Of a DNA stretch of 64,000 bases, positions 1 to 64,000 are shown piece after piece. The stretch comes from Candidatus Wolframiiraptor sinensis. GTDB taxonomy: Archaea; Thermoproteota; Nitrososphaeria_A; Caldarchaeales; Wolframiiraptoraceae. The position numbers and the translations under genes are program-made. Numbering within the stretch: position 1 is the stretch's first letter; each line of letters begins with the position of its first letter. The DNA lies in NCBI GenBank assembly GCA_023261815.1, contig JALNKA010000002.1, forward strand, positions 145,736 to 209,735. Reading direction: 5' to 3'. The notes beneath the pieces are model-generated. The model made no database searches. It was not told where the DNA came from and was given only the letters and a program-made list of their open reading frames with translations.

Positions 1-306
1 GGCATCGGAGGAATGCTCGCGGCCATAGCCGGCGGAGCAGCAGGTGTGACTCTCGGCAGCTTCATCGGCATGGTGATAGGCTTCGCATCCCAGCAGGTTT
101 TGGGGCAAACGATGGCCGGGCTATTTCTTCTAATAGCTAGGCCATCTAAGATAGGCGACTCGATGATCATAGCGGGCGAGGAGGGCGTGGTGGAAGACAT
201 TACAACGCTATTCACGATGCTGAGTAAAGCGGATGGAATCAAGGTTCTGATACCCAATAACGCGATAATAGGAGAAAAGATACTCTTGAAGCCCAGGGAG
301 CAGTGA
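1..306 (+). CDS. Small-conductance mechanosensitive channel (MscS family), 5'-truncated by window edge
   Basis: Frame open from base 1. IGFASQQVLGQTMAGLFL..RP.KIGD and GVVEDITTLFT...DG..VLIPN match the MscS TM3 and beta-domain pattern. Confidence 0.85.
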   Translation, partial: GIGGMLAAIAGGAAGVTLGSFIGMVIGFASQQVLGQTMAGLFLLIARPSKIGDSMIIAGEEGVVEDITTLFTMLSKADGIKVLIPNNAIIGEKILLKPREQ

Positions 307-390
307 TCGATCAACTCCCCACATTTTATTTTGCAAGTTGATGGACGAGCCCCCGGAAAAATCGTAATTAGCTGGGTCGCTTATGGATGC

Positions 391-1140
391 TTGGCTTTGC
401 TCGTGGACGTTCATTGTCATCTTACTGCACGGGAGTTTGAGGGCAGGGTGCTCCAAGTAGTTGAGGAGGCTGTTGAGGCCGGCGTGATGCTGATTATAAC
501 CTCCGGCCTGGGCTACCGGGATGCTCTCAAAGCCCTGGAGATATCAGATGGCGCGAGGGTTCATCCGTCGATCGGCGTGGCACCATACGATCTGGAGGGC
601 TACGAGGATGTTCTCGGGCTTATCGAGAGGGAGAGATCGAGGATAGTTGCTGTCGGCGAGGTCGGGCTTGACTACTGGCGCGGCGGCAGAGAGAGCAGAG
701 CGCTCCAGCAGATGGTCTTCGAGGAGTTCATAGATCTAGCCAAGGCACTTGACTTGCCGATAATAGTTCACTCGAGGAGCGCGGGGAAGTATGCTCTCGA
801 GATTTTGTCACGCAAGAGGGCTGAGCGCGTGATCATGCACGCGTTTGATGGCAATGCATCTCACGCGGCCAGGGCCGCGCATAGGGGTTACATGTTCAGC
901 ATACCCCCATCGATCGCTAGGAGCAGGCAGAAGCAGAAGCTCGTCGAGAAGCTTCCACTGGAAAACATTCTCTTGGAGAGCGATGCCCCGGTCCTCGCGC
1001 CCTCGAGAGATGAGGTGAATCGCCCGAAAAACGTGAGGATCTCGGCAGAGTGGATAAGCAGGATCAAGGGGGTCTCGCTGGATAAGGTTGAGGAGAAGAC
1101 CACTCAAAATGCTCTCGAGCTATTCGGATTAAGGGTATGA
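391..1140 (+). CDS. tatD: TatD-family hydrolase/DNase
   Basis: DVHCHL, VAVGEVGLDY, IIVHSR, VIMHAF and LLESDAP motifs. Start moved to the TTG just before LLVDVHCH. Confidence 0.9.
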   Translation: MALLVDVHCHLTAREFEGRVLQVVEEAVEAGVMLIITSGLGYRDALKALEISDGARVHPSIGVAPYDLEGYEDVLGLIERERSRIVAVGEVGLDYWRGGRESRALQQMVFEEFIDLAKALDLPIIVHSRSAGKYALEILSRKRAERVIMHAFDGNASHAARAAHRGYMFSIPPSIARSRQKQKLVEKLPLENILLESDAPVLAPSRDEVNRPKNVRISAEWISRIKGVSLDKVEEKTTQNALELFGLRV

Positions 1141-1193
1141 CCCGAGGAATCCGAGAAAGATCTAATTACCAGCCATGGCCTCTAACCTCCTAG

Positions 1194-2183
1194 GTGAGCT
1201 CTTTGAGCCTAAGAGAGGTATCAATGCTACCATGGGTTGAGAAGTATAGGCCGAAATCCCTCGACGAGATAGTGGATCAGGAGGAGGTGGTCAGCAGCCT
1301 GAAAAACATACTCCAGACCAAGGCTGTTCCGCACATGCTCTTCGCGGGGCCGCCCGGTGTAGGGAAGACGGCGACGGCGCACGCGTTCGCAAGAGACCTC
1401 TTTGGCCCGAGTTACATCGACGATGGATACTTCTTAGAGATAAATGCCTCCGACGAGAGGGGGATCCAGACTATCAGGGAGAAGGTGAAGATGTTCGCGA
1501 GGCAGATACCCATGGGGGAGTACAGCTTCAAGATACTCTTTCTGGATGAGAGCGATCAGCTGACTGATGATGCCCAGCACGCGTTCAGGAGGGTCATGGA
1601 GCAGTTCTCGGCGACGTGTAGGTTCATACTCGCCGCCAACTACAGCAACAGGATAATCGAGCCGATACAGTCGAGGTGCGCGGTCTTCAGGTTCAAGCCC
1701 CTGAACAAGGCTCACGTAATCCAGTACCTCAAGCGGATAGCGAATAATGAGGGGCTCGAGGCCGATGATCAGGCTTACGAGGTGATCTACGACTTCTCGG
1801 AGGGCGATATGAGGAAGGCGATAAACATCCTTCAGGCATGCGCATCCATCTCCAAGAGAATCGAGGAAAAGACAGTTTACGAGGTCATGGGATACGTGAG
1901 CAGGGGCGAGGTAAGAAAAATACTCGAGCTCGCGCTATCCGGAAAGTTCACGGATGCTAGAGATGAGGTGAGGAGGCTCCTCTACGTGCAGGGAATCATG
2001 CCCAGCGACTTAATCTCGGCGATCTACCGCGAGCTCTTCTACATCGACTTGGATGAGGGCGACAAGCTTGAGCTACTGGACCTGCTCGGCGAGGTGGATT
2101 ACAGGATATCGGAGGGAGCCACTCCCGAGGTTCAGCTCATGGCTTTTCTCGCAAGGCTCGCGGCGAAGAGGAGGCGGACTTGA
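1194..2183 (+). CDS. rfcS: Replication factor C small subunit
   Basis: WVEKYRP, GPPGVGKT, EINASDERGI, LDESD and IQSRC motifs. Alternative start ATG 1224. Confidence 0.97.
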   Translation: MSSLSLREVSMLPWVEKYRPKSLDEIVDQEEVVSSLKNILQTKAVPHMLFAGPPGVGKTATAHAFARDLFGPSYIDDGYFLEINASDERGIQTIREKVKMFARQIPMGEYSFKILFLDESDQLTDDAQHAFRRVMEQFSATCRFILAANYSNRIIEPIQSRCAVFRFKPLNKAHVIQYLKRIANNEGLEADDQAYEVIYDFSEGDMRKAINILQACASISKRIEEKTVYEVMGYVSRGEVRKILELALSGKFTDARDEVRRLLYVQGIMPSDLISAIYRELFYIDLDEGDKLELLDLLGEVDYRISEGATPEVQLMAFLARLAAKRRRT

Positions 2184-2194
2184 GGGTGTGATCC

Positions 2195-3484
2195 TTGACG
2201 GAACTCTGGGTTGAGAAGTATAGGCCGAAGCGGGTCGCCGATGTAGTCGGCAATAAGGAGTCCGTCGACGCCTTCGTGAAGTGGATGAAGCAGTGGGAGC
2301 TTGGGAGGCCGCCGGAGAAGAGGGCCGTTCTGCTCTACGGTCCGGCGGGCGTCGGGAAGACGAGCCTAGTCCTGGCCTATGGGAAGGAGCACGGCTACGA
2401 CGTCATCGAGGTTAATGCGAGCGATTGGAGGGATGAGGCCAGGATGAAGGCCGTGGTCGGGGAGTCATCGCTCCAGGCCACGCTGGATGGCTCCACGAGG
2501 AAGATAATAGTCGTTGATGAGGTGGATGGCGTTGCCGGGAGGGAGGATGCCGGCGGGATAGCGGCGCTGAGCAGGATAATAGACGAGACGAGGGTTCCGC
2601 TGGCTCTCATAGCAAATAATCCATGGGATCCGAAGCTTGCCCCTATTAGGGAGAAGTGCTTGATGCTCGAGTTCAGGAGGCTGAGAAAGGCCGAGGTCGT
2701 GAAGAGGCTTAGGGAGATCGCTGAGATGGAGGGAGTCAAGGTGCCTGACGCGGTTCTGGAGAAGCTCGCCGAGATGAGTGAGGGAGATCTCAGGTCGGCG
2801 ATAAACGACTTCCAGGCCATAACCGGTGGCAGGAAAATCGTTGATGAAAAGGCCCTGGAAGCGCTAGGAGCGAGAAACAGGGTTAAGGAGATATTCGACG
2901 CCCTCAGAATGGTCTTCAACGCGAAGTCGATAAGGGCTGCTAGAGCCGCGCTGGAGGGCCTCGAGGTAGATCTCGACATGATCTACACTTGGATACTTGA
3001 TAACACGCCCGATCAGATCCCAGATCCATCCGATCTGGCCGATGCCTTCGAGGCGCTGGCTAGAGCTGACGTGATGCTCGCGAGGGTGAATAGGAGGCAG
3101 GAGTGGAGGCTAATGCGCTACGCCATTCCAGTGATGACCGGCGGCGTTGCGCTCGCGAGAAGGCATAAGCCCTCGGGCTTCGTGAAATTCACTTTCCCAC
3201 CGAGAATCAGGTTCCTCCAGTCGACGAGCGCGGAGAGGGAGCTGAGGAGATCCATAGCCCAGAAGATCGCGGCCAAGCTGCATCTCTCGACGTCCAAGGC
3301 GTTGAGCCAGATGCTGCCATACATCTCATTCATAATGGCTAATGATGGGGGGATGGGCGACGCCATGGCGAGATACTTCGAGTTCACGGCATCCGAGGTG
3401 GCATATCTCCGAGGAGGAGAAGTCGAAAAAGTCGAGAAAGCTGGAGCGCGCAGAAGAGTGAGCCGCAGGGCGAGGAAGAGCTAG
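2195..3484 (+). CDS. rfcL: Replication factor C large subunit
   Basis: WVEKYRP, GPAGVGKT, EVNASD, VDEVDG and GDLRSAIND motifs; directly follows rfcS. Confidence 0.95.
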   Translation: MTELWVEKYRPKRVADVVGNKESVDAFVKWMKQWELGRPPEKRAVLLYGPAGVGKTSLVLAYGKEHGYDVIEVNASDWRDEARMKAVVGESSLQATLDGSTRKIIVVDEVDGVAGREDAGGIAALSRIIDETRVPLALIANNPWDPKLAPIREKCLMLEFRRLRKAEVVKRLREIAEMEGVKVPDAVLEKLAEMSEGDLRSAINDFQAITGGRKIVDEKALEALGARNRVKEIFDALRMVFNAKSIRAARAALEGLEVDLDMIYTWILDNTPDQIPDPSDLADAFEALARADVMLARVNRRQEWRLMRYAIPVMTGGVALARRHKPSGFVKFTFPPRIRFLQSTSAERELRRSIAQKIAAKLHLSTSKALSQMLPYISFIMANDGGMGDAMARYFEFTASEVAYLRGGEVEKVEKAGARRRVSRRARKS

Positions 3485-4641
3485 AGCTGCCTTCTCCTCA
3501 GTATTGACTCGAGCTCGGCTTGGAGTATCGTCGCCGGGATTCCCGGGAGCGAGACGTATGATCTTCTCCCCTTAGCCCCCTCGCTTCTCACGTTTATCCT
3601 GATTATTCCCAGGTCGTCGAGCCTCTGGAGATGCTCCCAGAAGCTCGTGTAGGCTCTAGGCTCGGCCGAGTATTCCTCGCAGACGAGCTGATAGTTCTGA
3701 TACAGGTCCGCTGCCGTGACGTATGCTTGCCCGCCTTGAAGCCCTCTCGTGAGCGCCAGTAGGATTAGCCGCTCATGCTGGCTGAGGAACTCGAGGTGCT
3801 CCCTTCTTATCGCCGGGTAAATGCTCGCCGCAGCCTTTCTCACGTGCTCCGGAGCGATCACTCTTGAGCTCTCGGCCTCAGCGTATTTTCCAGCCCTCCA
3901 TAATATATCGAGGGCGTATCTCGCGTCTCCCCTCTCGCCTGCCAGATCCGCGATGAGCCGCAGCGACTCCTCTAGGAGGACTCCGGGCATCAGCGCCTCC
4001 TCAGCCCTGAACTTGAGGATATCGTATAGCTGGCCGCTATCGTACTCGCTCAGGTGTATGATGTTTCCTAGGAGGGAGCTTCTGGTGCTCTCATCCAGCA
4101 GGTCGAAGATCTCGGGGTTCCTGGTGATCAGTATCGTCGAGATTCTCGGAGGCCTCTCCCTCTCCTCACCTATCCTGCTCAGCAGGTATAGGAGGTCCTC
4201 GCCCCTGCTTATCAGCAAATCCACCTCGTCTAAGGCGATGATCGCGTAAATGTCCTTCAGCTCGAGGTAGTTTAGGATTCTGTGGAGAAGCTCCTCATTC
4301 GCGAAGCCCCGCGCCCCAATCCTGGCCCTGAGCTGCTCGATGAGCCTAGAAAGTATCAGGAACGTGCTCCTGCTTATCCTGCAGTTCACGTAAAGAAACC
4401 TCAGGTTTACGCCGCTTCTCCTCGCCTCCTCCTCGGCCGTGGCACCGAATAGCTTGACGAGCGCGCTCTTTCCGGTTCCAACGGAGCCGGTCACGATAAC
4501 CCTCGTGGATATTGTGGAGGAGCCGGATATCACTCCGCTGAAAAACGTTTTGAGAAGCCTGAACTCGGCATCCCTGTGCGGGAGCCTGCTCGGAATATAG
4601 TCTGGGGAAAGCTTCTCCTCGGCCTTGAAGACCCTCACCAT
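3481..4641 (-). CDS. cdc6: Orc1/Cdc6 replication initiator AAA+ ATPase
   Basis: LSPDYIPSRLPHR, GSVGTGKS, YVNC, LDEVD and GDARYALD motifs plus a C-terminal winged helix. Confidence 0.95.
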   Translation of the reverse strand: MVRVFKAEEKLSPDYIPSRLPHRDAEFRLLKTFFSGVISGSSTISTRVIVTGSVGTGKSALVKLFGATAEEEARRSGVNLRFLYVNCRISRSTFLILSRLIEQLRARIGARGFANEELLHRILNYLELKDIYAIIALDEVDLLISRGEDLLYLLSRIGEERERPPRISTILITRNPEIFDLLDESTRSSLLGNIIHLSEYDSGQLYDILKFRAEEALMPGVLLEESLRLIADLAGERGDARYALDILWRAGKYAEAESSRVIAPEHVRKAAASIYPAIRREHLEFLSQHERLILLALTRGLQGGQAYVTAADLYQNYQLVCEEYSAEPRAYTSFWEHLQRLDDLGIIRINVRSEGAKGRRSYVSLPGIPATILQAELESILRRRQL

Positions 4642-4678
4642 GACCTCACTTTGATCCGGCGCGAAGCCCCATTAAAAG

Positions 4679-5221
4679 TTAGAGTAGCCTCAGCTGAGAC
4701 TTCGCCTGCTGTAGCCTCACGCCAATGATCTTGAGATCGCTCACCAGATCGCTTAGGAGAATTGTCAGGAGCTTCGCCCTTTCATCTTCGCGATGCTCAG
4801 AGACCATCTCGAGCATTCTCGAGAATGCGTTGATTGCTATGCTGATGGCGTCCTCGAATTCCCGGAGCTCTGCTCTCACGTCCACAGCTCTGGGAGCCTT
4901 GAGCCTGTCGCTAAACGCCGAGAGAATCTCGGTCAGCTTCTCCATGATTCCAGCCACATAAACTCCGCACTCCTTCTTGAGGCTCTCGAAGTTCAGGATC
5001 CTCAGGAAGTCGGCTCCGAGATATGATAATCCATCCTCGAGGTTTTTCGCGAGGAGTGATAGCCTGTTGGATGCGAGCGCTGCGTGAAGCCCTAAATCGC
5101 CGCCCGCGCTCATCGAGAACCTTCTCAGAAGACTGGCCATCTCGGAGAAGAGAAACCACATGCCCACTAGAAAGTCTATAATCGCGTTGATGGCATCCCC
5201 CTCTCCGGAGCCCTGGCTCAT
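4679..5221 (-). CDS. Hypothetical all-alpha-helical protein
   Basis: 180-aa ORF with host-like codon usage and amphipathic helical pattern; no recognised motif. Confidence 0.6.
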   Translation of the reverse strand: MSQGSGEGDAINAIIDFLVGMWFLFSEMASLLRRFSMSAGGDLGLHAALASNRLSLLAKNLEDGLSYLGADFLRILNFESLKKECGVYVAGIMEKLTEILSAFSDRLKAPRAVDVRAELREFEDAISIAINAFSRMLEMVSEHREDERAKLLTILLSDLVSDLKIIGVRLQQAKSQLRLL

Positions 5222-5346
5222 GAAAGCATCATTCCGGGCATCATCTTTAAGCCTTTCCTCACGGGATCACGCTTTCTCGGCCCAAGAGCCTCGGCGCCTA
5301 AGGCTTTTAAGGAGATGATCTAGATGAGCTTCTCGGAGTCACGGAG

Positions 5347-6771
5347 ATGAGTTTGGAGAATCGGTTTGTTAAGAGCTTCGTGCCCGGCCTCGATGAGGTC
5401 ATCCCCGGCTTTCCCCGGGGAGGGCTCGTGGTCGTCTCGGGCCTACCCGGATCGGGCAAGACGAGCCTCGGAATGAGCTTCATCTATAATGGCGCTATGA
5501 TCGCCGGCGAGCCGGGCCTATACGTCTCGACATACGAGAATAGGGAGAGATTCTTGGAGAACGCTGGCTCATTTGGGATGGATTTCAGGCAGCTGGAGGA
5601 GAGAGGCTTATTCGAGTTCATCTCGCTCCCGATCTTGAAGGAGGCAGGCATAGCCGAGTCATTCAACATTGTGATAGAGCGCGTGGAGTCGCTTGGGGCT
5701 AAGAGGCTCGTGATAGACTCCTTCACGGCGCTGAGGGAAGGGTTCAGGAGCCCGCATGAGGCCAGGATCCTCCTTCAGAACGTGCTTCATAGAGTTCTCG
5801 AGAGGCTAAAGTGCACGACGATGCTCGTCAAGGAGCGCGCATCCATAAGCGAGGACATAGGCTTCGAGGATTATGTGGCCGACGCGGTGATACATCTCGA
5901 GGCCACGCTCCTAGAGAATAGGATAATCAGGATAATGAGCTTCGAGAAGCTCAGGGGAGGAGAGATCAGGCACCCGAAACTATGCTTCACCCTTCATAAG
6001 GGATTTAGGGCCCTATCTCCGACGAGAACCCTGAAGCTCAGGGAGCAGGTGAGCTTCTCCCCGCCGCCGGATCCGCCCGACGGCTACACGACCGGAATCC
6101 CAGACCTCGACCACGAGATAGGAGGATACCCAAAGGGAGCCACAGTGCTTATGGAGATAGACCCCAAGCTCACCCCATCTCATTACCATCTAATACTCCT
6201 CCCAGCAGTCGCGAGCTTCATCCATAAGGGTAGGCTCGTCATAGGTATTCCATCCGGAGGAGTAACTGTCGTGGCGCTGATGAAGGCCGGGAAGCTTTAT
6301 GGAGTAAGCGAGGAGAAGTTCCTCAAGCAGACCGCTTTCTTCATAGAGTCCACGGCACCGATGGAAGAGCTTCCGAACGTGATAAGAGTTAGCTCGAGGG
6401 ATCACGATAAAGCACTACTCGACGTGATGAACCACGTCATCGAATTGAGCAGGAAATTCCGGGAGCCTCCATTCATCGGCATAGGCGTTGATAGGCTCAT
6501 CAGATTATATGGGGTAAATGCGGCGGTCAATTTACTAGCCATGGCGCAGGATCATGTGAAGCACTCCGGAGGACTCATGGTGCTGCTCGCGAAGCCCGTA
6601 GAGCTGGGGATCATCGAGAGGCTCGCGCCCATAGCCGACATCCACCTCAAGATCACGAGAAAATACGGATGCGTCATACTTCACGGAATAAAGCCCGGGA
6701 CGCCGCTATACGCGATCCAGACTGATCCGGAGTCCACGGCACCGCTGCCGGAGATAATACCCATAGTTTAG
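5347..6771 (+). CDS. KaiC/RecA-superfamily ATPase with degenerate second domain (GvpD-like)
   Basis: GLPGSGKT, LVIDSFT, YVADAVIHL and EKLRG in domain 1. Domain 2 starts TTGIPDLD but lacks Walker A. Paralog at 56298-57749. Confidence 0.85.
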   Translation: MSLENRFVKSFVPGLDEVIPGFPRGGLVVVSGLPGSGKTSLGMSFIYNGAMIAGEPGLYVSTYENRERFLENAGSFGMDFRQLEERGLFEFISLPILKEAGIAESFNIVIERVESLGAKRLVIDSFTALREGFRSPHEARILLQNVLHRVLERLKCTTMLVKERASISEDIGFEDYVADAVIHLEATLLENRIIRIMSFEKLRGGEIRHPKLCFTLHKGFRALSPTRTLKLREQVSFSPPPDPPDGYTTGIPDLDHEIGGYPKGATVLMEIDPKLTPSHYHLILLPAVASFIHKGRLVIGIPSGGVTVVALMKAGKLYGVSEEKFLKQTAFFIESTAPMEELPNVIRVSSRDHDKALLDVMNHVIELSRKFREPPFIGIGVDRLIRLYGVNAAVNLLAMAQDHVKHSGGLMVLLAKPVELGIIERLAPIADIHLKITRKYGCVILHGIKPGTPLYAIQTDPESTAPLPEIIPIV

Positions 6772-6786
6772 GCCGAGTTGCGAGAA

Positions 6787-6884
6787 TGGTGCGGCCGCCG
6801 GGATTTGAACCCGGGACCGCTGGCTCTCTCCGCGCATCTTCGCGCTCGGGGGGCCAGCGTCCTACCAGGCTAGACGACGGCCGC
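6787..6884 (-). tRNA. tRNA-Gly(CCC) with 21-nt canonical 37/38 intron, CCA encoded
   Basis: Reverse complement GCGGCCG-TC-GTCTAGCCTGGTAGGAC-G-CTGGC-CC-CCC-G-[AGCGCGAAGATGCGCGGAGAG]-A-GCCAG-CGGTC-CCGGG-TTCAAAT-CCCGG-CGGCCGC-A-CCA; a BHB motif can be drawn. Confidence 0.93.
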
Positions 6885-7021
6885 TCAGCCATATCCGAGG
6901 GCGTGGCCATATTTTTGCTTTTGTGATTATTGGAATAGGCTTGGGCTATTACCCTGATACTCATCCACTTTCACCCATCTCCCGAGGGTAAATTAAGGAG
7001 TGGAGCCTGTTATGGCCCAGG

Positions 7022-7552
7022 TTGGACCTGATGGCCGCTGAGGAGCTTAGGCGAGCTCTGAGAGGCGTAGAGATAGAGTATGAGAACTCGCTCGAAGAGG
7101 TCATCCTGCTCAAGGATGTTCAGAAGCTCATCCTGCCATCCGGCGCCCTCGAGGGCCTCAAGGCCGGCTCAAGCCTCAGGGTCTACCACTGGGTCGCGGA
7201 GAAGCTGCTCGAGAAGGAGCTCGCGAAGCCTGCTGAAGACCTCCTAGACGTGAAGATCATCCTGCAGCTCAGGTGGAGGGAGAAGAGCAATCCAGCGGAG
7301 CTCCAGCCTCTCCCAAGATACTTCTATCTCAAGGCCAGGAAGCTCGCATCAGAGGGCGGATCGGAGCTAATGATGCATCTGAGGGACATCTACTCGCTCA
7401 GGCTCGCGAAGATAATGGGCTTCGCCGCGAAGAGGATCCCGGTCTCCATGGTGCGAAACCTGACGGCCGAGGAGGAGGTATTCTACGGTCAGCTTCTGGA
7501 GCTCGTGAACGCGTGGCACGAGTTCGTGGAGGTGGAGGGCGATGGCCGCTGA
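7022..7552 (+). CDS. GINS subunit (Gins23-like)
   Basis: Overlaps the mcm start. WVAEKL, ELQPLPRYFY, LRLAKI and NLTAEE match a GINS pattern. Confidence 0.8.
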   Translation: MDLMAAEELRRALRGVEIEYENSLEEVILLKDVQKLILPSGALEGLKAGSSLRVYHWVAEKLLEKELAKPAEDLLDVKIILQLRWREKSNPAELQPLPRYFYLKARKLASEGGSELMMHLRDIYSLRLAKIMGFAAKRIPVSMVRNLTAEEEVFYGQLLELVNAWHEFVEVEGDGR

Positions 7553-10500
7553 GCCCGAGATAGAGGAGAGGATGCTCAACTTCTTCAAGCAGGAGAAGTA
7601 TAGATCGCTACTCGCGACGGCGGCGGCTCAGAGGAGGCAGTCCATACTCGTGGACCACAGCGACCTCATATCATTCGATGAGGAGCTGAGCCACCTGATA
7701 GTCAATGATCCGCTGAAGTATCTCCCGATACTCGATAGGTCGGCGTATAAGCAGCTCCAGGTCGAGGATCCGGATTACGCGGCGGCGCTTAAGGAGTTCA
7801 AGGCCAGGGTCTTCAACCTGCCGGACAGGGTACCGATCAGGGAGATAAGATCACATCACCTGGGCAAGCTGATAGCCGTGGACGGGATAATGGTCAGGGC
7901 GAGCACGGTTCGCCCCATACTCAAGACCGCGGTCTTCGCCTGCTCCACCTGCGGCGCGAAATACTTCTCATCGGAGGACCCTTCAGTGCCGAGGCTCAAG
8001 ACGCCGGAGAGGTGTGAGAGATGCAGGGGCAGGAAGTTCGAGATGATCCCGGAAGAGAGCGAGTACATGGACTTCCAGCTAGTCGGCATCCAGGAGAAGC
8101 CCGAGGACCTTCCGCCCGGCCAGATACCGAGGGTGATAGACGTCGAGCTTAAGGGCGATATCGTCGATCTTGCGAGGCCCGGTGATAGAGTTATAGTAAC
8201 CGGGATTTTGAGGACCATGCCGGAGCGCGACGCGAACACGCCTAGAAGAACGTCGAAGATGTATCTCGAGGCAGTCAGCATAGAGACCGCGAGCAAGGAG
8301 CCCGAGAGCCTCATCATAACCCCGGAAGAGGAGAAGCTCTTCAGGGAGATGGCGAGGGACCCGGAAATCCATAAAAAGCTCGTTGAATCCATCGCGCCCA
8401 GCCTATACGGGCTTGAGCACGTGAAAAAGGCCGTCATGCTACTTCTCTTCGGCGGAACGCCAAAGCAGTATCCAGATGGCACGAAGATACGCGGCGACAT
8501 CCACCTGCTACTTGTCGGAGACCCAGGAACAGGAAAAAGCCAGCTACTAAAATACGTCGCAATGATGGCGCCCAGAGGAATATACACGTCCGGAAGGGGA
8601 TCGACAGCAGCCGGCCTATGCGTCTCGGGGGACACCTTAATTTACACTGATGAGGGCATAACTCCGATACGGGATCTTGTCGAGAGAAATATGATGATGG
8701 GGTCTCAGAAGTTGCGTGAGGGGATAAGCATTGCGAAAAATCCGAAAATAGTAAAGATAATCGCTCCTTCGGAGGGACTTAAGAAGATTGACGTCCATAA
8801 TGCCGTTCAGTATTACAAGCTGAAAGCTAAAAGAGTAATCAGAATAACCACGGTTCTGGGTAAATCCATCGCTTTAACGGATGAGACTCCAATCTTATGC
8901 TCCGAAGATGGAAAGAATTTGAGATGGAAAAAGGCCTCCGAGGTGAAGGTTGGAGAATATGTGGCCCTCGCTGCAAAGCTCCCGGATCTAGAAGGTGATT
9001 GGAGGAAATGCTTCTATGATCTCGTAGGAGATGACGTCTTTGTTGAGATAGATCCGGACAAGCTAAATGAGCTGCTGAATAAGCTCTCAAATAAATTCGG
9101 ATCACTAAGAACTGCTGCATGGTATTTAGGCATACCGGAGGATTACCTATATTACCGCTGGAGGAGGTTGCTGCGCCTGAGGCTAAGCGCCCTAAAGACA
9201 ATTCTCAAAGAGCTCGGAATGAGTTTTGATGAAATAATACCGTACATCAAATCCGTAGCTTACAAGAGCTACAGAGGAACTGAGAGGGTGGTGATACCAC
9301 CCTATCCGAATGAGGAGTTCTTGGAATTTCTAGGAGACATATACTCGGATGGCTGCCTCATTAGAGATCAGCGCAGGAAGGAGTCCTACGTAATTCACTA
9401 TTCATCAGGTTCTATTAATGACGCGAGAAATTACGTCAAGAGGGTTAGGAGGCTTTTCGGACTTAATCCTAAAATTGAAAAAGATCCGCGCGAAGAGTGT
9501 TATATCGTCCGATTCTCCAACAAAATTGTGGCAAGGCTTCTAAGAGCATTTGGAGTCCCGGTTGGGGATAAGGGGATAAACCTAGCAATCCACCCAATTA
9601 TACACATTATGCCCAGAAGGCTTGTTGGTAGATTTCTCAGGCAGCTGTTCACCAATGATGGCGGGGTTATTAGTGGGAAATGCGTCTCTCTCTCAACGTC
9701 GAGCAGAATGCTTGCCGAGCAGGTTGACATGCTCCTCGGAAAATTCGGGATAATATCATCGATCCGAAGAAGGAGTCCGAGTGAAAGCCGCATCAATAAC
9801 AAGCCCGTGAGAAGAGAGCAATTGTATGAGGTGTCAATATACGACCTAGAATCCCTAAGAGTGTTCTTAAGGGAGATAGGATTCAGTAATCCGAAGAAGC
9901 TCCGGAAGCTACTCGATTTAATTAAGGCGAGAAGTGGGGGTCACAATAACTTTAAGCGCCTGAGCGATGAGATCATCTTAGTTAAGGTCAAGAGTGTGAC
10001 GGTGGAGGAGGTGAATGAGGTCTATGATTTAACGGTGAATGATTCACACGCGTTCGTAGCTAACAAGTTTATAGTCCATAATACTGCGGCGGTCGTAAGG
10101 GATAGTAGTGGGGGCATGATGCTCGAGGCGGGTGCGCTGGTGTTGGCGGATATGGGCGTTGCGTGCATAGATGAGATCGATAAGATGAGGCCCGAGGATA
10201 GGGTTGCGCTGCATGAGGCCATGGCCCAGCAGACGATTAGCATAGCCAAGGGCGGGATCGTTGCCACGCTCAATGCCAGGACCTCGATACTGGCGGCCGC
10301 GAACCCGACGCTCGGCAGATACGACCCCTACAGGAGCTTCACGGATAATGTTGATCTCCCGATAACGATACTCTCGAGATTCGACCTGATCTTCGTTCTC
10401 AGGGATGAGCCCAATCGCGATCTCGATGAAAAGCTAACAGATCACGTTCTGGGGCTCCAGTCTAGGTCGGTCGCGGTGACCTCGCCGCCCATCAAGCCCG

Positions 10501-11021
10501 AGATCCTGAGAAAATACATCGCCTATGCTAGGAGGATTAAGCCCGAGCTTACCCCGGCGGCCGCCAGGCTGATCAAGGAATTCTATCTCCAGATGAGGTC
10601 AATGTATCAGCAGACGTCCACGGTGACGATTACCGCGAGGCAGCTCGAGTCTCTGATAAGGCTGGCTGAGGCGAGGGCCAGGGCAGCCCTAAGAGACTAC
10701 GTTACGGAGGAGGACGTCCTCGACGTCATAGACTTGATGAAGAGAAGCCTCTCGGAGGTCGGAATAGACATAGAGACCGGCAGGCCTGACATAGACGTGA
10801 TACTGACCGGGAAGCCGAAGAGCCTGAGAGATAAGATCGCGGTCTTCCTCGATACGCTGAGGGAGCTCCAGGAGGAGAAGGGCCACGCCGAGGACGAGGA
10901 GCTGAGAGAAGCTCTCAGGGAGAAAGGATTCACGGATGCCGAGATAAGCAAGATTCTCGGGAGGCTGCTATCCGAGGGCAAGATCTTCAGCCCGAGAACA
11001 GGCATATACAGGATAACATGA
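7542..11021 (+). CDS. mcm: Replicative helicase MCM (about 671-aa extein plus 488-aa intein)
   Basis: CSTC..CERC zinc motif, GDPGTGKSQ, GSTAAGL|TAAVVRD, CIDEIDKM, LSRFDL and TARQLESLIRLAEA motifs. Confidence 0.98.
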   Translation: MAAEPEIEERMLNFFKQEKYRSLLATAAAQRRQSILVDHSDLISFDEELSHLIVNDPLKYLPILDRSAYKQLQVEDPDYAAALKEFKARVFNLPDRVPIREIRSHHLGKLIAVDGIMVRASTVRPILKTAVFACSTCGAKYFSSEDPSVPRLKTPERCERCRGRKFEMIPEESEYMDFQLVGIQEKPEDLPPGQIPRVIDVELKGDIVDLARPGDRVIVTGILRTMPERDANTPRRTSKMYLEAVSIETASKEPESLIITPEEEKLFREMARDPEIHKKLVESIAPSLYGLEHVKKAVMLLLFGGTPKQYPDGTKIRGDIHLLLVGDPGTGKSQLLKYVAMMAPRGIYTSGRGSTAAGLCVSGDTLIYTDEGITPIRDLVERNMMMGSQKLREGISIAKNPKIVKIIAPSEGLKKIDVHNAVQYYKLKAKRVIRITTVLGKSIALTDETPILCSEDGKNLRWKKASEVKVGEYVALAAKLPDLEGDWRKCFYDLVGDDVFVEIDPDKLNELLNKLSNKFGSLRTAAWYLGIPEDYLYYRWRRLLRLRLSALKTILKELGMSFDEIIPYIKSVAYKSYRGTERVVIPPYPNEEFLEFLGDIYSDGCLIRDQRRKESYVIHYSSGSINDARNYVKRVRRLFGLNPKIEKDPREECYIVRFSNKIVARLLRAFGVPVGDKGINLAIHPIIHIMPRRLVGRFLRQLFTNDGGVISGKCVSLSTSSRMLAEQVDMLLGKFGIISSIRRRSPSESRINNKPVRREQLYEVSIYDLESLRVFLREIGFSNPKKLRKLLDLIKARSGGHNNFKRLSDEIILVKVKSVTVEEVNEVYDLTVNDSHAFVANKFIVHNTAAVVRDSSGGMMLEAGALVLADMGVACIDEIDKMRPEDRVALHEAMAQQTISIAKGGIVATLNARTSILAAANPTLGRYDPYRSFTDNVDLPITILSRFDLIFVLRDEPNRDLDEKLTDHVLGLQSRSVAVTSPPIKPEILRKYIAYARRIKPELTPAAARLIKEFYLQMRSMYQQTSTVTITARQLESLIRLAEARARAALRDYVTEEDVLDVIDLMKRSLSEVGIDIETGRPDIDVILTGKPKSLRDKIAVFLDTLRELQEEKGHAEDEELREALREKGFTDAEISKILGRLLSEGKIFSPRTGIYRIT
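8619..10082 (+). mobile_element. Intein with LAGLIDADG homing endonuclease in MCM
   Basis: Begins CVSGDT, ends VYDLTV..HAFVANKFIVHN with Thr+1. Motifs FLGDIYSDG and FLRQLFTNDG. Visibly more AT-rich than the exteins. Confidence 0.96.
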
Positions 11022-11037
11022 ATTCTCTTCGCGCCGG

Positions 11038-13179
11038 GTGGACGGGTTGCTAGTCGAGGATTTACCGGTGCCCGAGTTTCTCAAGAGAAATCTAAGGGAT
11101 TCCGGGATAATGGAGCTCTATCCGCCGCAGGTTAAGGCTGTTCAGGCCGGGGTGCTGAATGGCGAGAACATCGTCTTGGCGACCCCGACGGCCTCCGGCA
11201 AGACCCTCGTGGCGCTCATGGCAGCCTCCATCCACCTCGCGAAAGGCGGTAAGGTGCTCTACCTCGTGCCGCTGAGAGCACTGGCCTCGGAGAAATTCGA
11301 GGATTGCAGGAGGCTGCTATGCAGGGGGACAGCGTTCAAGGCCGCGATCTCGACCGGGGACTACGATTCATCAGATCCATGGCTCGCGGACTACGATGTG
11401 ATAGTCGCGACGAACGAGAAAGCGGATAGCCTTCTCAGGCATAAAGCTCAGTGGATCGACGATGTGAGCCTCGTGGTCCTCGATGAGCTCCACCTGCTCG
11501 GAGACCCGGATAGGGGGCCAACGCTCGAGATGGTGATAACGAAGCTGAGGAGGAGGCTGCCCAGCGCCCAGCTCATAGGGCTGAGCGCCACGATAAGCAA
11601 TGCCGAGGAGATCGCAGGCTGGCTCAACGCGAGACCCGTGATCTCGGAGTGGAGACCGGTGCCCCTGAAGGAGGGAGTGCTTCTCGGAAGGAGGATCGAG
11701 TTTTCGGATGGAGGCGTGTGGGAGCTGAAGCAGCTGTCGGATAACGCGATAGTGAATGTCGTCCTCAATGTCGTGGCTGAGGGCGGGCAAGCCCTCGTCT
11801 TCGCCCTGACCAGGAGCAGGGCTGAGAGCTACGCGGCCAAGATCGCGAAGGAGCTTAGCGAGAAAATAGACCTTCTAACACCAGATGATCGCGAGGCTCT
11901 CGAGGAATATGCAGAGAAGATCCTCGCGGCTGATAGGAGCTCGTTCTCCGAGAATCTGGCCCAGCTCGTCTTGAGGGGAGCGGCATTCCATCACGCCGGC
12001 CTATCACATGCTCAGAGATCGCTGATAGAGGAGGCTTTTAGGGCGAGGAGGCTGAAGGCGGTCGTCGCGACGCCGACCCTCGCCGCCGGAGTGAATCTCC
12101 CGGCCAGGCTCGTCCTCATAACGGAGGTTAGGAGGTATCAGCCGGGATACGGCTACCAGTTGATCCCTGTGCTGGAGTATAAGCAGTTTTGCGGGAGGGC
12201 TGGGAGGCCCGGCTATGATGAGGTGGGATACTCGGCGATAATCGCGAGGAGAAGCGACGAGAAGGAATATTTCATGAGGAGGTATGTGCAAGGTGAGCCG
12301 GAGAGGATTAGGAGCGAGCTCGCGTCCGAGAAGCATCTCAGATTCCACGTCCTCGCCCTCGTAGCATCTGAGGAGATCGCGACGATCAAGGGCCTAATCA
12401 AGTTCCTCGATGAAACCTTTCTCGCACACACTTATGGTGCTCACCTGATCGAAGAGGAGCTCACCGAAGTGCTCGGCTTTCTTGAATCCGCCGGCCTCCT
12501 CGAGTTATATGGCCTGGAGGTCAGGGCGACGCTCCTGGGTAGAAGGGTCTCGCAGCTCTATATAGACCCCATGACGGCCATAAGGCTTCTCGAGGCATTC
12601 AGGGAGGCTGGTAGAGCATCGGCCTTCGGCCTCCTTCACTCCATCGCGCTGACCCCGGATGTTCCGAGAATACCGATGAAGAGGCTTTCGCCGAAGCTCA
12701 TAGAGGAGGAGATCGAGCGGAGAGCAGAGGGCTTGATGATCCAGCCTCCGGACCCGGGAGAAGAGATCTACGACGAATACCTGGACGCATTCAGGATCGC
12801 TTTAGTCCTCGAGGCCTGGGTGGAGGAGGTTCCGGAAGCCGAAATCTATGAGAGGTTCGGGGTCCAGCCCGGTGACCTGGCTATCCTGAGGGAGGCCGCG
12901 AGCTGGATCGCCTACGCCGCATCCCAGATAGCGAAGGTCGCCGGATACGGAGAATTCGTCAAGCCATATGATGTCCTGAGCGAGCGGATTAAGCACGGCG
13001 TGAGGGAGGAGCTGATACCCCTTGCGAGACTCCGGGGCATAGGCAGGGTTAGGGCTAGGCTACTATACCAGTACGGGTACACCTCGCTCGATAGGCTCAG
13101 GGCCGCGTCGCCGCAGGACCTCATGAGGATACCCGGGATAGGCCCCGCGGTAGTCAAGCAGATCATGGAGCAGCTTTAG
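11038..13179 (+). CDS. hel308: Ski2-like SF2 DNA helicase Hel308/Hjm
   Basis: PTASGKT, DELH, GLSAT, FHHAGL, TPTLAAGVNLPA and GRAGRP motifs plus C-terminal HhH (GIGRVRAR). Confidence 0.95.
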   Translation: MDGLLVEDLPVPEFLKRNLRDSGIMELYPPQVKAVQAGVLNGENIVLATPTASGKTLVALMAASIHLAKGGKVLYLVPLRALASEKFEDCRRLLCRGTAFKAAISTGDYDSSDPWLADYDVIVATNEKADSLLRHKAQWIDDVSLVVLDELHLLGDPDRGPTLEMVITKLRRRLPSAQLIGLSATISNAEEIAGWLNARPVISEWRPVPLKEGVLLGRRIEFSDGGVWELKQLSDNAIVNVVLNVVAEGGQALVFALTRSRAESYAAKIAKELSEKIDLLTPDDREALEEYAEKILAADRSSFSENLAQLVLRGAAFHHAGLSHAQRSLIEEAFRARRLKAVVATPTLAAGVNLPARLVLITEVRRYQPGYGYQLIPVLEYKQFCGRAGRPGYDEVGYSAIIARRSDEKEYFMRRYVQGEPERIRSELASEKHLRFHVLALVASEEIATIKGLIKFLDETFLAHTYGAHLIEEELTEVLGFLESAGLLELYGLEVRATLLGRRVSQLYIDPMTAIRLLEAFREAGRASAFGLLHSIALTPDVPRIPMKRLSPKLIEEEIERRAEGLMIQPPDPGEEIYDEYLDAFRIALVLEAWVEEVPEAEIYERFGVQPGDLAILREAASWIAYAASQIAKVAGYGEFVKPYDVLSERIKHGVREELIPLARLRGIGRVRARLLYQYGYTSLDRLRAASPQDLMRIPGIGPAVVKQIMEQL

Positions 13180-13669
13180 GAAAATATCTCCGCTGAAACT
13201 CGATGATCGAGATCTCTTGAGCGCGTTCTATAGAGCCGGGCCTCAGCTTCCTAATAGCCTTGATAGCCTCCTCGCCGGAAACCCCCTTAGAGGCTACGAG
13301 ATATGCTGCTAGAACGGTTCCGGTTCTGCCGAGGCCGGCGGCGCAGTGGATGAGCAGCCTCCTCCCACCGGACACCAGCGCGAGAACCCTGTCAACTATC
13401 TCCTTCAGCGTCTCCGGATCCGGGGCGGAATGATCCTCTATCGGGAAATGCATGTACTCGATGCCGAGGCGCTCAACCCATTCCCCGGGGAGAGGATGCT
13501 CTGTTAACGAGAGTATTGCGTCGATTCCCTGAGACTTGATCCACTCAAGCTGCTTTATGGTCATGGGCCTGCCTGAGGCCGCAACGCGCTCATCAACCCA
13601 GCTGAAGTTGGACGGCTTATCCATGAACAAGGCTAAGAGCCTCCTGTAGGCATCTCCCAAGTTGAGCAT
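13163..13669 (-). CDS. Dual-specificity protein phosphatase
   Basis: HCAAGLGRTG (CX5R) motif, IEDH acid loop, IRKLRPGSIE..Q. Confidence 0.93.
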   Translation of the reverse strand: MLNLGDAYRRLLALFMDKPSNFSWVDERVAASGRPMTIKQLEWIKSQGIDAILSLTEHPLPGEWVERLGIEYMHFPIEDHSAPDPETLKEIVDRVLALVSGGRRLLIHCAAGLGRTGTVLAAYLVASKGVSGEEAIKAIRKLRPGSIERAQEISIIEFQRRYFPKAAP

Positions 13670-13746
13670 TCCTTATGCTGATCTCCTCCCGATATTTAAC
13701 CCCGCATGAGAACAAACCAAAAATATACGGGATCAAGAGGAATTGC

Positions 13747-14622
13747 ATGATACTCGTCGGGGGGCCGGCTTCAGCATATCTTGCCGAGAAGCTGTCGAAA
13801 GCCTCCGGCCATAAGCTGATCGAGATCGAGCATAAGCTCTTCCCAGACGGTGAGAGCTACATACGCTTCCCAGAGAAGATCGCTGGAGAGGATCTTCTGA
13901 TAGTCCAGGGATTTCACCCGCCGCAGGACAAGCACGTATTCCAAGCGTGCTTAATGGCCGACGCCGCCCTCGATCTAGGCGCGAATTCCGTCAGCCTGAT
14001 AGCTCCGTACCTCGCCTACGCAAGGCAGGATAAGCGGTTTCTGGAAGGCGAGGCGCTGAGCCTAAACACGCTGCTCAAGCTGCTCAAAGCCGCGGGATAC
14101 AAGCGGGCGTATACCGTGAACGTGCACTCGCCCTGGGCCATCGAGTCCTCGCCGATTCCAGTTAAGGATGTTTTAGCGGAGGAGGCTCTCGCCGAGCACA
14201 TTAAGACGCTGGGGCTCGAGGACATTGTAGTCGTCTCAGTCGGGAAGAAGGGGAAATGCATGGCGGAGAGAGTCGCCGAGCTCCTGGAAACCGAGTACCT
14301 GGTCGCTCAATCGACTAGGGACAAGTTTACGGGCGAGGTCACGGTCGAGATCGAGGATGATGTTGGAGGCAGATGCGCGCTCGTCGTCGATGATATCATT
14401 AGCACGGGCGGCACCATGGCCAAGCTCGTCGAGAAGCTGAAGAGCATGGGAGCGCGGAGGATAATCGCCGCATGCATACACGGCTTGATGATCGGGGATG
14501 CGGCCGAGAAGATCATCAGGTCTGGAGCCGAGACTATAATCTCCTCCGACACTGTGCCGAGCAGCTACTCAAGATACTCCGTTGCCGGAATACTCGCTAG
14601 GGAAATTCTGGGCAGAACTTGA
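13747..14622 (+). CDS. prs: Ribose-phosphate pyrophosphokinase
   Basis: FPDGESYIR, PYLAYARQDKRF and VVDDIISTGGT motifs. Start at MILVGG. Confidence 0.95.
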   Translation: MILVGGPASAYLAEKLSKASGHKLIEIEHKLFPDGESYIRFPEKIAGEDLLIVQGFHPPQDKHVFQACLMADAALDLGANSVSLIAPYLAYARQDKRFLEGEALSLNTLLKLLKAAGYKRAYTVNVHSPWAIESSPIPVKDVLAEEALAEHIKTLGLEDIVVVSVGKKGKCMAERVAELLETEYLVAQSTRDKFTGEVTVEIEDDVGGRCALVVDDIISTGGTMAKLVEKLKSMGARRIIAACIHGLMIGDAAEKIIRSGAETIISSDTVPSSYSRYSVAGILAREILGRT

Positions 14623-15662
14623 GGGAGAAATTCTTCTTCCTTTTATCGGGAGAGCATGAGACGATCCCGGCATCGGAGCTAAGATCCATCTTGAGCCTTC
14701 TCGATCCGGGCGCTAGGATTCATGAGCTCAATGGGGAGAGGATAATCATCGCCGAGACATTTGAGGATGCGGCGCGGGAGGCCGTGAGGAGGACGGCTTA
14801 TACGAAGCTTTGTGGAAGGCTTGCCGGCGTCGCCGAGACGAGGCCCGAGTCAATCCTCGGCATGATAAGCAGAGAGACTGTTGAGAGGATCATTCCGCCG
14901 ACCGCTCTCACTGTGGCCGTGAGGGGTAGGAGGATCATGGGAGCGCGAATCGATAAGCTCGGGCTCGAGAGGATGATCGGCGGGAGAATACTCGACCTCA
15001 AGCCAGGCCTGAAGGTGGATTTGAGAAAACCCGACATCACGATCCTCTTCATATCGAGCCCCTCAGAGACGGTCTTGGGATCTCTTGTGGAATCCAAGCC
15101 GAGGCGCTTCTTCCATGATAGGCTCGCGGGTAGGAGGCCGTTCTCGCTGCCATCCGCGATGCAACCTGACCTATCCAGGGCAATGGTGAACCTCGCTGGC
15201 GTTAGGCCCGGCGGGCGGATCCTCGACCCATTCGCCGGCACCGGAGGGATAATGATCGAGGGGATACTGCTTGGGTACAGGGTTTATGGCATCGAGCTCA
15301 AGAGGTGGATAGCGGATGGAGCATTGAGAAATCTCAGCCATTACGCTCCCGGGGAGGAGAGCATGATCGTCGGAGACGCGAGGAGGCCGATGTTCAGGGA
15401 CCACGTCTTCGACGCGATAATCACGGACCCCCCATACGGGAGATCGACCACGGTTCCCGATGAATCGGTTACAGCTCTCCTCGACAAGTTCCTCGAGAGC
15501 TGCTTGAGCCTTCTTAAAAACGGCGGCAGAATAGTCATGGCGCTCCCGGTGGAGATCAATCTCGAGGCGCTAATTAAAAGGCATGGGCTCAGATTGAGAG
15601 AATCCCATATCGTGAGAGTTCACGGGAGCCTTGTTAGGAGGGTGGTGGTGCTGGAGCGATGA
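14619..15662 (+). CDS. THUMP-domain tRNA (guanine-10-N2)-methyltransferase (Trm11/TrmG10)
   Basis: LLSGEH, RPFSLPSAM, LDPFAGTGG and TDPPYGRS motifs. Confidence 0.9.
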   Translation: MREKFFFLLSGEHETIPASELRSILSLLDPGARIHELNGERIIIAETFEDAAREAVRRTAYTKLCGRLAGVAETRPESILGMISRETVERIIPPTALTVAVRGRRIMGARIDKLGLERMIGGRILDLKPGLKVDLRKPDITILFISSPSETVLGSLVESKPRRFFHDRLAGRRPFSLPSAMQPDLSRAMVNLAGVRPGGRILDPFAGTGGIMIEGILLGYRVYGIELKRWIADGALRNLSHYAPGEESMIVGDARRPMFRDHVFDAIITDPPYGRSTTVPDESVTALLDKFLESCLSLLKNGGRIVMALPVEINLEALIKRHGLRLRESHIVRVHGSLVRRVVVLER

Positions 15663-16579
15663 CGATAATGAGGATCACATTCCTCGGCACGGGCGGTGGA
15701 ATTCCAAGCATAAGCCGCTCGCTCCCATCAGTTGCCGTGAGCTACTCGGGCGAGCTCATATTATTCGACTGCGGCGAGGGCGCGCAGAGGCAGATGATGA
15801 GGGCTGGAACCGGCTTCAAGCAGAAGCTGACTATCCTGCTAACGCATCTTCACGGCGACCACATCTTCGGCCTACCAGGCCTACTCTACACGCTTTCCAT
15901 GCTCGATAGAAAGCATCCTCTCAGGATCATAGGCCCTAGGGGAACCCGCGGCTTCGTGGAGGCGATACTCTCCATCAGATTCGGCAAGATGAGCTACGAG
16001 GTCGAGGTAAAGGAAATCAATGGTGGAATAGCATACGAGTCCAAGGACTTCATTGTGGAGGCGATAAGCGCCTCGCACACCGTCGAATCCCTAGCCTATA
16101 GGCTTAGGGAGAGGGATAGGCCCGGGAGAATGAAGGTCGATGTTCTAGAGAGATTGGGCGTGCCGAGGGGCCCCCTTTGGGGAAGGCTTCAGCGCGGCGA
16201 GACAATAGAGTTCTCGGGAAAGATCATAAGGCCTGAGGATGTTATGGAGCCTCCGAGGCGCGGCAGAATCATCGTATACACCGGCGACACCAGGCCATCA
16301 GATGAGATAGTGGAGTTCTCGAGGGGAGCGGATGTGCTGATACATGACGCGACCTTCGGCTCGGAGTTCGAGGAGGATGCAGCGAGGGAGGGGCACTCCA
16401 CGGCGAGGCAGGCCGCCGAGATCGCGCTGAGGGCCGGCGTCCGGAGGCTCTACCTTTTCCACATAAGCCCGAGATACGAGGATGATCAGGATAGGCTCTT
16501 AAGGGAGGCTAGGCAGATATTTCCCAACGCCTATCTCGCCGAGGATCTGCTGAGCATCGAGGTGCCTCTCCCGGACTAA
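15659..16579 (+). CDS. rnz: Ribonuclease Z
   Basis: FLGTGG, DCGEGAQRQ, THLHGDH, exosite GP, YTGDTRP, HDATF and HISPRY motifs. Confidence 0.96.
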   Translation: MTIMRITFLGTGGGIPSISRSLPSVAVSYSGELILFDCGEGAQRQMMRAGTGFKQKLTILLTHLHGDHIFGLPGLLYTLSMLDRKHPLRIIGPRGTRGFVEAILSIRFGKMSYEVEVKEINGGIAYESKDFIVEAISASHTVESLAYRLRERDRPGRMKVDVLERLGVPRGPLWGRLQRGETIEFSGKIIRPEDVMEPPRRGRIIVYTGDTRPSDEIVEFSRGADVLIHDATFGSEFEEDAAREGHSTARQAAEIALRAGVRRLYLFHISPRYEDDQDRLLREARQIFPNAYLAEDLLSIEVPLPD

Positions 16580-16582
16580 GGG

Positions 16583-16978
16583 CTATTCGGTCAGCCAGCT
16601 TATCACTTCCTCCAAGTTCGGCGCTTTAATCATCACCTTTATCGGCGGAAGCGGCGACTCGATGAAGGGCTCTGTGAAAGAGGCCTTTCCAGCGTAAGCC
16701 GCCTGCTTATTCAGGTAGAAGACGAGGATATCATCGCGCATCGAGGACTTCAGGATGCTTCTAGCCGCCGCCCTTATCCTCCGCTCCCTGAGAAGCCTCT
16801 TCAGGTTCTCGAGCACGCCATATCCCTCCGCTGAGCCCTCAACCCGGGCATAGGAGTCCAGCCACTTGACCTCGAAGCTTATCTCGGGGAATATCGCTTT
16901 AACGGCCTTCAAGACCTTCTCGGGATCCTCCGTCGGATAGACGTCTGCTTCAACGCTCACGCTTATCACGCCTTCCAT
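16583..16978 (-). CDS. Archaeal RNA-binding domain protein (DUF54-like)
   Basis: VYPTEDPEKV..A...IF and LNKQAAYAG motifs. Confidence 0.85.
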   Translation of the reverse strand: MEGVISVSVEADVYPTEDPEKVLKAVKAIFPEISFEVKWLDSYARVEGSAEGYGVLENLKRLLRERRIRAAARSILKSSMRDDILVFYLNKQAAYAGKASFTEPFIESPLPPIKVMIKAPNLEEVISWLTE

Positions 16979-16992
16979 GCTTCAAGCCCCCA

Positions 16993-17409
16993 TCACTCGA
17001 AGAATAGCTCGATCCTGGAATCAATCTTTTTCCTGACGAGCTTTACGCCTATCGGGATCATCATCGCGATCTCAGCGGTATTGTGCACGGTCGCTCTCCG
17101 AAGGTGCCCGCCATGAACATTTAAGGACTCATCGGCCAGGGTAGCGTGAACATGGGGTTGAAGTCTTCCATCATCATCGCGAGCGATATTTCCCTCAATC
17201 GAGACTATCTCCATGGGGCTTGGAAGAGCCTTTTCCAGATAATCTCTCCTAAAGTATGCGAGCACAGTATCCCTCAACATGCCAACGCAGCTTAGAATGA
17301 TCCCGGAATCGGCTCCAGACGCCTCCATGATCTCGCAGAGCCCTCCCAGGAAATCCTCTCCATCATCCAGCTTGATGAAGAGTATGTTCTCAGCGAGCCT
17401 ATATCGCAT
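16993..17409 (-). CDS. PPC (DUF296) domain protein
   Basis: LDDGEDF, EIVSIEGNI, HVHATL and GGHL motifs. Confidence 0.88.
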   Translation of the reverse strand: MRYRLAENILFIKLDDGEDFLGGLCEIMEASGADSGIILSCVGMLRDTVLAYFRRDYLEKALPSPMEIVSIEGNIARDDDGRLQPHVHATLADESLNVHGGHLRRATVHNTAEIAMMIPIGVKLVRKKIDSRIELFFE

Positions 17410-17472
17410 GAAGCTTCGAGCGGCTCTGAAGACTTAAAGTTTTCCGGAGCAGCATATTTAGAGGCGGCGCTC

Positions 17473-17967
17473 ATGAAAGCCCTAGTCGTCTTCTACTCGA
17501 GGACTGGTAGGACTAGGATCATCGCCGAGGCCATAGCGCGGAGCTTGAAGGCGGACATCGAGGAGGTAAAAGAGGATGATGGGAGATCAGGATTGCTGGG
17601 GTTCCTGAGATCAGGCTACGAGGCCGTGCTCGGCAAGCTTGCGCGCATTCAGCCAGCGAGCAAGAAACCGGAAGAATACGACTTGGTGGTGGTCGGCTCC
17701 CCCGTCTGGGTCGGCAGGCTCTCATCCCCTATGAGAACATACTTGACACACCATGGCGGCAAAATCAGGAAAGCAGCCTTCTTCTGCACGTGCATCGGCG
17801 GAGAGGGAAAGATCTTCAGGGAGATGGAGATGCTCTCCGGAAAGCCGATAGCCAAGCTATGTGTTAGAGATAGGGAGATCGCGGCGAAAGAGCACACCAA
17901 GAAGATCCAAGAATTCGTTAAAGCGTTACAAGGAGAGCTGGAAAGCATGGAATCAGCTCGCGAGTAA
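17473..17967 (+). CDS. Flavodoxin family protein
   Basis: VVFYSRTGRT, YDLVVVGSPVW and AFFCT motifs. Confidence 0.9.
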   Translation: MKALVVFYSRTGRTRIIAEAIARSLKADIEEVKEDDGRSGLLGFLRSGYEAVLGKLARIQPASKKPEEYDLVVVGSPVWVGRLSSPMRTYLTHHGGKIRKAAFFCTCIGGEGKIFREMEMLSGKPIAKLCVRDREIAAKEHTKKIQEFVKALQGELESMESARE

Positions 17968-18094
17968 TCTCGCACTCTCGCGCGGTCTTAGCGGCTGGCA
18001 TCTAAAGCTTCCCCTGAGCTAGTGAACTCGGCTCATTTCATGCTCCGCGGCCGAGAAGGGGTATTCAAAATTACATGATCTTAATCATTGTTTT

Positions 18095-18151
18095 GGGTCA
18101 GCGCTCAAGATCCCGATCATCGCGCTCAGCCTGGTCAGAGTCATCATTCCC
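18095..18151 (-). ncRNA. C/D-box guide sRNA
   Basis: GGGA-ATGATGA(C)-CTCTGACCAGG-CTGA(D')-GC-GCGATGA(C')-TCGGGATCTTGAGCG-CTGA(D)-CCC. Four boxes, typical spacing, 3-bp terminal stem, intergenic. Confidence 0.85.
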
Positions 18152-18311
18152 ATGATGAGCCTGTTTATTGCGGCTTTTATTCCTTTCTACCGGCTCAACA
18201 ATACCGGGCGATTCAACGATTCATCCTAGCCGGTTTGAGCTCCTTCATCCGGCCTATAATATTTAAGCTCTCGGCTCAAATGATATTATGGCTTCCTGGG
18301 GGAGGGGGTTG

Positions 18312-18761
18312 ATGCTTCGTGAGGTATCCGCCGGCGCCACGGTGTTCCATTTAGGCTCTCAGATCGAGTATCTGCTTCTGCATTATGCTGCTGGTCACTG
18401 GGATTTTCCCAAGGGAGCGATTGAGCCCGGCGAGTCGGAGCTGGATACGGTCAAGAGGGAGGTTTGGGAGGAGACGGGGATAAGAGAGGTAGAGATAGTT
18501 CCAGGGTTCAGGAAGGTTATACACTACTGGTATCGGAAGTCAGGCCAGCTTGTTCGAAAGACGGTTATCTTCTATCTCGCGAGATCCTACACGAAGAATG
18601 TTACACTATCCTATGAGCACATAGGATATGCTTGGCTCCCGTATGAGGAGAGCTCGAAGAGATTAACTTTTAAGACGGCTAAAGAGACTCTTCATGAAGC
18701 CCATGAGTACCTGCTCAAGAACATGCATCTACTCCGCCAGCCAAGGCTCCACGATTACTAG
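18312..18761 (+). CDS. NUDIX hydrolase, Ap4A-hydrolase-like
   Basis: HWDFPKG.IEPGES...TVKREVWEETG Nudix box and LSYEH motif. Confidence 0.9.
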   Translation: MLREVSAGATVFHLGSQIEYLLLHYAAGHWDFPKGAIEPGESELDTVKREVWEETGIREVEIVPGFRKVIHYWYRKSGQLVRKTVIFYLARSYTKNVTLSYEHIGYAWLPYEESSKRLTFKTAKETLHEAHEYLLKNMHLLRQPRLHDY

Positions 18762-18771
18762 GTGGGAGCTG

Positions 18772-20487
18772 ATGATCGGGCAGAAAGACTTACTCGCCGC
18801 GCTGATGATGGCATTAATTCTGCTCTCAAGCCTCGCTGCCGTTTCCTGCCAAGAGGCATCGCTAATGGTCTTCGTCCATGATCCACTCGGAAAGCCGTTA
18901 GACGGCATTGAGGTTCGGTTGATTAAGGGTGGAGAGGCTAGGCGATTTCTGACGAACTCGACGGGCTACGCGGAGTTCAGGCATCTCGAGCCCGGAGAAT
19001 ACACCTTGCAGGTGGTCACCGAGAACGTGATCGTTGGAGAGAAGACTGTGAAAATCCCGGATGATTGGATGGTGAATGTAGAGGCCAGGCTGGCCGAGGT
19101 CGAGCTCAGGCTTCGAAACTTGGATGATGAGCCCGTTAAGGGCTTAGTGGCGGAGCTGCGGGCCGGGGGCTACAGCCGATCAGCAGAATCCGATGATAAG
19201 GGGTTAATCAGGATTGCGAGAATTCCATACAGCGACTTGAAGGGCGTCGGCGCCTACTCCCTAGTCATCAGCATGGGCAGGCTGACGCTCTACAATACAT
19301 CTCTGAATATCGTCGAGCCGGTGATCCGAGTGAATGCGACCTTGCCGCTCGCGAGCTTAAGGCTCAAGGTTGTGAATCTCGAGGGAGAGCCGGTTCCCAA
19401 GATTACCGTTAGGTTATCCTCTGAGGGCTATTCCGCCGAGAGCAGGTCTGAGAGTGGTATCACGTCCTTCAGCAATCTGCCATCATCCGAGGTGAGGGGG
19501 GTCGGCGCCTACAGGATAAATGTCTCGATGAGGGTTGGGGGAGGCGACATGCCGATATACTTCGAGGATAGGATGATAACGAGAAGCGCGAACATCTCGC
19601 TGATAGCGGATCTAGCAAGGCTCACCGTGAGAGTTGTTGATGAGGATGGTAAGCCTATTAGGGGCGTGAGCGTGAGCTTGAGCAACTCTCTCATGGCCAA
19701 CTTCACATCGGGCGCGACGAACGAGAATGGTGAGGTGACCTTCGAGAATATTTTGCTCAGCAGGGGCAGGGTTGGCGCCGGAGCATACGTTGTCCAAGCG
19801 ATGAGGGCGGGCAGAATCATAGGGGAGCTGAGAGCCGAGTTCGAGAAGCCGGGAGCCATGCTGGAGATCGTGGCCAGGAGGGGAGAGCTGAGGCTCAAAC
19901 TCGTGGACTATCATGGCAAGCCCCTCGCTGGATACATGGTGAGGCTCATAGACGAGGTCGGCGGAGAGATGATCAACGCCACGACGAATGCTCTCGGCGA
20001 GGCCGCCTTCAAGCTCTTCTACGGCGCCTACACGATGGAGGTCTACAGAGATGAAAGGCTCATAAGATCATCGCTTATCCAGCTGGCCGGCGAATCCCTG
20101 GAGGTCAAGCTCGACGAGGTCAACTTCCCGCTAAGCATAAGGGTTGTCGACTCTGTGGGAAGGCCTATCGGATCGGGCCGTATAGAGCTCAGCTCCGGGG
20201 ATGAAATACTGTTTAGAGGGGAGCTGAGGGGAGAGCCCATAAGCCTCGACCTGCCATATCCACTCAACCTACGCTGCGACATCTATGGAGATGATGGGAA
20301 GCTCCTGCACAGAGAGATGCTCCGAGCATATGGGCCCGGGGAACTTGTCGTGGAGCTGAGAAGCTACGTCTTCATCGGAGGCCTCATGAGTCTTGAGTCG
20401 ATCGCCGCGGCGATAATGCTCGCCCTGATAGCAGCTTGCACGCTGTTCTCCACCGCATTAATAGTCAAGGCTAGGAGAAAAGGCTAA
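18772..20487 (+). CDS. Membrane-anchored surface protein with tandem carboxypeptidase-regulatory-like beta-sandwich domains
   Basis: N-terminal signal peptide, repeated V.D.xG.P...V.V.L units, C-terminal TM helix followed by KARRKG. Confidence 0.8.
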   Translation: MIGQKDLLAALMMALILLSSLAAVSCQEASLMVFVHDPLGKPLDGIEVRLIKGGEARRFLTNSTGYAEFRHLEPGEYTLQVVTENVIVGEKTVKIPDDWMVNVEARLAEVELRLRNLDDEPVKGLVAELRAGGYSRSAESDDKGLIRIARIPYSDLKGVGAYSLVISMGRLTLYNTSLNIVEPVIRVNATLPLASLRLKVVNLEGEPVPKITVRLSSEGYSAESRSESGITSFSNLPSSEVRGVGAYRINVSMRVGGGDMPIYFEDRMITRSANISLIADLARLTVRVVDEDGKPIRGVSVSLSNSLMANFTSGATNENGEVTFENILLSRGRVGAGAYVVQAMRAGRIIGELRAEFEKPGAMLEIVARRGELRLKLVDYHGKPLAGYMVRLIDEVGGEMINATTNALGEAAFKLFYGAYTMEVYRDERLIRSSLIQLAGESLEVKLDEVNFPLSIRVVDSVGRPIGSGRIELSSGDEILFRGELRGEPISLDLPYPLNLRCDIYGDDGKLLHREMLRAYGPGELVVELRSYVFIGGLMSLESIAAAIMLALIAACTLFSTALIVKARRKG

Positions 20488-20521
20488 TAACGTGAGACTT
20501 CAGCGAATTCTATGAGATTAG

Positions 20522-20863
20522 TTGACTCAGGGCTGGGAGACTGTTGGGGATAAGCCCGGCTGGACCCTGAGCAGAAACCCGACTGAGGTCTGCAATCCGC
20601 TCTGTAGGTACTTTAGATGTGGAAGGAAGGCTCTGGACTTCAAGCGGAATCCTCCATGGTGTGGTTGGGTAAACTCTCACTGCACGGGCTATAGGTGCAA
20701 TTATGGCTTCTGCATTCAGAAGAAGCTTCTCCCGAATGGCAGATGTGCTCTCTTCGTCAAGAGGAGGACAGAGGAAGAGGAGAAGCCGGAGATGCTCGAG
20801 TCCGGGCTCAGGATAGGCACCGCGGAGAGGGTTAGGAAAAAGCTTGACAAGTTCGGGATCTAG
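20522..20863 (+). CDS. Cys-rich hypothetical protein
   Basis: 8 Cys within about 55 residues; start uncertain. Confidence 0.65.
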   Translation: MTQGWETVGDKPGWTLSRNPTEVCNPLCRYFRCGRKALDFKRNPPWCGWVNSHCTGYRCNYGFCIQKKLLPNGRCALFVKRRTEEEEKPEMLESGLRIGTAERVRKKLDKFGI

Positions 20864-21717
20864 GATCTGGCAACGATGTAGCCGGAGATCACGATGAGCG
20901 CTCCCCCCAAGATGTCGATGGGCCCGAGAAGCTGTCCTAGGAATAGCGCGCCCATGATCGCCGCGCTCAGGGGCTCCAAGTAAGCTAACACCACAGCCTT
21001 AGGAGCCTCCATCATCACAAGCCCATAGAGGTAGAGCGTTACGGCCGAGCATGTGTTCACGCCGGAGAGGATCAGCAGCAGGCCCCATTCAGGTGCGGAG
21101 AGGCTCGGCGTTATGGGCCGTGATATGGCCGCCAAGAATATGGCCGCGAAAACATAGGAGTAGAATGCCGTGGTGAGGCTCGATTGCTCCGCCCTAAGCT
21201 TCTTCGAGACGATTATGAAGCCCGCGTAGCTTAGGCCCGCGAGAAGCCCGTAGACCACCCCTAGGACATCGTGGGAGCCGCCGAGAACAAGCTCCTCATG
21301 GGAGATGAGGTATATTCCGAGAAGCGAGAGGAGCAGGGCCGCGATCGAGGTCTTAGCAAGCCTCTCCCTCAGAATCAAGGGCGATAAGACCGCGGTGAAG
21401 ACGGGGCCGAGGTAATTCAGGAGAACTGCCTCGGCTATTGGGATGAGCTTCATCGAGGCGAAGAGGAATGCCCAGCCCAGGCAGAGGAGTAGGCCGTTCA
21501 GTACGAGGAGCTTCCAACATAACCTGAGCCTCGCCAGATCGCGCGCCCTGAAAATCATCATGAATGGGAGGAGGATGAGCGATGCCAAGAACACCCTGAA
21601 GAACGCTATCGTGAACGCGTCGAGCGGTATGAGGTTCACTATCACGCCGTTGGAGCCCCAGATTATGGCGGCCGAGGATATCGAGAGAACTCCGAGGAGC
21701 CGCGACCTTTCTTTCAT
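20860..21717 (-). CDS. EamA/DMT family transporter
   Basis: About 10 hydrophobic helices, IIWG, FFR, LNYLGP..TAVLS..ILRE and YLEP motifs. Confidence 0.9.
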   Translation of the reverse strand: MKERSRLLGVLSISSAAIIWGSNGVIVNLIPLDAFTIAFFRVFLASLILLPFMMIFRARDLARLRLCWKLLVLNGLLLCLGWAFLFASMKLIPIAEAVLLNYLGPVFTAVLSPLILRERLAKTSIAALLLSLLGIYLISHEELVLGGSHDVLGVVYGLLAGLSYAGFIIVSKKLRAEQSSLTTAFYSYVFAAIFLAAISRPITPSLSAPEWGLLLILSGVNTCSAVTLYLYGLVMMEAPKAVVLAYLEPLSAAIMGALFLGQLLGPIDILGGALIVISGYIVARS

Positions 21718-21777
21718 TCCGTGCCTCGAGATGAGGCTTAAGAGAAGTTAAAATATACTCCTTCGAGGGCTGAATGG

Positions 21778-24117
21778 GTGAAGCTGATGCTCATGTCGAG
21801 CGAACTGGAGAAGCAGTGGGATGCTAAGCTCGAGGAGGAGCTTTTAGAGCTGTGGAGAAATGAGAAGATTTACAGGCTCAATCCCAGGAGTAGAAGGCCG
21901 ATCTTCGTAATAGATACTCCTCCGCCCTATCCCTCCGGGAGGCCGTGGCATATTGGAGCGGCTGCACATTATTCCCAGATAGATATGATCGCGAGGACCG
22001 CGAGGATGATGGGATACGAGGTCTATTTTCCGATAGGGATAGATAGGAATGGCCTGCCCGTGGAGATTTACACCGAGAGGGTTAGAGGTATCTCGATAAG
22101 GGATGTGCCGAGGGAGAAGTTCCTCGAGCTATGCCGCGAGACGCTGGATCAGCTTGAAGCGGAGATGATCGAGCTGATGAAGCGGATGGGATTAAGCGGG
22201 GACTTCGACAACTACTATAGGACCGACTCCGAGGAGTATAGGGCCCTCACGCAGGCCACATTCATCGAGCTCTGGAATCGCGGCTTAATCTACTCGACCA
22301 CTAGGCCCAATAACTACTGCTGGGAGTGCAGGACCACGATAGCCGACGCGGAGATAGAGTATGAGGAGAGACCGGCGGAACTCGTCTACATCAAGTTTAG
22401 GGTCGAGGAGGATGGAAGCGACTTGATAATCGCCACCACGAGGCCGGAGCTCCTGGTCTCATGCCAAGCCGTGATAGTGAACCCGGATGATGAGCGGTAC
22501 AAACACCTCCACTGGAAGCATGCCATAGTCCCGATATATGGAAGAAGGGTCGAGATAATCCCGCATCCCGCGGCTAGGCCGGAGTTCGGGACAGGTGCTG
22601 TCATGATCTGCAGCTACGGCGACTACACTGATGTGCTCTTATTCAGGGAGCTCGGGCTCAAGGAGATAGTAGCGATAAATCAGGATGGCAGGATGACGGA
22701 GGCGGCTGGCAAGTATGCTGGAATGAGGATAGAGGAGGCTAGGGAAGCAATAATCAGGGATCTGGAGGAGATGGGGCTTGTAGTGAAGAGGGAGAGGATA
22801 ATGCATCGGACCCCAGTTTGCGAGAGAAGCAAGACGCCGATCGAGATAATACCCATGGAGGATTACTACTTGAAGCAGCTCGAGTTCGCCGAGGCGTTAA
22901 AGGAGAAGTCGGCGGCGATGAAGTTTCACCCGGAGCGCCATAGAAGGCTCCTCATAGACTGGATAGACTCTCTTAGGATAGATTGGCCGATAAGCAGGCG
23001 AAGATACTATGGGACGGAGATACCGGTCTGGTATTGCGAGAGGTGCGGCGAGCCGAATCTGCCGCCGCCGGGCAGGTATTATCGCCCATGGGCAGAGGAC
23101 CCGCCATTCAAGAGATGCAGGAAGTGCGGGCATGATAAGTTCATCGGCGAGGCCAGAACATTCGATACCTGGATGGACTCGAGCATCTCCCCGCTCTTCA
23201 TAACGGGATATGGGCGCGATAGCAAGTTCTTCAGAAGAGCTTATCCGGTCGCCCTCAGGCCTCAGGGCAAGGACATCGTCAGAACGTGGCTTTACTACAC
23301 GATCCTCAGATGCTATCAGCTAACGGGGAGGATGCCGTTCAAGCACGTCTGGATAAGCGGGACAGGGCTTGATGAAAGGGGGGAGAAGATGAGCAAGAGC
23401 AAGGGCAATGTGATAGATCCGGCGCCGATTATCGAGAAATATGGCGCTGACAGGTTCAGGTTCTGGTGCGCTCAGGAGTCGAGCCTCGGAGAGGACTTCA
23501 GGATCTCGGAGGAGAGGATAGCTAATGCCGGCAAATTCATCACGAAGCTACTCAACATCGCGAGATATGTCTCGCTATTCCCGAGGCCCAGAAGAGCCGC
23601 GCTCACGCCGACTGATAGGTGGATTCTAGCGGAGCTTGCGGTGACGGCTCGAAGGTGCTATGAAGGCTACCGGGACTTCAACTTCTTCATACCAGCGACG
23701 GCGATAAGAAACTTCGCGTGGAATATATTCGCGGACCATTATATCGAGATGTCGAAGCAGAGGGCTTATGGGAGGGGGTTCTCCGAGAAGGAGCAGAGGG
23801 CCGCCTGGTACACGCTCCACGAGGTCCTCAGGACAATACTCCTGCTGCTTGCACCAATCACCCCCTTCATCACCGACTACATCTGGAGGAAGCTGTATTC
23901 TAGGAGAAGCATTCACCTCGAGAGATTCCCAAGGGTGAGGTGGAGCAGAGCATATGCCAAGTACACGGGCGCGATAATAGAGTTCAACTCAGCGGTCTGG
24001 AGGATGAAAAAGGAGAAGGGGTTATCGCTGAAGAGCCCTATCGAGATCGAGATTCCGAAGGAGCTCAGGCCATTCGAGAGGGACTTGATAGCGATGCATA
24101 ACATCGTGAGGCGCTAG
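21778..24117 (+). CDS. valS: Valine--tRNA ligase
   Basis: IDTPPPYPSG..HIGA, GTGAVMICSYGD, WPISRRR, DTWMDSS and KMSKS motifs. Confidence 0.95.
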   Translation: MKLMLMSSELEKQWDAKLEEELLELWRNEKIYRLNPRSRRPIFVIDTPPPYPSGRPWHIGAAAHYSQIDMIARTARMMGYEVYFPIGIDRNGLPVEIYTERVRGISIRDVPREKFLELCRETLDQLEAEMIELMKRMGLSGDFDNYYRTDSEEYRALTQATFIELWNRGLIYSTTRPNNYCWECRTTIADAEIEYEERPAELVYIKFRVEEDGSDLIIATTRPELLVSCQAVIVNPDDERYKHLHWKHAIVPIYGRRVEIIPHPAARPEFGTGAVMICSYGDYTDVLLFRELGLKEIVAINQDGRMTEAAGKYAGMRIEEAREAIIRDLEEMGLVVKRERIMHRTPVCERSKTPIEIIPMEDYYLKQLEFAEALKEKSAAMKFHPERHRRLLIDWIDSLRIDWPISRRRYYGTEIPVWYCERCGEPNLPPPGRYYRPWAEDPPFKRCRKCGHDKFIGEARTFDTWMDSSISPLFITGYGRDSKFFRRAYPVALRPQGKDIVRTWLYYTILRCYQLTGRMPFKHVWISGTGLDERGEKMSKSKGNVIDPAPIIEKYGADRFRFWCAQESSLGEDFRISEERIANAGKFITKLLNIARYVSLFPRPRRAALTPTDRWILAELAVTARRCYEGYRDFNFFIPATAIRNFAWNIFADHYIEMSKQRAYGRGFSEKEQRAAWYTLHEVLRTILLLLAPITPFITDYIWRKLYSRRSIHLERFPRVRWSRAYAKYTGAIIEFNSAVWRMKKEKGLSLKSPIEIEIPKELRPFERDLIAMHNIVRR

Positions 24118-24119
24118 GA

Positions 24120-24851
24120 CTACTTCACCTCGATCCTTCTCAGCGCCTCTAGGACTATCTTCGCGGCCCTCATGACGCTGCCCTCCAGCTTATCAGCCGT
24201 CAGTATCGGCGTTTCACGGACAACATTATTGCTCAGGATCAGGGCGGCCCCGGACTTTATCCCCCGAATTCTCGAGATCCCGAATAGCGCTGCGCACTCC
24301 ATCTCTATCGCTATGACGCCCCTCCTAGCCCACTCCTCAGCAAACTCATGGCTCTCAGCATAGAAGGCGTCATTCGAGACCACTGCGCCGATCCTGAAGC
24401 TCACGCCGCTCCTCCTGGCCTCCTGAACAAGCGCCTCCAAGACCTCGTAGTTCGGTGCCAGTGGAAGGTGGACTCCCGGAGCATATGTGGCTAAGACGCC
24501 ATATGATGATGAGGTGGCAACAGCATCGGGTATAACCAGCTCTCCCGGCTCCATTTCTGGTAGGAGACCTCCAGCGGTCCCGAGTCTCACGATGACCTTC
24601 GCGCCGAGCATTATCAGCTCCTCGAATGCTATTGCGGATGATGGGCCGCCGATGCCGTGGCAGGCTACCGATACTCTAACCCCCTCATATTCCCCCGTGT
24701 AGACCGGGAATCCGCGGTGGAGGTTCACGGGCCTCGTATTCTCTAGGAGCCTTGAGATTTGATCAACTCTCGCCGGATCGCCAACCGCTATCACCCTCTC
24801 AGCGACCTCGCCCGGCTTGGCAAGGATGTGGTATGGGCCTCCCAAGACCAT
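24120..24851 (-). CDS. Purine nucleoside / methylthioadenosine phosphorylase (NP-I family)
   Basis: HILAKPGEVAE, GDPARV, HGIGGPS, RLGTAG, DAFYAE and IEMECA motifs. Start moved to 24851 to avoid overlap with ogt. Confidence 0.92.
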   Translation of the reverse strand: MVLGGPYHILAKPGEVAERVIAVGDPARVDQISRLLENTRPVNLHRGFPVYTGEYEGVRVSVACHGIGGPSSAIAFEELIMLGAKVIVRLGTAGGLLPEMEPGELVIPDAVATSSSYGVLATYAPGVHLPLAPNYEVLEALVQEARRSGVSFRIGAVVSNDAFYAESHEFAEEWARRGVIAIEMECAALFGISRIRGIKSGAALILSNNVVRETPILTADKLEGSVMRAAKIVLEALRRIEVK

Positions 24852-24896
24852 GAGAAACCCTGAAGGCCCACCAGATATTAAGATTGCATCGCCGGA

Positions 24897-25400
24897 ATGG
24901 TTGTGCCAGAAGCATACTACGGGTATCTGGAGGCGGGCTTCTTCACGATAGGCTTCATGAGGATAGGGGATGAGCTCGTCAGAGTTGGATTCTATGAAAG
25001 CCTGAGGCACCTCGAGGAGGAGGTCAGCTCATATAGCCCTCGCCCCAAGCTGGATCTCGAGAAGTTCCAAGACCTGATCCAAGACCTGAAGAAGTATCTC
25101 TCGGGCAGGCGTGTAAGCTTCAATTACCCTTTCCGGCTCGAGCGTCCCGAGTTTGAGAGGAAGGTCCTGCTTAAAGTTAGGGAGATACCATATGGCGAGA
25201 CTAGGAGCTATAGTTGGGTTGCCGCTGAGATTGGCAGGCCGAGAGCCTGGAGAGCCGTCGCTAATGCTCTTGCGAGAAACCCGATCGCGATAATAATACC
25301 ATGCCACAGGATCGTGAGAAAGGATGGAAGAGTGGCTGGAAGCGGCTTCAGCAGGAAGATTAGGGAGCATCTGCTGAGGCTGGAGGGCGCGCTCCCATAA
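24897..25400 (+). CDS. ogt: O6-methylguanine-DNA methyltransferase
   Basis: IPYGETRSY, RAVANAL and IIPCHRIV motifs. Confidence 0.93.
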   Translation: MVVPEAYYGYLEAGFFTIGFMRIGDELVRVGFYESLRHLEEEVSSYSPRPKLDLEKFQDLIQDLKKYLSGRRVSFNYPFRLERPEFERKVLLKVREIPYGETRSYSWVAAEIGRPRAWRAVANALARNPIAIIIPCHRIVRKDGRVAGSGFSRKIREHLLRLEGALP

Positions 25401-25406
25401 TGGGGC

Positions 25407-26051
25407 TCATTTCACGATCCTTCCAGCATCCATGTACCATAGGTAGAGGTCGAGCTCGGCCAAGCTTATTCCCAGCTTCCTCGCAAGCTCCCTCAAGATC
25501 CCCTCTATCTCGAGGTAGCGCCTTCTCGTAAGAGACTTAAATTCGCCGATCACGCCATATCTCCTCAGCACCCTGAGCACGTGGAAATCTATTATCGCGA
25601 TGTTCTCGTAGCCTATGTTTCGGAGAAGATGGCTAGCCTCCTTCATCCCGAGGCCTCGAACATTCTCCACGAGCCAGTCCCTGATCTCGTGCTCACCCCT
25701 CCCGGATCTTAACACCTCAACAATCTCCGGAAGCCTCTCCCTCGCCTCCACCAGATACCTGGCCCGCGCTTCCGGATACCTGTGGCCCAGCCTCCTAAGC
25801 TCATGGGCAAGCCCATCGGCGCCGAGCCTCAGCAGCTTATCACCGAGCTCCTCGACTATCCTGAGGCTCCCGGATGCCGTGAAGTTCGCCGCAAGTATGC
25901 AGAATGCCACCTCCTTGAAAATCTCCTCGGCGGGCTTCGAAAGCACCTCCTTGAAGGACCTGATCCTAGCCTCGACCAGGCGCCTCACATCCTCCCTCGC
26001 CATCAGCTTTTTCAGGTCTTCTGCCAGCTCCTCGAGCGCCAAGAGCTTCAC
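25407..26051 (-). CDS. ogg: 8-oxoguanine DNA glycosylase/AP lyase
   Basis: FCILAAN, GHRYP..RA, GLGMKEASHLLRNIG, IIDFHV and LDLYLWY motifs. Confidence 0.92.
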   Translation of the reverse strand: MKLLALEELAEDLKKLMAREDVRRLVEARIRSFKEVLSKPAEEIFKEVAFCILAANFTASGSLRIVEELGDKLLRLGADGLAHELRRLGHRYPEARARYLVEARERLPEIVEVLRSGRGEHEIRDWLVENVRGLGMKEASHLLRNIGYENIAIIDFHVLRVLRRYGVIGEFKSLTRRRYLEIEGILRELARKLGISLAELDLYLWYMDAGRIVK

Positions 26052-26058
26052 CGGAAAG

Positions 26059-26190
26059 CTACCGCGAGTACGGCGTCACCACGCCCTGGATCCTCAGAAC
26101 ATGCCTCGTCTGCTTCGCGTGCTCCTCCGCCTCCTCGAGCTTCATCGTCTTGAATCCGCATCCGCAGCTGATTATGATCGAGACCGGCAT
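26059..26190 (-). CDS. 43-aa putative zinc-binding micro-protein (CxC...H...H)
   Basis: MPVSIIISCGCGFKTMKLEEAEEHAKQTRHVLRIQGVVTPYSR; GGTGGAGGT immediately before the ATG; ends 7 nt before ogg. Confidence 0.7.
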   Translation of the reverse strand: MPVSIIISCGCGFKTMKLEEAEEHAKQTRHVLRIQGVVTPYSR

Positions 26191-26373
26191 ACCTCCACCA
26201 CAAGCCACCTTAGAGAAACCATTTAATAAACCGCTTCCCGGAATCAGTATGGGATGATGAGCAACGTCCAAGTTGACCTGTGATACGCGACGGGCAGGCT
26301 GACCACAACATCCTCTTCTCGACAATCTTCACAAGATTTATCTCCTGGTTCTCGCGATATCATCTACAAGCCT

Positions 26374-27666
26374 ATGGAGAAGTATGAACTCGCCGTGATC
26401 AACGGCATAGTCTTGACCATGGATGGTGATATGCGCGTCCTAAGCCCCGGCTCGATAGGGATGGAGGGCGGCGAGATAAGATACGTAGGCAAGGATGAGG
26501 TTCGCGGCGAGGAGGAGATAGATGCTCGCGGGTGCATCGTTACGCCGGGGTTCGTGAACTGCCACACGCATTCGCCCATGACCCTCTTCAGGAACGCCTT
26601 CGAGGATCAGCCGCTCGAAAAGTGGCTCAAGGAATATGTCTGGCCGGTTGAGGCGAGGCTTAAGCCTGAGCACGTCAAGATCGGGGCAAAGATCGCCGCG
26701 GCCGAGATGGCGCTTAACGGAGTAACGTGCTTCAATGACATGTACTTTTACATGGATCAGGTCGCGGAGGCCGCGGTCGAGGTCGGGATAAGGGGGGTTC
26801 TCTCGGAAGGCATGGTGGAGCTCTTCAGTGATAAAGCCTCGGAGGAGATCCTGAGAAGGGGCACGGAGTTCGCGAGAAGATATCATGGGTGGAGGGGGAT
26901 GATCTGGGCGGCGCTCGGGCCCCATGCCGAGTACTCCTGCAGCCTAGAGTTCCTGCGCAGGGTGAGGGAGGAGGCCGATAAGCTGGGGGTGGGAATCCAC
27001 ATCCACCTGGCCGAGGTGAAGCCGCCCGTGGACGAGTTCGTGAAGGAGCATGGCAAGACGCCCATAAAGGCCCTAGACGAGATAGGGTTCCTGAAAAGAG
27101 ACGTCTTGATAGCTCACGCGATACATCTCGATGACGAGGATCTGAGGATAATTAGAGAGCGGGATGCCGCGATCGCGTATAATCCTGTCTCGAACATGAA
27201 GCTCGCATCCGGCGCCGCCAGGATAGAGGAGATGACGAGGATGGGAATAAGGGTCGGCCTGGGAACGGATGGCCCCGGAAGCAATAACACCCTCGACATG
27301 ATACAGGATATGAAGATAGCCTCGCTTCTACAGAAGCTCAAGTACATGGATCCGAGCAGCCTCCCGGCCAAGAGCGCTGTCAGGATTGCGACTAGGGGCG
27401 GCGCCGAGGCCCTGAACCTAGATCACCTCATCGGTAGCATAGAGATTGGGAAGAGGGCTGACATAGTCGTGATAAATACTCGCAAGGTGAGATATCAGCC
27501 GATAAGAGATCCTTATACGGCCCTAGCCTACTGCGGCTCCGGATCAGATGTTAAAGACGTGATCGTGGACGGCAGGATAATAGTCAGAGATGGAGCTCTC
27601 CAGACAATTGACTTGGAGAAGGCTTTGGAGGAGTTCGAGAAGGCGATCTCGGAGCTATTCGGGTAA
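26374..27666 (+). CDS. mtaD: MTA/SAH deaminase-like amidohydrolase
   Basis: PGFVNCHTH, GPHA, HIHLAE, AHAIHL, NPVSNMKLASG and GTDG.GSNN.LD motifs. Confidence 0.85.
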   Translation: MEKYELAVINGIVLTMDGDMRVLSPGSIGMEGGEIRYVGKDEVRGEEEIDARGCIVTPGFVNCHTHSPMTLFRNAFEDQPLEKWLKEYVWPVEARLKPEHVKIGAKIAAAEMALNGVTCFNDMYFYMDQVAEAAVEVGIRGVLSEGMVELFSDKASEEILRRGTEFARRYHGWRGMIWAALGPHAEYSCSLEFLRRVREEADKLGVGIHIHLAEVKPPVDEFVKEHGKTPIKALDEIGFLKRDVLIAHAIHLDDEDLRIIRERDAAIAYNPVSNMKLASGAARIEEMTRMGIRVGLGTDGPGSNNTLDMIQDMKIASLLQKLKYMDPSSLPAKSAVRIATRGGAEALNLDHLIGSIEIGKRADIVVINTRKVRYQPIRDPYTALAYCGSGSDVKDVIVDGRIIVRDGALQTIDLEKALEEFEKAISELFG

Positions 27667-29622
27667 GGATCGAGACTCCGGATCTGGGTTCTGGAGAACG
27701 CTGCTCGCGGGAACCTCGATCCTGGCCCTCGGCTGTATTCCCAGCCTCTTCTCGGCGGCTTTCAGGATCGCGCGAAGCATATCAGCGTAATCCATTCCAG
27801 CGTGCTTCGCCATTTTCGCGAGGTGGCCGTCCCAGCACCAGCCGGGATTCGGATTCACCTCGAGAAGCCTTGGGCATCCCTCGGAATCAAGCCTCCAGTC
27901 GAATCTCGCATAATCCCTGCACTCGAGCCTCACGAAGAGCTGGAGGCTCTTCTCGATTATGAACTCCCTGATCTCCTCGGGGAGATCCGCTGGAACGGAT
28001 CTTATGTTCCAGTATGGCGAGTCCGGAAGCCATTTGGCCTCATAGCCGCATATCGGCGGCAACCCTTCGGGCAGGACGGAGTAATCTTCCTCCGTTATCG
28101 GCAGCACTATGTAATCCTCCGGCGGATTACCTATTATGCCCACGGTCAAGTCCTTGCCCGTCAGAAACTCCTCCACCAGTATCGGCTTATCATATCCAAA
28201 TTTCTCCCTCAGCTCTGATACTGCTTCTATGAGCTGCTCCTCATTATAGACGACGCTCCTCTGGGTTACGCCAAAGCTGCTGTCACCATAGTTCGGCTTA
28301 ACTATCGCGGGGAAGCCGAATGGTATGTTGAAGGACTTATCCTCGGGCATAATGAATACGGCTCGGGGGACGGGTATCCCCATCTCCCTCGCTACGCCCC
28401 TGACAAGCGACTTATCATAGCAGTAGGCCAAGCACTGGGGGCCGGCGCCCGTGTATGGTATTTTCAGCATCTCGAGAAGCGCGGGTATGTGGAGCTCCTT
28501 TCTAGGATCATTCTCAAACCCCTCATCGCAGAGATTGAAGACGAAGTCTATTCTCGGCTTGAACTTGATTAGGTCTTGAATGAGGGTATCGTGATTGAAT
28601 AGGTAGATGAATTCGTATTCCTCGAGCTTGCTGAGAGCCTTCATGAGCTCGTTGATCGTGTAGATATCATCGTCGTCGAAGGCTCCACCGGGCTTCACGG
28701 GATCCCTCTTTGAGGGGTCTCCCAGCAGAACGGCGATCACGAGCTTGGAGCCATCAACCTTTTTACGGGATGAGATCCAAGGCTTCTTAGCCACCGCGGT
28801 CACCACGATCCTCCTCTCCATCATCCCAAGATCCTGAGACTTCTTGGACTCCGGGGACAGGCTTCCATGGAAGGTTATACCGCTGAATCCAGCGCTCCTC
28901 AGCAGAACCTCGAGAAGCTCTCTATTATACAGTCTAACCGCGTAGAATCTCTCCGTGACGACGCCCCTATTAACATCGGTTATTATCTCGCGGGTTATCA
29001 GCCTCTGCTTATCGGAGGATAATGACCTCTCCCTGCACACGAAGAGCTTTTTATCGATCCATTCCCAAGACCTCTTCTGGTAGGTTTGCCTCAGATACTC
29101 GCCGTCCGAGACATCTATGAGTATCTTGCCCCATGGCTTTAAGACCCGCATAACCTCCTTCAAAACCCTCAAATCCTCGCTCGGCGTATCGAAGTATCCG
29201 AAGCTATTGCCCATCAATATCACGGTGTCGAAGGAGTCCGGCGGGTAGGGGAGCTTCCTCGCGTCGCCGACCCTGAACTTGACCCGCAGCCCCTCCTTCC
29301 TCGCCTGAGCCTTAGCTCTCCTGATGAGGTAATGCGAGATATCGAGCCCCTCGACGTTCAGGAACCCCCTCCTGGCGAGCTCCAGCGAATGCCTCCCGTG
29401 CCCGCAGCATAAATCCAGTATCCTATCCTCGGGCTTCAAGCCCAGCAGCTCGATTATCATATCAACCTCCTTTCTCGTTATATCCGGGTCGTCCACCACG
29501 TCCCCATCCGTCTTGAGGTAGAATGAGTCGAAGATATGCTTCCACCAGTCCTTTGGAACATGGCTCTCCAGCTCGTTCAAAGGGCCCAGCGATGTAGGCC
29601 GCACCTTTCCACACTTCCTCAT
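27655..29622 (-). CDS. Class I SAM methyltransferase fused to D-Ala-D-Ala-ligase-like ATP-grasp domain
   Basis: ILDLCCGHGRH and GNSFGYF (MTase); GIPVP, IVKP..GDSSFG, LVEEFL.G, RDYARFDWR and LEVNPNPG (ATP-grasp). Start taken at MRKCG. Confidence 0.9.
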   Translation of the reverse strand: MRKCGKVRPTSLGPLNELESHVPKDWWKHIFDSFYLKTDGDVVDDPDITRKEVDMIIELLGLKPEDRILDLCCGHGRHSLELARRGFLNVEGLDISHYLIRRAKAQARKEGLRVKFRVGDARKLPYPPDSFDTVILMGNSFGYFDTPSEDLRVLKEVMRVLKPWGKILIDVSDGEYLRQTYQKRSWEWIDKKLFVCRERSLSSDKQRLITREIITDVNRGVVTERFYAVRLYNRELLEVLLRSAGFSGITFHGSLSPESKKSQDLGMMERRIVVTAVAKKPWISSRKKVDGSKLVIAVLLGDPSKRDPVKPGGAFDDDDIYTINELMKALSKLEEYEFIYLFNHDTLIQDLIKFKPRIDFVFNLCDEGFENDPRKELHIPALLEMLKIPYTGAGPQCLAYCYDKSLVRGVAREMGIPVPRAVFIMPEDKSFNIPFGFPAIVKPNYGDSSFGVTQRSVVYNEEQLIEAVSELREKFGYDKPILVEEFLTGKDLTVGIIGNPPEDYIVLPITEEDYSVLPEGLPPICGYEAKWLPDSPYWNIRSVPADLPEEIREFIIEKSLQLFVRLECRDYARFDWRLDSEGCPRLLEVNPNPGWCWDGHLAKMAKHAGMDYADMLRAILKAAEKRLGIQPRARIEVPASSVLQNPDPESRSLPE

Positions 29623-29691
29623 ATTATCGTTATCTCTGTTGTTATTCGCGGTGGAGTCGTTCGAGTTCCGGGGAGGGGGCACCACCCTCTT

Positions 29692-29728
29692 TCGCCAATT
29701 ATTGGCGATACACGAGCTGGATATAAAT
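29692..29728 (-). promoter_or_regulatory. TATA box plus perfect palindrome (candidate operator) upstream of the MTase/ATP-grasp gene
   Basis: Minus-strand TTTATAT at about 29721-29728; TCGCCAAT-T-ATTGGCGA at 29692-29708 spans the expected start site. Confidence 0.55.
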
Positions 29729-29974
29729 CTGAGCAATGGAGGTGGGTCGCCGTATCTAAGGAGGAGCCCTCTCGCGGGCCATGATTACTCTGACATGAGA
29801 GCATCAACTACTGGGCAGCTGGCATGCAAGGAGGTATTAGAAGAGCGCTTAATTGAGTAAGAAGAGGACATGGAGGCTCATAGCGCACTGAGGTCGGATC
29901 TGGGAGTTGCCGGCCGGTCTTGGCCATGCTTGGGCGCTTCGAGGTCTCATGGAGTTTCCTAGGAGGAGCCGGCT

Positions 29975-31054
29975 TCAAGAATTCGCATGAGGCTTCTCGG
30001 AGATCGTCCTGGCCGCGATCTCCCGGATCTTCTTCTCGCTCAGGGTTCTAGTCGGCTTCTCGGGGATCAGGCCCTCCGGCCGGTACATCAGGACTATTAT
30101 CAGGGCTATGCCCATGAAGAGGTACTCCAGCCAGACGACGTCGAAGGGTATTATCGCCTCGAAGAAGTACTTGTAGAATACTATCAGCTCCCTGAGGGTC
30201 ACGAAGATTATCGCCCCGACCACGGCTCCGAGATTGTTTCCGGCGCCGCCGATTATGACCATGACCCAGGGCATGAAGGTATGCCTGACCCTCTCGAAGT
30301 CCTTCGGCGACACGCTGACGGTCCAGAGGGAGTTTAGCGCGCCGCTTATGGCCGCTATCGCGAACCCCACGATCAGGGTCTTCGTCCTCAGCTTGACGAC
30401 ATCCTTCCCGTAAACGCTTGCCGAGAGCTCATTCTCCCTCATGGCCTTCAAGACCCTGCCGAGCGGGGATCTGCCCAGATATTCAAGGTATAGGAAGATT
30501 ATCACTGCTGTGATCAGCACGGTCAGCAGGATTGCCAGCGGCCTATACTCGCTTCCAATCCACCTAAATGGATCCGGTATTCGGACGCCCATCGAGCCTC
30601 CGATGAGGGGCTGCCAGTTATCTCCTATAACCCAGAAGATCTCGCCCATCGCCAGCAGGGTTATCGCGAGATAATCCCCGCGAAGCCTTATCGCCGGGTA
30701 GGAGGCCACATAGCCCAGTAAGCCGCCGAAGAAGGCCGCCCCCACTATGGATAGTATCAGGAAGCCTATGGACTGGAGTGGGGAGGATGAGATGGCGCTA
30801 TTCAAGAGGCCGACAACCTCCAAGTTCCTCTCTATGTAGCCGAGGCCCGCGGGCTGCCCATAGGCGAGGGCAAGAATCCTCCCTGAGACCGCCCCTACGA
30901 AATAGGCGCCGCCGGCCACCGCGAGGAGCTTGCCGAAATTCGGTATCCCAGCATAGCCGTACTCGAGATTCAGGCTTAGGGAGATTATGATGAATAACCC
31001 AATCAGGGTTATCAGGTTTGTTAGGAAGATCGAGATCGCGGATAACTCCATCAC
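29975..31054 (-). CDS. livM: Branched-chain amino-acid ABC permease (LivM-like)
   Basis: LNLEYGYAGIPNFG, RLRGDYLAI.LL, SPLGRVLKAMRENE and GGAGN motifs. Confidence 0.9.
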   Translation of the reverse strand: MMELSAISIFLTNLITLIGLFIIISLSLNLEYGYAGIPNFGKLLAVAGGAYFVGAVSGRILALAYGQPAGLGYIERNLEVVGLLNSAISSSPLQSIGFLILSIVGAAFFGGLLGYVASYPAIRLRGDYLAITLLAMGEIFWVIGDNWQPLIGGSMGVRIPDPFRWIGSEYRPLAILLTVLITAVIIFLYLEYLGRSPLGRVLKAMRENELSASVYGKDVVKLRTKTLIVGFAIAAISGALNSLWTVSVSPKDFERVRHTFMPWVMVIIGGAGNNLGAVVGAIIFVTLRELIVFYKYFFEAIIPFDVVWLEYLFMGIALIIVLMYRPEGLIPEKPTRTLSEKKIREIAARTISEKPHANS

Positions 31055-31977
31055 GTCCCCCTCCCCCTGAATATCCTAGCCCAGCTGATGCCGGTTAATC
31101 CCTGAGGCGCGAAGAGAAGAGTTAGCGCCATGAGTATTAGTGGTATTATGGGCCGATAGGGAACGACCCAGGAGCCGAAGTTTATCGCGAGAAAGCCCGT
31201 CCCGAGAACCTCCGCCAAGCCTATCAGGAAGCCGCCCAGAAATGCGCCGTAAATGTTGGTGAATCCCCCGACTATGCTGGCCGCGAAGATACTTATCAGG
31301 AGCCTCGTGCCCGTATCCGTGTTACAGGTCATCTGCAGCGGGGCCAGGGCGCCTCCAACCCCGGCCAGCCCACCGGATATGAACCATGAGACCGCGTACG
31401 TCAAGTTCACGTTTATCCCTATGGTCTCGGCCAGCGATGGGTTATCTATTGCCGCTCGCATCGCGATGCCGAACTTGGTCTTATTCATGAACAGGTAGAG
31501 GGATATGACTAGAAAGGCCGCCAGCGTCGGGGCCACGATGAAGATCGATGGCTGGCCGAGTATCTCGATGCCGTGACCCCACTCCCTGAGCTGGAAGAGC
31601 CTAGAGGTTATCTTGTGGACCCGGCTGAGGTAATCGGCGATGATGTTGATTGTCGATATCAGCATCATGTCGTATGCTATCGTTGCTATCATGAGTATGA
31701 TGTAGCTCGCTCCCCTATCGAGAAGAGGCTTCAGAACTAGGAGATAGAGTAGTAGGGAGATCGCGCCGCCCAGAAAGAACCCCGTCACAACTCCCACATA
31801 TGGATTGATGCTGAGGAGCTTGGCTATTATGAGAGTGAAGTAGGCGTTTATGGTGGCGAAGTTTCCATGAGCGAAATTGGGAACCTTCGTGGTCATGTAG
31901 GTCAGGGTTAGGCCGGTGCTCAGCATAGTCAGTATCGAGGCGAATACGATCGCGTCCCTCAATAGCGGGATACTCAT
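31051..31977 (-). CDS. livH: Branched-chain amino-acid ABC permease (LivH-like)
   Basis: GLTLTY..KVPNFAHG, TKFGIAMRA and FAASIVGG motifs. Confidence 0.9.
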   Translation of the reverse strand: MSIPLLRDAIVFASILTMLSTGLTLTYMTTKVPNFAHGNFATINAYFTLIIAKLLSINPYVGVVTGFFLGGAISLLLYLLVLKPLLDRGASYIILMIATIAYDMMLISTINIIADYLSRVHKITSRLFQLREWGHGIEILGQPSIFIVAPTLAAFLVISLYLFMNKTKFGIAMRAAIDNPSLAETIGINVNLTYAVSWFISGGLAGVGGALAPLQMTCNTDTGTRLLISIFAASIVGGFTNIYGAFLGGFLIGLAEVLGTGFLAINFGSWVVPYRPIIPLILMALTLLFAPQGLTGISWARIFRGRGT

Positions 31978-32120
31978 GCCCTACCGCGCCCCTCTAAGCG
32001 GCTCTAAACAGGCTTTTAACGATGTCGCGATCTAACCCTCGAAGTCTCCTCAAAAGCATTGACACCTTAAAATCTTATAAACATCCATGAACCGAGTTAG
32101 CAAAAAGAGGTGAGGGGAAA

Positions 32121-33413
32121 ATGGCGCGCGGTGTTAGCAGGGCTATAGCTGTGGTCTTAGCGGTCGTGATGCTGATAATCGGCATAGGAGTGGGAGTATT
32201 GGTGACGCCGTACGTGTCGCCTCCACCAGCTACGATAACCACAACGGTTCCAGCAGCCGCGGCAGGAGGGCTCTCCGGAGAAATCCCAATCGGAGCACTA
32301 TTACCCTTAAGCGGTCCTCTTGGAAAGTTTGGAGAAAATAATAAAGTTGCGGTTGAGCTAGCTGTTGCCGATGTAAACTCATTCTTAGAAAAAATCGGAG
32401 CAGGTTGGAGGTTGCGAGTCTACATCGAGGACACAGAGACAAAACCTGAGGTGGCACTGGAGAAACTCATAAGCCTGCATGCCAAGGGCGTCAAAGCGAT
32501 TGTGGGCCCGATGGCGAGCGGCGAGATACTCAAAATAAAGGAGTTCGCTGATTCCAACAAGATCCTAGTGATTAGTCAGTCGTCGACCTCTCCGAGAGTT
32601 GCCATGCCGGGTGACTATATCTACAGATTTGTTCCGACGGACGTTTACCAAGGCAAGATTGCACCAGCATATGCTGAGCGCCTCGGCGTCACTCACATCA
32701 TTCTGGTTTACCTGGCCAACCCATGGGGAGATGGTCTAGCGGCAGAGATCAAAGAGAATGCTAAGAAGAGAGGCATAGAAATCGCTGCCGATCTTAGGAT
32801 TCCTGAGGCGGCTCCCGATTATTCAGCTGAAGTTGCAAGCCTAGTATCCGAGGTAAATAAACTTGTAGGAAGCGGTATTTCACCGGAAAAGATAATGGTT
32901 GTACTGATAACTTACGGCGAGGCTGTTACTTTCTTCCACTCAGCGAGGGAATATGATGTGCTCTGGCGGGTCAAGTGGTTCGGAAGTGATGGAACAGCTT
33001 TCGAATATGGTCTGCAAGAAGATCCTAAAGCAGCAGAATTCGCGGCCACCGTTGGATTTTCAAGCCCGATAGCAGCACCAATAGGCGACAACTACATAAA
33101 TCTGCTGAAGAGGGTCAAAGATAGAATAGGTAGGACTCCAGAGCCATATTCCTATAACAGTTATGACGCGATATGGGTTATAGCGTTATCAATACTAATG
33201 ACTGGGAAATATGATGGTGAGACTATAAAATCTACGATACCGGAGGTTCTCAAGGTCTACTACGGTGTCAGCGGTTACATAAAGCTCGATGAGAATGGAG
33301 ATAGAATTGGAGAGCGTTACTGGACTGTCAGCCTAGTCAAAACCGATGAAGGATATGACTGGAAGCCTGTAGCAATCTACGATTGCATAGCTGATAAAAT
33401 GGAACTATTGTAA
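32121..33413 (+). CDS. Branched-chain amino-acid ABC substrate-binding protein
   Basis: N-terminal TM and Thr linker, IPIGALLPLSG, YIYRFVPTD, YDAIW and GVSG..KLDENGDR motifs. Confidence 0.9.
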   Translation: MARGVSRAIAVVLAVVMLIIGIGVGVLVTPYVSPPPATITTTVPAAAAGGLSGEIPIGALLPLSGPLGKFGENNKVAVELAVADVNSFLEKIGAGWRLRVYIEDTETKPEVALEKLISLHAKGVKAIVGPMASGEILKIKEFADSNKILVISQSSTSPRVAMPGDYIYRFVPTDVYQGKIAPAYAERLGVTHIILVYLANPWGDGLAAEIKENAKKRGIEIAADLRIPEAAPDYSAEVASLVSEVNKLVGSGISPEKIMVVLITYGEAVTFFHSAREYDVLWRVKWFGSDGTAFEYGLQEDPKAAEFAATVGFSSPIAAPIGDNYINLLKRVKDRIGRTPEPYSYNSYDAIWVIALSILMTGKYDGETIKSTIPEVLKVYYGVSGYIKLDENGDRIGERYWTVSLVKTDEGYDWKPVAIYDCIADKMELL

Positions 33414-33554
33414 GGAAGAGCATCTTTAACAAGTTACCCCCTTTCTTTTTGCTTCCTTCTAGAAATACTCAAGTCTCTGAGTAACAGTAGGGGATGCCGG
33501 ATTTGGCTCAGAAAGATTTTTACCTAGCTTTTCTTCAGCCTTAACGGCAAAAGA

Positions 33555-34313
33555 ATGCCCTCCATTATCTTGAAAGCCAGGGATCTGGTGAAGAGTTTCG
33601 GCGGCTTGAGGGCTGTTGATGGGGTTAGTATGGATGTTCTTGATCGTACCTTGACGATCTTGATTGGGCCTAATGGTAGCGGGAAGACCACGCTCATAAA
33701 CCTGATCACAGGCATCTATAAGCCCGATCACGGCAGCATAGTGTTCGATGGTAGGGATATTACGGGGCTCCCGCCTCACGAGATCTTCAGGCTCGGGATT
33801 GCCAGGACGTTCCAGATTCCCCAGCCATTCAGGAAGCTCACGGTGCTTGAGAACCTGCTCGTCTGCTGCAATAACCCCGGGGAAAGCTTTCTCAACGCCA
33901 TGAGAAGGAGAAGGTGGATGAAGCTCGAGGAGGAGGAGGTTGAACGCGCCTTCAAGCTCCTGAAGCTCCTCAATCTGGATCATTTATGGGATCATGAGTC
34001 TTGGAAGCTGAGCGGAGGCCAGATGAAGCTCCTCGAGATCGGGAGGGCGCTCATGTCGAATGCGCGGCTCCTGGTCATGGATGAGCCCGTGGCAGGCGTG
34101 AACCCCACGCTGGCCCATGAGATCTTCAAGTCCCTGTTGAGGCTCAGGGATGCGCTCGGCATAACGATATTCATGGTCGAGCACAGGCTCGACATAGCGC
34201 TCCAGTACACGGATGAGGCATACGTCATGGCATCGGGCAAGATAATCTCGATGGGCAGGCCGGAGGATGTCGTGATGGATCCACAGGTCATAGATGCCTA
34301 TCTCGGGGGCTAA
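33555..34313 (+). CDS. livG: ABC ATPase (LivG-like)
   Basis: FGGLRAVDGVS, GPNGSGKTT, ARTFQ, LSGGQ and DEPVAG motifs. Confidence 0.92.
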   Translation: MPSIILKARDLVKSFGGLRAVDGVSMDVLDRTLTILIGPNGSGKTTLINLITGIYKPDHGSIVFDGRDITGLPPHEIFRLGIARTFQIPQPFRKLTVLENLLVCCNNPGESFLNAMRRRRWMKLEEEEVERAFKLLKLLNLDHLWDHESWKLSGGQMKLLEIGRALMSNARLLVMDEPVAGVNPTLAHEIFKSLLRLRDALGITIFMVEHRLDIALQYTDEAYVMASGKIISMGRPEDVVMDPQVIDAYLGG

Positions 34314-34320
34314 TGAAGGC

Positions 34321-35031
34321 ATGATCAAAGTTAGTGACCTAAATGCGGGCTACAGGAAACTTCAAGTCCTCTTCGATGTGAGCGCGAGCTTCGATCGGGA
34401 GAAGATCAACGTGATAATAGGCCCTAATGGCAGCGGCAAGAGCACGCTTCTCAGATCAATATTCGGCCTCACCACGATATACTCCGGATCGATAACTCTT
34501 GATGGCATGGAGCTCGTTGGAAGGACTCCGCACGAGATCGCGAGAATAGGCGTGGCATACCTGCCCCAGACGGAAAACATCTTCGAGAACCTGACCGTCG
34601 AGGAGAACTTGAGAATGGCTGGATACGTGCTGAAAAGAGATGAGCTCGAGGAGAGGGTTGAGGAGATGGCGGAGCTGTTCCCGGTCATAAAGAGGTATTG
34701 GAAGCGGAGGGCGAGGCTTCTGAGCGGCGGCGAGAGGCAGATGATCGCGATGGCGATGGCCCTCCTCAGAAAGCCGAAGGTCATGCTATTTGATGAGCCG
34801 ACCGGCGGCCTGGCGCCGAAGATCGCGAGCGAGGTACTCTCGAAGATCGTGGAGCTGCGGGATGCTCTGAGAATGACGATAATTCTCGTGGAGCAGAATG
34901 CAAGGAAGGCTCTTGAAATAGGCGATAAAGCATATCTTCTCGTCGGCGGCAGACTAGTCTTCGAGGGAGAATGCCGTGAGCTATTGAATCACCCGAAATT
35001 CTCGAGCCTATATCTTGGGATAACGAGCTAG
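34321..35031 (+). CDS. livF: ABC ATPase (LivF-like)
   Basis: GPNGSGKST, LSGGERQM, DEPTGGL and LVEQN motifs. Confidence 0.92.
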   Translation: MIKVSDLNAGYRKLQVLFDVSASFDREKINVIIGPNGSGKSTLLRSIFGLTTIYSGSITLDGMELVGRTPHEIARIGVAYLPQTENIFENLTVEENLRMAGYVLKRDELEERVEEMAELFPVIKRYWKRRARLLSGGERQMIAMAMALLRKPKVMLFDEPTGGLAPKIASEVLSKIVELRDALRMTIILVEQNARKALEIGDKAYLLVGGRLVFEGECRELLNHPKFSSLYLGITS

Positions 35032-35039
35032 GCTGAGGA

Positions 35040-35777
35040 ATGCAGGTCAGGCCGGATATCGCTTCAAAGGTCTTGGAAGTCGTTCTAAAGCTCTCGGCCT
35101 CAAATGCTCCAATAAATGTTGAGGAGATCTCCCGGCTATCCCTGATCTCCAAGGATGAGGCTCGGAGAATATTGAGCCTGCTCGAGGTCGGGGAGGGGGA
35201 TAGGCTGGAGGAGGATGAAAGGGTGAGAGCTATCTTAAGCGCGCTGAGGCTCGGCGTTGACGCAAGCTTGCTCGCGAAGCACCTCGATTGGAAAGAGTTC
35301 GAGAAGCTCATCACGGCCCTTCTCGGCGAAGCCGGATATGAGGCAGAATGGGATGTGAAGCTAACTCATGAGGGCGGGAGAATCCAGGTCGACGTGCTAG
35401 CATATGGCGGCAGCATGCTCCTAATCATAGACTGCAAGCGCTGGAATAGATCTCTGACTCCATTGGTGGAGAGGAGGATAATGGAGAGGCAGGAGAGGAG
35501 GATGCTTTTCCTCAGGAATGTAATTGAGCGCACTTTTCGCGGAGAAGACCTGAAGACTGTTTACCTCATCCCGGTAACGCTCTCGCTCTACAGGCCCTCA
35601 AAGCCTATCATAGATGGATTCATCTTCGCGTCGCTGGACAAGCTCAGGGGAGCTCTCGAATATGCTGAGAGATCATTCTTCCAGCTCAGGAGTGAGCGGG
35701 TCGCGATTCCCAGAGATATTGCGCTGAAGCAGATCGTGCGAAAGCTGCGAGAAGGATCTCGGCCGAGAACTCGCTAA
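35040..35777 (+). CDS. PD-(D/E)xK nuclease-domain protein (Mrr/NERD-like)
   Basis: LDWKEFEKLI..LL...GY, QVDVLA and IIDCKRW motifs. Confidence 0.75.
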   Translation: MQVRPDIASKVLEVVLKLSASNAPINVEEISRLSLISKDEARRILSLLEVGEGDRLEEDERVRAILSALRLGVDASLLAKHLDWKEFEKLITALLGEAGYEAEWDVKLTHEGGRIQVDVLAYGGSMLLIIDCKRWNRSLTPLVERRIMERQERRMLFLRNVIERTFRGEDLKTVYLIPVTLSLYRPSKPIIDGFIFASLDKLRGALEYAERSFFQLRSERVAIPRDIALKQIVRKLREGSRPRTR

Positions 35778-35880
35778 AACAGCCCTCTATTCTCTCATTT
35801 GCTTTTCATTTTTAGGCTTATCTCATCTCAATTGCGAGAGAATGCTTAAATCTAGGACGAGAAGCCTTCATCCGAGAGTT

Positions 35881-35973
35881 ATGATCTGGGCGGAGTTCGA
35901 GGAAGAGTGGGAAGAAGAGGAGGAAGAATGGGACGAGGAGGAAGAGTGGGAGGAGGAAGAGGAGGAATTCTAG
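35881..35973 (+). CDS. 30-aa Glu/Trp-rich acidic micro-protein
   Basis: MIWAEFEEEWEEEEEEWDEEEEWEEEEEEF; mixed GAA/GAG codons, TTAAA box about 30 nt upstream, T-tracts downstream. Confidence 0.7.
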   Translation: MIWAEFEEEWEEEEEEWDEEEEWEEEEEEF

Positions 35974-36069
35974 AAGCGTTACTTAGCCGCCCAAAATAAT
36001 CTCCTCTTTTTCTCCTTTTTCTTCATCAAGACTATTTTTATTATTATTTTTCTTGAGAAAGGGTGGATC

Positions 36070-37365
36070 TCATGGATATACCCTGGCGGGAGTTCTCGGG
36101 AAGAGGCATGCATCCCTTATATGTGATAGCTTTAGCATCCACCATAGCATTCGCTCGATTCCGAGCCCGAATCCGCTGTGCGGCACCGATCCATATTTTC
36201 TCAGGTCGAGATACCACTTGTAGTCCTCCGGGTTCAGCCCCGCCTCCCTAATCCTCTCGAGAAGCTGGTGATAATCGTGTATCCTCTGGCCTCCGCCTAC
36301 GACCTCGCCATATCCGCCCGGGGCCAGGAGATCAGCATTTCTGCAAACTCTCGGGTCGGATGGATCCGGCATGTGGTAGAATGCCTTCGCCTCCCTAGCC
36401 CAATGAGTCACGAAGAATGGCTTCTCGAATTCCCTTGATAGCTCCCGCTCTTCATCGGCCCCGAAGTCGTCGCCCCATTTAACGTCGAACCCCTTTCTCC
36501 GGAGAATCTCGAGCGCCTCGGCGTATGTTATCCTCGGGTATGGCGGCTTAGCGATCTCAGGATCTATCTTCAAGCCCAGCATCTCGAGCTCTTTCTCAGC
36601 CTGCTCGCAGACCCCTCTCACCATAGCGTAGAACAGGTTCTCGATTATCTCTAGGAGGTCTTCTAGCTCCGCGTATGCTATCTCCGCCTCGAGATGCCAG
36701 AACTCCGTTAAATGCCTTCTAGTCCTGCTGAGCTCGGCTCTGAAGCTGGGTTGAATGCTGTAAACCTTCTCGAGGCTGTAAATCGCCGCCTCTTGGTAGA
36801 ACTGCGAGCTCTGCGTCAGGTATGCTTCTCTGCCGAAATAATCTAGCTTGAAGAGCGTTGCGCCGCCCTCGACCGCTGCTGTTATGAAGCTGGGGCAATT
36901 TATCTCGATGAAGCCGTTCTCCCAGAACCACCGCCTAGCCGCTCTTAGAAGCGCCGCTCTGATCTTCATTATCGCAGCGACCCTCGGGCTCCTGATGTGC
37001 AGGTGCCTGTTATCTAGGAGGAATTTCAGCTTGATGCCCTTCCTTATCGGGAAATCGTCAAGGCTCTCGCCGACGACCTCGATCGATCTGCATCTTATCT
37101 CGACTCCACCGGGCGCTCTTGGATCGCACTTCACAATCCCGGAGATCTTCACAGCGGTTTCTCGGCGGAGTTTAACAGCGCGCTCGAAGGAGTCCTCCGG
37201 CATATCACCCCTCCTGATCGCGACCTGAATTATCCCAGTGCTATCTCTCAGATCTAGGAAGAGGAGGCCGCCGTGAGAGCGCTTGCTCCTCACCCAGCCG
37301 AGAAGCGTTACCTCGCTTCCATCGGGAAGCTCCTTCGCATCCTCGACGTAGATCTTCTTCAACAT
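36070..37365 (-). CDS. asnS: Asparagine--tRNA ligase
   Basis: OB-fold N-terminus, VEGGATLF, YLTQSSQFY.E, FRAE.SRTRRHLTEFWHLEAE and PHSGFGLGIER motifs. Confidence 0.92.
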   Translation of the reverse strand: MLKKIYVEDAKELPDGSEVTLLGWVRSKRSHGGLLFLDLRDSTGIIQVAIRRGDMPEDSFERAVKLRRETAVKISGIVKCDPRAPGGVEIRCRSIEVVGESLDDFPIRKGIKLKFLLDNRHLHIRSPRVAAIMKIRAALLRAARRWFWENGFIEINCPSFITAAVEGGATLFKLDYFGREAYLTQSSQFYQEAAIYSLEKVYSIQPSFRAELSRTRRHLTEFWHLEAEIAYAELEDLLEIIENLFYAMVRGVCEQAEKELEMLGLKIDPEIAKPPYPRITYAEALEILRRKGFDVKWGDDFGADEERELSREFEKPFFVTHWAREAKAFYHMPDPSDPRVCRNADLLAPGGYGEVVGGGQRIHDYHQLLERIREAGLNPEDYKWYLDLRKYGSVPHSGFGLGIERMLWWMLKLSHIRDACLFPRTPARVYP

Positions 37366-37444
37366 GCCGCCTGGATCCGGGTTAAAGCCGGAAGGGGCGC
37401 CTTTTTTCCTTTGCCCGCTGAGGGGCGCCGGGGATTGCTCGGCG

Positions 37445-37774
37445 CTAGAGGACCTTGCAGCCTGCGGGAACCTCTCTCTGCGGTATTAGCGGCACTACAT
37501 CGTTCTCGCTGATGACGGCGGCGAGCAGCATGCACTCCGACATGACCCCCCTAATCTTCTTCGGCTTCAGGTTCACGACGAAGGCGAATTCCCTGCCAAT
37601 GAAGTCTTCAGGCTCGTAGATATGGCCAAGGCCCGCCACGGATTGCCTCTTGAACTCTCCGAAATCGACGATGAGCTTAAGTAGCCTGGCAGCCCCCTCG
37701 ACCCTCTCCGCGGAGATAACCCGCCCAATCCGGATATCTAGCCTCTGAAACTCGGAAAAATCGACCTCGGGCAT
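37445..37774 (-). CDS. Stand-alone tRNA-binding OB-fold protein (Trbp111/CsaA-like)
   Basis: LDIRIGRV..AE.V, LLKL.VDFG and VNLKPKKIRG..SECMLL motifs. Confidence 0.88.
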   Translation of the reverse strand: MPEVDFSEFQRLDIRIGRVISAERVEGAARLLKLIVDFGEFKRQSVAGLGHIYEPEDFIGREFAFVVNLKPKKIRGVMSECMLLAAVISENDVVPLIPQREVPAGCKVL

Positions 37775-37916
37775 GCCGCTATCACGCAGCCCAATATTCT
37801 CAGCGTATGCTTAAAAACTGTTCTCCGAGAAACTTTCAGCAAAAATGATGCATAAGATTATCCGAAACTCTTTTATATGAGTAAGACCTATTTAAAACCG
37901 ATGGGTGAAGACCTAA

Positions 37917-38090
37917 ATGGCGCGGAAGAGGGTAGCTAAAAAGGCTTCAGCTAAAAAGGGTGGTAGAGGGAGGGGCGGCAGAAAGAAGGCCGCCAAGAAG
38001 GCTGCTAAGAAGAGGGCTAAAAAAGCGCCTAGAAAGAGGGTTAAGAAGGCTGCTGCACCAGCGCCTCAAGAGGCTATAGAGCAGATTTAA
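37917..38090 (+). CDS. 57-aa Lys/Ala/Arg-rich, histone-H1-like basic protein
   Basis: MARKRVAKKASAKKGGRGRGGRKKAAKKAAKKRAKKAPRKRVKKAAAPAPQEAIEQI; TTTTATA box at about 37871 and GGGTGA SD at about 37903. Confidence 0.8.
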   Translation: MARKRVAKKASAKKGGRGRGGRKKAAKKAAKKRAKKAPRKRVKKAAAPAPQEAIEQI

Positions 38091-38128
38091 GCCGCCCCGG
38101 ATCCCCCATTTTTATGCGCGAAATCGCA

Positions 38129-38671
38129 TTAGTATAGGGCGTATCTATCCTCTAATTCCTTTTCCTTGATCGGCCGCTCTTTAATCGTCTCGAGCATTTG
38201 GCCGGTTAAAGCGGAGAGTACCGCGGGTGCTATCAGGATGAAGGTGAGGTCTATTGGTCTCGAGATTAGGTCTCCGGCGAGCCTGCTCACCGCCATGAGC
38301 CAGGCATGCTGATCCTGCCATGCTGGCGCCGAGAAGAATAGGGAGCCTATCCAGAGCATGAGTATCGTGGCGGAGGTTAGAAATGTCGCCTTCGCGGCGG
38401 CTTCAGGGCTCATGAGCAGGATGCCCACCACGCATCCTATGACCAGCCATAGCGTGAGCGGTACTGCGCCCAGCGGGGGATATCCTCCAATCATTGGCTG
38501 ACCAAAGGCCGAAGATATAGGGGCTAATAGGGGCGTATAGGCTCTTAGGAGTATTACGAATATGTCGAGCTGGCCCGAGGAGCGTGCTACGGGCTCATTT
38601 ACGCTCAGGAATAGGCCGGCGAGGGTTATTAGACCGAATCCCAGTCCATAGCCTATGAGCGCTCTAGTCAT
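38129..38671 (-). CDS. Hypothetical membrane protein (about 4 TM)
   Basis: Several hydrophobic segments and a charged C-tail. Confidence 0.65.
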   Translation of the reverse strand: MTRALIGYGLGFGLITLAGLFLSVNEPVARSSGQLDIFVILLRAYTPLLAPISSAFGQPMIGGYPPLGAVPLTLWLVIGCVVGILLMSPEAAAKATFLTSATILMLWIGSLFFSAPAWQDQHAWLMAVSRLAGDLISRPIDLTFILIAPAVLSALTGQMLETIKERPIKEKELEDRYALY

Positions 38672-38784
38672 CTTCCAAGCCGTGAATAGTTCATGCGTTC
38701 AAAAAAGTTTCTCGTCTCATGGGTTTTTAATCCCTATCAGGCGATTACCAAGATAGTTATCCGCGGATTACCGTGATAAGGATC

Positions 38785-40413
38785 TCAGCCGCGCCTAAGC
38801 CTCCAGATCATGAGCTCTCTGGGCAGCCTCTTTCGCTCGAACTGCTGCTCATATAGCTCCCTGATCCTCTGGATCGTGTCGGCCTCCTCCGGCGCCTTGT
38901 CAGCTCTTATCCTGGTTATTCTCGCAAATCTGAGGGCATATCCAGACCTGTACTTAGGGCTTCTCTGTATCTCGTTGAAGGCGACCTCGACGACTATTCT
39001 CGGCCTCACGGCAACCGTGTATCCATCATTGCTTATCGCGAGCTCTAGGAGCCTTTTCGTCATCCACTCGAACTCCTCATCCGTTAACCCCTTGAAGGTT
39101 TTTCCCACGACCTCGAATTCCCCGGTCTCGGGATTGTAGGCGGCGAGGTGGTAGTTGCTGAGCCAGCCGGATCTTCTTCCATGGCCCCAGTCAGCGGCCA
39201 CGATTACGAGGTCCAGCGTGTCGGCGGGCTTAATCTTGAACCAGAGCCGCTCGCGCCTGCCAGGCCTATAAGGCGACTCTAAGCTCTTCGCCATGATCCC
39301 TTCATGCCCTTCCTGCACGGCCCTCCTCATGAAAGATTGAACCTCCTCGAGTCTCGAGGATATTATCCTCGGTGCAAGGTGCTCTTCAGGTATCAGCTTC
39401 TCAAGTAGCTCGCGCCTCTCCCGGTAGGGCATGTCGAGCAGCTCCTGACCATCTAGGTAGAGTATGTCGAAGATCCAGAGCTTGAGCGGGATCCTCTCAG
39501 CCTCCTCCTCGACACCCTTAAGCCTCCTAAATCTTCTCAGTAGCTCTTGGAAGGGCATGGGCCTGCCGGCTTCATCAACCGCCACCACCTCGCCGTCGAG
39601 AACAATCTCGCTGAATCTCGATGAGAACTCCTTGACCACTTGCACGATATCCGGGAGGCTCCTAGTAACGTCGCTAAGCCTCCTCGAAAAGATCCTGACC
39701 TCGTTATCCTTTACGTGGATCTGAACGCGGGCTCCATCAAACTTATACTCGAAGCCCATTGGCTTATCGGACTCCTTTAAGAGCTGCTCCAAGTCATGGC
39801 ACATTTCGGCGAGCATTGGTCTCACGGGCCGAAAGACCTGAAGCCTCGTTGACCTGATCGCATCGCCCCCACCCCTCACCGCGAGCTCCACGAGATCCCC
39901 GATCCTCCCCACGAGCATGAATGCCCTCTGAACATCTTCTAGCGATGCTCCCGTCAGCTCGGCCACGGCCTCCAGCACGAGCCCCTCATTCACGCCATGC
40001 TGCATCTCGCCCATTAGTTGCTTGAGAAACCAGTGCTTCTCGAGAGCGCTCATCCTGGCGATTAGCCCTCGCAGAATCATCAGCTTTCTCTCCCTAGAGC
40101 CAGCCCCCCTGAGACTCGAGATCTCGCGCAGTCCATTCCATACCTCGAGTATTGTCAGCGGCTCTGCTGCTAGCAGAGTTGTCTGCCCAAGCTCTTCGAG
40201 GAGCTGATAGACCGCCGCGGCCCCGATGTCGAGCTTATCCTCATCGCCCTCCGGCATAACCCGCCCTATGAGTAGCAAGATCGCCGGCGCAACTTCATTG
40301 GGCTTAAGCTCCTGGAGAAGCCTAACTATCTGCGCGACCTTATCCTTTCTTCCGCTCAGAGCTTTAATCGACTCGCATGCTCTCGCGAGCCTAAGATATG
40401 GTGTGCTGGACAT
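38785..40413 (-). CDS. lig: ATP-dependent DNA ligase
   Basis: PMLA, EYKFDGARVQIH, LDGEVV, FDILY, EGIMAK, WFKIK and LRFARITRIR.DK motifs. Confidence 0.96.
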   Translation of the reverse strand: MSSTPYLRLARACESIKALSGRKDKVAQIVRLLQELKPNEVAPAILLLIGRVMPEGDEDKLDIGAAAVYQLLEELGQTTLLAAEPLTILEVWNGLREISSLRGAGSRERKLMILRGLIARMSALEKHWFLKQLMGEMQHGVNEGLVLEAVAELTGASLEDVQRAFMLVGRIGDLVELAVRGGGDAIRSTRLQVFRPVRPMLAEMCHDLEQLLKESDKPMGFEYKFDGARVQIHVKDNEVRIFSRRLSDVTRSLPDIVQVVKEFSSRFSEIVLDGEVVAVDEAGRPMPFQELLRRFRRLKGVEEEAERIPLKLWIFDILYLDGQELLDMPYRERRELLEKLIPEEHLAPRIISSRLEEVQSFMRRAVQEGHEGIMAKSLESPYRPGRRERLWFKIKPADTLDLVIVAADWGHGRRSGWLSNYHLAAYNPETGEFEVVGKTFKGLTDEEFEWMTKRLLELAISNDGYTVAVRPRIVVEVAFNEIQRSPKYRSGYALRFARITRIRADKAPEEADTIQRIRELYEQQFERKRLPRELMIWRLRRG

Positions 40414-40415
40414 CT

Positions 40416-40886
40416 TTACTCGATCTTGATCTCGATGCCCTTGGGCTTCTGGACCGGGAGCCTTAGAATGAGGACGCCGTCCCTGTATGATGCCTTCGCG
40501 GCCGATGGATCAGTCTCTCTCGGAAGCTCTATGAAGCACTTGTAGCCCTTCGCTTTGAATAGCCTCGCTCTCGAGGCCTTCTCCCTGAGCTCCTCGGAGA
40601 AGCCGGCCTCAACCATGAGATCCCTCCCCCTAACGCTCACGTCTATCGAGTCCTTCGAGGCGCCTGGAAGCTGGATGACCACGACGACCTCATCGCCATC
40701 TAAGTATGCTTCATGCTCCGGCACCAGGTAGTCCGCAGCCTCTCGAATGCGGCCGATCACGGGCCCCGTAGCTCTCAGCGCCGAGTCAACAACCCTTGAC
40801 AACTCCCTTGAAAGATCCCTCATCATCTGCTCAACTCTTCTTCTTATCTCCCGCTCGAACTCCTCGGGTGAGAACCCCTCCCCCAT
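40416..40886 (-). CDS. Small heat-shock protein (Hsp20)
   Basis: QLPGASKDSI, IELP and AKASYRDGVL.LRLP motifs. Confidence 0.9.
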   Translation of the reverse strand: MGEGFSPEEFEREIRRRVEQMMRDLSRELSRVVDSALRATGPVIGRIREAADYLVPEHEAYLDGDEVVVVIQLPGASKDSIDVSVRGRDLMVEAGFSEELREKASRARLFKAKGYKCFIELPRETDPSAAKASYRDGVLILRLPVQKPKGIEIKIE

Positions 40887-40987
40887 CAGGTTATAATGAT
40901 GCTCGGGGCGATTTAACATTTCTAATGCTTATATTGGGGAGATGCAGGTTATGGCCCAGCATTTTCAAGGGGGCTTGAGGCGCGTTT

Positions 40988-41776
40988 ATGGCGCGATGCT
41001 CGGTCTGCGGAAAGGAGATCCTGATGCCATTTAAGTGCAGCTACTGCGGCGACTACTTCTGCGCTGAGCACAGGCTTCCGGAAAAGCATTATTGCCCAGG
41101 AATATTCGCCGCAGCCTCACCCTATGAGAAGGAGCGAAAGAGCCGGGTTGAGATAGAGGAGTGGATGCCGCCAAGACCGGTGAGCAGGCTCAGCCCATCC
41201 GCGCGGGACGAGATCATTCATCTCAGCATCGGGACGATGCTCGTTGTGCTAGTCGGCTTCTCCATAATAGGGTATAATTTCAGGATCCCGCCGATCTTTC
41301 TCGCGGCTTATGCAACAGGCTTCGCCGCATCATTCCTAATACATGAGCTGGCTCATAGGAGCTATGCGAGGTCTAAGGGGCTTTACGCGAAATTCAAGCT
41401 TGACCCCATGGGAGCTATACTGACTCTCGTGACCTCCATACCATTTATACCGTTCAAGATAATTGCTCCCGGAGCTGTAGTGATATTCGGGTTGGCGCCG
41501 ATCGACGTGCTCGGCATGACGGCGCTCATCGGCCCGCTCTCGAACATAGCGCTCTCAGCGATCTTCGCGATCGCTGGGTTAGCGATACCAACTTTGGCCC
41601 GGATATTCCTGCCGCTAAGCCTGCTAAATGCCTTCATCGCCCTATTCAACCTGATACCCCTCGGCGAGCTCGACGGCAGGAAGATTCTGGCATGGAGCCC
41701 ATCAAAGTGGGCAATATCCTTCGCCCTAAGCATAATCCTGCTAATCACTACCGGGTTCATGTTCTACTACTTCTAA
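40988..41776 (+). CDS. AN1 zinc finger fused to M50 (site-2) membrane metalloprotease
   Basis: CSVC..MPFKCSYCG..FC.EHRLPE.H.C zinc finger; HELAH, GPLSN and FNLIP..LDG protease motifs. Confidence 0.9.
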   Translation: MARCSVCGKEILMPFKCSYCGDYFCAEHRLPEKHYCPGIFAAASPYEKERKSRVEIEEWMPPRPVSRLSPSARDEIIHLSIGTMLVVLVGFSIIGYNFRIPPIFLAAYATGFAASFLIHELAHRSYARSKGLYAKFKLDPMGAILTLVTSIPFIPFKIIAPGAVVIFGLAPIDVLGMTALIGPLSNIALSAIFAIAGLAIPTLARIFLPLSLLNAFIALFNLIPLGELDGRKILAWSPSKWAISFALSIILLITTGFMFYYF

Positions 41777-41818
41777 TAACATCATGCTCGCGATTTCGAG
41801 GGCGGAGTGTTCTGGGGG

Positions 41819-41920
41819 TGGTGGGGCCGCCGGGATTTGAACCCGGGACCTCCAGCGCTCTGGAGGTCTTATTCTCTGCTTCCCCAGGCTGGTGTCCTAG
41901 CCAAGCTAGACCACGGCCCC
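41819..41920 (-). tRNA. tRNA-Pro(GGG) with 24-nt canonical intron, CCA encoded
   Basis: Reverse complement GGGGCCG...CCAGC-CT-GGG-G-[AAGCAGAGAATAAGACCTCCAGAG]-C-GCTGG...TTCAAAT...CGGCCCC-A-CCA; BHB central helix CTGG/CCAG is perfect. Confidence 0.95.
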
Positions 41921-42243
41921 ACCATCATCACCTGCTCCTATGGGTTCTAATTACTCTTTTCCCCTCTTCTTCACGCTGGGAGAGCCCTGCGACTAGCATG
42001 CGGCGAGGCTCGAGACAGGAGAATAGGTATGAGATCAAGAAGGGGGTGATCGAGCTCGTCAAAATTTTGGAAGCTAAGGGGCTCGTTAATATTACCAGCA
42101 TGGAAGTTAAGCTCATGCCGCGATCAATGATCGCATCATTCTGTCGAATCTATTCCTCAATCTTTTCAGAGTTTTTCTTTCTCAGAACGGACGTCAAAAT
42201 ATCCGTGGTTGGACAGTAAATATTTGGGCGCTTTTTCATCGCT

Positions 42244-42747
42244 CTAGTAGGCGGTGACGCTTTTTATCTTGGGTATTTTGAGGAGCTCGTTTAACCCCTC
42301 TCCGGAGAGGGGCTTCTCGAGGACAAGTATGAGCTTCGGCTCCGGGAAGAGCTCCGGGTCCTCGGCCACCGCCTGCCTTATACTGATGTTCTCCCTGGCT
42401 ATTATCTCGGTCGCCTTCGCTATTATGCCAGCGGCTGTGGGATCTGCTCTTATCTCGACGACATAGAATCCAAGCTCCTTGGCTACGGGCGCTATGAAAG
42501 CTCCAGCCGGCCTAATTCCCGTGAAGATCTTTCTCAGAGTCTCGTCCTCGAGTATCTGCTGAACCGTCTTCCTGACTATGCGCCTATCGACGCCGGTAGC
42601 CTTGGCGAGCGAGCTATCAGGAATCTCAACGGGACCCACAACGACTCTGCCCTGCTCATTAATTCCGATTCCGTTTTCTATCATGAGCCTTACAACCCTT
42701 AATCGCGCGGGAAACTCCTGGAAGCGCGCGGCTATCTTACGCCACAC
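42244..42747 (-). CDS. ACT-domain amino-acid-binding regulator (COG2150-like)
   Basis: LAKATGVDRRIV HTH-like segment, GIIA, ISIRQAVAEDPEL and PKL.LV motifs. Confidence 0.85.
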   Translation of the reverse strand: MWRKIAARFQEFPARLRVVRLMIENGIGINEQGRVVVGPVEIPDSSLAKATGVDRRIVRKTVQQILEDETLRKIFTGIRPAGAFIAPVAKELGFYVVEIRADPTAAGIIAKATEIIARENISIRQAVAEDPELFPEPKLILVLEKPLSGEGLNELLKIPKIKSVTAY

Positions 42748-42805
42748 ATCGAGAAATATACTGGATTGGATTTATGTGTTGCGCTAGCTTAGATCACGAA
42801 ATTTC

Positions 42806-43968
42806 CTATGGTCGTCCGCGGACCCCGCGCATAACATAAGATGTTATGGCGATGAGGAGGGCTAATGGAGCGAAGATCAGCTGAGCATATGATGAGCCGA
42901 ATAGCTCGAATAGCATGCCGGTGACTACTGTCGATGTGAATGACCCCAGTGTCGCGAAAGTATATACTATCCCCGATAATGCCCGCCGATCTCCGGATGC
43001 ATCGAGATGGCCCAGGCAATTGTTGTCGAATATGCTGGGGCTAGAAGAAGACCTGAGGAAGACCATAGACCGATTTTTGCGTAAATTGGAATTGGAAGTG
43101 ATACCAAAAGCATTAAAAAGCATGAGCATCCTCTGGCGATCACTAAGACCCTCCAGTACCCGATTCTATCTATGAAGGGCGCCTAGAGAAGCCTTCCCAT
43201 GACGCTTAATACCCAAAATAATCCCACAGCTAGGCCAGCCTCCATAAGCGATGCTCCTTGATCGCTTAAGATTGATGGAAGCCATGCTGTTATGCTAAGC
43301 TGGTTCGCAACTATGAGGAACGGGATAATCATTAGTGGAAGTGCACCTAAGACCTGGCCCGGCTTCGCATACATCTTCTCGCGAATCATATTCGAATGAT
43401 CTTTGGCCTTAGCCAACTTCGCCGCCGTGATCCAGCTTATCAGGGATGAGGCTAGGAGGAGGGGGAACATCATAAGATATCCTACTCTCCAACTTCCATA
43501 GGCTAAGGTGGCGTAGGCGGCTATGATCGGGGCCCAAAGACGATCCAATATTCCAGCCGATGTGGAGTAGATTTATCACCATTCCGCGCTTCTCGTCGAA
43601 AGCGTCCGAAATGAATGCATTTACCGAGCTCTCGAAGAACCCTATGCCCGCTCCGAGGATGAAGAATTATGCTCCGAGAATTAGCGCGTTGGGCGAGCTC
43701 GAGAGGAGCAGGGCGCCCAGCCCCATCACGAGAAGGGAAAGGGATACCAGCCTTATCTTGCCGAACAGATCCGATAAACTCCTCCGAGTATTGCAAGGGC
43801 CCCCGCCAAAGATTGGAGGCTCACTACGACGCCGATGATGGATTCGCTCAGCACCAGCTCATTCCTGATCCCGAGTAGGGCAGACCCAACCTCCGTCGCC
43901 GTTATCGCATATAATATATACGAGGAGAAGCACAATAGTCATAGAAACTTTCTCGACATCATTCGCAT
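42806..43968 (-). pseudogene. Decayed MFS transporter
   Basis: Joined reading MRMMSRKFL*LLCF...LGGV/LSDLFGKIR...GA*FFILGAGIGFFESSVNAFISD...GWNIGSSLGP/IIAA...WLPSIL...GRLL shows at least two stops and several frameshifts; MFS motif A is recognisable. Confidence 0.85.
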
Positions 43969-43973
43969 GACTT

Positions 43974-44729
43974 CTAATGCCGTCGTCTTCGATTTAAAGC
44001 ATTATCACTTTTATTTCTACTCGTGGTGGCCAGCTCCTTCAGGATCGAGATCTCGTTGATCTTCCTTCCATTGAGTAGCTCCCAGATTATTCCCGTGGGC
44101 CTCTCTTTTCTCGTGGAAACTCTGATGAGTTTTGTTGGCGTGGCGATGATATCCAGCGTCAGGTCATATGGGTCTCTTGGGAGCCTATTCACGAGCTGGA
44201 GGTCATGAATGTTCGTTGCTATCATTATGTCTCGATCTATTTTGCCATATTCGAGCAGGATCGCGTATTCGAGCTCGCTGTATCCTCCTCCCTTCCCGAG
44301 CCTGAGGCCGTCCCTTGTCGCCGCGACCGATCCCGTGACGATAAAATTTATCCTTGGTAGATCTCTTGGATGGGTTCTTCTGCCGAGGATGAGGGCTCCT
44401 CTTATCGTCGAGGCCTGCTCGAGCATCTCTTGAGGTATTCTCGATGGATCTAGGATTAGGAATCCCTCTTTAAGCCTCGGGGTCGGCATGACCAAGATCT
44501 TGCCATCTAGGAGACACCTGTATCTCACGTGCTTCTGAGGCGAGTCGGGGCTCACCTTGACGACGCTTGCGGCGCGATACTCCTCGAGCCCGAGTATTCT
44601 CTCGGCTGCGCGCTCCGCTCCGGCGAAGTTCGGTATCCTCCCATAGATCGGCTTCGGGAATCTCGCGACACCCCTACTCTCGAGAAGCCTCCAGATCTCC
44701 TCCCTTATCATCTGCTTCTCATCGCTCAT
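43974..44729 (-). CDS. 5-formyltetrahydrofolate cyclo-ligase family protein (MTHFSD-like)
   Basis: GRIPNFAGAE.AA, VKVSPDSPQ, PTPRL, GSVA..G.RLGKGGGYSELEY and DIIATPT motifs. Confidence 0.9.
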   Translation of the reverse strand: MSDEKQMIREEIWRLLESRGVARFPKPIYGRIPNFAGAERAAERILGLEEYRAASVVKVSPDSPQKHVRYRCLLDGKILVMPTPRLKEGFLILDPSRIPQEMLEQASTIRGALILGRRTHPRDLPRINFIVTGSVAATRDGLRLGKGGGYSELEYAILLEYGKIDRDIMIATNIHDLQLVNRLPRDPYDLTLDIIATPTKLIRVSTRKERPTGIIWELLNGRKINEISILKELATTSRNKSDNALNRRRRH

Positions 44730-44741
44730 TTCACAGGCGAA

Positions 44742-45500
44742 TCACCTTTCCAGCAAGTTTAAGCTTTTCATGAGGTGATGGAAGCACTCATCGCTAAGCC
44801 GCATCTTGTAATCCCTCACTACGTCGAGCGGCGGCTCCTCGACTCCGAGCATCCTCTTGATCTTCCGCGAGAACGGGCCGTAGAGGAAGTAGTTGAAGAG
44901 GGAGGTCACGTTCGAGGGTCTCCTCATGGTGCTCGCCTTCCCGAAGTCTATTATGACGGGCTTGAGCTCCCGCCTCACGATCACGTGCCTCCTGACATCG
45001 CTCAGCTCCCCGTGATCCAAACCTATTTCATCCAGCCTTCTCGCATCCTCAAAGCAAGCTCTCATAACCACTCGGAGATCATCCGGACGATCATTTTCGA
45101 GGCTACTCAGCCACTTCTCCAGCGATTCTCCCTCGATGAGCTCCAGAGCTAATACCATGTCTGTGAATCCTAGGAGCATTGGCCCGACGCTGATGCTGTT
45201 AGCCATGGACGTGGCCTCGGCCTCCCGCCTCAAGCTCTGCATCGTCGAATCCGTTCTCAGAATCTTCAGCGCGACATCTCTTCCCCCGATCCTCCCCCTC
45301 AAGACGAAGCCCCTATAGCCCTTGCCCAGTATGATGGGCTCAAGCCTCCCGCCTACATCCATGAAGGCGATGCTCTCGACCCTTAGCTTCCTCAAATCAT
45401 CGAGAGCCCTCAATGCGTACTCGACGCTGCGCTTTGGAAATGATAGGTGGATGAGGAGATACTCTCTCCTGCCTATCTCCTCGAGATCTACGTGGATCAT
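44742..45500 (-). CDS. Predicted Ser/Thr protein kinase (COG2112-like)
   Basis: ILGKGYRG.V, VALK, DHGELS and IIDFG.AS motifs. Confidence 0.85.
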   Translation of the reverse strand: MIHVDLEEIGRREYLLIHLSFPKRSVEYALRALDDLRKLRVESIAFMDVGGRLEPIILGKGYRGFVLRGRIGGRDVALKILRTDSTMQSLRREAEATSMANSISVGPMLLGFTDMVLALELIEGESLEKWLSSLENDRPDDLRVVMRACFEDARRLDEIGLDHGELSDVRRHVIVRRELKPVIIDFGKASTMRRPSNVTSLFNYFLYGPFSRKIKRMLGVEEPPLDVVRDYKMRLSDECFHHLMKSLNLLER

Positions 45501-46894
45501 TTCCTGAGGAACGGCGGCCTCGCCGCTAGGAACTCCGCGAGAAACCTCCTCAGATCATCATTTCTCGAGGCCAGCTTTAGCAGGCTTCTCGCATCAGCGC
45601 TTATCCTCGATCTCTTGATCGGCTCGACAAGCCCCTTAGAAATGGAGACTTGGCCGCTCCTGACTCTCTCCCTCAGCAGCCTGTGAGCTGCGGTTTCCTC
45701 GCGCCTCCTCAAGACATATAGCCTATCGCCCTCGATCCATGGGCCCACCGCAGCCCTAGACCACTTCTCAAGAAACTCGTCCGCGCTCCTGAGGTATACT
45801 GGAGGCCCCTTGTGGAGATGATGTCGCGGCAGCTCCACCCCATCGAGCTCGAAGATCATCAAGCATTCTCTTCGCTCATCTGTCCATGAGCCACTTCGAT
45901 AGACTGTGAAGCCGAGGCTCTCGAGGCTTCTTCTAATTCCTTGCTCGCTCCGCTTAAGCTCTCCCCAGAGCACATCCCTCGGTCTCGGGCTATCAAGCTT
46001 GAAGCTGACGTAGAGGATGCTCCTATCTCTGATGAGACCTTTCAGCTCCTTGATTCTCGGAGCCGGATCGATCGGCTTGAAGAACCTGATTGACGGCTTC
46101 TTGAGGAAGATCCTGGATGCCAATATAAGCTCTGAGAGCCTCGTCAGGGAGACCGCCGCCGCAGCATTCCTGGACCTGTCAACCGGGTCCACAACTATGA
46201 GGGGGCTATCTGGGAAGGCCTCCAAAGCCCTCTCCTCAGACTCGTAGTATCTCTCTAGGTCTATCACGATGGGTGGCTTCCAGCATGATATCTCCCTGAC
46301 CGCCGAGAGGAAGTCTCCATAGTATAGTATTAGGAGCTCCGTGAGGTATCCGCTGAAGCCCTCGATCTTTATCTCTGCTCCATAGACCCCACATGCCTTC
46401 ATGAAGCCCTTAAGAAGCCTGACCTCATCCTCTTGGTCCGGCTTAAGCTTGCTGAGCACGTATCTCGTGTGATATGGCGTTCGATCCGTTGCGCTCATCC
46501 AGTTCGGCGGCTCAACCCTATAGCATGCGACGACATCAACGGTAACCCCATTCACGATGCCCTCGACATATGGATGGTCGGCGTACATTATCATGGGCTC
46601 TCCGCCGAGACTCTCGACTATCCTGGATCCGAGGTCCACGATGATCTTCTCGAGTTCTTCCCTCGAGATCCCGGGATCAAAGTGTATGAATATATCTGCT
46701 TCAGCTCTCCCCCTGATCCAAGTGTTCTTCGCGGCGGATCCCTCGAGGCTCACGTCAAGCGCTCCCGCAACGCCTGAGATCTCCCTCCTCGCCGCCGAGA
46801 GCGCCTTCTCAACGATCCTCCTCAGCGCGCGCTCCTCCAGCCTCGTCGGCCTAACGATCCTCCTAGCCCTCTCAACAACATCCTCCATGCTCAT
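45497..46894 (-). CDS. cca: CCA-adding tRNA nucleotidyltransferase (class I)
   Basis: GSAAKNTW..EADIF, YADHPYV, DRTPYHT, GFSGYL.ELL and DPVD..RNAAAA motifs. Confidence 0.96.
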   Translation of the reverse strand: MSMEDVVERARRIVRPTRLEERALRRIVEKALSAARREISGVAGALDVSLEGSAAKNTWIRGRAEADIFIHFDPGISREELEKIIVDLGSRIVESLGGEPMIMYADHPYVEGIVNGVTVDVVACYRVEPPNWMSATDRTPYHTRYVLSKLKPDQEDEVRLLKGFMKACGVYGAEIKIEGFSGYLTELLILYYGDFLSAVREISCWKPPIVIDLERYYESEERALEAFPDSPLIVVDPVDRSRNAAAAVSLTRLSELILASRIFLKKPSIRFFKPIDPAPRIKELKGLIRDRSILYVSFKLDSPRPRDVLWGELKRSEQGIRRSLESLGFTVYRSGSWTDERRECLMIFELDGVELPRHHLHKGPPVYLRSADEFLEKWSRAAVGPWIEGDRLYVLRRREETAAHRLLRERVRSGQVSISKGLVEPIKRSRISADARSLLKLASRNDDLRRFLAEFLAARPPFLRK

Positions 46895-47466
46895 TACTTC
46901 TCCTCCGCCTTAACCACGAGGAGATCTGTGTATATCGGCCCCCTCGAAGTCAATGTGCTCTTCTTGACCTTGAAGGAGTCTATTAGCTGCTCTCCGAAAT
47001 GGAGGTCCTTGAGCTCCTCGAGCCTCCGCATCGCCAGCTGCTTATCCCGAATGAACTTGACCCTCCCTATCGTGAGATGAGGTGTGAAGCCCCGCTCATC
47101 GTACTTGAACCCGAGCCTGCTCAGCCTCTCGATCAGCTGATCCAAGATGCGCTTCAGCCCATTCTCCGGGTCCTCTATGCCGAGCCATATCACGTTTATC
47201 CTGCCTCCTCCCGGGAAGTATCCGACGCCGCGGACGCCGAGCTTGAACTGCTTGAACCTCACCTTCCCAGCATTCTCGAGTATCAGGTTCAGCCTGCCGG
47301 GATCTATCTCGCCGAAGAACCAGAGGGTTATGTGGAGGTTGTAGGGCTCGACGGGCTTCATCCCCACGCCAATCCTCATCAGCTCCTCCTGTATCTCCTG
47401 GGCCCTGGATACTATCTGGGGGTTGTCGAAGTCCACGGCGATGAATGTTCTTATCAGCTCGACCAT
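46894..47466 (-). CDS. thpR: RNA 2',3'-cyclic phosphodiesterase / 2'-5' RNA ligase (2H family)
   Basis: RTFIAVD, HITL, PHLTIGR and S.LT..GPIY motifs. Confidence 0.93.
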   Translation of the reverse strand: MVELIRTFIAVDFDNPQIVSRAQEIQEELMRIGVGMKPVEPYNLHITLWFFGEIDPGRLNLILENAGKVRFKQFKLGVRGVGYFPGGGRINVIWLGIEDPENGLKRILDQLIERLSRLGFKYDERGFTPHLTIGRVKFIRDKQLAMRRLEELKDLHFGEQLIDSFKVKKSTLTSRGPIYTDLLVVKAEEK

Positions 47467-47503
47467 GACACCAATTCACGCGAGATAATGAACTGGCTCA
47501 TGA

Positions 47504-48181
47504 TTAATCTTGCGCCGCGCCCTCGGCGAGCTTCTCGAGAAGCATCTTCGCGATTCTATCCGCGACCGCATCCGCCTCTCCTTGAGGATTCATTATCCAG
47601 GCCACCTCATTGGGTCTCATCTCCTTGAAGACCATATAGAACTCCTTGACGTGCTGCTGCATGAGCTGATCCCGCTCCAGCGCGCTCTCTAGCCCTCCCT
47701 GCCCAACCTTCATCTTAAGCCTCTTGATTCTATCCTCCTCAGGCGCGTCAATCACCAAGTATATGTCGGGCTTCACGAAAACCCCCTCGCCGAGCTTCTC
47801 GACGAGCTCTACGAATATTTTGAAATCCTGCTTTGAGACCCTAACGCCTCTCAGCCTCGATAACGCGAATCCATAGGCTATCGAGCAGAGATAGTATCTG
47901 TCTATGAAGAGGAGGTCGGGCGCCTCCTCCTCGATGATGCGCTTTAGGATCTTTGAGTCATCGCTCGTGTTCGCGAGGAAGAGGAGCATCCGCGTCAGGT
48001 GATCCACGTCCGGGTCGTTTCCATATGTTTTGGCGAACTCGCCGGTCTTGGAGCTGCTGGGAGTCTTGTGCGTAGAGACCTTATAGCCCCTGGACTCAAG
48101 GATCGATCTAACCTTAGCTATGAGCGTCGTCTTGCCGACCGCGTCAAGGCCTTCCCAAACAATTATCAGGGGCTTGGGCAA
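47504..48181 (-). CDS. tmk: Thymidylate kinase family
   Basis: EGLDAVGKTT, LLFLAN, IDRY..S.AYG and KPD motifs. Confidence 0.85.
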   Translation of the reverse strand: MPKPLIIVWEGLDAVGKTTLIAKVRSILESRGYKVSTHKTPSSSKTGEFAKTYGNDPDVDHLTRMLLFLANTSDDSKILKRIIEEEAPDLLFIDRYYLCSIAYGFALSRLRGVRVSKQDFKIFVELVEKLGEGVFVKPDIYLVIDAPEEDRIKRLKMKVGQGGLESALERDQLMQQHVKEFYMVFKEMRPNEVAWIMNPQGEADAVADRIAKMLLEKLAEGAAQD

Positions 48182-48224
48182 GCTCCCGAAAAAGATTGGG
48201 AAGAGGTTTGAGAAAAATCATGCG

Positions 48225-49172
48225 CTAGAGGGTTATTCCGGATTCCTCGAGCTTCACCAGCCTCTCCCAGTTCTCCTCAACCACCTTTTTCAGCGCATCT
48301 AGGATATGGGCATTCTCTGGCCTGAAGAGGTGGCTGAACCTTCCCTGCTGCTTCAGGAACTCCTCGAGCGGCTTCGGCTCCTTCACCTTCACGTTTATCT
48401 TCACTTTGCCATACTCCACCTCGTATACTGGGAAGTATCTGGTTTCGACGGCAAGTCTCGCGAGCCTAACCGTTTCTGATGGCGGATATCTCCATCCCGG
48501 AACGCATGGTGCGAGGATGTGGATGACCTTCGGGCCCTCGATCTCCAAGGCCTTCCTAACCTTGTTCGCGAGATCTATTGGATGAGAGATGCTCGCCGTG
48601 GCGGCGTATGGGATCTTGTGGGCGACAGCTATCGCGATTAAGTCCTTCTTCCTCTCCTGCTTCCCGGGTATCACCTTGCCGGCCGGGCTGGTGGTGGTTG
48701 CAGCCCCGATGGGCGTCGCGCCAGACCGCTGGATCCCCGTATTCATGTATGCCTCATTATCATAGCATATGTAGAGCATGTTGTGGCCTCTCTCAAGAGC
48801 TCCGGAGAGGGCTTGAAGACCTATATCGAATGTCCCACCATCTCCCGCGAAGACTATGACGTCGTGCATCTTCTTTCCCCTCTTCCTATTCAGCACCTTA
48901 ATGGCCTCAACTATCCCAGAAGCAACCGCCGCCGCGTTCTCGAATGCCACATGAACGTATGGTATCTTCCAGGCCGTGTAGGGGTAGCATGAAGTGGAGA
49001 CCTCGACGCAGCCGGTCGGGTTCACGACGACCGTTGGCCCTCTTATAGCCTTGAAGACCAGCCTTGCCGCTGTGCCAGCGCCGCATCCGGCGCAAAGCCT
49101 GTGGCCGGACGCGAACCACTCCTCCCTGGGCAGATCCTTCGGCGTCTTGTAGAAAATTACTTGGCTGCTCAT
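48225..49172 (-). CDS. porB: 2-oxoacid:ferredoxin oxidoreductase beta subunit
   Basis: GHRLCAGCG, TGCVEV, GDGGTFDIG and DNEAYMNTGIQRS motifs. Confidence 0.95.
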   Translation of the reverse strand: MSSQVIFYKTPKDLPREEWFASGHRLCAGCGAGTAARLVFKAIRGPTVVVNPTGCVEVSTSCYPYTAWKIPYVHVAFENAAAVASGIVEAIKVLNRKRGKKMHDVIVFAGDGGTFDIGLQALSGALERGHNMLYICYDNEAYMNTGIQRSGATPIGAATTTSPAGKVIPGKQERKKDLIAIAVAHKIPYAATASISHPIDLANKVRKALEIEGPKVIHILAPCVPGWRYPPSETVRLARLAVETRYFPVYEVEYGKVKINVKVKEPKPLEEFLKQQGRFSHLFRPENAHILDALKKVVEENWERLVKLEESGITL

Positions 49173-50362
49173 GCCCTCACCCCCCACCAGATGACGTGCT
49201 CGTCAAATCTGCCCCTCTTGGCGCCGTCAATCGCCATCCTCAAGACCGCCTCGGCCTCATCGAGCCTGAAGTCCCTGCCGCCCAGCCCGTACACCACGTT
49301 CATCGCCGGGATTCTCAAACCATTCCTGTAAAGCATCGCGAGAACCTCCATGTAGAGCGGCCCACCGAGCCCCCCATAGGAGTAGGCTCTATCCATCACC
49401 ACGAGAGCTTTCGCGTTCTTTAGAAGCTCTATCAGCTGCTTCTCCGGGAATGGCCTGAACATCGTCAGCCCGATGACACCGACCTTGAGCCCGCTCTCCC
49501 TAAGCCTCCTCGCAGCTACTTTAAGCGTCCCATAAGTCGATCCCAAGACGAGGATGACCGCCTCGGCATCATCAGCCATATGCGAGTTGAAGTACCAGTA
49601 CCTCCTGCCGCTTATCCTCGCGTACTCCTCGACCACCTGCGGGTAGACCCGCTCAGCCCTCTCCACCGCCTCCTTGAGCTGGTACTTGAACTCCATGTAC
49701 GTGTCCGGAAGCGCCATGGTGCCAAAGGTCGCCGGTCTATCGAAGTCCACCGAGTATATTGTGTTCCTGGGCGGCAGGAACTTGGAAGCATCTTCATCGG
49801 AGATAGGCGTCAGAGGCTCGACGCTGTGAGTTAGGATGAATGCATCGAGGTTAACGGAGGCCGGCAGCTGAACATCTGGGTGCTCCGAGAGCTTGAACGC
49901 TATGAATGTCAGATCGTATGCTTCTTGGACGTTCGTCGCGAACAGGTGGATCCACCCAGAGTCCCTCTCAGGCATCACGTCGCCATGCTCACAATGTATG
50001 TTCAAGGGAGCGTTCAACGACCTGTTTGCTATAGCCATGACCATTGGAACTCTCATCGATGAAGCAGCGTAAACGATCTCGTGCATGAGGGCTAAGCCCT
50101 GGCTCGCGGTCGAGGTGAAAACTCTCGCGCCCGCGAGAGCCGCACCAACGCATATCGAGAGTGCCGAGTGCTCGCTCTCAGCCTGGATGAAGGCCGCATC
50201 CAGCTCCCCGTTCGCGACATACTCGCTCAGCCTCTCGACGATTATCGTCTGCGGCGTTATCGGGTATGCCGCGATCACGTCCACGTTCGACTGCTTGACA
50301 GCTAGCGCGACCGCCTCATCCCCCATTATCGCTATCCTCTCCTGAGCCTGCCTCGCCATCAC
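49169..50362 (-). CDS. porA: 2-oxoacid:ferredoxin oxidoreductase alpha subunit
   Basis: AYPITPQT, ESEHSA, TASQGL, FRPFP and GLGGRD motifs. Confidence 0.95.
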   Translation of the reverse strand: MMARQAQERIAIMGDEAVALAVKQSNVDVIAAYPITPQTIIVERLSEYVANGELDAAFIQAESEHSALSICVGAALAGARVFTSTASQGLALMHEIVYAASSMRVPMVMAIANRSLNAPLNIHCEHGDVMPERDSGWIHLFATNVQEAYDLTFIAFKLSEHPDVQLPASVNLDAFILTHSVEPLTPISDEDASKFLPPRNTIYSVDFDRPATFGTMALPDTYMEFKYQLKEAVERAERVYPQVVEEYARISGRRYWYFNSHMADDAEAVILVLGSTYGTLKVAARRLRESGLKVGVIGLTMFRPFPEKQLIELLKNAKALVVMDRAYSYGGLGGPLYMEVLAMLYRNGLRIPAMNVVYGLGGRDFRLDEAEAVLRMAIDGAKRGRFDEHVIWWGVRA

Positions 50363-50363
50363 G

Positions 50364-50672
50364 CTACACCTCCTCCATGCTTATCGCCTTAACGGGGCAC
50401 ACGGTCTCGCATACCCCGCACCCCTTACAATAATCGTAGTCTACTTGGACTGAGTCGTCCTCCAGCCTCTTGATGGCGGCATCGGGGCAGAAGGTCCAGC
50501 AGAGAAGGCACTTGATGCACTTCCCGTAATCTATTCTTGGCTGCCTCGTCCTCCAGGTCCCGGTCTTGTATTCGAGCGATGTCGCGGGAACCGGTATCAT
50601 GGCCGCGATTGGCAGATCTTTGTAGGTGAACTCTCCCTTGACGACGGGCTCAACTATCCTCTTAGCCGACAA
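50364..50672 (-). CDS. porD: 2-oxoacid:ferredoxin oxidoreductase delta subunit (2x[4Fe-4S])
   Basis: TGTWR, CIKCLLCWTFCP and YCKGCGVCETVCP motifs. Confidence 0.95.
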   Translation of the reverse strand: MSAKRIVEPVVKGEFTYKDLPIAAMIPVPATSLEYKTGTWRTRQPRIDYGKCIKCLLCWTFCPDAAIKRLEDDSVQVDYDYCKGCGVCETVCPVKAISMEEV

Positions 50673-51240
50673 TGGTCTTCACCTCCTCATAGCACCTCCT
50701 GCTCAGCCTAAGATTCATCTCGAGGACTTTCCCGGAGAATCTCTCGGCCAGAACGTCCTCGAGCGTCTTGAGCGATGCCAGCCCTCTCACCCTCAGGAGA
50801 GCTGAGAGCATGGGCACATTGTATATCTCCCGGCTGACCTCCTCGAGCGAGATCCGCCTAGCATCAACCACGTGGAGCCTGTAGCCGCGCTCCCTGGCCC
50901 ACTTCGCCACCTTCTCGCTGTTATCGAGGGACAAGTTCAGCAGGATGTCGCCGCCCTTCTTGAGCCCATAAGAGTAATCCTCGGGAGCCTTGGACATGAC
51001 GGGATCTATTATCACGACGATATCCGGTTCATAGATTCCGCAGTGAATCTCTATGGGCTCATCCGAGATCCTGGTATAAGACCTGACGGGCGCGCCGGCT
51101 CTTTCGGGCCCGAACTCTGGGAAATGTTGTGCATACCTTCCCTCGATGATTGCGGCTCTAGCCAGAAGATTGCTTCCCGTGACGACTCCTTGCCCTCCTC
51201 TTCCATGCCATCTTATCTCGATTAACTCCATGGAAGGCAT
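50662..51240 (-). CDS. porG: 2-oxoacid:ferredoxin oxidoreductase gamma subunit
   Basis: EIRWHGRGGQG and FGPERAGAPV motifs. Confidence 0.95.
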   Translation of the reverse strand: MPSMELIEIRWHGRGGQGVVTGSNLLARAAIIEGRYAQHFPEFGPERAGAPVRSYTRISDEPIEIHCGIYEPDIVVIIDPVMSKAPEDYSYGLKKGGDILLNLSLDNSEKVAKWARERGYRLHVVDARRISLEEVSREIYNVPMLSALLRVRGLASLKTLEDVLAERFSGKVLEMNLRLSRRCYEEVKTIVG

Positions 51241-51343
51241 CACCAGCACCTTAACGGGCTAAACAGCACCTATTTACTATTTAGCATGCGTCTTGGATGC
51301 GCGTAGAAGAATTAAAGAGGCGCTGAGCGCGATTAATGGAGGC

Positions 51344-52759
51344 ATGATCGAGGAGTTTGATGCGATAGTTATCGGCGGCGGGCCGGGAGGATATGTTGCG
51401 GGGATTAGGCTCGGCCAGCGGGGCTTGAAAACGCTCTTAATAGAGAAGGATGAGCTGGGTGGAGAGTGCCTGAATAGGGGATGCATTCCCTCAAAGGTCC
51501 TCATAAGCAGGGTGAACTTATACTGGCTCGCGAGGAACGCGAAGTGGCTTAGGAGCAGCGACTTGGAGGTTGATTGGAAGGAGCTCCAAGCGGTCAGGGA
51601 GAGGATTATCAGGAGGCTGAGGCTCGGCGTAAAATATCTTTTGGAAGGAAATGGCGTGAAGGTTCTCGAAGGAGAGGCGAGGCTGAAGTCCGACCACGAA
51701 GTGGAAGTCAGGATGCGAGATGGATCCTTAAAGTCATTCAGGGCGAGAAATATAATCATCGCGATCGGCGGGGAGCATGCTCCATTAAGGGAGATGCCAT
51801 TTGACGGTGTCAAGGTCATAACATCCTCTCAAGCACTCGAGCTTCAGGAAATCCCGCGGAGCCTGCTGATAGTAGGAGGAGGCGTCTCGGGAGTCGAGAT
51901 AGGGACATTCTACGCGAAGCTCGGAACAGAGGTGACGATCGTGGAGATCACGGATCAGATCCTCCCGGGCGTGGAGAAGGATCTCGTGGACGTTGTCGAG
52001 AGGAGGCTGAGGAGGCTGGGCGTCAAGATATACACGAGCTCGAAGATCACGTCTTCCAAGGTGTCAGATGGTGGGGTCGAGGCGATTGTGGAGACGCGGG
52101 GCGGCGAGAGCCTTGAGGTGAGAGCAGATTACGCGATGATCGCAGTTGGCAAGAGACCCGCATCCGAGAGCATTGGCGCGAGCAGTATCGGTATAAAGCT
52201 CGACGAGAGGGGATTCATACGTGTTGATGATCATATGGAGACCAGTGTTCCGGGAGTATATGCTGTTGGCGATGTTACGGGGCCGCCATTCCTAGCTCAC
52301 CGTGCATCGTATCACGGAATGATCGCCGCGGACAACATAGCTGGAGCGGAGGCGAGCATGAGGGATGTCGTGATCCCATCCGCGATATTCTCAGACCCGG
52401 AGATAGCTTACGCTGGCTTGACGGAGGCGGAGGCCAAGGCGAGGGGCATAAAGCCTAGAGTCGGCAAGTTCCCGTTCACCGCCTCCGGTAGAGCGGTCGC
52501 CGAGGAAGCCGCGGACGGGTTCGTGAAGATCATCGCGGACTCCTCCACGGAGGAGGTCGTCGGATGCCAGATGGTTGGCCATCATGTGACCGAGCTGATC
52601 TCGGAAGCCGTACTAGCGATCCAGAATAGGATGAGGCTCGATCAGTTCGCTAAGTGCATGAGACCTCACCCAACGCTCAGCGAAGCCCTGATGGAGGCGG
52701 CTGAGGCCGCGCTGTGGAAACCCATACACATTATAGTTCAGAGGGAGTGCGTCAGGTAG
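51344..52759 (+). CDS. lpdA: Dihydrolipoamide dehydrogenase
   Basis: GGGPGGY, GGECLNRGCIPSK, GGGVSGVE and HPTLSEA motifs. Confidence 0.93.
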   Translation: MIEEFDAIVIGGGPGGYVAGIRLGQRGLKTLLIEKDELGGECLNRGCIPSKVLISRVNLYWLARNAKWLRSSDLEVDWKELQAVRERIIRRLRLGVKYLLEGNGVKVLEGEARLKSDHEVEVRMRDGSLKSFRARNIIIAIGGEHAPLREMPFDGVKVITSSQALELQEIPRSLLIVGGGVSGVEIGTFYAKLGTEVTIVEITDQILPGVEKDLVDVVERRLRRLGVKIYTSSKITSSKVSDGGVEAIVETRGGESLEVRADYAMIAVGKRPASESIGASSIGIKLDERGFIRVDDHMETSVPGVYAVGDVTGPPFLAHRASYHGMIAADNIAGAEASMRDVVIPSAIFSDPEIAYAGLTEAEAKARGIKPRVGKFPFTASGRAVAEEAADGFVKIIADSSTEEVVGCQMVGHHVTELISEAVLAIQNRMRLDQFAKCMRPHPTLSEALMEAAEAALWKPIHIIVQRECVR

Positions 52760-53523
52760 TCAATTCTGCCTCCATCAACAACTATCACCTGTCCCGTTAT
52801 GTAGCTGGATTCATCCGACGCGAGGAAGACAGCGACTCTAGCTATATCCTCTGGGGACGCGATCCTTCTCAGCGAGATTGTTGCTTTTCTCTTCTCAAGA
52901 ATTTCCCTCAACTCTTCCTCGCTCTTCCCCTGCACGAACATATCCGTTGGGACGAAGCTTGGGGCTATGGCGTTCACGTTTATCCCATATTCTCCGAGCT
53001 CAAACGCTAGTCTCTTCGTCAGCGCGATGATCGCAGCCTTCGTCAGGGCATAAAGAGTCGTCCCGTGGGAGGCAGTTCCAATAGCGGCCGTACTAGCGAT
53101 GTTAATTATCTTACCGTATCTCTTCATCACCATATATTTTACCGCCTCCCTGCAGCAGTATATCGTGCCCTTGACATTCACGTCAATCATCCTGTCGAAT
53201 TCCTCATCCTTCAAATCCATGATCGAGCCATAATACATGATTGCCGCGTTGTTCACCAGAACATCTATCGTGCCAAATATATTCACGGCCGCCTCTATAA
53301 GCCTTCTAGCATCATCGGGCTTAGAGATGTCAGCTCTAACCATTATCGCCTCGCTCCCATAGGCCCTTATCTCGTTCAGGACCTCTCGTGCCCTATCCTC
53401 GGATGCAATGTAATTCACGCACACTTTTGCACCCTCTCTCGCGAACTCCAGCGCGATTGCTTTTCCTATCCCCCGCGAGCTACCTGTAACTACGGCCACC
53501 TTACCATTCAGCCTGCCGGCCAT
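52738..53523 (-). CDS. Short-chain dehydrogenase/reductase (FabG-like)
   Basis: TGSSRGIG, VNNA, YALTK, VNAIAP and ITGQ..VDGG motifs. Start at MAGRLNG. Confidence 0.92.
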   Translation of the reverse strand: MAGRLNGKVAVVTGSSRGIGKAIALEFAREGAKVCVNYIASEDRAREVLNEIRAYGSEAIMVRADISKPDDARRLIEAAVNIFGTIDVLVNNAAIMYYGSIMDLKDEEFDRMIDVNVKGTIYCCREAVKYMVMKRYGKIINIASTAAIGTASHGTTLYALTKAAIIALTKRLAFELGEYGINVNAIAPSFVPTDMFVQGKSEEELREILEKRKATISLRRIASPEDIARVAVFLASDESSYITGQVIVVDGGRIDYLTHSL

Positions 53524-53560
53524 GTCCAGGCAAACACAAGTCGTGCATGAGTAATTAACT

Positions 53561-54238
53561 TTACCGCCATTTACTCGATGGACAGATTTCCAAGAAGGGA
53601 CATTGAGAGCATCTCGGATTTCTTGCAACACATATTCTTCTGCCAAATTCTATTAGGGCTAAGTGTGCTAAGATCCTCTTCTCAGGCTTAACCGATGACT
53701 CGAGCTTGAATTTCAGGGACTCGTAATCTTCCTTCTCGCCGGCTATCCCGAGCCTTCTCATAACCCTGAAGATGTGAGTGTCTATGGGGAGTATCTGCTC
53801 ATCTCTGGCGAACATTAGGAAGACGTCGGCGGTCTTGGGGCCAACCCCCTTCAAAGAGGAGAGGATCCTCCTGGCCTCAGGGTAGGGCATCGAGAGAACT
53901 CTCTCCAAGTCGATGTTCTTATCGGCGATTTGGCGGGCGATCAGCTTAATCCTCGGAGCCTTCATCCTCCAGAGGCCGGCGGGCTTAATCGCGTCCTGGA
54001 TTGACTTGAGGCTCGCTGAGGCAACCGCCTCGGCGCCGCTGAATCTCGCCCTGAACCTCTCCATGGCCGCTCGAACATTCCTCGTGCTTGTCTTCTGGGA
54101 TAATATTATCGCGACGAGCGCGTGAAATGGGTCATCAATTTTCATGCGTGCCGGATCGGGGCGAAACATCTCGATAACTCTATCCACTATCATCGAGATC
54201 CTCTCGCGCATTTCATTCGAGAGCTCCACGCCGCTCAT
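53561..54238 (-). CDS. nth: Endonuclease III (HhH-GPD, Fe-S)
   Basis: ILSQKT, GVGPKTAD, IDTHIFR and C.ARNPRC..C....C motifs. Confidence 0.92.
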   Translation of the reverse strand: MSGVELSNEMRERISMIVDRVIEMFRPDPARMKIDDPFHALVAIILSQKTSTRNVRAAMERFRARFSGAEAVASASLKSIQDAIKPAGLWRMKAPRIKLIARQIADKNIDLERVLSMPYPEARRILSSLKGVGPKTADVFLMFARDEQILPIDTHIFRVMRRLGIAGEKEDYESLKFKLESSVKPEKRILAHLALIEFGRRICVARNPRCSQCPFLEICPSSKWR

Positions 54239-55368
54239 CCCCTAATAATCACCCTCCGCTTGCACGCACCTTTAACAAACTCGCGGAGCTGAGTTATCCT
54301 CATTTTTGGCCCCCTCGCTGCCATAAGCATCTCGAAATCGCTGATCACCACATTCTCCAGGCTTACGTCATATTTTGCCGAGAGCTCTCGCAGGCCACGC
54401 TCATCTATGTCCGGTATCCTGCTCACGTCGCCGCATGGCCCGAGCCCGCAGGCAGCGCAGCCGAGCCCATGCACCTCGACGCTCGCCGCGCACGCGGATG
54501 GATAAGCCCTCAGGCCCAGCTCTTCCGCCAATCTCGTGATCCTCCTCTTCACGTCGCCCATTTTGAGGGTTACCTGCTTCCCGGGCTTAAGCTCTCCAGG
54601 AATCCTTCTCATGATCTCGCCCATGTGAGGATACTTGGCAGCCCTAAGCCTCTCAATTATCCCCCTTGTAACCCTCATGGAGCCCAGCACGACGCCGGCG
54701 GCGCCAGAGTCCAAGGCCCTGGCTAGAATATCCTCGAGCTCCCTCTCACTGAGCCCCGGCAACATCGGTCTCAAAAATAGGCAAACGTGGACGCCATGGC
54801 TGGATAGCATTCTAATGGATTGGAATCTCTTCTCAGGATCCGGGGCACCGGGCTCGAGCACGCCATGAAGGCTCGTGGTCACGATCGTCACGAGAGCGCT
54901 CAAGCGATCTGGCACCGATCCGAGCCTTGCGGCGAGCATCTCATCAATCCAAGCCTTCGTCGAGAACTGGATCGGATTCCCGAGGAGCCGAGCAACGGCA
55001 TCGAGATACTCGAGGGCCTTATCCGCTGTCTCCTCCATGAAGGGCTCGGTCACGGATCCGAAGGCCATGAGCGTTCCGTCGCCCCCAGGGGCCACGGAGG
55101 GATTCAGCGCGAGCGCGTAGGCGAGCTGAAGCCCGGATAATGGATACGGCCTCGGAGCCCTGGAGAAGCCCATGTCGTATATGTAGCAGTAGAGGCAGCC
55201 GAACTTGCATCCGAGCCCCGTATGCACTGTTAAGCCGCATGGCCTTGGAAGACGCCTAGCATGAGGATCTCGCCTAGCAGACTCGAGCTCACGCTCATCG
55301 AGCGTGCTTTCCAACCTCGAGACTAGCTCGAGCTTCCTCTCCCAAGCATCAATCAAGTCGATCATCAT
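54235..55368 (-). CDS. Radical SAM protein (SPL-like family)
   Basis: CKFGCLYC, GSVTEP, LEPGAP..KR and RPMLPG motifs; C-terminal Cys cluster. Confidence 0.85.
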   Translation of the reverse strand: MMIDLIDAWERKLELVSRLESTLDERELESARRDPHARRLPRPCGLTVHTGLGCKFGCLYCYIYDMGFSRAPRPYPLSGLQLAYALALNPSVAPGGDGTLMAFGSVTEPFMEETADKALEYLDAVARLLGNPIQFSTKAWIDEMLAARLGSVPDRLSALVTIVTTSLHGVLEPGAPDPEKRFQSIRMLSSHGVHVCLFLRPMLPGLSERELEDILARALDSGAAGVVLGSMRVTRGIIERLRAAKYPHMGEIMRRIPGELKPGKQVTLKMGDVKRRITRLAEELGLRAYPSACAASVEVHGLGCAACGLGPCGDVSRIPDIDERGLRELSAKYDVSLENVVISDFEMLMAARGPKMRITQLREFVKGACKRRVIIRG

Positions 55369-55479
55369 CAGGGCACCCTGGCGACTGCATGCCGCTTATC
55401 CGCCGTTAAGTCCACGTAAAAATGATGACTCGAAGGGCTAATGTTTTTCCCGATCTAAGTCGGCTAAGACCCGGATAGC

Positions 55480-56301
55480 ATGTCTTGGATGGAGGCGGCT
55501 CGGCTGCTCGGCCTATCGCAGATCATGAAAATCGGTCTCCTCAAGGCGGTGGGCTTCGAGGAGGCGGTTTTGAGGCTACCCGACGGCATGCGGATCATCA
55601 TGGACCTTAACCAAGTTCCCGGCGCACTATACAACATACTGCACATCTATTATCACGAGGATTACTCTTTCACCTCGGAGGCGATTCCTAGGCCCGGCTG
55701 GAAGATAGTTGATGCTGGAGCATATCTCGGGGCTTATACGATGTGGTCGGCGCGGAGGGTTGAGCCGGGCGGGGAGGTGGTGGCGCTGGAGCCGCATCCG
55801 AGAAGCAGGGAGCTGCTCCAGAGAACGATAATGTTCAATGGCCTGAGGAATGTCAGGGTTCTGCCATACGCTCTCTCGATTCACGAGGGTAGAGGCAAGC
55901 TCTACTCCCCGAGATATAGGGCTCTGGCATCGCTGAGGAGGGAGCACGCCGAGTACTTCTGCGGAGAAGTCGTGGAGGAGCATGAGGTGGAGTGTGTGAG
56001 CCTGAGAACGCTTCTGAGCATGCTCGGTAGCCGGGAGATCGATCTCCTCAAGCTGGATATAGAGGGCCTCGAATACGATGTTCTAAGGAGCTCAACCGAC
56101 GTGCTAGGCCGCATCAAGAGAATTGCCGTCGAGGTTCATCTTGATTCATGCTCGATCCCGGAGCTCGACCAGCTCCTAAGAGACAACGGCTTCGAGGCGA
56201 TCATAAAATTCGATGCGCGCGCCGAGAACCAGGCATTCATAATAGCCCTGAGAAAAAGTTGGGATGAAATGCCGGCGCTCTCAAAGTATGAAAGTTCCTA
56301 G
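55480..56301 (+). CDS. FkbM-family methyltransferase
   Basis: VDAGAYLG, ALEP and IDLLKLDIEG.E..VL motifs. Confidence 0.9.
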   Translation: MSWMEAARLLGLSQIMKIGLLKAVGFEEAVLRLPDGMRIIMDLNQVPGALYNILHIYYHEDYSFTSEAIPRPGWKIVDAGAYLGAYTMWSARRVEPGGEVVALEPHPRSRELLQRTIMFNGLRNVRVLPYALSIHEGRGKLYSPRYRALASLRREHAEYFCGEVVEEHEVECVSLRTLLSMLGSREIDLLKLDIEGLEYDVLRSSTDVLGRIKRIAVEVHLDSCSIPELDQLLRDNGFEAIIKFDARAENQAFIIALRKSWDEMPALSKYESS

Positions 56302-57749
56302 ACTATTAATACGAGCTCCGGGATTGGTGGGCTCTTTCTAGGATCGAGCTGGATCGCGTAGAGCGGCGTCCTCGGCTTTACCCCGTGGATCAGCATGCAG
56401 CCGTGCCGGCGGGTTATCTTGAGGTGCACATCCGCTATGGGCGCAAGCCTCTCGATGAGCCATGGCATCGTCGGCTTAACGATCCAGAGCATGAGGCAGC
56501 GGAGAGCCCTTACGAGGTCCTGGGCTGTTAAGAGCAGCTTCAAACCCTCCTCGCCAGCTGAGTGGGCAATCCTATCAACGCCCATGGCCGCGATAGTTGG
56601 CTCTCCGGTCTCCTTCACCAGCCTTAACATTAGTTCCGTAATCCTTCTGCCGACGTCATCGGCGAATCTAAGATCGACCTCTATGACATTGGGCATCTTC
56701 TCGATCACCGCGCCCCTTTCATAGAATATGTGGTGGCGCTCAAAGAATGCTTGCTCATCCACTTCATAGACGCGAAGTGCCTCCCTTAACAAGTCTGGGC
56801 TCACCCCGCCGCTGGGGATGACCAGCTGATGCCTACCCTTGAGAACGAAGCTGGCCATCATCGGGCCGACGATCACATTATACTCTCTGAAGGTGAGCCT
56901 CGGATCAATCTCCACAAGCACGGTTGACCCGGGCTGATAGCCTCCAAGCTCGCGATCCAGGTCGAGTATGCCGGTCGTATAGGCTCCCGGCGGATCTGGC
57001 GGCGGCCAAAGCTCGGATGACCCGTGCTCAGGAGTCTTCGCAGGCGCGGGTATTCTAGTTGGAGGAATAACCCTAAAGCCATCCTTAATAGTGCAGATCA
57101 AGCGGGGGTTTCGAAGCTCAGCCCCCCTAAGCTTCAGTATCTCCAACCGCCGAATAGGCCTCCTCTCAAAATATCTCCTCCTCAAGCATAGAACGCCATC
57201 CGCGACATACTCCTCGAAATCCGGCGCCTCGGCAAGAGGCTCGCCCTCCTTAATCAATAAAGTCGTGCACCTGAGCTTCTCGAGAATCTTGGAGAGCAGA
57301 GTCTGCAGGAAGATTCTCGCCTCGCCGGGGCTCTTAAACTGCTGCTTAAGAGCCGTGAAGGAGTCTATAACAAGCCTCCTAGCGCCGAGGGATTCCACGC
57401 GCTCGAGCACCGTGTTCACGGACATCGAAACACCCTCCTCAGCCGTCAAGGGAATCCACAAGTGCTCAGCAAGCCCCTCCATCATCAGCCTCTCAAAATC
57501 CATGCCGAACCTCGAGGCGAGCTGGAGAAACCTCTCCCTACTCTCGCAGGTGGAAACGTAAACCCCGGGCTCACCGCCAACCGAAGCGCCGCGATAAATG
57601 AAAGTCATCCCAAAAACAGTCTTACCGGTTCCAGGGAGCCCGGCGACAAGGATTAGCCCGCCTTCCGGAAAACCCGGAATAATATCATCAAGACCCGGCA
57701 CATGAGTCCTAACAAAAAGCCCCCTCCTACTCACCGCCCGGGCCCCCAA
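56298..57749 (-). CDS. KaiC/RecA-superfamily ATPase with degenerate second domain (GvpD-like), paralog of 5347-6771
   Basis: GLPGTGKT, LVIDSFTAL, YVADGV, LKLRG, PPPDPPGAYTTG and ERLAPIADVHLKITR.HGC..HG.KP.TPLYAIQ motifs. Confidence 0.85.
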   Translation of the reverse strand: MGARAVSRRGLFVRTHVPGLDDIIPGFPEGGLILVAGLPGTGKTVFGMTFIYRGASVGGEPGVYVSTCESRERFLQLASRFGMDFERLMMEGLAEHLWIPLTAEEGVSMSVNTVLERVESLGARRLVIDSFTALKQQFKSPGEARIFLQTLLSKILEKLRCTTLLIKEGEPLAEAPDFEEYVADGVLCLRRRYFERRPIRRLEILKLRGAELRNPRLICTIKDGFRVIPPTRIPAPAKTPEHGSSELWPPPDPPGAYTTGILDLDRELGGYQPGSTVLVEIDPRLTFREYNVIVGPMMASFVLKGRHQLVIPSGGVSPDLLREALRVYEVDEQAFFERHHIFYERGAVIEKMPNVIEVDLRFADDVGRRITELMLRLVKETGEPTIAAMGVDRIAHSAGEEGLKLLLTAQDLVRALRCLMLWIVKPTMPWLIERLAPIADVHLKITRRHGCMLIHGVKPRTPLYAIQLDPRKSPPIPELVLIV

Positions 57750-57991
57750 ACATAGCCTATAACCGCTTCGTCATTCCACTTAACATCGCTTATAGCCATA
57801 CCTTAATAGTTTTTTCACGAAAATCGAAGACGAAAGTCTGACTCAGCAGACTCATAAGCGCTTCATCGAATCAAGCTGGGATAACAATTCGCCAAACGTA
57901 CAAACCACTTACGGCGAGTTGAATACCTCGAGAGCCTCGATAATGAGAATGTGGAGCTTCACGAGCCGACGCCAGCCATCATCGCGAAAGC

Positions 57992-58375
57992 TCATACCAT
58001 CGTAACCGATTTTCCCAAGCTCATCGCCGCTTTGGCCTGCTCACTATCGGCAGTTATCAGCCTATCCGAGCTAACAATATACAGTGAATCGTATATCGTT
58101 ATCTGCAGCTTTAACGATGCCTCAAACGCCTGGCCGAGAAAGTTGGTGGCTCTCTTCACGTCCAATACGTTGAAAAGATCCACCAATTCCCCATATCTCT
58201 CCTCAGCCTCCGCAAGCTTAATCTCCCCTCTCATAAAGTACTTCAATACAGTGTTCGCCACCTCTATCATAGCCAGATCGAGCGTCTCACCATCCTCCAG
58301 GATTTTCCTACCAGCCTCCTCGTAGTTCTCCTCGCGCATTATCAGCTTGGCTATAACGGATGCGTCAAGCACCAT
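57992..58375 (-). CDS. vapC: PIN-domain toxin (VapC)
   Basis: MVLDASVIAK, EVAN, TIYDSLYI and LITAD motifs; overlaps the antitoxin stop. Confidence 0.9.
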   Translation of the reverse strand: MVLDASVIAKLIMREENYEEAGRKILEDGETLDLAMIEVANTVLKYFMRGEIKLAEAEERYGELVDLFNVLDVKRATNFLGQAFEASLKLQITIYDSLYIVSSDRLITADSEQAKAAMSLGKSVTMV

Positions 58376-58592
58376 CCCTATCCTCCCTAATAGCCCTAAC
58401 AACCGAGCCCGCCGGAAGAATTCTAGAAGGCTTCTTCTCCAAAATCCTCCGAACAACCTCGGACCTCTCGACCTCCCTAACCCTTCTCTCAACGAAAGCC
58501 CTAAGCTCCGACGGCCAGTCAACAACATCCTTAAGCCTATCTACCTTCCTCTTCAACTCCCTCGAAACCTTGAAGCTAATCACTTCGCTCAT
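58365..58592 (-). CDS. vapB: RHH antitoxin (VapB)
   Basis: MSEVISFKV..ELK..VDWPSELR...IREDRD; upstream of the PIN gene. Confidence 0.87.
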   Translation of the reverse strand: MSEVISFKVSRELKRKVDRLKDVVDWPSELRAFVERRVREVERSEVVRRILEKKPSRILPAGSVVRAIREDRDGA

Positions 58593-58612
58593 GGTAAACC
58601 AATAGGTATACC
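58593..58612. promoter_or_regulatory. Candidate antitoxin operator (two GGTAWACC near-palindromes)
   Basis: GGTAAACC-AATA-GGTATACC immediately 5' of the vapB ATG. Confidence 0.5.
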
Positions 58613-58701
58613 AGAAAATAAACTTTTAGATTACTTCGGCCCTTACAAGACTCCCCGAATCCTAGCTTAGATCCCATCCGAGCTTCAAAGGCTTATATCC
58701 T

Positions 58702-59022
58702 ATGGTGTTGTTCAATCAATACCTTATGGTGATTAACGTGGAAACAATTAAGATAGACAAGCAGGGTAGACTCGTCATACCTGCAAGCATAAGAAAAGCT
58801 CTCGGGATCTCCGGCGAGGTCGAGGCCATAATCAGGGTCGACGGAAATAGAATAATAATCGAACCCGCGTCGACAGACCTCGAAAGAGCAATCAATGAAT
58901 GGATCGAGAAAGCCCTAAGCATAAACCTGCAACCATACACAGAGAATACCGAAGAAAGCTGGAAGTGGATGAACAATGAGTATGCTAAGAGAAAGCTTGG
59001 CATATCCGGAGGGAGTAATTGA
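58702..59022 (+). CDS. AbrB/MazE-family DNA-binding protein (antitoxin)
   Basis: KIDKQGRLVIPASIRKALGI...G.RIIIEP motif; start may be 58726 or 58738. Confidence 0.88.
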   Translation: MVLFNQYLMVINVETIKIDKQGRLVIPASIRKALGISGEVEAIIRVDGNRIIIEPASTDLERAINEWIEKALSINLQPYTENTEESWKWMNNEYAKRKLGISGGSN

Positions 59023-59045
59023 CGTCGGGATAATAGTAGTCAAGC
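58982..59045 (+). pseudogene. Truncated PIN toxin 5' fragment
   Basis: MLRESLAYPEGVIDVGIIVV overlaps the AbrB 3' end, then runs into unrelated AT-rich sequence. Confidence 0.55.
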
Positions 59046-59605
59046 TTGATATCTCAGCAAATTTGGCTATCAGCGGGCCTAAGATTACCTATAGAGTGCT
59101 TTTAAAAGAAATTCAATTTACGAAATTCTTTTGAATCAGCTCCTCAGGCATATACTTTTGTACATTATTTATGATGATTTTTAGAACTCGAATTGCAACG
59201 GCATCACCATAATCTAATCCATATTTTCCGGCGAATTATTCATAAGAGCATCATCACAAAAAAGCAAAGTTAAGAACATGTAAAGGAACGCGACTTAATA
59301 ACTTAAAAGAGGATGGGAAAGAAAATTTTGCCGCCAACCTTAGGGGCAATAATTACACTATTCTTCGGCGCCAACCACGGCAACCTCCCTCGAAGAAGGA
59401 AAAGATATCATATGGCGGAGGACGGAAGATGGCTGCTTACTATTATTTGCTTGAAAGCCTTTAGACCAAATCCACACAGGTAATAGTCTATGGTAATAGT
59501 CTATTGTGATAAAGATTTTGACGCCGTAGATTGAATAAAAAGATACGCACGTGAAGAACAATTTGAGAGCATAGGAATAAACTTACTCTCCCAGAATCAC
59601 TCAAG

Positions 59606-60115
59606 CTATAAAATATCCCGTGGATGAGAGATGCGGAGCTTAAGCAGCTCGCTTGCTATCTCCGCTTTTGAGAGCAGTTCCTCATCACCCGTCACGAAAA
59701 ACCCGACATCGTAAAATTCGTTTAATATTTTGGCATAGCATATGTGAATGAGATCTAATGCTCTCAACTTCAATCTTCCTGCGTATCTAAATGCCAAATA
59801 ATACTCGAGCGGCATCCTAATTTTCCGCGCATGAAAATCAAGTGTTAGAGTGTATAGGTGCGGCACAACGTTAAGCTTACAGTCCTTGACTATGAAACCC
59901 ACCAGCGCATCCAAGTCCTTCTCAAACCCCTGCGGAATCAACAGCTCATCCAGAAGCCTAGACAAAACTGCATAAAGTTCCACTAGAGTTAACGGTGACG
60001 CATAGAACTTAACATCATCCCGACTAAACAGTCTCTCCGAATGCTCATACAGCTCATCATCAGGCTTATACCTGGCTATAATCACACTAGTATCAACGTA
60101 ACAACCACTATCCAT
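59606..60115 (-). CDS. vapC: PIN-domain toxin (VapC)
   Basis: YVDTSVII, TLVEL, LRALDLIH and FVTGD motifs. Confidence 0.88.
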   Translation of the reverse strand: MDSGCYVDTSVIIARYKPDDELYEHSERLFSRDDVKFYASPLTLVELYAVLSRLLDELLIPQGFEKDLDALVGFIVKDCKLNVVPHLYTLTLDFHARKIRMPLEYYLAFRYAGRLKLRALDLIHICYAKILNEFYDVGFFVTGDEELLSKAEIASELLKLRISHPRDIL

Positions 60116-60383
60116 CCCTCTGCTCCCTAACAATATCCACAGCCCTCCTAGAAGAAGTAATGGTAAACGGCACCAGACCAGAACGCCTACGCCCCTCAAG
60201 CACCTCCATCAACCCCGAAGACCTAACCCCCACAACATCCCCCAAAAACTCATCAGCCCTCACCTCCCCAAGCAGCAAATCCTCCAAAATAGACCTCAAA
60301 GTCACCCCACGCTTAACCGCCAACAACTTAGCCCTCCGCCACAACTCCGAATCAATCTTAATACTCGTAACCTTATCGACCAT
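60108..60383 (-). CDS. RHH-type antitoxin
   Basis: KVTSIKIDSELWRRAKLLAV.RG.TL..ILE and AVDIVREQR motifs; overlaps the vapC start. Confidence 0.82.
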   Translation of the reverse strand: MVDKVTSIKIDSELWRRAKLLAVKRGVTLRSILEDLLLGEVRADEFLGDVVGVRSSGLMEVLEGRRRSGLVPFTITSSRRAVDIVREQRDG

Positions 60384-60579
60384 ACAAAAATAACATAAAT
60401 ACGGCATTACTTAAGTATATACTACCAACCATCAAACATCAAATAAGAACAACCCCTTATAAACCCCCCACACTTATAACTGGAGGAAAATGCAGAGCAA
60501 TGAGCATGCTAGCATCACAAAATAGAAAGATCTAGAAGAGGTTACTAAAGGTGGAAAGCCGAGCCTGATAAGGATGAAT

Positions 60580-60933
60580 TTAGATTATCAGTAGCTTGAA
60601 GATCAGCGAGAGCATAATTGTGAATATGATGGAAGTTTCCGCGGTCATTATCCACACGGCCTTACTTATAGAGCCCATGACCTTCATCCTCTCAACCAAT
60701 AAGGCCACATCTTTACTTATCAAGTCTATGGCCTCCGTCCTCTCGACTAATATGGCTAATGCCCCATTCGCCTTCATCACGCCATTCAATAACATTTCCT
60801 CAAAATTGCCCGGATTATCTTTCCCCTTCTCATTCCTCCTTTCCGCGAGACACTTCTGAATAAGCTCAACGGACTCTCGAAGACTCTTCACCACCTCTTT
60901 CGAATCCCTTTTACCCATCCAACCACCACTCAT
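60580..60933 (-). CDS. Hypothetical coiled-coil protein with C-terminal TM anchor
   Basis: 117-aa ORF with an internal 17-aa repeat and a hydrophobic C-terminus. Confidence 0.6.
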   Translation of the reverse strand: MSGGWMGKRDSKEVVKSLRESVELIQKCLAERRNEKGKDNPGNFEEMLLNGVMKANGALAILVERTEAIDLISKDVALLVERMKVMGSISKAVWIMTAETSIIFTIMLSLIFKLLII

Positions 60934-61809
60934 GCAGCGTGCATATAATAAATTTCCACGAAGGAGCCAATTTTCAGGACAATAACATTCTCCACGCCAA
61001 GCCTCACGATGTGCAATTCATGCGAGATTATTAGAGAGGATTGAAAAGATCTACTGTGAAGCCTCTTCAGGGCCGCAAGCTCGGCCTAAAGCTCGTGAAT
61101 CCGCCTAACCTCCTCGCATTTCAGCCCTCTCAGCCTCAACCTATTCCTCCAAAATCATTTTTCCGGGTTGGCTTGAAGTATGCGCCCGGATCTTCAGGTG
61201 CCAGAGGTGCGGCAGGACGTTCATAAACCACGGAAAATATGGGAGGCGCATGGCCCGCAAGCATTAATCATAAATCAAAAGAAGACAGATCAATACACAT
61301 ATGTAAGACATCTTCAAACCCCTCACAATCTATAACACATACACTGAGGAAGCGATAAAAATGGAAAGTTCACGAGAATAATTCATGTATAAAGCTCCTC
61401 CGGGATAAAAGATCATCCAAGCTTTCCCATGAGAAAGGATGAACAACCGAACACCCTTCAAAAGAGCGCTTAGAAAAATGCTCGGCGAAGCCGTAAAGAA
61501 ATTAATACCTGCTCCCAGGCGATAGCCGATCATCCTCAAACAGCTCAAAACTAAAAAGGCGCCCAATAAACCCCAAGACAGCACACCCGCACAAACCCTC
61601 ACCAAACTCTAACAGCAAAAATCCAAAACCAGGCTCCCAAGCACCCCACACGACAAAACCGAAAAGCCCAAAAGCCCGCTCAAACCCCCACAAAAACGGC
61701 CTAAAACAGCTCCCAATAAACGCCCAAACCAGATAGCCCAGCCCAACCATCGTATTTAAAAGATTTATAAACCCCGCAAAACCACCTTAAAAGGAAGCCC
61801 AACAAGGAG

Positions 61810-62391
61810 ATGAAGAACATGAGCAAAACACCCGAACCAACCATCGAAATACAAAACGTCGTAGCCTCAGTAACAATAAACCAGAAACTAGACCTAGCAC
61901 AAATACAAAAAGCATTCCCAGAAACAGAATACAAGCCAGCACAATTCCCAGGCCTAGTATTCAGACTAGCAACACCAAAAACAGCAACACTAATCTTCTC
62001 ATCAGGAAAAATGGTATGCACAGGAGCAAAAAGCGAAAAAGAATCAATAAGAGCAGTACAAACAGTAATCAAACTACTCGAAAAAGAAGGATTCATAATC
62101 AAACACGAACCAATAATCGAAATACAAAACATAGTCGCATCAATCGACCTACACGGAAAAATCAACCTCGAACAAGCAGCCCTAAAACTAGAAGGAACAA
62201 TGTACCAACCCGAACAATTCCCCGGGTTAATATACAGGATGATGGAGCCGAAAGTTGTGATCTTGATGTTTGCTAGCGGTAAGCTCGTGTGCACCGGGGC
62301 CAAAACGGAGAGAGAAGTATATGAAGCGGTTTACAAGTTGAAGAAAATTTTGGAGGAAAACGATCTGATCACCTACGCCGCTTCCAAGTAG
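61810..62391 (+). CDS. tbp: TATA-box-binding protein
   Basis: Two repeats of IEIQN.VAS, Y.P.QFPGL..R and L.F.SGK.VCTGAK; AAGGAG before the ATG. Confidence 0.97.
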   Translation: MKNMSKTPEPTIEIQNVVASVTINQKLDLAQIQKAFPETEYKPAQFPGLVFRLATPKTATLIFSSGKMVCTGAKSEKESIRAVQTVIKLLEKEGFIIKHEPIIEIQNIVASIDLHGKINLEQAALKLEGTMYQPEQFPGLIYRMMEPKVVILMFASGKLVCTGAKTEREVYEAVYKLKKILEENDLITYAASK

Positions 62392-62414
62392 TATCGTGCG
62401 GCTCGTAATAATCT

Positions 62415-62431
62415 TACATCTATTAGATGTA
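62415..62431. repeat. Perfect inverted repeat between convergent tbp and cas4
   Basis: TACATCTA-T-TAGATGTA followed by T-tracts; terminator or binding site. Confidence 0.4.
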
Positions 62432-62575
62432 GCTAACACTTTTTAACTCTCTTTTTCGGAGTCTTCTGTTTTCCTAATTTTCAGATCTCATCCGTCATTT
62501 TATCCCCTTAAGTGGTCAGGATGTAAGTTTTTCAGCATCATCAAAGCTTTTATAATTTTATTGACAAATGTGGTT

Positions 62576-63172
62576 TTAGCCATGACAGAATTTCCTATAA
62601 AAGCAGCTTCTGCACTTCTTATCCATCACCGGTTCAGGAGGTTCTCTTAGCTCTAATGCTCTATGTATTCGCTGGACCAAGTTTATTGAGTATCTTCTTA
62701 GCTGGCTGGTAAATCTCCTCTCAAACCACGTATTCGATTTCTTATAGAACACCGCTATCTTGTATACTGGTTGATTGAATACATCCTCAACGGCTAACGC
62801 ATAGATTGATGTTTGATACAGATGATTCGGAAAAAGTTTCCTAGATTCCGCCGCCTTTATTTCCAGAACATGCAGCTTATTGTTGGACCAGTAGATTGTG
62901 TCCACAACCCCTGAAATCATGTACTTTTTGGATGAGACCTCTACCCCGAAGAGCATTTTATCGACGCGTATTCTCTTACGGGCAAGCAGGGTCTTTCTCT
63001 CCTCATACCTATCCGAGTCCTTAGTAAATTCCCTTATACCATCTTGCATTAACTCTGTTACCGGCTCCCTTATTCCAAGTATATACTTGTAGTAAAATGT
63101 CGATGGACAGAAGATATAATCTTTTACGTGCATTAGGGTAATGTAGCGTTCTTCCTCCTCCATTTCCCACAC
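62576..63172 (-). CDS. cas4: CRISPR-associated exonuclease Cas4
   Basis: YIFCP, G.VD, LEIK, Q...YAL and C..C.Y...C motifs. Confidence 0.93.
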   Translation of the reverse strand: MWEMEEEERYITLMHVKDYIFCPSTFYYKYILGIREPVTELMQDGIREFTKDSDRYEERKTLLARKRIRVDKMLFGVEVSSKKYMISGVVDTIYWSNNKLHVLEIKAAESRKLFPNHLYQTSIYALAVEDVFNQPVYKIAVFYKKSNTWFERRFTSQLRRYSINLVQRIHRALELREPPEPVMDKKCRSCFYRKFCHG

Positions 63173-63454
63173 CTACAGGAATACTATTTCTTCGCCTTCT
63201 TCGTATTCTATTAGTTGACCGATTATCTTCCTGCTAGAGATGTCCGCTTCGCATATGATGAATATTTGTACGTTTCCCCTATTGGAGCCCAGGATGTTCT
63301 TTAATTTTATCTCTAAGTTCTTTCTCGTTTGTGAATCGATCACGCCGAGGAAAGCACTTTTCTGAATCCTGGTCAAGCCGGCCTCCTTGCATGCTTGCGC
63401 TATCTTCATCCTGATATCGTTGTCTGTGATATCGTATATTACTAGTGTATACAT
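63173..63454 (-). CDS. cas2: CRISPR-associated endoribonuclease Cas2
   Basis: LVIYDI.D...R..IA..C...GL.RIQKSAF.G motif. Confidence 0.96.
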   Translation of the reverse strand: MYTLVIYDITDNDIRMKIAQACKEAGLTRIQKSAFLGVIDSQTRKNLEIKLKNILGSNRGNVQIFIICEADISSRKIIGQLIEYEEGEEIVFL

Positions 63455-63458
63455 CTTC

Positions 63459-64000
63459 CTAGATCACTGCATTAAAACATTTGTATCCATCCGTGTAGCC
63501 GAGTAGGTACTTTGCGAGCCTGATTGGTTGGAGCCTGATGTGCGCCTTTATTGGAGCGGTTCTATTCATGAAAGTGACATTTTTCTCTAGAACATTGAAG
63601 AAGATTTTGAGGAGCTCGTCTCTAAAAGGCTTCGTAAGTTTTCCTTCCTCATCAACCATCTGGACGTTCCTTGGCTGTTTTATAAAGCGTGCTATCAGCG
63701 GGAGATCCACGATAGGCTGCCTAAACTCCTCCATCAAGTCCATTACCAGGCTTGGGCGCCTATTACTATCCTCATGAAGATATCCGATGAACGGATCTAG
63801 CCCGGACAGCTCAATGGCGTACCACACCTGATACATTAGCAGCGTGTATAAGTAGTTGAGGGAGAGGTTCAATGGATCCTCCGGTCTTTCGTATTTCTTT
63901 CTCCTTCCAGTAAACTCTATCTCCTTTGGAACTATTTTAGCCACAGCGTCCCAGTAATATTTCGAGGCCTCAGCCTCCTTGGAGATCAGCCAACCCCTGA
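63459..64000 (-). CDS. cas1: CRISPR-associated integrase Cas1, 5'-truncated by window edge
   Basis: Frame open to the edge (EAEASKYYW); DPLN..LNYLY, GLDPFIGYLH and SLVMDLMEEFR motifs. Confidence 0.96.
   Translation of the reverse strand, partial: RGWLISKEAEASKYYWDAVAKIVPKEIEFTGRRKKYERPEDPLNLSLNYLYTLLMYQVWYAIELSGLDPFIGYLHEDSNRRPSLVMDLMEEFRQPIVDLPLIARFIKQPRNVQMVDEEGKLTKPFRDELLKIFFNVLEKNVTFMNRTAPIKAHIRLQPIRLAKYLLGYTDGYKCFNAVI

Follow-up and report, generated by a model that had tools for sequence, protein, structure and literature searches.

The window analysed here is a 64,000-nt stretch of the genome of the archaeon Candidatus Wolframiiraptor sinensis (order Caldarchaeales). It contains a small gene for an extremely basic 57-aa protein, set between a gene for a tRNA-binding protein and a gene for a membrane protein (Table 1). 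Since the first of these neighbours is divergent from the small gene and the second convergent with it, the small gene is monocistronic.

The divergent neighbour, which occurs in 35 of 35 genomes of the family, encodes a stand-alone OB protein (hereafter Trbp). This protein scored below the cut-offs of the NCBIfam models metG_C_term, CsaA and tRNA-binding (for metG_C_term, 111 bits against 116.65), and so is not clearly equivalent to CsaA or to Trbp. The membrane protein matched nothing in Pfam or NCBIfam. Its gene is the neighbour of the small gene at every locus that has one, in both families and the additional genus described below; in genus g9 the membrane gene is located elsewhere, at 29% identity. 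Beyond it lies what we take, from its translation, to be an ATP-dependent DNA ligase. Contigs from RNA-library run X1 have loose ends within this gene, at 39073-39102 (99 and 255 unmatched letters), probably from strain variation or rearrangement in a related population.

Table 1. Features of the small-gene locus, in window coordinates
Feature	Position	Strand	Remarks
AsnRS gene	36070..37365	-	Directly downstream of the Trbp-like gene; named after the label in the sequence-only reading
Stand-alone Trbp111/CsaA-like tRNA-binding OB protein, 109 aa	37445..37774	-	PF01588, E 1.8e-24; divergent from small gene
Archaeal promoter: BRE-like TCCGAAA, then TATA box TTTTATAT	37861..37878	+	Read from the sequence
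Shine-Dalgarno-like GGGTGA	37903..37908	+	8 nt 5′ of ATG
Small CDS, 57 aa	37917..38090	+	ATG start, TAA stop (included)
Basic Lys/Arg/Ala tract, residues 1-44 (MARKR... to ...KRVKK)	37917..38048	+	Includes 12-nt KKAA-type repeats
Ala/Pro hinge and acidic-hydrophobic C-terminal tail AAAPAPQEAIEQI, residues 45-57	38049..38087	+	
T5 tract, probable archaeal terminator	38109..38113	+	19 nt past stop
Multi-pass membrane protein, 180 aa	38129..38671	-	Convergent with small gene
ATP-dependent DNA ligase-like gene	38785..40413	-	Named from its translation

Composition and rank in the genome

The protein has 16 Lys, 8 Arg, 15 Ala, 5 Gly, 3 Pro and 2 Glu, with neither Asp nor any aromatic residue; lysine makes up 28% of it, alanine 26% and proline 5%. 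The fraction of charged residues is 0.46. A reading of this DNA made earlier from the letters alone (the sequence-only reading) had proposed the ORF, and our recount reproduces its figures of 16 Lys, 8 Arg and 15 Ala and a net charge of +22 in 57 residues. The segment KKGGRGRGGRKK that it singled out is present in the ORF, and the repeated AKK (KKAA) units that it reported are 12-nt tandem repeats, at 37983-38048 in the window's copy.

The genome is 1.18 Mb long and contains 12,630 ORFs of at least 24 aa. When its Lys-dominated ORFs are ranked by basicity, the 57-aa ORF comes first. Four of the 12,630, this one included, are no longer than 150 aa and combine K+R of at least 35% with K no lower than R; one of the other three is presumably ribosomal protein eL39. 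By this composition ranking the 57-aa ORF has no paralogue in the genome.

Transcription and translation signals

Promoter. The motif (T)CCGAAAnTnTTTTAT(A) stands about 40-50 nt 5′ of the ATG in the aligned orthologues of the Wolframiiraptoraceae (family f1) and of a second Caldarchaeales family (f4). It was not seen, as CCGAAA/TTTTATA, upstream of the 24-aa ORFs of two genomes of a further genus, g14.

Ribosome binding. Shine-Dalgarno sequences pair with the 3′ end of 16S rRNA. Here the orthologues of the genus and of family f1 share GGTGA at an unchanged spacing, and those of family f4 have GAGG instead, 7-9 nt before the ATG in all cases. The TATA box and Shine-Dalgarno sequence that the sequence-only reading had assigned to the ORF are thus both conserved, the BRE/TATA in f1 and f4 and the GGTGA across f1.

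Terminator. A T-run follows less than 40 nt past the stop in 14 of the 14 genus orthologues. A scan of the region for bacterial-type promoters and for terminators or hairpins gave no match; absence of bacterial-type hairpins is expected in an archaeon, to which scans of this kind are not applicable.

RNA. One 730-nt contig from a metatranscriptomic library (related strain, unstranded) spans 37972-38697, taking in the 3′ two-thirds of the small ORF and the convergent membrane gene. Within the ORF two of its changes turn K into R, two more are synonymous, and one GCT is inserted in frame, all as expected of coding sequence. The RNA-library data have zero depth in the bin 37812-37962. From the raw-read metatranscriptomes X3, X4 and X5, of which 3-5% of each run was sampled, we obtained 0, 0 and 14 reads, none of them on the ORF. 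Overall the RNA data lend weak support to expression of the small gene.

Conservation across the Caldarchaeales

A protein search of 41 related genomes returned in-frame matches within the genus Wolframiiraptor (g1). Loci were then collected through the neighbouring Trbp gene; this yielded none for five genomes of g3 and one of g8, which are left out here. In family f1 the small ORF is present in 30 of 30 loci from five genera (14 of Wolframiiraptor, 3 of g4, 3 of g2, 8 of g5 and 2 of g3), and in family f4 in 8 of 8 loci from four genera (g8, g11, g12 and g13). The sequence-only reading had suggested looking for synteny beside the asnS/tRNA-binding gene in relatives, and at these loci of f1 and f4 the ORF is conserved. 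In family f2, both g14 loci have it in a 24-aa form lacking the acidic tail, and it was found in none of the three loci of g6 and none of the three of g9. None of the four loci of family f3, where synteny is broken, has it.

Wherever it occurs, the small polybasic ORF fills one slot, head-to-head with the Trbp111/CsaA-like gene and tail-to-tail with the 180-aa membrane gene, and both its position and its reading frame are conserved in at least 10 genera. By AsnRS, the host's relatives at 81-90% identity are Candidatus Wolframiiraptor allenii, W. gerlachensis and Wolframiiraptor sp., with Benthortus and Geocrenenecus further off; the small ORF is present at the loci of Wolframiiraptor (W. gerlachensis included), Benthortus and Geocrenenecus.

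The orthologues range from 24 to 102 aa, always differing by whole codons, and those tabulated have a net charge of +9 to +42, a pI of 10-12, no aromatic residue and no Asp. The g14 ORFs of 24 aa (L065:1950-2024 and L066:1953-2027) are oligolysine/serine sequences between Trbp and the membrane gene; they may represent the gene in a minimal or ancestral state, or else after decay.

When a profile built from 21 orthologues was run on 401 genomes sampled from the phylum, it matched 17, all of them f1 or f4; since it misses known orthologues (among them G003, G011 and all of g3), this count is no guide to absence elsewhere. A pattern scan of genome contigs gave 63 matches, none of which was confirmed by tblastn, probably owing to its low-complexity filter. 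One pattern match, in G018, was rejected as a chance occurrence in another frame of a 145-aa ORF.

Repeat turnover and a selected tail

The orthologues begin with the pattern M-[AP]-[RK]-K-K, followed by a tract rich in Lys, Arg and Ala, and in many species also in Thr. Its length changes through in-frame gain and loss of tandem repeats. In genome G004 the tract consists of an 18-nt unit for RKKKTT, repeated in 7.9 copies (L037:1976-2117). Thr-rich KKKTTR repeats dominate many orthologues and are lacking from the window's copy; their Thr residues could be phosphorylation sites, or a mere product of slippage.

The basic tract is followed by a hinge, (K/R)AKPK...PAP in the orthologues, and then by a short acidic tail. 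This tail, which the sequence-only reading did not mention, is the most constrained part of the protein. In Wolframiiraptor it reads PAPQEA[IV]E[QSG]I, and none of P48, E52, A53, E55 and I57 varies among the 14 orthologues of the genus. In these 14 the final ten codons have a mean pairwise identity of 0.912 at codon positions 1+2, against 0.376 at position 3; over the 30 nt past the stop it is 0.353. The contrast between codon positions within the last ten codons indicates purifying selection on the protein rather than conservation of the DNA, and within Wolframiiraptor this selection on the C-terminal tail is strong.

The tails of other genera read PAPEEKVEAV, PAPAEEEVSPTI, AEEVTGA and EAPAEGA. 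Across genera only PAP and acidic residues persist, and the tail motif proper is conserved within genera only, which weakens the case for one conserved docking site.

The tail also bears on a replisome role, in which the protein would be a basic peptide tethered to PCNA by QEAIEQI as a degenerate C-terminal PIP box. A PIP box is Q-x-x-[LIM]-x-x-[FYW]-[FYW]. The genus C-terminus does fit Q-x-x-I-x-x-I, and the DNA ligase-like gene is two genes off, but both aromatic residues of the motif are missing, and the tails outside the genus (EEKVEAV, EEEVSPTI, EEVTGA) have lost the Q and the spacing. We rejected the protein as a PIP-box ligand on these grounds, and consider a PCNA-tethered peptide very improbable.

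The same codon contrast speaks against a non-functional origin, either as a chance ORF in A/G-rich low-complexity DNA or as a DNA or RNA element conserved for other reasons. Low-complexity repeats do open long antisense frames as well, none of 10 orthologues appears in a collection of 15 billion proteins, and the RNA data cover the ORF with one unstranded contig and with none of the raw reads sampled. Against this, frame, start and stop are held across the two families f1 and f4 despite near-total turnover of the sequence, promoter and Shine-Dalgarno sequence are conserved, and a search of the region against Rfam gave nothing at E ≤ 1. We strongly disfavour a non-functional origin, giving it hardly any weight; the 57-aa ORF is a genuine gene, more than chance.

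AlphaFold, run with the genus alignment, predicts one helix, from residue 2 to residue 36, with a helical turn further on at 51-54. The model has a mean pLDDT of 66 (block means of 63-76 over residues 1-40) and a pTM of 0.27, values that argue against a globular fold; by this model the protein is apparently intrinsically disordered when free. The description of the protein as a stand-alone K/A-rich polycation therefore stands, as a conserved single-gene unit that is apparently unfolded.

Database and family searches

No family of Pfam or NCBIfam matches the 57-aa protein at E ≤ 1. The orthologue profile A2 gave no match among PDB chains at E ≤ 1, and none among 1.84 billion representative proteins at E ≤ 0.001. 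A word-indexed homologue search, confined to near lengths, proposed 241 candidates, none of which reached E ≤ 0.1. Exact look-up in the 15-billion-protein collection, with 0 of 10 orthologue sequences present, agrees with the ORF having been called unannotated, and implies that gene callers miss this protein family. The ESM Atlas does contain the window's sequence; the best scores were 0.88, all to unnamed clusters, which are leads only. A cluster bearing HC2 scored 0.80, a chance level, and HC2 is found on 20% of its members.

Linker histones. The sequence-only reading had called the protein H1-like. At 57 aa it is too short for the globular winged-helix domain of H1/H5 (PF00538), and AlphaFold gives it a helix and a tail. 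Lacking that domain and any Pfam match, it falls outside the H1 family. Its Lys/Ala/Pro-rich disordered basic tract does resemble an H1/H5 tail, in composition and not by homology. The Pfam profiles HC1 and HC2, for the bacterial proteins Hc1 and Hc2, do not match it either, so that likeness to H1 by homology fails at E ≤ 1 for linker histones and Hc1/Hc2 alike.

Core histone tails. The GRG.GG segment had been likened to the tails of H4 and H2A. This likeness does not extend past the window's copy: GRGRGG occurs in one of 14 genus orthologues, and the remaining 13 have GRKRGG, ARKRAG or KKTT repeats in its place. We therefore give the stretch no weight.

Ribosomal proteins. A match to a ribosomal or small RNA-binding family had been named in advance as a result that would undo the H1-like reading. 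None was found in Pfam or NCBIfam at E ≤ 1, nor was any ribosomal family among PDB chains. This result also bears on whether the protein is a ribosome-associated small basic protein or a general RNA chaperone, either a lineage-specific peptide added to the ribosome or a factor that stabilises RNA when temperatures are high. A small, extremely basic product of a single-gene unit with a strong promoter would suit such a role; just one other small Lys-rich ORF stands out in the genome, and it presumably encodes eL39; and the window's copy has an RGG-like stretch, a motif of the RNA-binding type. Beside the want of a ribosomal family match, however, a length of 24-102 aa that varies by repeat turnover is unlike the fillers of fixed ribosomal sites, and the RGG stretch is found in 1 of 14 genus orthologues. 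We judge a ribosomal or RNA-chaperone role to be distinctly unlikely.

Gene order and the tRNA-binding neighbour

The constant position of the gene suggests another role, as a trans-acting tRNA- or RNA-binding accessory of the Trbp111-like OB protein and AsnRS. The small protein would then correspond, as a separate polypeptide, to the lysine-rich middle domain that adjoins the Trbp-type OB fold in yeast Arc1p and in AIMP1, its basic tract gripping the body of the tRNA while the OB fold grips the 3′ end. In yeast Arc1p the lysine-rich middle domain, a basic and non-specific RNA-binding segment beside a Trbp111-type OB fold, is reported to be required for tRNA binding (PMC11286949), which makes a tRNA-directed role a serious rival. 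In the present system a basic protein and such an OB fold are the products of adjacent genes. Arc1p, however, is one polypeptide, whereas here the genes are separate and divergent, unfused in all loci read, and the likeness is one of gene adjacency alone.

At every locus having it the small gene is head-to-head with Trbp, Trbp and AsnRS are next to each other in f1 and f4, and the selected C-terminal peptide could serve as a docking element. On the other side, adjacency inside one order may be plain inheritance. In genus g6 the membrane gene and Trbp remain a pair, separated by 113 nt in which there is no small ORF, the g14 small ORF adjoins Trbp without AsnRS, and no rearranged locus retains the small gene with Trbp only. 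A predicted complex of the Trbp dimer with the small protein scored under the mark, and weighs neither for nor against binding. A role as Trbp accessory seems to us improbable, if not negligibly so.

Chromatin context

Archaeal histones are mostly tailless and have no known linker-histone-like partner. The host genome encodes one histone (L074:1462-1701, minus strand, contig C33), of 79 aa and essentially tailless, with few residues beyond the fold. It also has three Alba genes. Histone matches were obtained in 75 of 76 genomes of the class, and Cren7 matches in none of the 76, the host genome among them. Some g2, g3 and g8 genomes have a second, weak histone-fold match, at 20-21 bits.

The possibility that the small gene replaces Cren7 or the histone was considered and dropped: with Cren7 in 0/76 genomes, histone in 75/76 and the small gene patchy, there is no pattern of replacement. 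The g6, g9 and f3 genomes that lack the small gene at the Trbp locus carry the same histone, and so the small gene is not an obligatory histone partner.

Comparison with known systems

Polycations built from repeats and resembling H1 are already known in eukaryotes and bacteria. The C-terminal domain of H1 binds DNA electrostatically and without regard to sequence, with induced helix formation. Like the protein studied here, the H1/H5 C-terminal domain is rich in Lys, Ala and Pro, highly charged and unfolded when free. The 57-aa protein differs in having no winged-helix domain, no sequence homology and a selected acidic tail, and in being archaeal and confined to one order.

The bacterial counterparts include Hc1 and Hc2 of Chlamydia and two proteins described as H1-like and nucleoid- or polyphosphate-associated, AlgP of Pseudomonas and DdbA of Streptomyces (PMC9239181, PMC3643593). 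With Hc1/Hc2, AlgP and the DdbA N-domain the 57-aa protein shares the character of a prokaryotic, repeat-built, Lys/Ala-rich polycation; it is much shorter, has another repeat unit and an acidic tail, and gives no HC1 or HC2 match.

Among archaeal proteins, Hocher et al. 2022 (PMC7613761) describe a 74-aa lysine-rich candidate nucleoid-associated protein (NAP) of the WP_019177984.1 type, from a single-gene operon of Methanomassiliicoccales. It resembles the present protein in being small, basic, lysine-rich, lineage-specific and the product of a single-gene archaeal unit; by comparison of descriptions only, the 57-aa protein differs in its low complexity and its pI of 12. The same paper uses four criteria for NAPs, small size (<290 aa), a single-gene operon, high abundance and DNA binding, and the 57-aa gene agrees with the first two of the four. 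Among the literature titles and abstract openings consulted, no stand-alone archaeal repeat-built H1-like polycation is described.

Proposed function

Of the explanations considered we favour, at somewhat less than an even chance, a lineage-specific polycationic binder of nucleic acids with a role at the DNA or nucleoid, analogous to the H1 C-terminal domain or to protamines. The Lys/Arg/Ala(Thr) tract would bind the phosphate backbones of nucleic acids independently of sequence, neutralising their charge, and would probably turn helical on binding, as in the H1 C-terminal domain, protamines and the bacterial H1-like proteins. Its most likely target would be chromosomal DNA, which it might coat, bridge or compact, given that the chromatin of this thermophile comprises one tailless histone and Alba. 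The Pro-Ala hinge and the tail PAPQEA[IV]ExI-COOH may fold back on the basic tract, tuning its affinity; alternatively the hinge and acidic-hydrophobic tail may dock on a partner protein.

These data do not discriminate between a role at chromatin, at tRNA or at the ribosome. RNA- and tRNA-directed roles fit them equally well, and nothing separates DNA from RNA, tRNA, the ribosome or polyphosphate as the putative target. The rest of the probability, beyond the readings given here, belongs to polyphosphate, the membrane or some other target.

A more specific form of the chromatin role is conceivable, in which the protein is the linker-histone analogue of the Caldarchaeales, an 'H1 tail in trans' coating linker or hypernucleosome DNA in chromatin built on a tailless histone. 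Its selected C-terminal peptide (PAPQEAIExI) would dock on the histone, Alba or another chromatin protein, and gain or loss of repeats in the basic tract would tune compaction between species. We hold this form to be unlikely, with a modest share of the probability.

Significance

The small gene offers a clean case of a low-complexity microprotein that retains its composition, architecture and C-terminal motif while repeat slippage turns its sequence over. It is also a warning that oligolysine mini-genes are systematically unannotated. Should the protein be merely a generic RNA-binding polycation, the value of the finding would be modest and mainly at the level of annotation. Should the 'H1 tail in trans' hold true, it would be the first archaeal linker-histone-like component, and would exemplify the birth of a chromatin protein from an intergenic oligolysine mini-ORF, 24 aa long in one genus and reaching 102 aa in another.

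W. gerlachensis, a carrier of the small gene, is culturable (PMC9246946). At this locus an order of thermophiles that have histones has conserved, under selection, a polycation that stands alone. It is overlooked by gene callers and protein databases, and is a directly testable candidate for a new archaeal component of chromatin or of RNA handling.

What the first reader, a model, noticed from the sequence alone, without database searches (positions are those of the whole stretch)
61500..62391. Extreme A/C strand skew that ends abruptly inside the TBP gene
Seen: in TBP codons 1-138 (61810-62223) I count no T-ending codons and only 7 G-ending ones, 4 of them Met. From CCC|GGG at about 62223 onward, G/T endings are common. 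The upstream non-coding DNA from about 61500 is also A/C-rich. Inference: a strand-specific mutational process (C>T and A>G deamination on the minus strand while single-stranded) acted under purifying selection. The sharp edge would mark a recombination junction or the limit of the exposed tract, making the gene a mosaic.
Basis: partly seen in the sequence, partly recalled or inferred. Interest (0 to 1): 0.72.

Follow-up and report, generated by a model that had tools for sequence, protein, structure and literature searches.

The report
Strand-polar recoding of an archaeal TBP gene
In a hot-spring archaeon, nearly every freely changeable base in the first two thirds of the essential TBP gene has become A or C, and this stops at a point that is also a DNA rearrangement site and, in a sister family, an intron site.

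Summary
TBP codons 1-138 (61810-62223) have third bases A93 C38 G7 T0. The next 55 codons are ordinary. No other ORF in the 1.18 Mb genome comes close.

It is not codon choice. A VapB-like gene on the opposite strand (60108-60380) is 87 of 90 G/T-ending, so the same physical strand is A/C-rich.

It is not an assembly chimera. Contigs from three other studies bridge 62220. The block recurs at the same locus in at least six related Caldarchaeales genomes or contigs.

Against an unskewed congener and outgroups, the changes are G>A and T>C. Transversions accumulate normally. This points to a long-maintained directional bias filtered by selection.

The edge at codons 133-141 coincides with three things:
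- the start of four isolated TBP 3' fragments in relatives;
- a flip to G/T-ending codons in the most skewed relatives;
- a 28-nt intron-like insert in a sister family.

Best reading (about 0.4): a recurrently broken or recombined site with strand-polar biased repair. Minus-strand deamination through antisense transcription, or an origin-like site, remain rivals.

The parts
61810..62391 (+). TATA-binding protein gene (193 codons plus stop); the only TBP match in the assembly
   Evidence: Pfam TBP E 3.7e-62; one match in the own genome
61810..62223 (+). A/C-saturated coding block, codons 1-138
   Evidence: Third bases A93 C38 G7 T0; cumulative A+C excess peaks at 62223
62224..62391 (+). TBP 3' module, codons 139-193 plus stop. 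Ordinary to mildly G/T-ending. Probably has a different history from the 5' block
   Evidence: Third bases G22 C14 A10 T9. Its protein is 96% identical to another genus (G016) but 88% to congeners, the reverse of the 5' part. An RNA-library contig joins a 97%-identical copy of 62200-62429 to a G-ending upstream sequence
62203..62232 (.). Switch or junction region, codons about 132-141. An imperfect inverted repeat around QFPGL. The position equivalent to the 28-nt insert of family f3 lies between 62218 and 62219. CCCGGG is at 62221-62226
   Evidence: Stem found (12 pairs, 62232-62203). Alignment A2 places the insert between GAACAAT and TCCCCGGG. Isolated fragments in relatives begin at codons 132-141
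61488..61809 (.). Non-coding A/C-rich tract upstream of TBP. Includes the promoter-like BRE/TATA element at 61755-61768
   Evidence: A134 C113 G41 T34. Best sense-strand hit of a promoter matrix built from this genome lies at -55 from the ATG, score 8.3, above the 99.9th background percentile of 7.0. Not alignable between species beyond about -60, yet A/C-rich in each
60064..60485 (.). Second A/C-rich block on the same physical strand
   Evidence: 200-nt A+C up to 0.775; base-level profile with a sharp right edge near 60480
60108..60380 (-). VapB-like ribbon-helix-helix antitoxin gene whose own coding strand is G/T-saturated
   Evidence: Third bases G51 T36 C2 A1. Homologues in G033 and G026 are unskewed. 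No Pfam hit, so the name is from sequence resemblance and the adjacent PIN gene
59606..60199 (-). PIN-domain (VapC-like) toxin gene, moderately skewed
   Evidence: Pfam PIN E 1.3e-8; plus-strand A+C at third positions 0.66
56260..61750 (.). Variable DNA between the conserved FkbM-type methyltransferase gene and the TBP promoter. Absent from congener G002; replaced by a 2.7 kb helicase insert in G007. Carries KaiC-like ATPase, two PIN, MazE-like and VapB-like genes
   Evidence: blastn synteny breaks; Pfam; deletion variants 59992>61060 and 60269>60565 in other samples
62576..63998 (-). cas4, cas2 and partial cas1, running to the contig end
   Evidence: Pfam Cas_Cas4, CRISPR_Cas2, Cas_Cas1; the window ends at the contig end

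Best explanation
What it is (shown). A tract of about 0.75 kb (61488-62223), plus a second block at 60064-60485, in which nearly every selectively free site on the + strand has been driven G>A and T>C. The state is held as an equilibrium in several related Caldarchaeales lineages. It ends at a fixed point in TBP codons 133-141.

How it most likely works (inferred, about 0.4). That point is a recurrently broken or recombined site: a short hairpin-forming stretch that is an intron site in a sister family and the start of rearranged TBP 3' copies in congeners. Each break is resected 5'>3'. The 3' tail (+ strand on the left, minus strand on the right) pairs with another genome copy. Mismatches are then handled asymmetrically. 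G:T pairs are cut and converted, while A:C pairs are tolerated, which is the published in vitro specificity of archaeal NucS/EndoMS. New A or C alleles on the tail strand spread among copies and new G or T alleles are erased.

Over long times this gives A/C on the + strand left of the site and G/T right of it, fading with resection length. Selection keeps the protein unchanged.

In this window the 3' module may in addition have been replaced by a copy brought in by recombination, which sharpens the edge.
For: Shown:
- Physical-strand specificity. TBP is A/C-ending and the opposite-strand VapB-like gene is G/T-ending, 87 of 90 codons.
- Direction. G002>G007 over nt 18-405 shows 79 differences: G>A 47, T>C 11, A>G 1, C>T 1, other 19. 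Outgroup-polarised changes: G>A is 27 of 37 (G000), 24 of 28 (G007) and 25 of 33 (G013).
- Equilibrium, not one event. G000 versus G007 in the block: 121 comparable codons, 100 same, 4 transitions, 17 transversions. In the 3' part: 45 codons, 18 same, 17 transitions, 10 transversions.
- Recurrence with lineage-specific proteins in four genera. A/C at third positions of codons 43-132 is 0.80-1.00 in G000, G007, G013, L029, L112, G043 and G022, against 0.43-0.55 in G002 and in 7 of 7 genomes of genus g3. Eighty wider TBP loci have mean 0.51 and sd 0.07.
- A fixed junction. Four isolated TBP 3' fragments begin at codons 132-141. Contigs end 81-456 nt past TBP in G007, G013, G045/L029 and G043. 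TBP was not found in 7 of 13 congeners.
- Polarity flip. G/T at third positions of codons 142-180 is 0.73-0.84 in G007, G013, L112 and G043, against 0.41 in G002. Spearman rho is 0.64 over 20 non-independent genomes. Derived C>T counts of 3, 4 and 2 against T>C 0 in the 3' part.
- Gradient. In weakly skewed genomes the A/C run sits next to the junction (G006 codons 105-127, G016 codons 96-130).
- The same base position carries a 28-nt frame-breaking insert in 3 of 3 examined g7 genomes. Its RNA fold is -33.1 kcal/mol, z -6.8, with two bulges at the junctions.
- NucS is present in this genome and in all genera that show the skew. It was not found in 3 of 3 g3 genomes, which are 96-99% complete.
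- EndoMS cuts G:T but not A:C (review PMC7343888, passages read).
- LAGLIDADG endonuclease domains are common in these genomes.
Against: - No nuclease, integrase or homing endonuclease was linked to the site. None was found next to the fragments in the ORFs examined (20 ORFs).
- PIN genes lying directly left of three isolated fragments are unskewed (0.44-0.49).
- In G022 the A/C run passes through the site to about codon 176, with no flip (G/T 0.08).
- The genome-wide NucS contrast is inconclusive. The 5' keto gradient at third positions is larger in NucS+ genomes (-0.032 to -0.045; G000, G007, G021) than in g3 genomes (-0.013; G019, G015). But NucS-less G019 still has 8 outlier ORFs of 746 and many extreme windows, while NucS+ G021 has none of 314. 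The g3 contrast is a single clade.
- Biased conversion by NucS on recombination heteroduplex is my inference. I found no paper stating it (listing).
- The VapB-like block lies about 1.8 kb from the site and needs its own source or an older adjacency. My test for a duplicated promoter there was weak.
Confidence: 0.4

Rival explanations
1. Minus-strand deamination during transcription. The minus strand is the non-template strand of strong leftward (antisense or divergent) transcription that starts near codon 135. It is repeatedly single-stranded at high temperature and accumulates C>T and A>G. The right-hand G/T part is the mirror image from rightward transcription.
For: - In congener G007, G/T-rich third-position windows are concentrated at gene 5' ends: 13 of 18 ORFs at or below 0.22, or 20 of 27 by rounded values.
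- All five genomes sampled show a 5' keto gradient on the coding strand.
- The VapB-like gene, first in its operon, fits this pattern.
- The A/C tract upstream of the TBP promoter fits upstream antisense transcription. Bidirectional initiation from one archaeal TATA box is documented in Pyrococcus (PMC6640164, abstract and passages).
- Non-template-strand C>T is an established process, as cited in PMC12999951 (passages).
Against: - TBP's own transcription predicts the opposite skew in the gene body.
- A promoter matrix built from 346 upstream regions of this genome finds no consistent high-scoring site on either strand at nt 400-430 in the skewed genomes (a weak test).
- The minus strand of 61488-62223 carries ten T5 runs, the archaeal terminator signal (from general knowledge), and the + strand carries none.
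- In G022 the flip sits between convergent genes, where no promoter is expected.
- Adenine deaminates far more slowly than cytosine (general knowledge), yet T>C is as complete as G>A.
Confidence: 0.2
2. An origin-like or other replication-linked site. DNA synthesis starts at the switch in both directions. Either the excluded lagging-strand templates are exposed or the first leading-strand DNA is made with low fidelity, giving keto-rich strands that run 5'>3' away from the site.
For: - The polarity (A/C left, G/T right on the + strand) is that of a bidirectional origin (inference from geometry).
- A similar flip flanks an intergenic region with repeated AATCCCGT..ACGGGATT palindromes next to aEF-2 in G007. 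Its homologue in this genome is the third A/C block.
Against: - There is no contig-scale amino/keto skew: 5-kb A+C is 0.48-0.54 along the 209 kb contig.
- The nearest Orc1/Cdc6 gene is 58 kb away.
- No repeated origin-box-like motif was found at the TBP switch.
- The effect is confined to about 1 kb.
- The flanks of TBP differ between species, which is unlike a conserved origin.
Confidence: 0.1
3. Pure mosaic. The skewed 5' block and promoter were imported from a replicon with extreme strand asymmetry, such as a single-stranded or rolling-circle element carrying a TBP piece. The edge is only the crossover point.
For: - The locus is flanked by variable DNA on both sides.
- The 5' and 3' parts of TBP have different nearest relatives at protein level.
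- The block is 91-92% identical in DNA between three species whose flanks are 74-83% identical.
Against: - The skewed blocks encode lineage-specific TBP proteins in each genus.
- The high DNA identity is explained by loss of transitions with normal transversions.
- Only 3' fragments occur in isolation, no 5' fragments.
- No relative of TBP or of the VapB-like protein was found in the viral collection.
Confidence: 0.07
4. Selection on RNA. An A/C-only TBP message is unstructured, or lacks G/U-containing cleavage motifs of the neighbouring PIN/HEPN toxins.
For: - Toxin-antitoxin genes crowd the TBP neighbourhood in several genomes.
- Synonymous sites (98% A/C) are more extreme than the upstream non-coding tract (77%).
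Against: - Untranscribed upstream DNA and an opposite-strand gene share the same physical-strand bias.
- The VapB-like protein itself has drifted toward amino acids with G/T-rich codons relative to its homologue.
- The bias stops inside the reading frame.
Confidence: 0.04
5. Assembly or sequencing artefact (a chimera at 62220).
For: - The block lies 1.8 kb from a contig end.
- Unitigs of two runs break at 62185-62213.
Against: - Contigs bridge 62220 in runs of three other studies: X2 62185-63072, X4 62002-63385 and X6 62002-62396.
- The same block with the same edge occurs in other species' assemblies.
Confidence: 0.01

Closest known systems
Transcription- and replication-associated strand asymmetry (C>T on the exposed strand; GC/keto skew)
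   Same: A strand-specific excess of transitions at neutral sites, with polarity that flips at a point source. The 5'-end keto enrichment seen genome-wide in these archaea is of this kind.
   Different: The amplitude is near saturation (98% at synonymous sites). The extent is under 1 kb. It lies in the body of a sense-transcribed essential gene with the opposite sign to that gene's own transcription. There is no contig-scale skew.
Biased gene conversion at recombination hot spots (GC-biased conversion in eukaryotes and bacteria)
   Same: A local, long-term directional fixation bias around a recombination-prone point. It is independent of selection on the product and decays with distance.
   Different: Here the bias is amino versus keto and is strand-polar, flipping at the site, rather than AT>GC on both strands. 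The proposed filter (a G:T-specific mismatch endonuclease) has not been described as a source of conversion bias. The library search found none (listing only).
Clustered strand-coordinated hypermutation (APOBEC kataegis, somatic hypermutation, G>A hypermutated retroviruses)
   Same: Strand-coordinated transitions in tracts of a few hundred bases next to a break or promoter.
   Different: Those are single bursts that hit all sites. Here non-synonymous sites are spared, both G>A and T>C are complete, transversions tick normally, and the state is shared by species.
Homing-endonuclease sites and archaeal bulge-helix-bulge introns with co-conversion tracts
   Same: A precise position in a highly conserved motif of an essential gene. 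It is occupied by a short intron-like insert in one family and is associated with recombination in another. LAGLIDADG genes are common in these genomes.
   Different: The window's TBP has no insert. No endonuclease specific for the site is known. Co-conversion alone does not predict a directional base bias.
Integration of mobile elements into the 3' part of a gene with duplication of the target's 3' end (as at tRNA genes)
   Same: Isolated copies of the TBP 3' end starting at one point, variable DNA and contig breaks beside the gene.
   Different: No integrase was found in the 20 neighbouring ORFs examined. No pair of flanking repeats was seen on one contig.

Membership tests
Transcription-associated mutational asymmetry | The non-template (coding) strand is enriched in G and T, strongest near the 5' end | tested here: not met
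   The TBP coding strand is A/C-enriched: 131 of 138 third bases. The feature is met for the VapB-like gene, 87 of 90 G/T.
Transcription-associated mutational asymmetry | A promoter that drives transcription with the skewed strand as non-template (here, an antisense promoter near codon 135) | tested here: inconclusive
   A matrix from 346 upstream regions finds no consistent site at nt 400-430 in the skewed genomes. The matrix is weak (median true-site score 5.7, 99.9th background percentile 7.0). Ten T5 runs lie on the minus strand. No strand-resolved RNA data were available.
Replication-origin skew switch | Sign change of keto skew at the site, with leading strands G/T-rich | tested here: met
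   A/C lies left and G/T right of codons 133-141 in G007, G013, L112 and G043. This is weak in this window (G/T 0.58) and absent in G022.
Replication-origin skew switch | Skew extends over the replichore; an initiator gene or origin boxes lie at the site | tested here: not met
   5-kb A+C is 0.48-0.54 along the contig. Orc1/Cdc6 is 58 kb away. No repeated boxes at the switch.
Integrative-element attachment site in a gene's 3' end | A second, isolated copy of the target's 3' end beginning at a fixed point | tested here: met
   G012, G008 (two contigs) and G016 contig 26 carry fragments starting at codons 132-141 with unrelated upstream DNA. None was found in this genome itself.
Integrative-element attachment site in a gene's 3' end | An integrase or recombinase gene within the inserted DNA | tested here: not met
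   Twenty neighbouring ORFs were scanned. Hits were PIN, DUF5615, a helicase and metabolic genes, with no integrase. The inserts are cut by contig ends, so absence is not shown.
Archaeal bulge-helix-bulge intron in a protein gene | A short insert that breaks the frame, flanked by pairing exon sequence, with both junctions in bulges separated by a short helix | tested here: not met
   The window has no insert. In G026, G029 and G032 a 28-nt insert with TAA lies at the equivalent of 62218|62219. The fold is -33.1 kcal/mol, z -6.8, with junctions in a 3-nt and a 6-nt bulge across a 5-bp helix. Splicing itself was not tested.
Single-burst enzymatic hypermutation (deaminase type) | All target bases in the tract are hit regardless of coding effect; there is a sequence-context preference | tested here: not met
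   First and second codon positions keep G and T. The protein is 97-98% identical to congeners. Retained G is followed by C in 20 of 32 cases in the non-coding tract, which is suggestive only.
Assembly chimera | No independent sequence spans the junction | tested here: not met
   Three runs of three other studies bridge 62220.

The most novel reading that the evidence does not exclude
A previously undescribed evolutionary force: strand-polar, amino/keto-biased gene conversion. It is created because the archaeal mismatch endonuclease NucS/EndoMS cuts G:T but ignores A:C in recombination heteroduplex. At a site that is cut again and again (here a hairpin and intron-homing position inside TBP), this drives every free site to A/C on the strand that forms the 3' tail. 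The effect is to recode an essential gene without changing its protein. It would also explain the smaller keto/amino blocks at promoters and tRNA genes in these genomes.
Probability: 0.15. Interest if true: 0.9.

Novelty: new variant of a known kind. Interest (0 to 1): 0.68.

Why it matters
- Scale of the effect. It is a natural case in which a local DNA process has rewritten about 98% of the synonymous sites of an essential, highly conserved gene. It has done so repeatedly in separate lineages and with a sharp polarity switch.
- A readable record. It records which strand is exposed, resynthesised or favoured at one defined site in uncultivated hyperthermophiles, where mutation and repair are hard to study.
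- A testable question. It allows a test of whether NucS-type mismatch repair biases recombination outcomes.
- Annotation. Such tracts produce long spurious antisense ORFs and very high cross-species DNA identity. They could be mistaken for codon adaptation, recent transfer or synthetic recoding.
- A side finding. The likely intron in the TBP gene of a sister family, if spliced, would add to the very short list of archaeal protein-gene introns.

Tried and rejected
- Codon adaptation: rejected. The opposite-strand gene has the mirror bias and no other ORF shares it.
- Import from a virus or plasmid: no relatives of TBP or of the VapB-like protein in the viral collection.
- A hidden RNA gene as driver or attachment site: no tRNA in 10 loci. 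There were only three sub-threshold Rfam hits (E 4.9-7.5) in 59500-64000.
- A repeat causing the contig breaks: the 274 nt beyond TBP in G007 occur once in G007 and in none of G013, G043 and G045.
- A duplicated TBP promoter next to the VapB-like block: the alignment shares only a 9-mer and ATGAGC, so it is not established.
- cDNA-mediated conversion: no RVT_1 reverse transcriptase was found in this 92%-complete genome.
- Loss of deamination repair: Endonuclease V is found in 39 of 41 relatives and UDG in 37 of 41, including this genome, with no pattern.
- NucS versus genome-wide block density: inconclusive.
The 3' part is about 165 nt and synonymous sites are saturated. Only identity tables were made.
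- RNA evidence: run X19, an RNA library that may contain DNA, has contigs identical to 61872-62198 and none over 58603-61818. Contigs give no strand and no absence, so nothing is concluded.
- Literature: searches (listings) found no report of such tracts, of TBP as an integration target, or of NucS-biased conversion. Passages were read in PMC12999951, PMC6640164 and PMC7343888. Supplements were not opened.
Full report
THE OBSERVATION.
The ORF at 61810-62391 (+) is a TATA-binding protein gene (Pfam TBP, E 3.7e-62). It is the only TBP match in the assembly. Codons 1-138 have third bases A93 C38 G7 T0. The seven G-ending codons are four ATG, two AAG and one CAG. Codons 139-193 have G22 C14 A10 T9.

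The cumulative A+C excess over 60900-62600 peaks at 62223, the last base of codon 138. The upstream non-coding 61488-61809 has A134 C113 G41 T34.

The chance of at least 131 of 134 non-Met codons ending in A/C is 1.4e-36. The window is the right end of a 209,735-base contig of a 1.18 Mb, 33-contig assembly with 54% G+C. In 200-nt windows the genome's A+C has mean 0.501 and sd 0.043. Five blocks passed 0.72/0.28. Two are runs of N. The other three lie on this contig: 61426-62227, 60064-60485, and a mild one 10 kb left of the window. Among 1030 ORFs, the most extreme 130-codon third-position window is 0.96 here, against 0.78 for the runner-up. So highly expressed genes do not share the bias.

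IT IS A PROPERTY OF ONE PHYSICAL STRAND.
The second block covers a VapB-like antitoxin gene on the minus strand (60108-60380). Its own third bases are G51 T36 C2 A1. On the + strand this is again A/C.

Homologues of that protein in two related genomes are unskewed (G31 A22 T19 C15, and A53 T22 G8 C4). The protein here has drifted toward Arg, Gly and Val codons relative to its 66%-identical homologue.

The other genes in the 5.5 kb between the conserved methyltransferase gene and TBP are moderately shifted the same way. Their plus-strand A+C at third positions is 0.59-0.66, against 0.45-0.57 in the three conserved genes to the left and 0.33-0.52 in cas4, cas2 and cas1 to the right.

IT IS REAL.
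Logan contigs of runs from three other studies bridge 62220: X2 62185-63072, X4 62002-63385 (8% diverged) and X6 62002-62396. All holders are hot-spring metagenomes. The nearest named TBP loci are Caldarchaeales MAGs.

IT RECURS.
In the same genus, G007 and G013 have the same block with the same right edge. Their first 135 codons have A82 C39 G13 T1 and A83 C35 G14 T3. G002 is ordinary, with G63 C31 A26 T15.

Across 80 TBP loci from public genomes, the third-position A+C fraction of the N-terminal part has mean 0.51 and sd 0.07. The single outlier is a Caldarchaeales MAG at 0.86. A metagenome contig (L112) and further family members add cases.

For codons 43-132 the A/C fractions are:
- G000 1.00, G013 1.00, G007 0.98, L029 (same as G045) 0.97;
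- L112 0.89, G043 0.88, G022 0.80, G016 0.75;
- G002 0.43;
- all seven genomes of genus g3, 0.43-0.55.

The skewed blocks encode the TBP variant typical of their own genus. So the state arose or is maintained in place in at least four genera.

DIRECTION AND TEMPO.
G002 and G007 are close enough for their flanks to align at 83%. Over nt 18-405 of TBP, G002>G007 shows 79 differences: G>A 47, T>C 11, A>G 1, C>T 1, other 19.

At sites where G002 and at least 60% of 11 outgroups agree, the derived changes are as follows:
- G000: 37 changes, G>A 27, T>C 2, A>G 2;
- G007: 28 changes, G>A 24;
- G013: 33 changes, G>A 25.

Between two skewed genomes, transitions have almost vanished while transversions are near normal. 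For G000 versus G007, the block has 121 comparable codons, 100 identical, 4 transitions and 17 transversions. The 3' part has 45 codons, 18 identical, 17 transitions and 10 transversions. That explains the 91-92% DNA identity of the block between species whose flanks are 74-83% identical. It also shows a maintained directional pressure with ongoing A<>C change, not a single burst.

Third positions A93:C38 here match purine:pyrimidine 89:46 in G002. This is what transitions alone would give.

THE EDGE.
Six lines converge on codons 133-141.

1. Isolated fragments. In four places in three relatives (G012, two contigs of G008, G016 contig 26), an isolated TBP 3' fragment begins at codon 132, 136 or 141, preceded by unrelated DNA with stop codons. 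The DNA before them carries PIN-family toxin genes. No integrase was seen among 20 ORFs scanned. One fragment (G008 contig 5) sits in front of the same sugar-binding protein gene that follows the intact TBP in L112, so it marks the native downstream side.

2. Assembly behaviour. Contigs end 81-456 nt after TBP in G007, G013, G045/L029 and G043. In G006 a contig ends at codon 127. TBP was not found at all in 7 of 13 congeners, three of them 91-93% complete. Both flanks of TBP differ between species. Other samples carry deletion variants just upstream.

3. Polarity flip. In the most skewed relatives the bias flips at this point. G/T at third positions of codons 142-180 is 0.84 (G013), 0.83 (L112), 0.78 (G043) and 0.73 (G007), against 0.41 in G002. 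Here it is 0.58. Spearman rho between the left A/C and right G/T fractions is 0.64 (p 0.002, 20 related genomes, not independent). Derived C>T changes number 3, 4 and 2, against no T>C, in the 3' part of the three congeners.

4. Gradient. In weakly skewed genomes the A/C-only run is the stretch next to the point (G006 codons 105-127, G016 codons 96-130). In stronger ones it reaches further left.

5. Different history of the 3' part. The 3' part of this window's protein is 96% identical to genus g4 but 88% to congeners. For the 5' part the figures are 85% and 97-98% (only 49 residues, so weak). One RNA-library contig joins a 97%-identical copy of 62200-62429 to a G-ending upstream sequence (a single contig).

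6. An insert in a sister family. In three genomes of family f3 (G026, G029, G032) the TBP gene is interrupted by a 28-nt insert. The insert contains TAA and is not a multiple of three. It lies exactly between the bases that correspond to 62218 and 62219 here. The exon sequences on either side are an 11-base inverted repeat. The RNA folds to -33.1 kcal/mol (z -6.8, 0 of 200 shuffles as good), with the two junctions in bulges across a 5-bp helix. This is the layout of an archaeal bulge-helix-bulge intron (the name rests on my knowledge of that motif). The window keeps an imperfect version of the inverted repeat (62203-62232).

EXCEPTIONS AND CONTRARY RESULTS.
- In G022 the A/C run crosses the point to about codon 176. 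The change of sign comes after the gene, between convergent genes.
- The displaced fragment in G012 is A/C-rich from about codon 160 to 50 nt past the stop.
- PIN genes immediately left of three isolated fragments are unskewed (0.44-0.49).

HOW GENERAL IS IT?
In 988,380 nt of G007, 13 blocks pass 0.70/0.30, including the two at TBP. Most are the first 100-300 nt of genes with a G/T-rich coding strand, together with the opposite bias upstream. Two flank tRNA genes. One flanks an intergenic region with repeated AATCCCGT..ACGGGATT palindromes beside aEF-2. One is a Thr-rich low-complexity coding run.

By ORF, 18 of 1039 have a 90-codon window at or below 0.22 A/C, and 13 of those windows start within the first 30 codons. 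Another 13 of 1039 reach 0.78 or more, mostly toward 3' ends (one search gave 27 and 14 with rounded values). In this genome the figures are 4 and 5 of 1251.

All five genomes sampled show a coding-strand keto gradient at the 5' end. A/C at third positions of codons 4-30 versus 150 and beyond:
- G000 0.473 versus 0.506;
- G007 0.433 versus 0.478;
- G021 0.518 versus 0.550;
- G019 0.510 versus 0.523;
- G015 0.502 versus 0.515.

So these archaea have a background of promoter-centred keto/amino asymmetry. The TBP block is its most extreme member, and it has the unusual sign for a gene body.

MECHANISM.
The geometry is clear. On each side of the switch, the strand that runs 5'>3' away from it is G/T-rich. 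Equivalently, the strand that ends 3' at it is A/C-rich. Four kinds of point source give that geometry.

(a) Divergent transcription with deamination of non-template strands. This explains the VapB-like gene and the tract upstream of the TBP promoter. Bidirectional initiation from archaeal TATA boxes is documented (PMC6640164). For the TBP body, however, it needs a strong antisense start near codon 135. A promoter matrix built from 346 upstream regions finds TBP's own promoter (scores 6.6-10.9) but no consistent site at the switch. The minus strand of the tract has ten T5 runs.

(b) An origin-like site. This is not supported by contig-scale skew, initiator proximity or repeats.

(c) Low-fidelity resynthesis from a recurrent break or nick. 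This fits if G:T mispairs dominate the errors.

(d) Biased handling of heteroduplex at a recurrent break. After 5'>3' resection the 3' tail is the + strand on the left and the minus strand on the right. If G:T mismatches in the tail-template duplex are cut and converted while A:C mismatches pass, then A and C alleles on the tail strand win in both directions of exchange. This gives exactly the observed polarity.

The required asymmetry is the published in vitro specificity of EndoMS/NucS: it cuts G:T, G:G, T:T, T:C and A:G, but not C:C, A:C or A:A (review PMC7343888, passages). NucS is present here and in 13 of 13, 3 of 3, 3 of 3 and 2 of 2 genomes of the genera that show the skew. It was not found in 3 of 3 genomes of g3, which never show it. 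That is one clade, and the genome-wide contrast is inconclusive.

By contrast, deamination of the exposed 3' tails at a break predicts the opposite polarity. The far slower deamination of adenine (general knowledge) also sits badly with T>C being as complete as G>A.

A break agent is not identified. Candidates are the hairpin itself, an intron-homing type endonuclease, or a recombinase of the cassettes. LAGLIDADG_3 domains occur in 31 of 41 relatives, with four hits here, and LAGLIDADG_1 in 8 of 41. No reverse transcriptase was found.

I put a break-centred, strand-polar repair or conversion process at about 0.4. Within that, the NucS-filter version is about 0.15 overall. Transcription-linked deamination is about 0.2, an origin-like site about 0.1, import from a skewed replicon about 0.07, selection on RNA about 0.04 and an artefact about 0.01. 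The rest is unassigned.

WHAT IS SHOWN AND WHAT IS INFERRED.
Shown:
- the counts;
- the strand specificity;
- the direction of change;
- the equilibrium character;
- the recurrence;
- the coincidence of the edge with fragments, flip and insert;
- the reality of the junction in independent samples.

Inferred:
- that the site is repeatedly broken;
- that the bias arises in repair or conversion;
- any role of NucS or a homing endonuclease;
- that the 3' module here was replaced;
- that the f3 insert is spliced.

VERDICT.
This is a genuine and striking feature. It is a new and extreme variant of localised strand-asymmetric sequence evolution. It is tied to a recombination and intron site inside an essential gene, and the mechanism is still open but testable.

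Noticed in passing
L344 (G026:C1:147300-148200) 118-724; also L345, L346: In three genomes of a sister family the TBP gene is split by a 28-nt insert carrying a TAA. The insert sits in codon 137, is flanked by an 11-base exon inverted repeat, and folds like a bulge-helix-bulge intron (-33.1 kcal/mol, z -6.8). If spliced, this is an intron in an archaeal TBP message. I know of none reported (recalled, no dedicated search).
   Followed up: partly
relatives G001-G040: NucS/EndoMS was found in every genus that shows the TBP skew (g1 13/13, g2 3/3, g4 3/3, g5 2/2). It was not found in genus g3 (0/3, 96-99% complete), whose seven genomes all have ordinary TBP genes. LAGLIDADG_3 domains are also nearly missing from g3 (1/3, weak). 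This is a single clade, so the pattern may be coincidence.
   Followed up: partly
L261 9355-10020 (G007 contig 5); G000 contig C10:135959-136300, outside the window: An intergenic region beside the aEF-2 gene carries three or four palindromes of the form AATCCCGT..ACGGGATT. It is flanked by A/C-rich DNA on one side and G/T-rich DNA on the other. It may be a replication origin or another protein-binding array.
   Followed up: no
L250 2319-2927 and L214 4217-4566 (G007): tRNA genes are flanked by the same bipolar amino/keto pattern as the TBP switch (A/C on the left, G/T on the right).
   Followed up: no
window 59992-61060 and 60269-60565: Contigs from other hot-spring samples skip these stretches, with 10 and 31 other letters in between. 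So the VapB-like gene and the 117-aa ORF are present or absent polymorphisms in the population.
   Followed up: no
window 61701-62303 (-), and equivalent places in G007, G013, L029, L112: A long antisense ORF (200 aa here) runs through the skewed block. It is open because a G/T-only wobble strand cannot make stop codons. A longest-ORF gene caller picks it instead of TBP (it did in my own script), which is an annotation trap.
   Followed up: partly
window 56298-60933: A variable island lies directly upstream of TBP. It carries a KaiC-like ATPase, two PIN toxins, a MazE-like gene, a VapB-like gene and an unknown 117-aa ORF. Related genomes carry other toxin-antitoxin sets (HEPN/nucleotidyltransferase pairs, PIN, DUF5615) at the same place.
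   Followed up: partly
window 62576-63998: A CRISPR adaptation module (cas4, cas2, partial cas1) converges on TBP and runs into the contig end. The 184-nt spacer holds a perfect 7-1-7 palindrome (62417-62431) and several T-runs on the TBP strand.
   Followed up: no
window 9627-9881 (C10:155362-155616): A LAGLIDADG_3 domain lies inside a 1170-aa open frame, probably an intein in a large protein. There is an Orc1/Cdc6 homologue at window 3529-3795.
   Followed up: no
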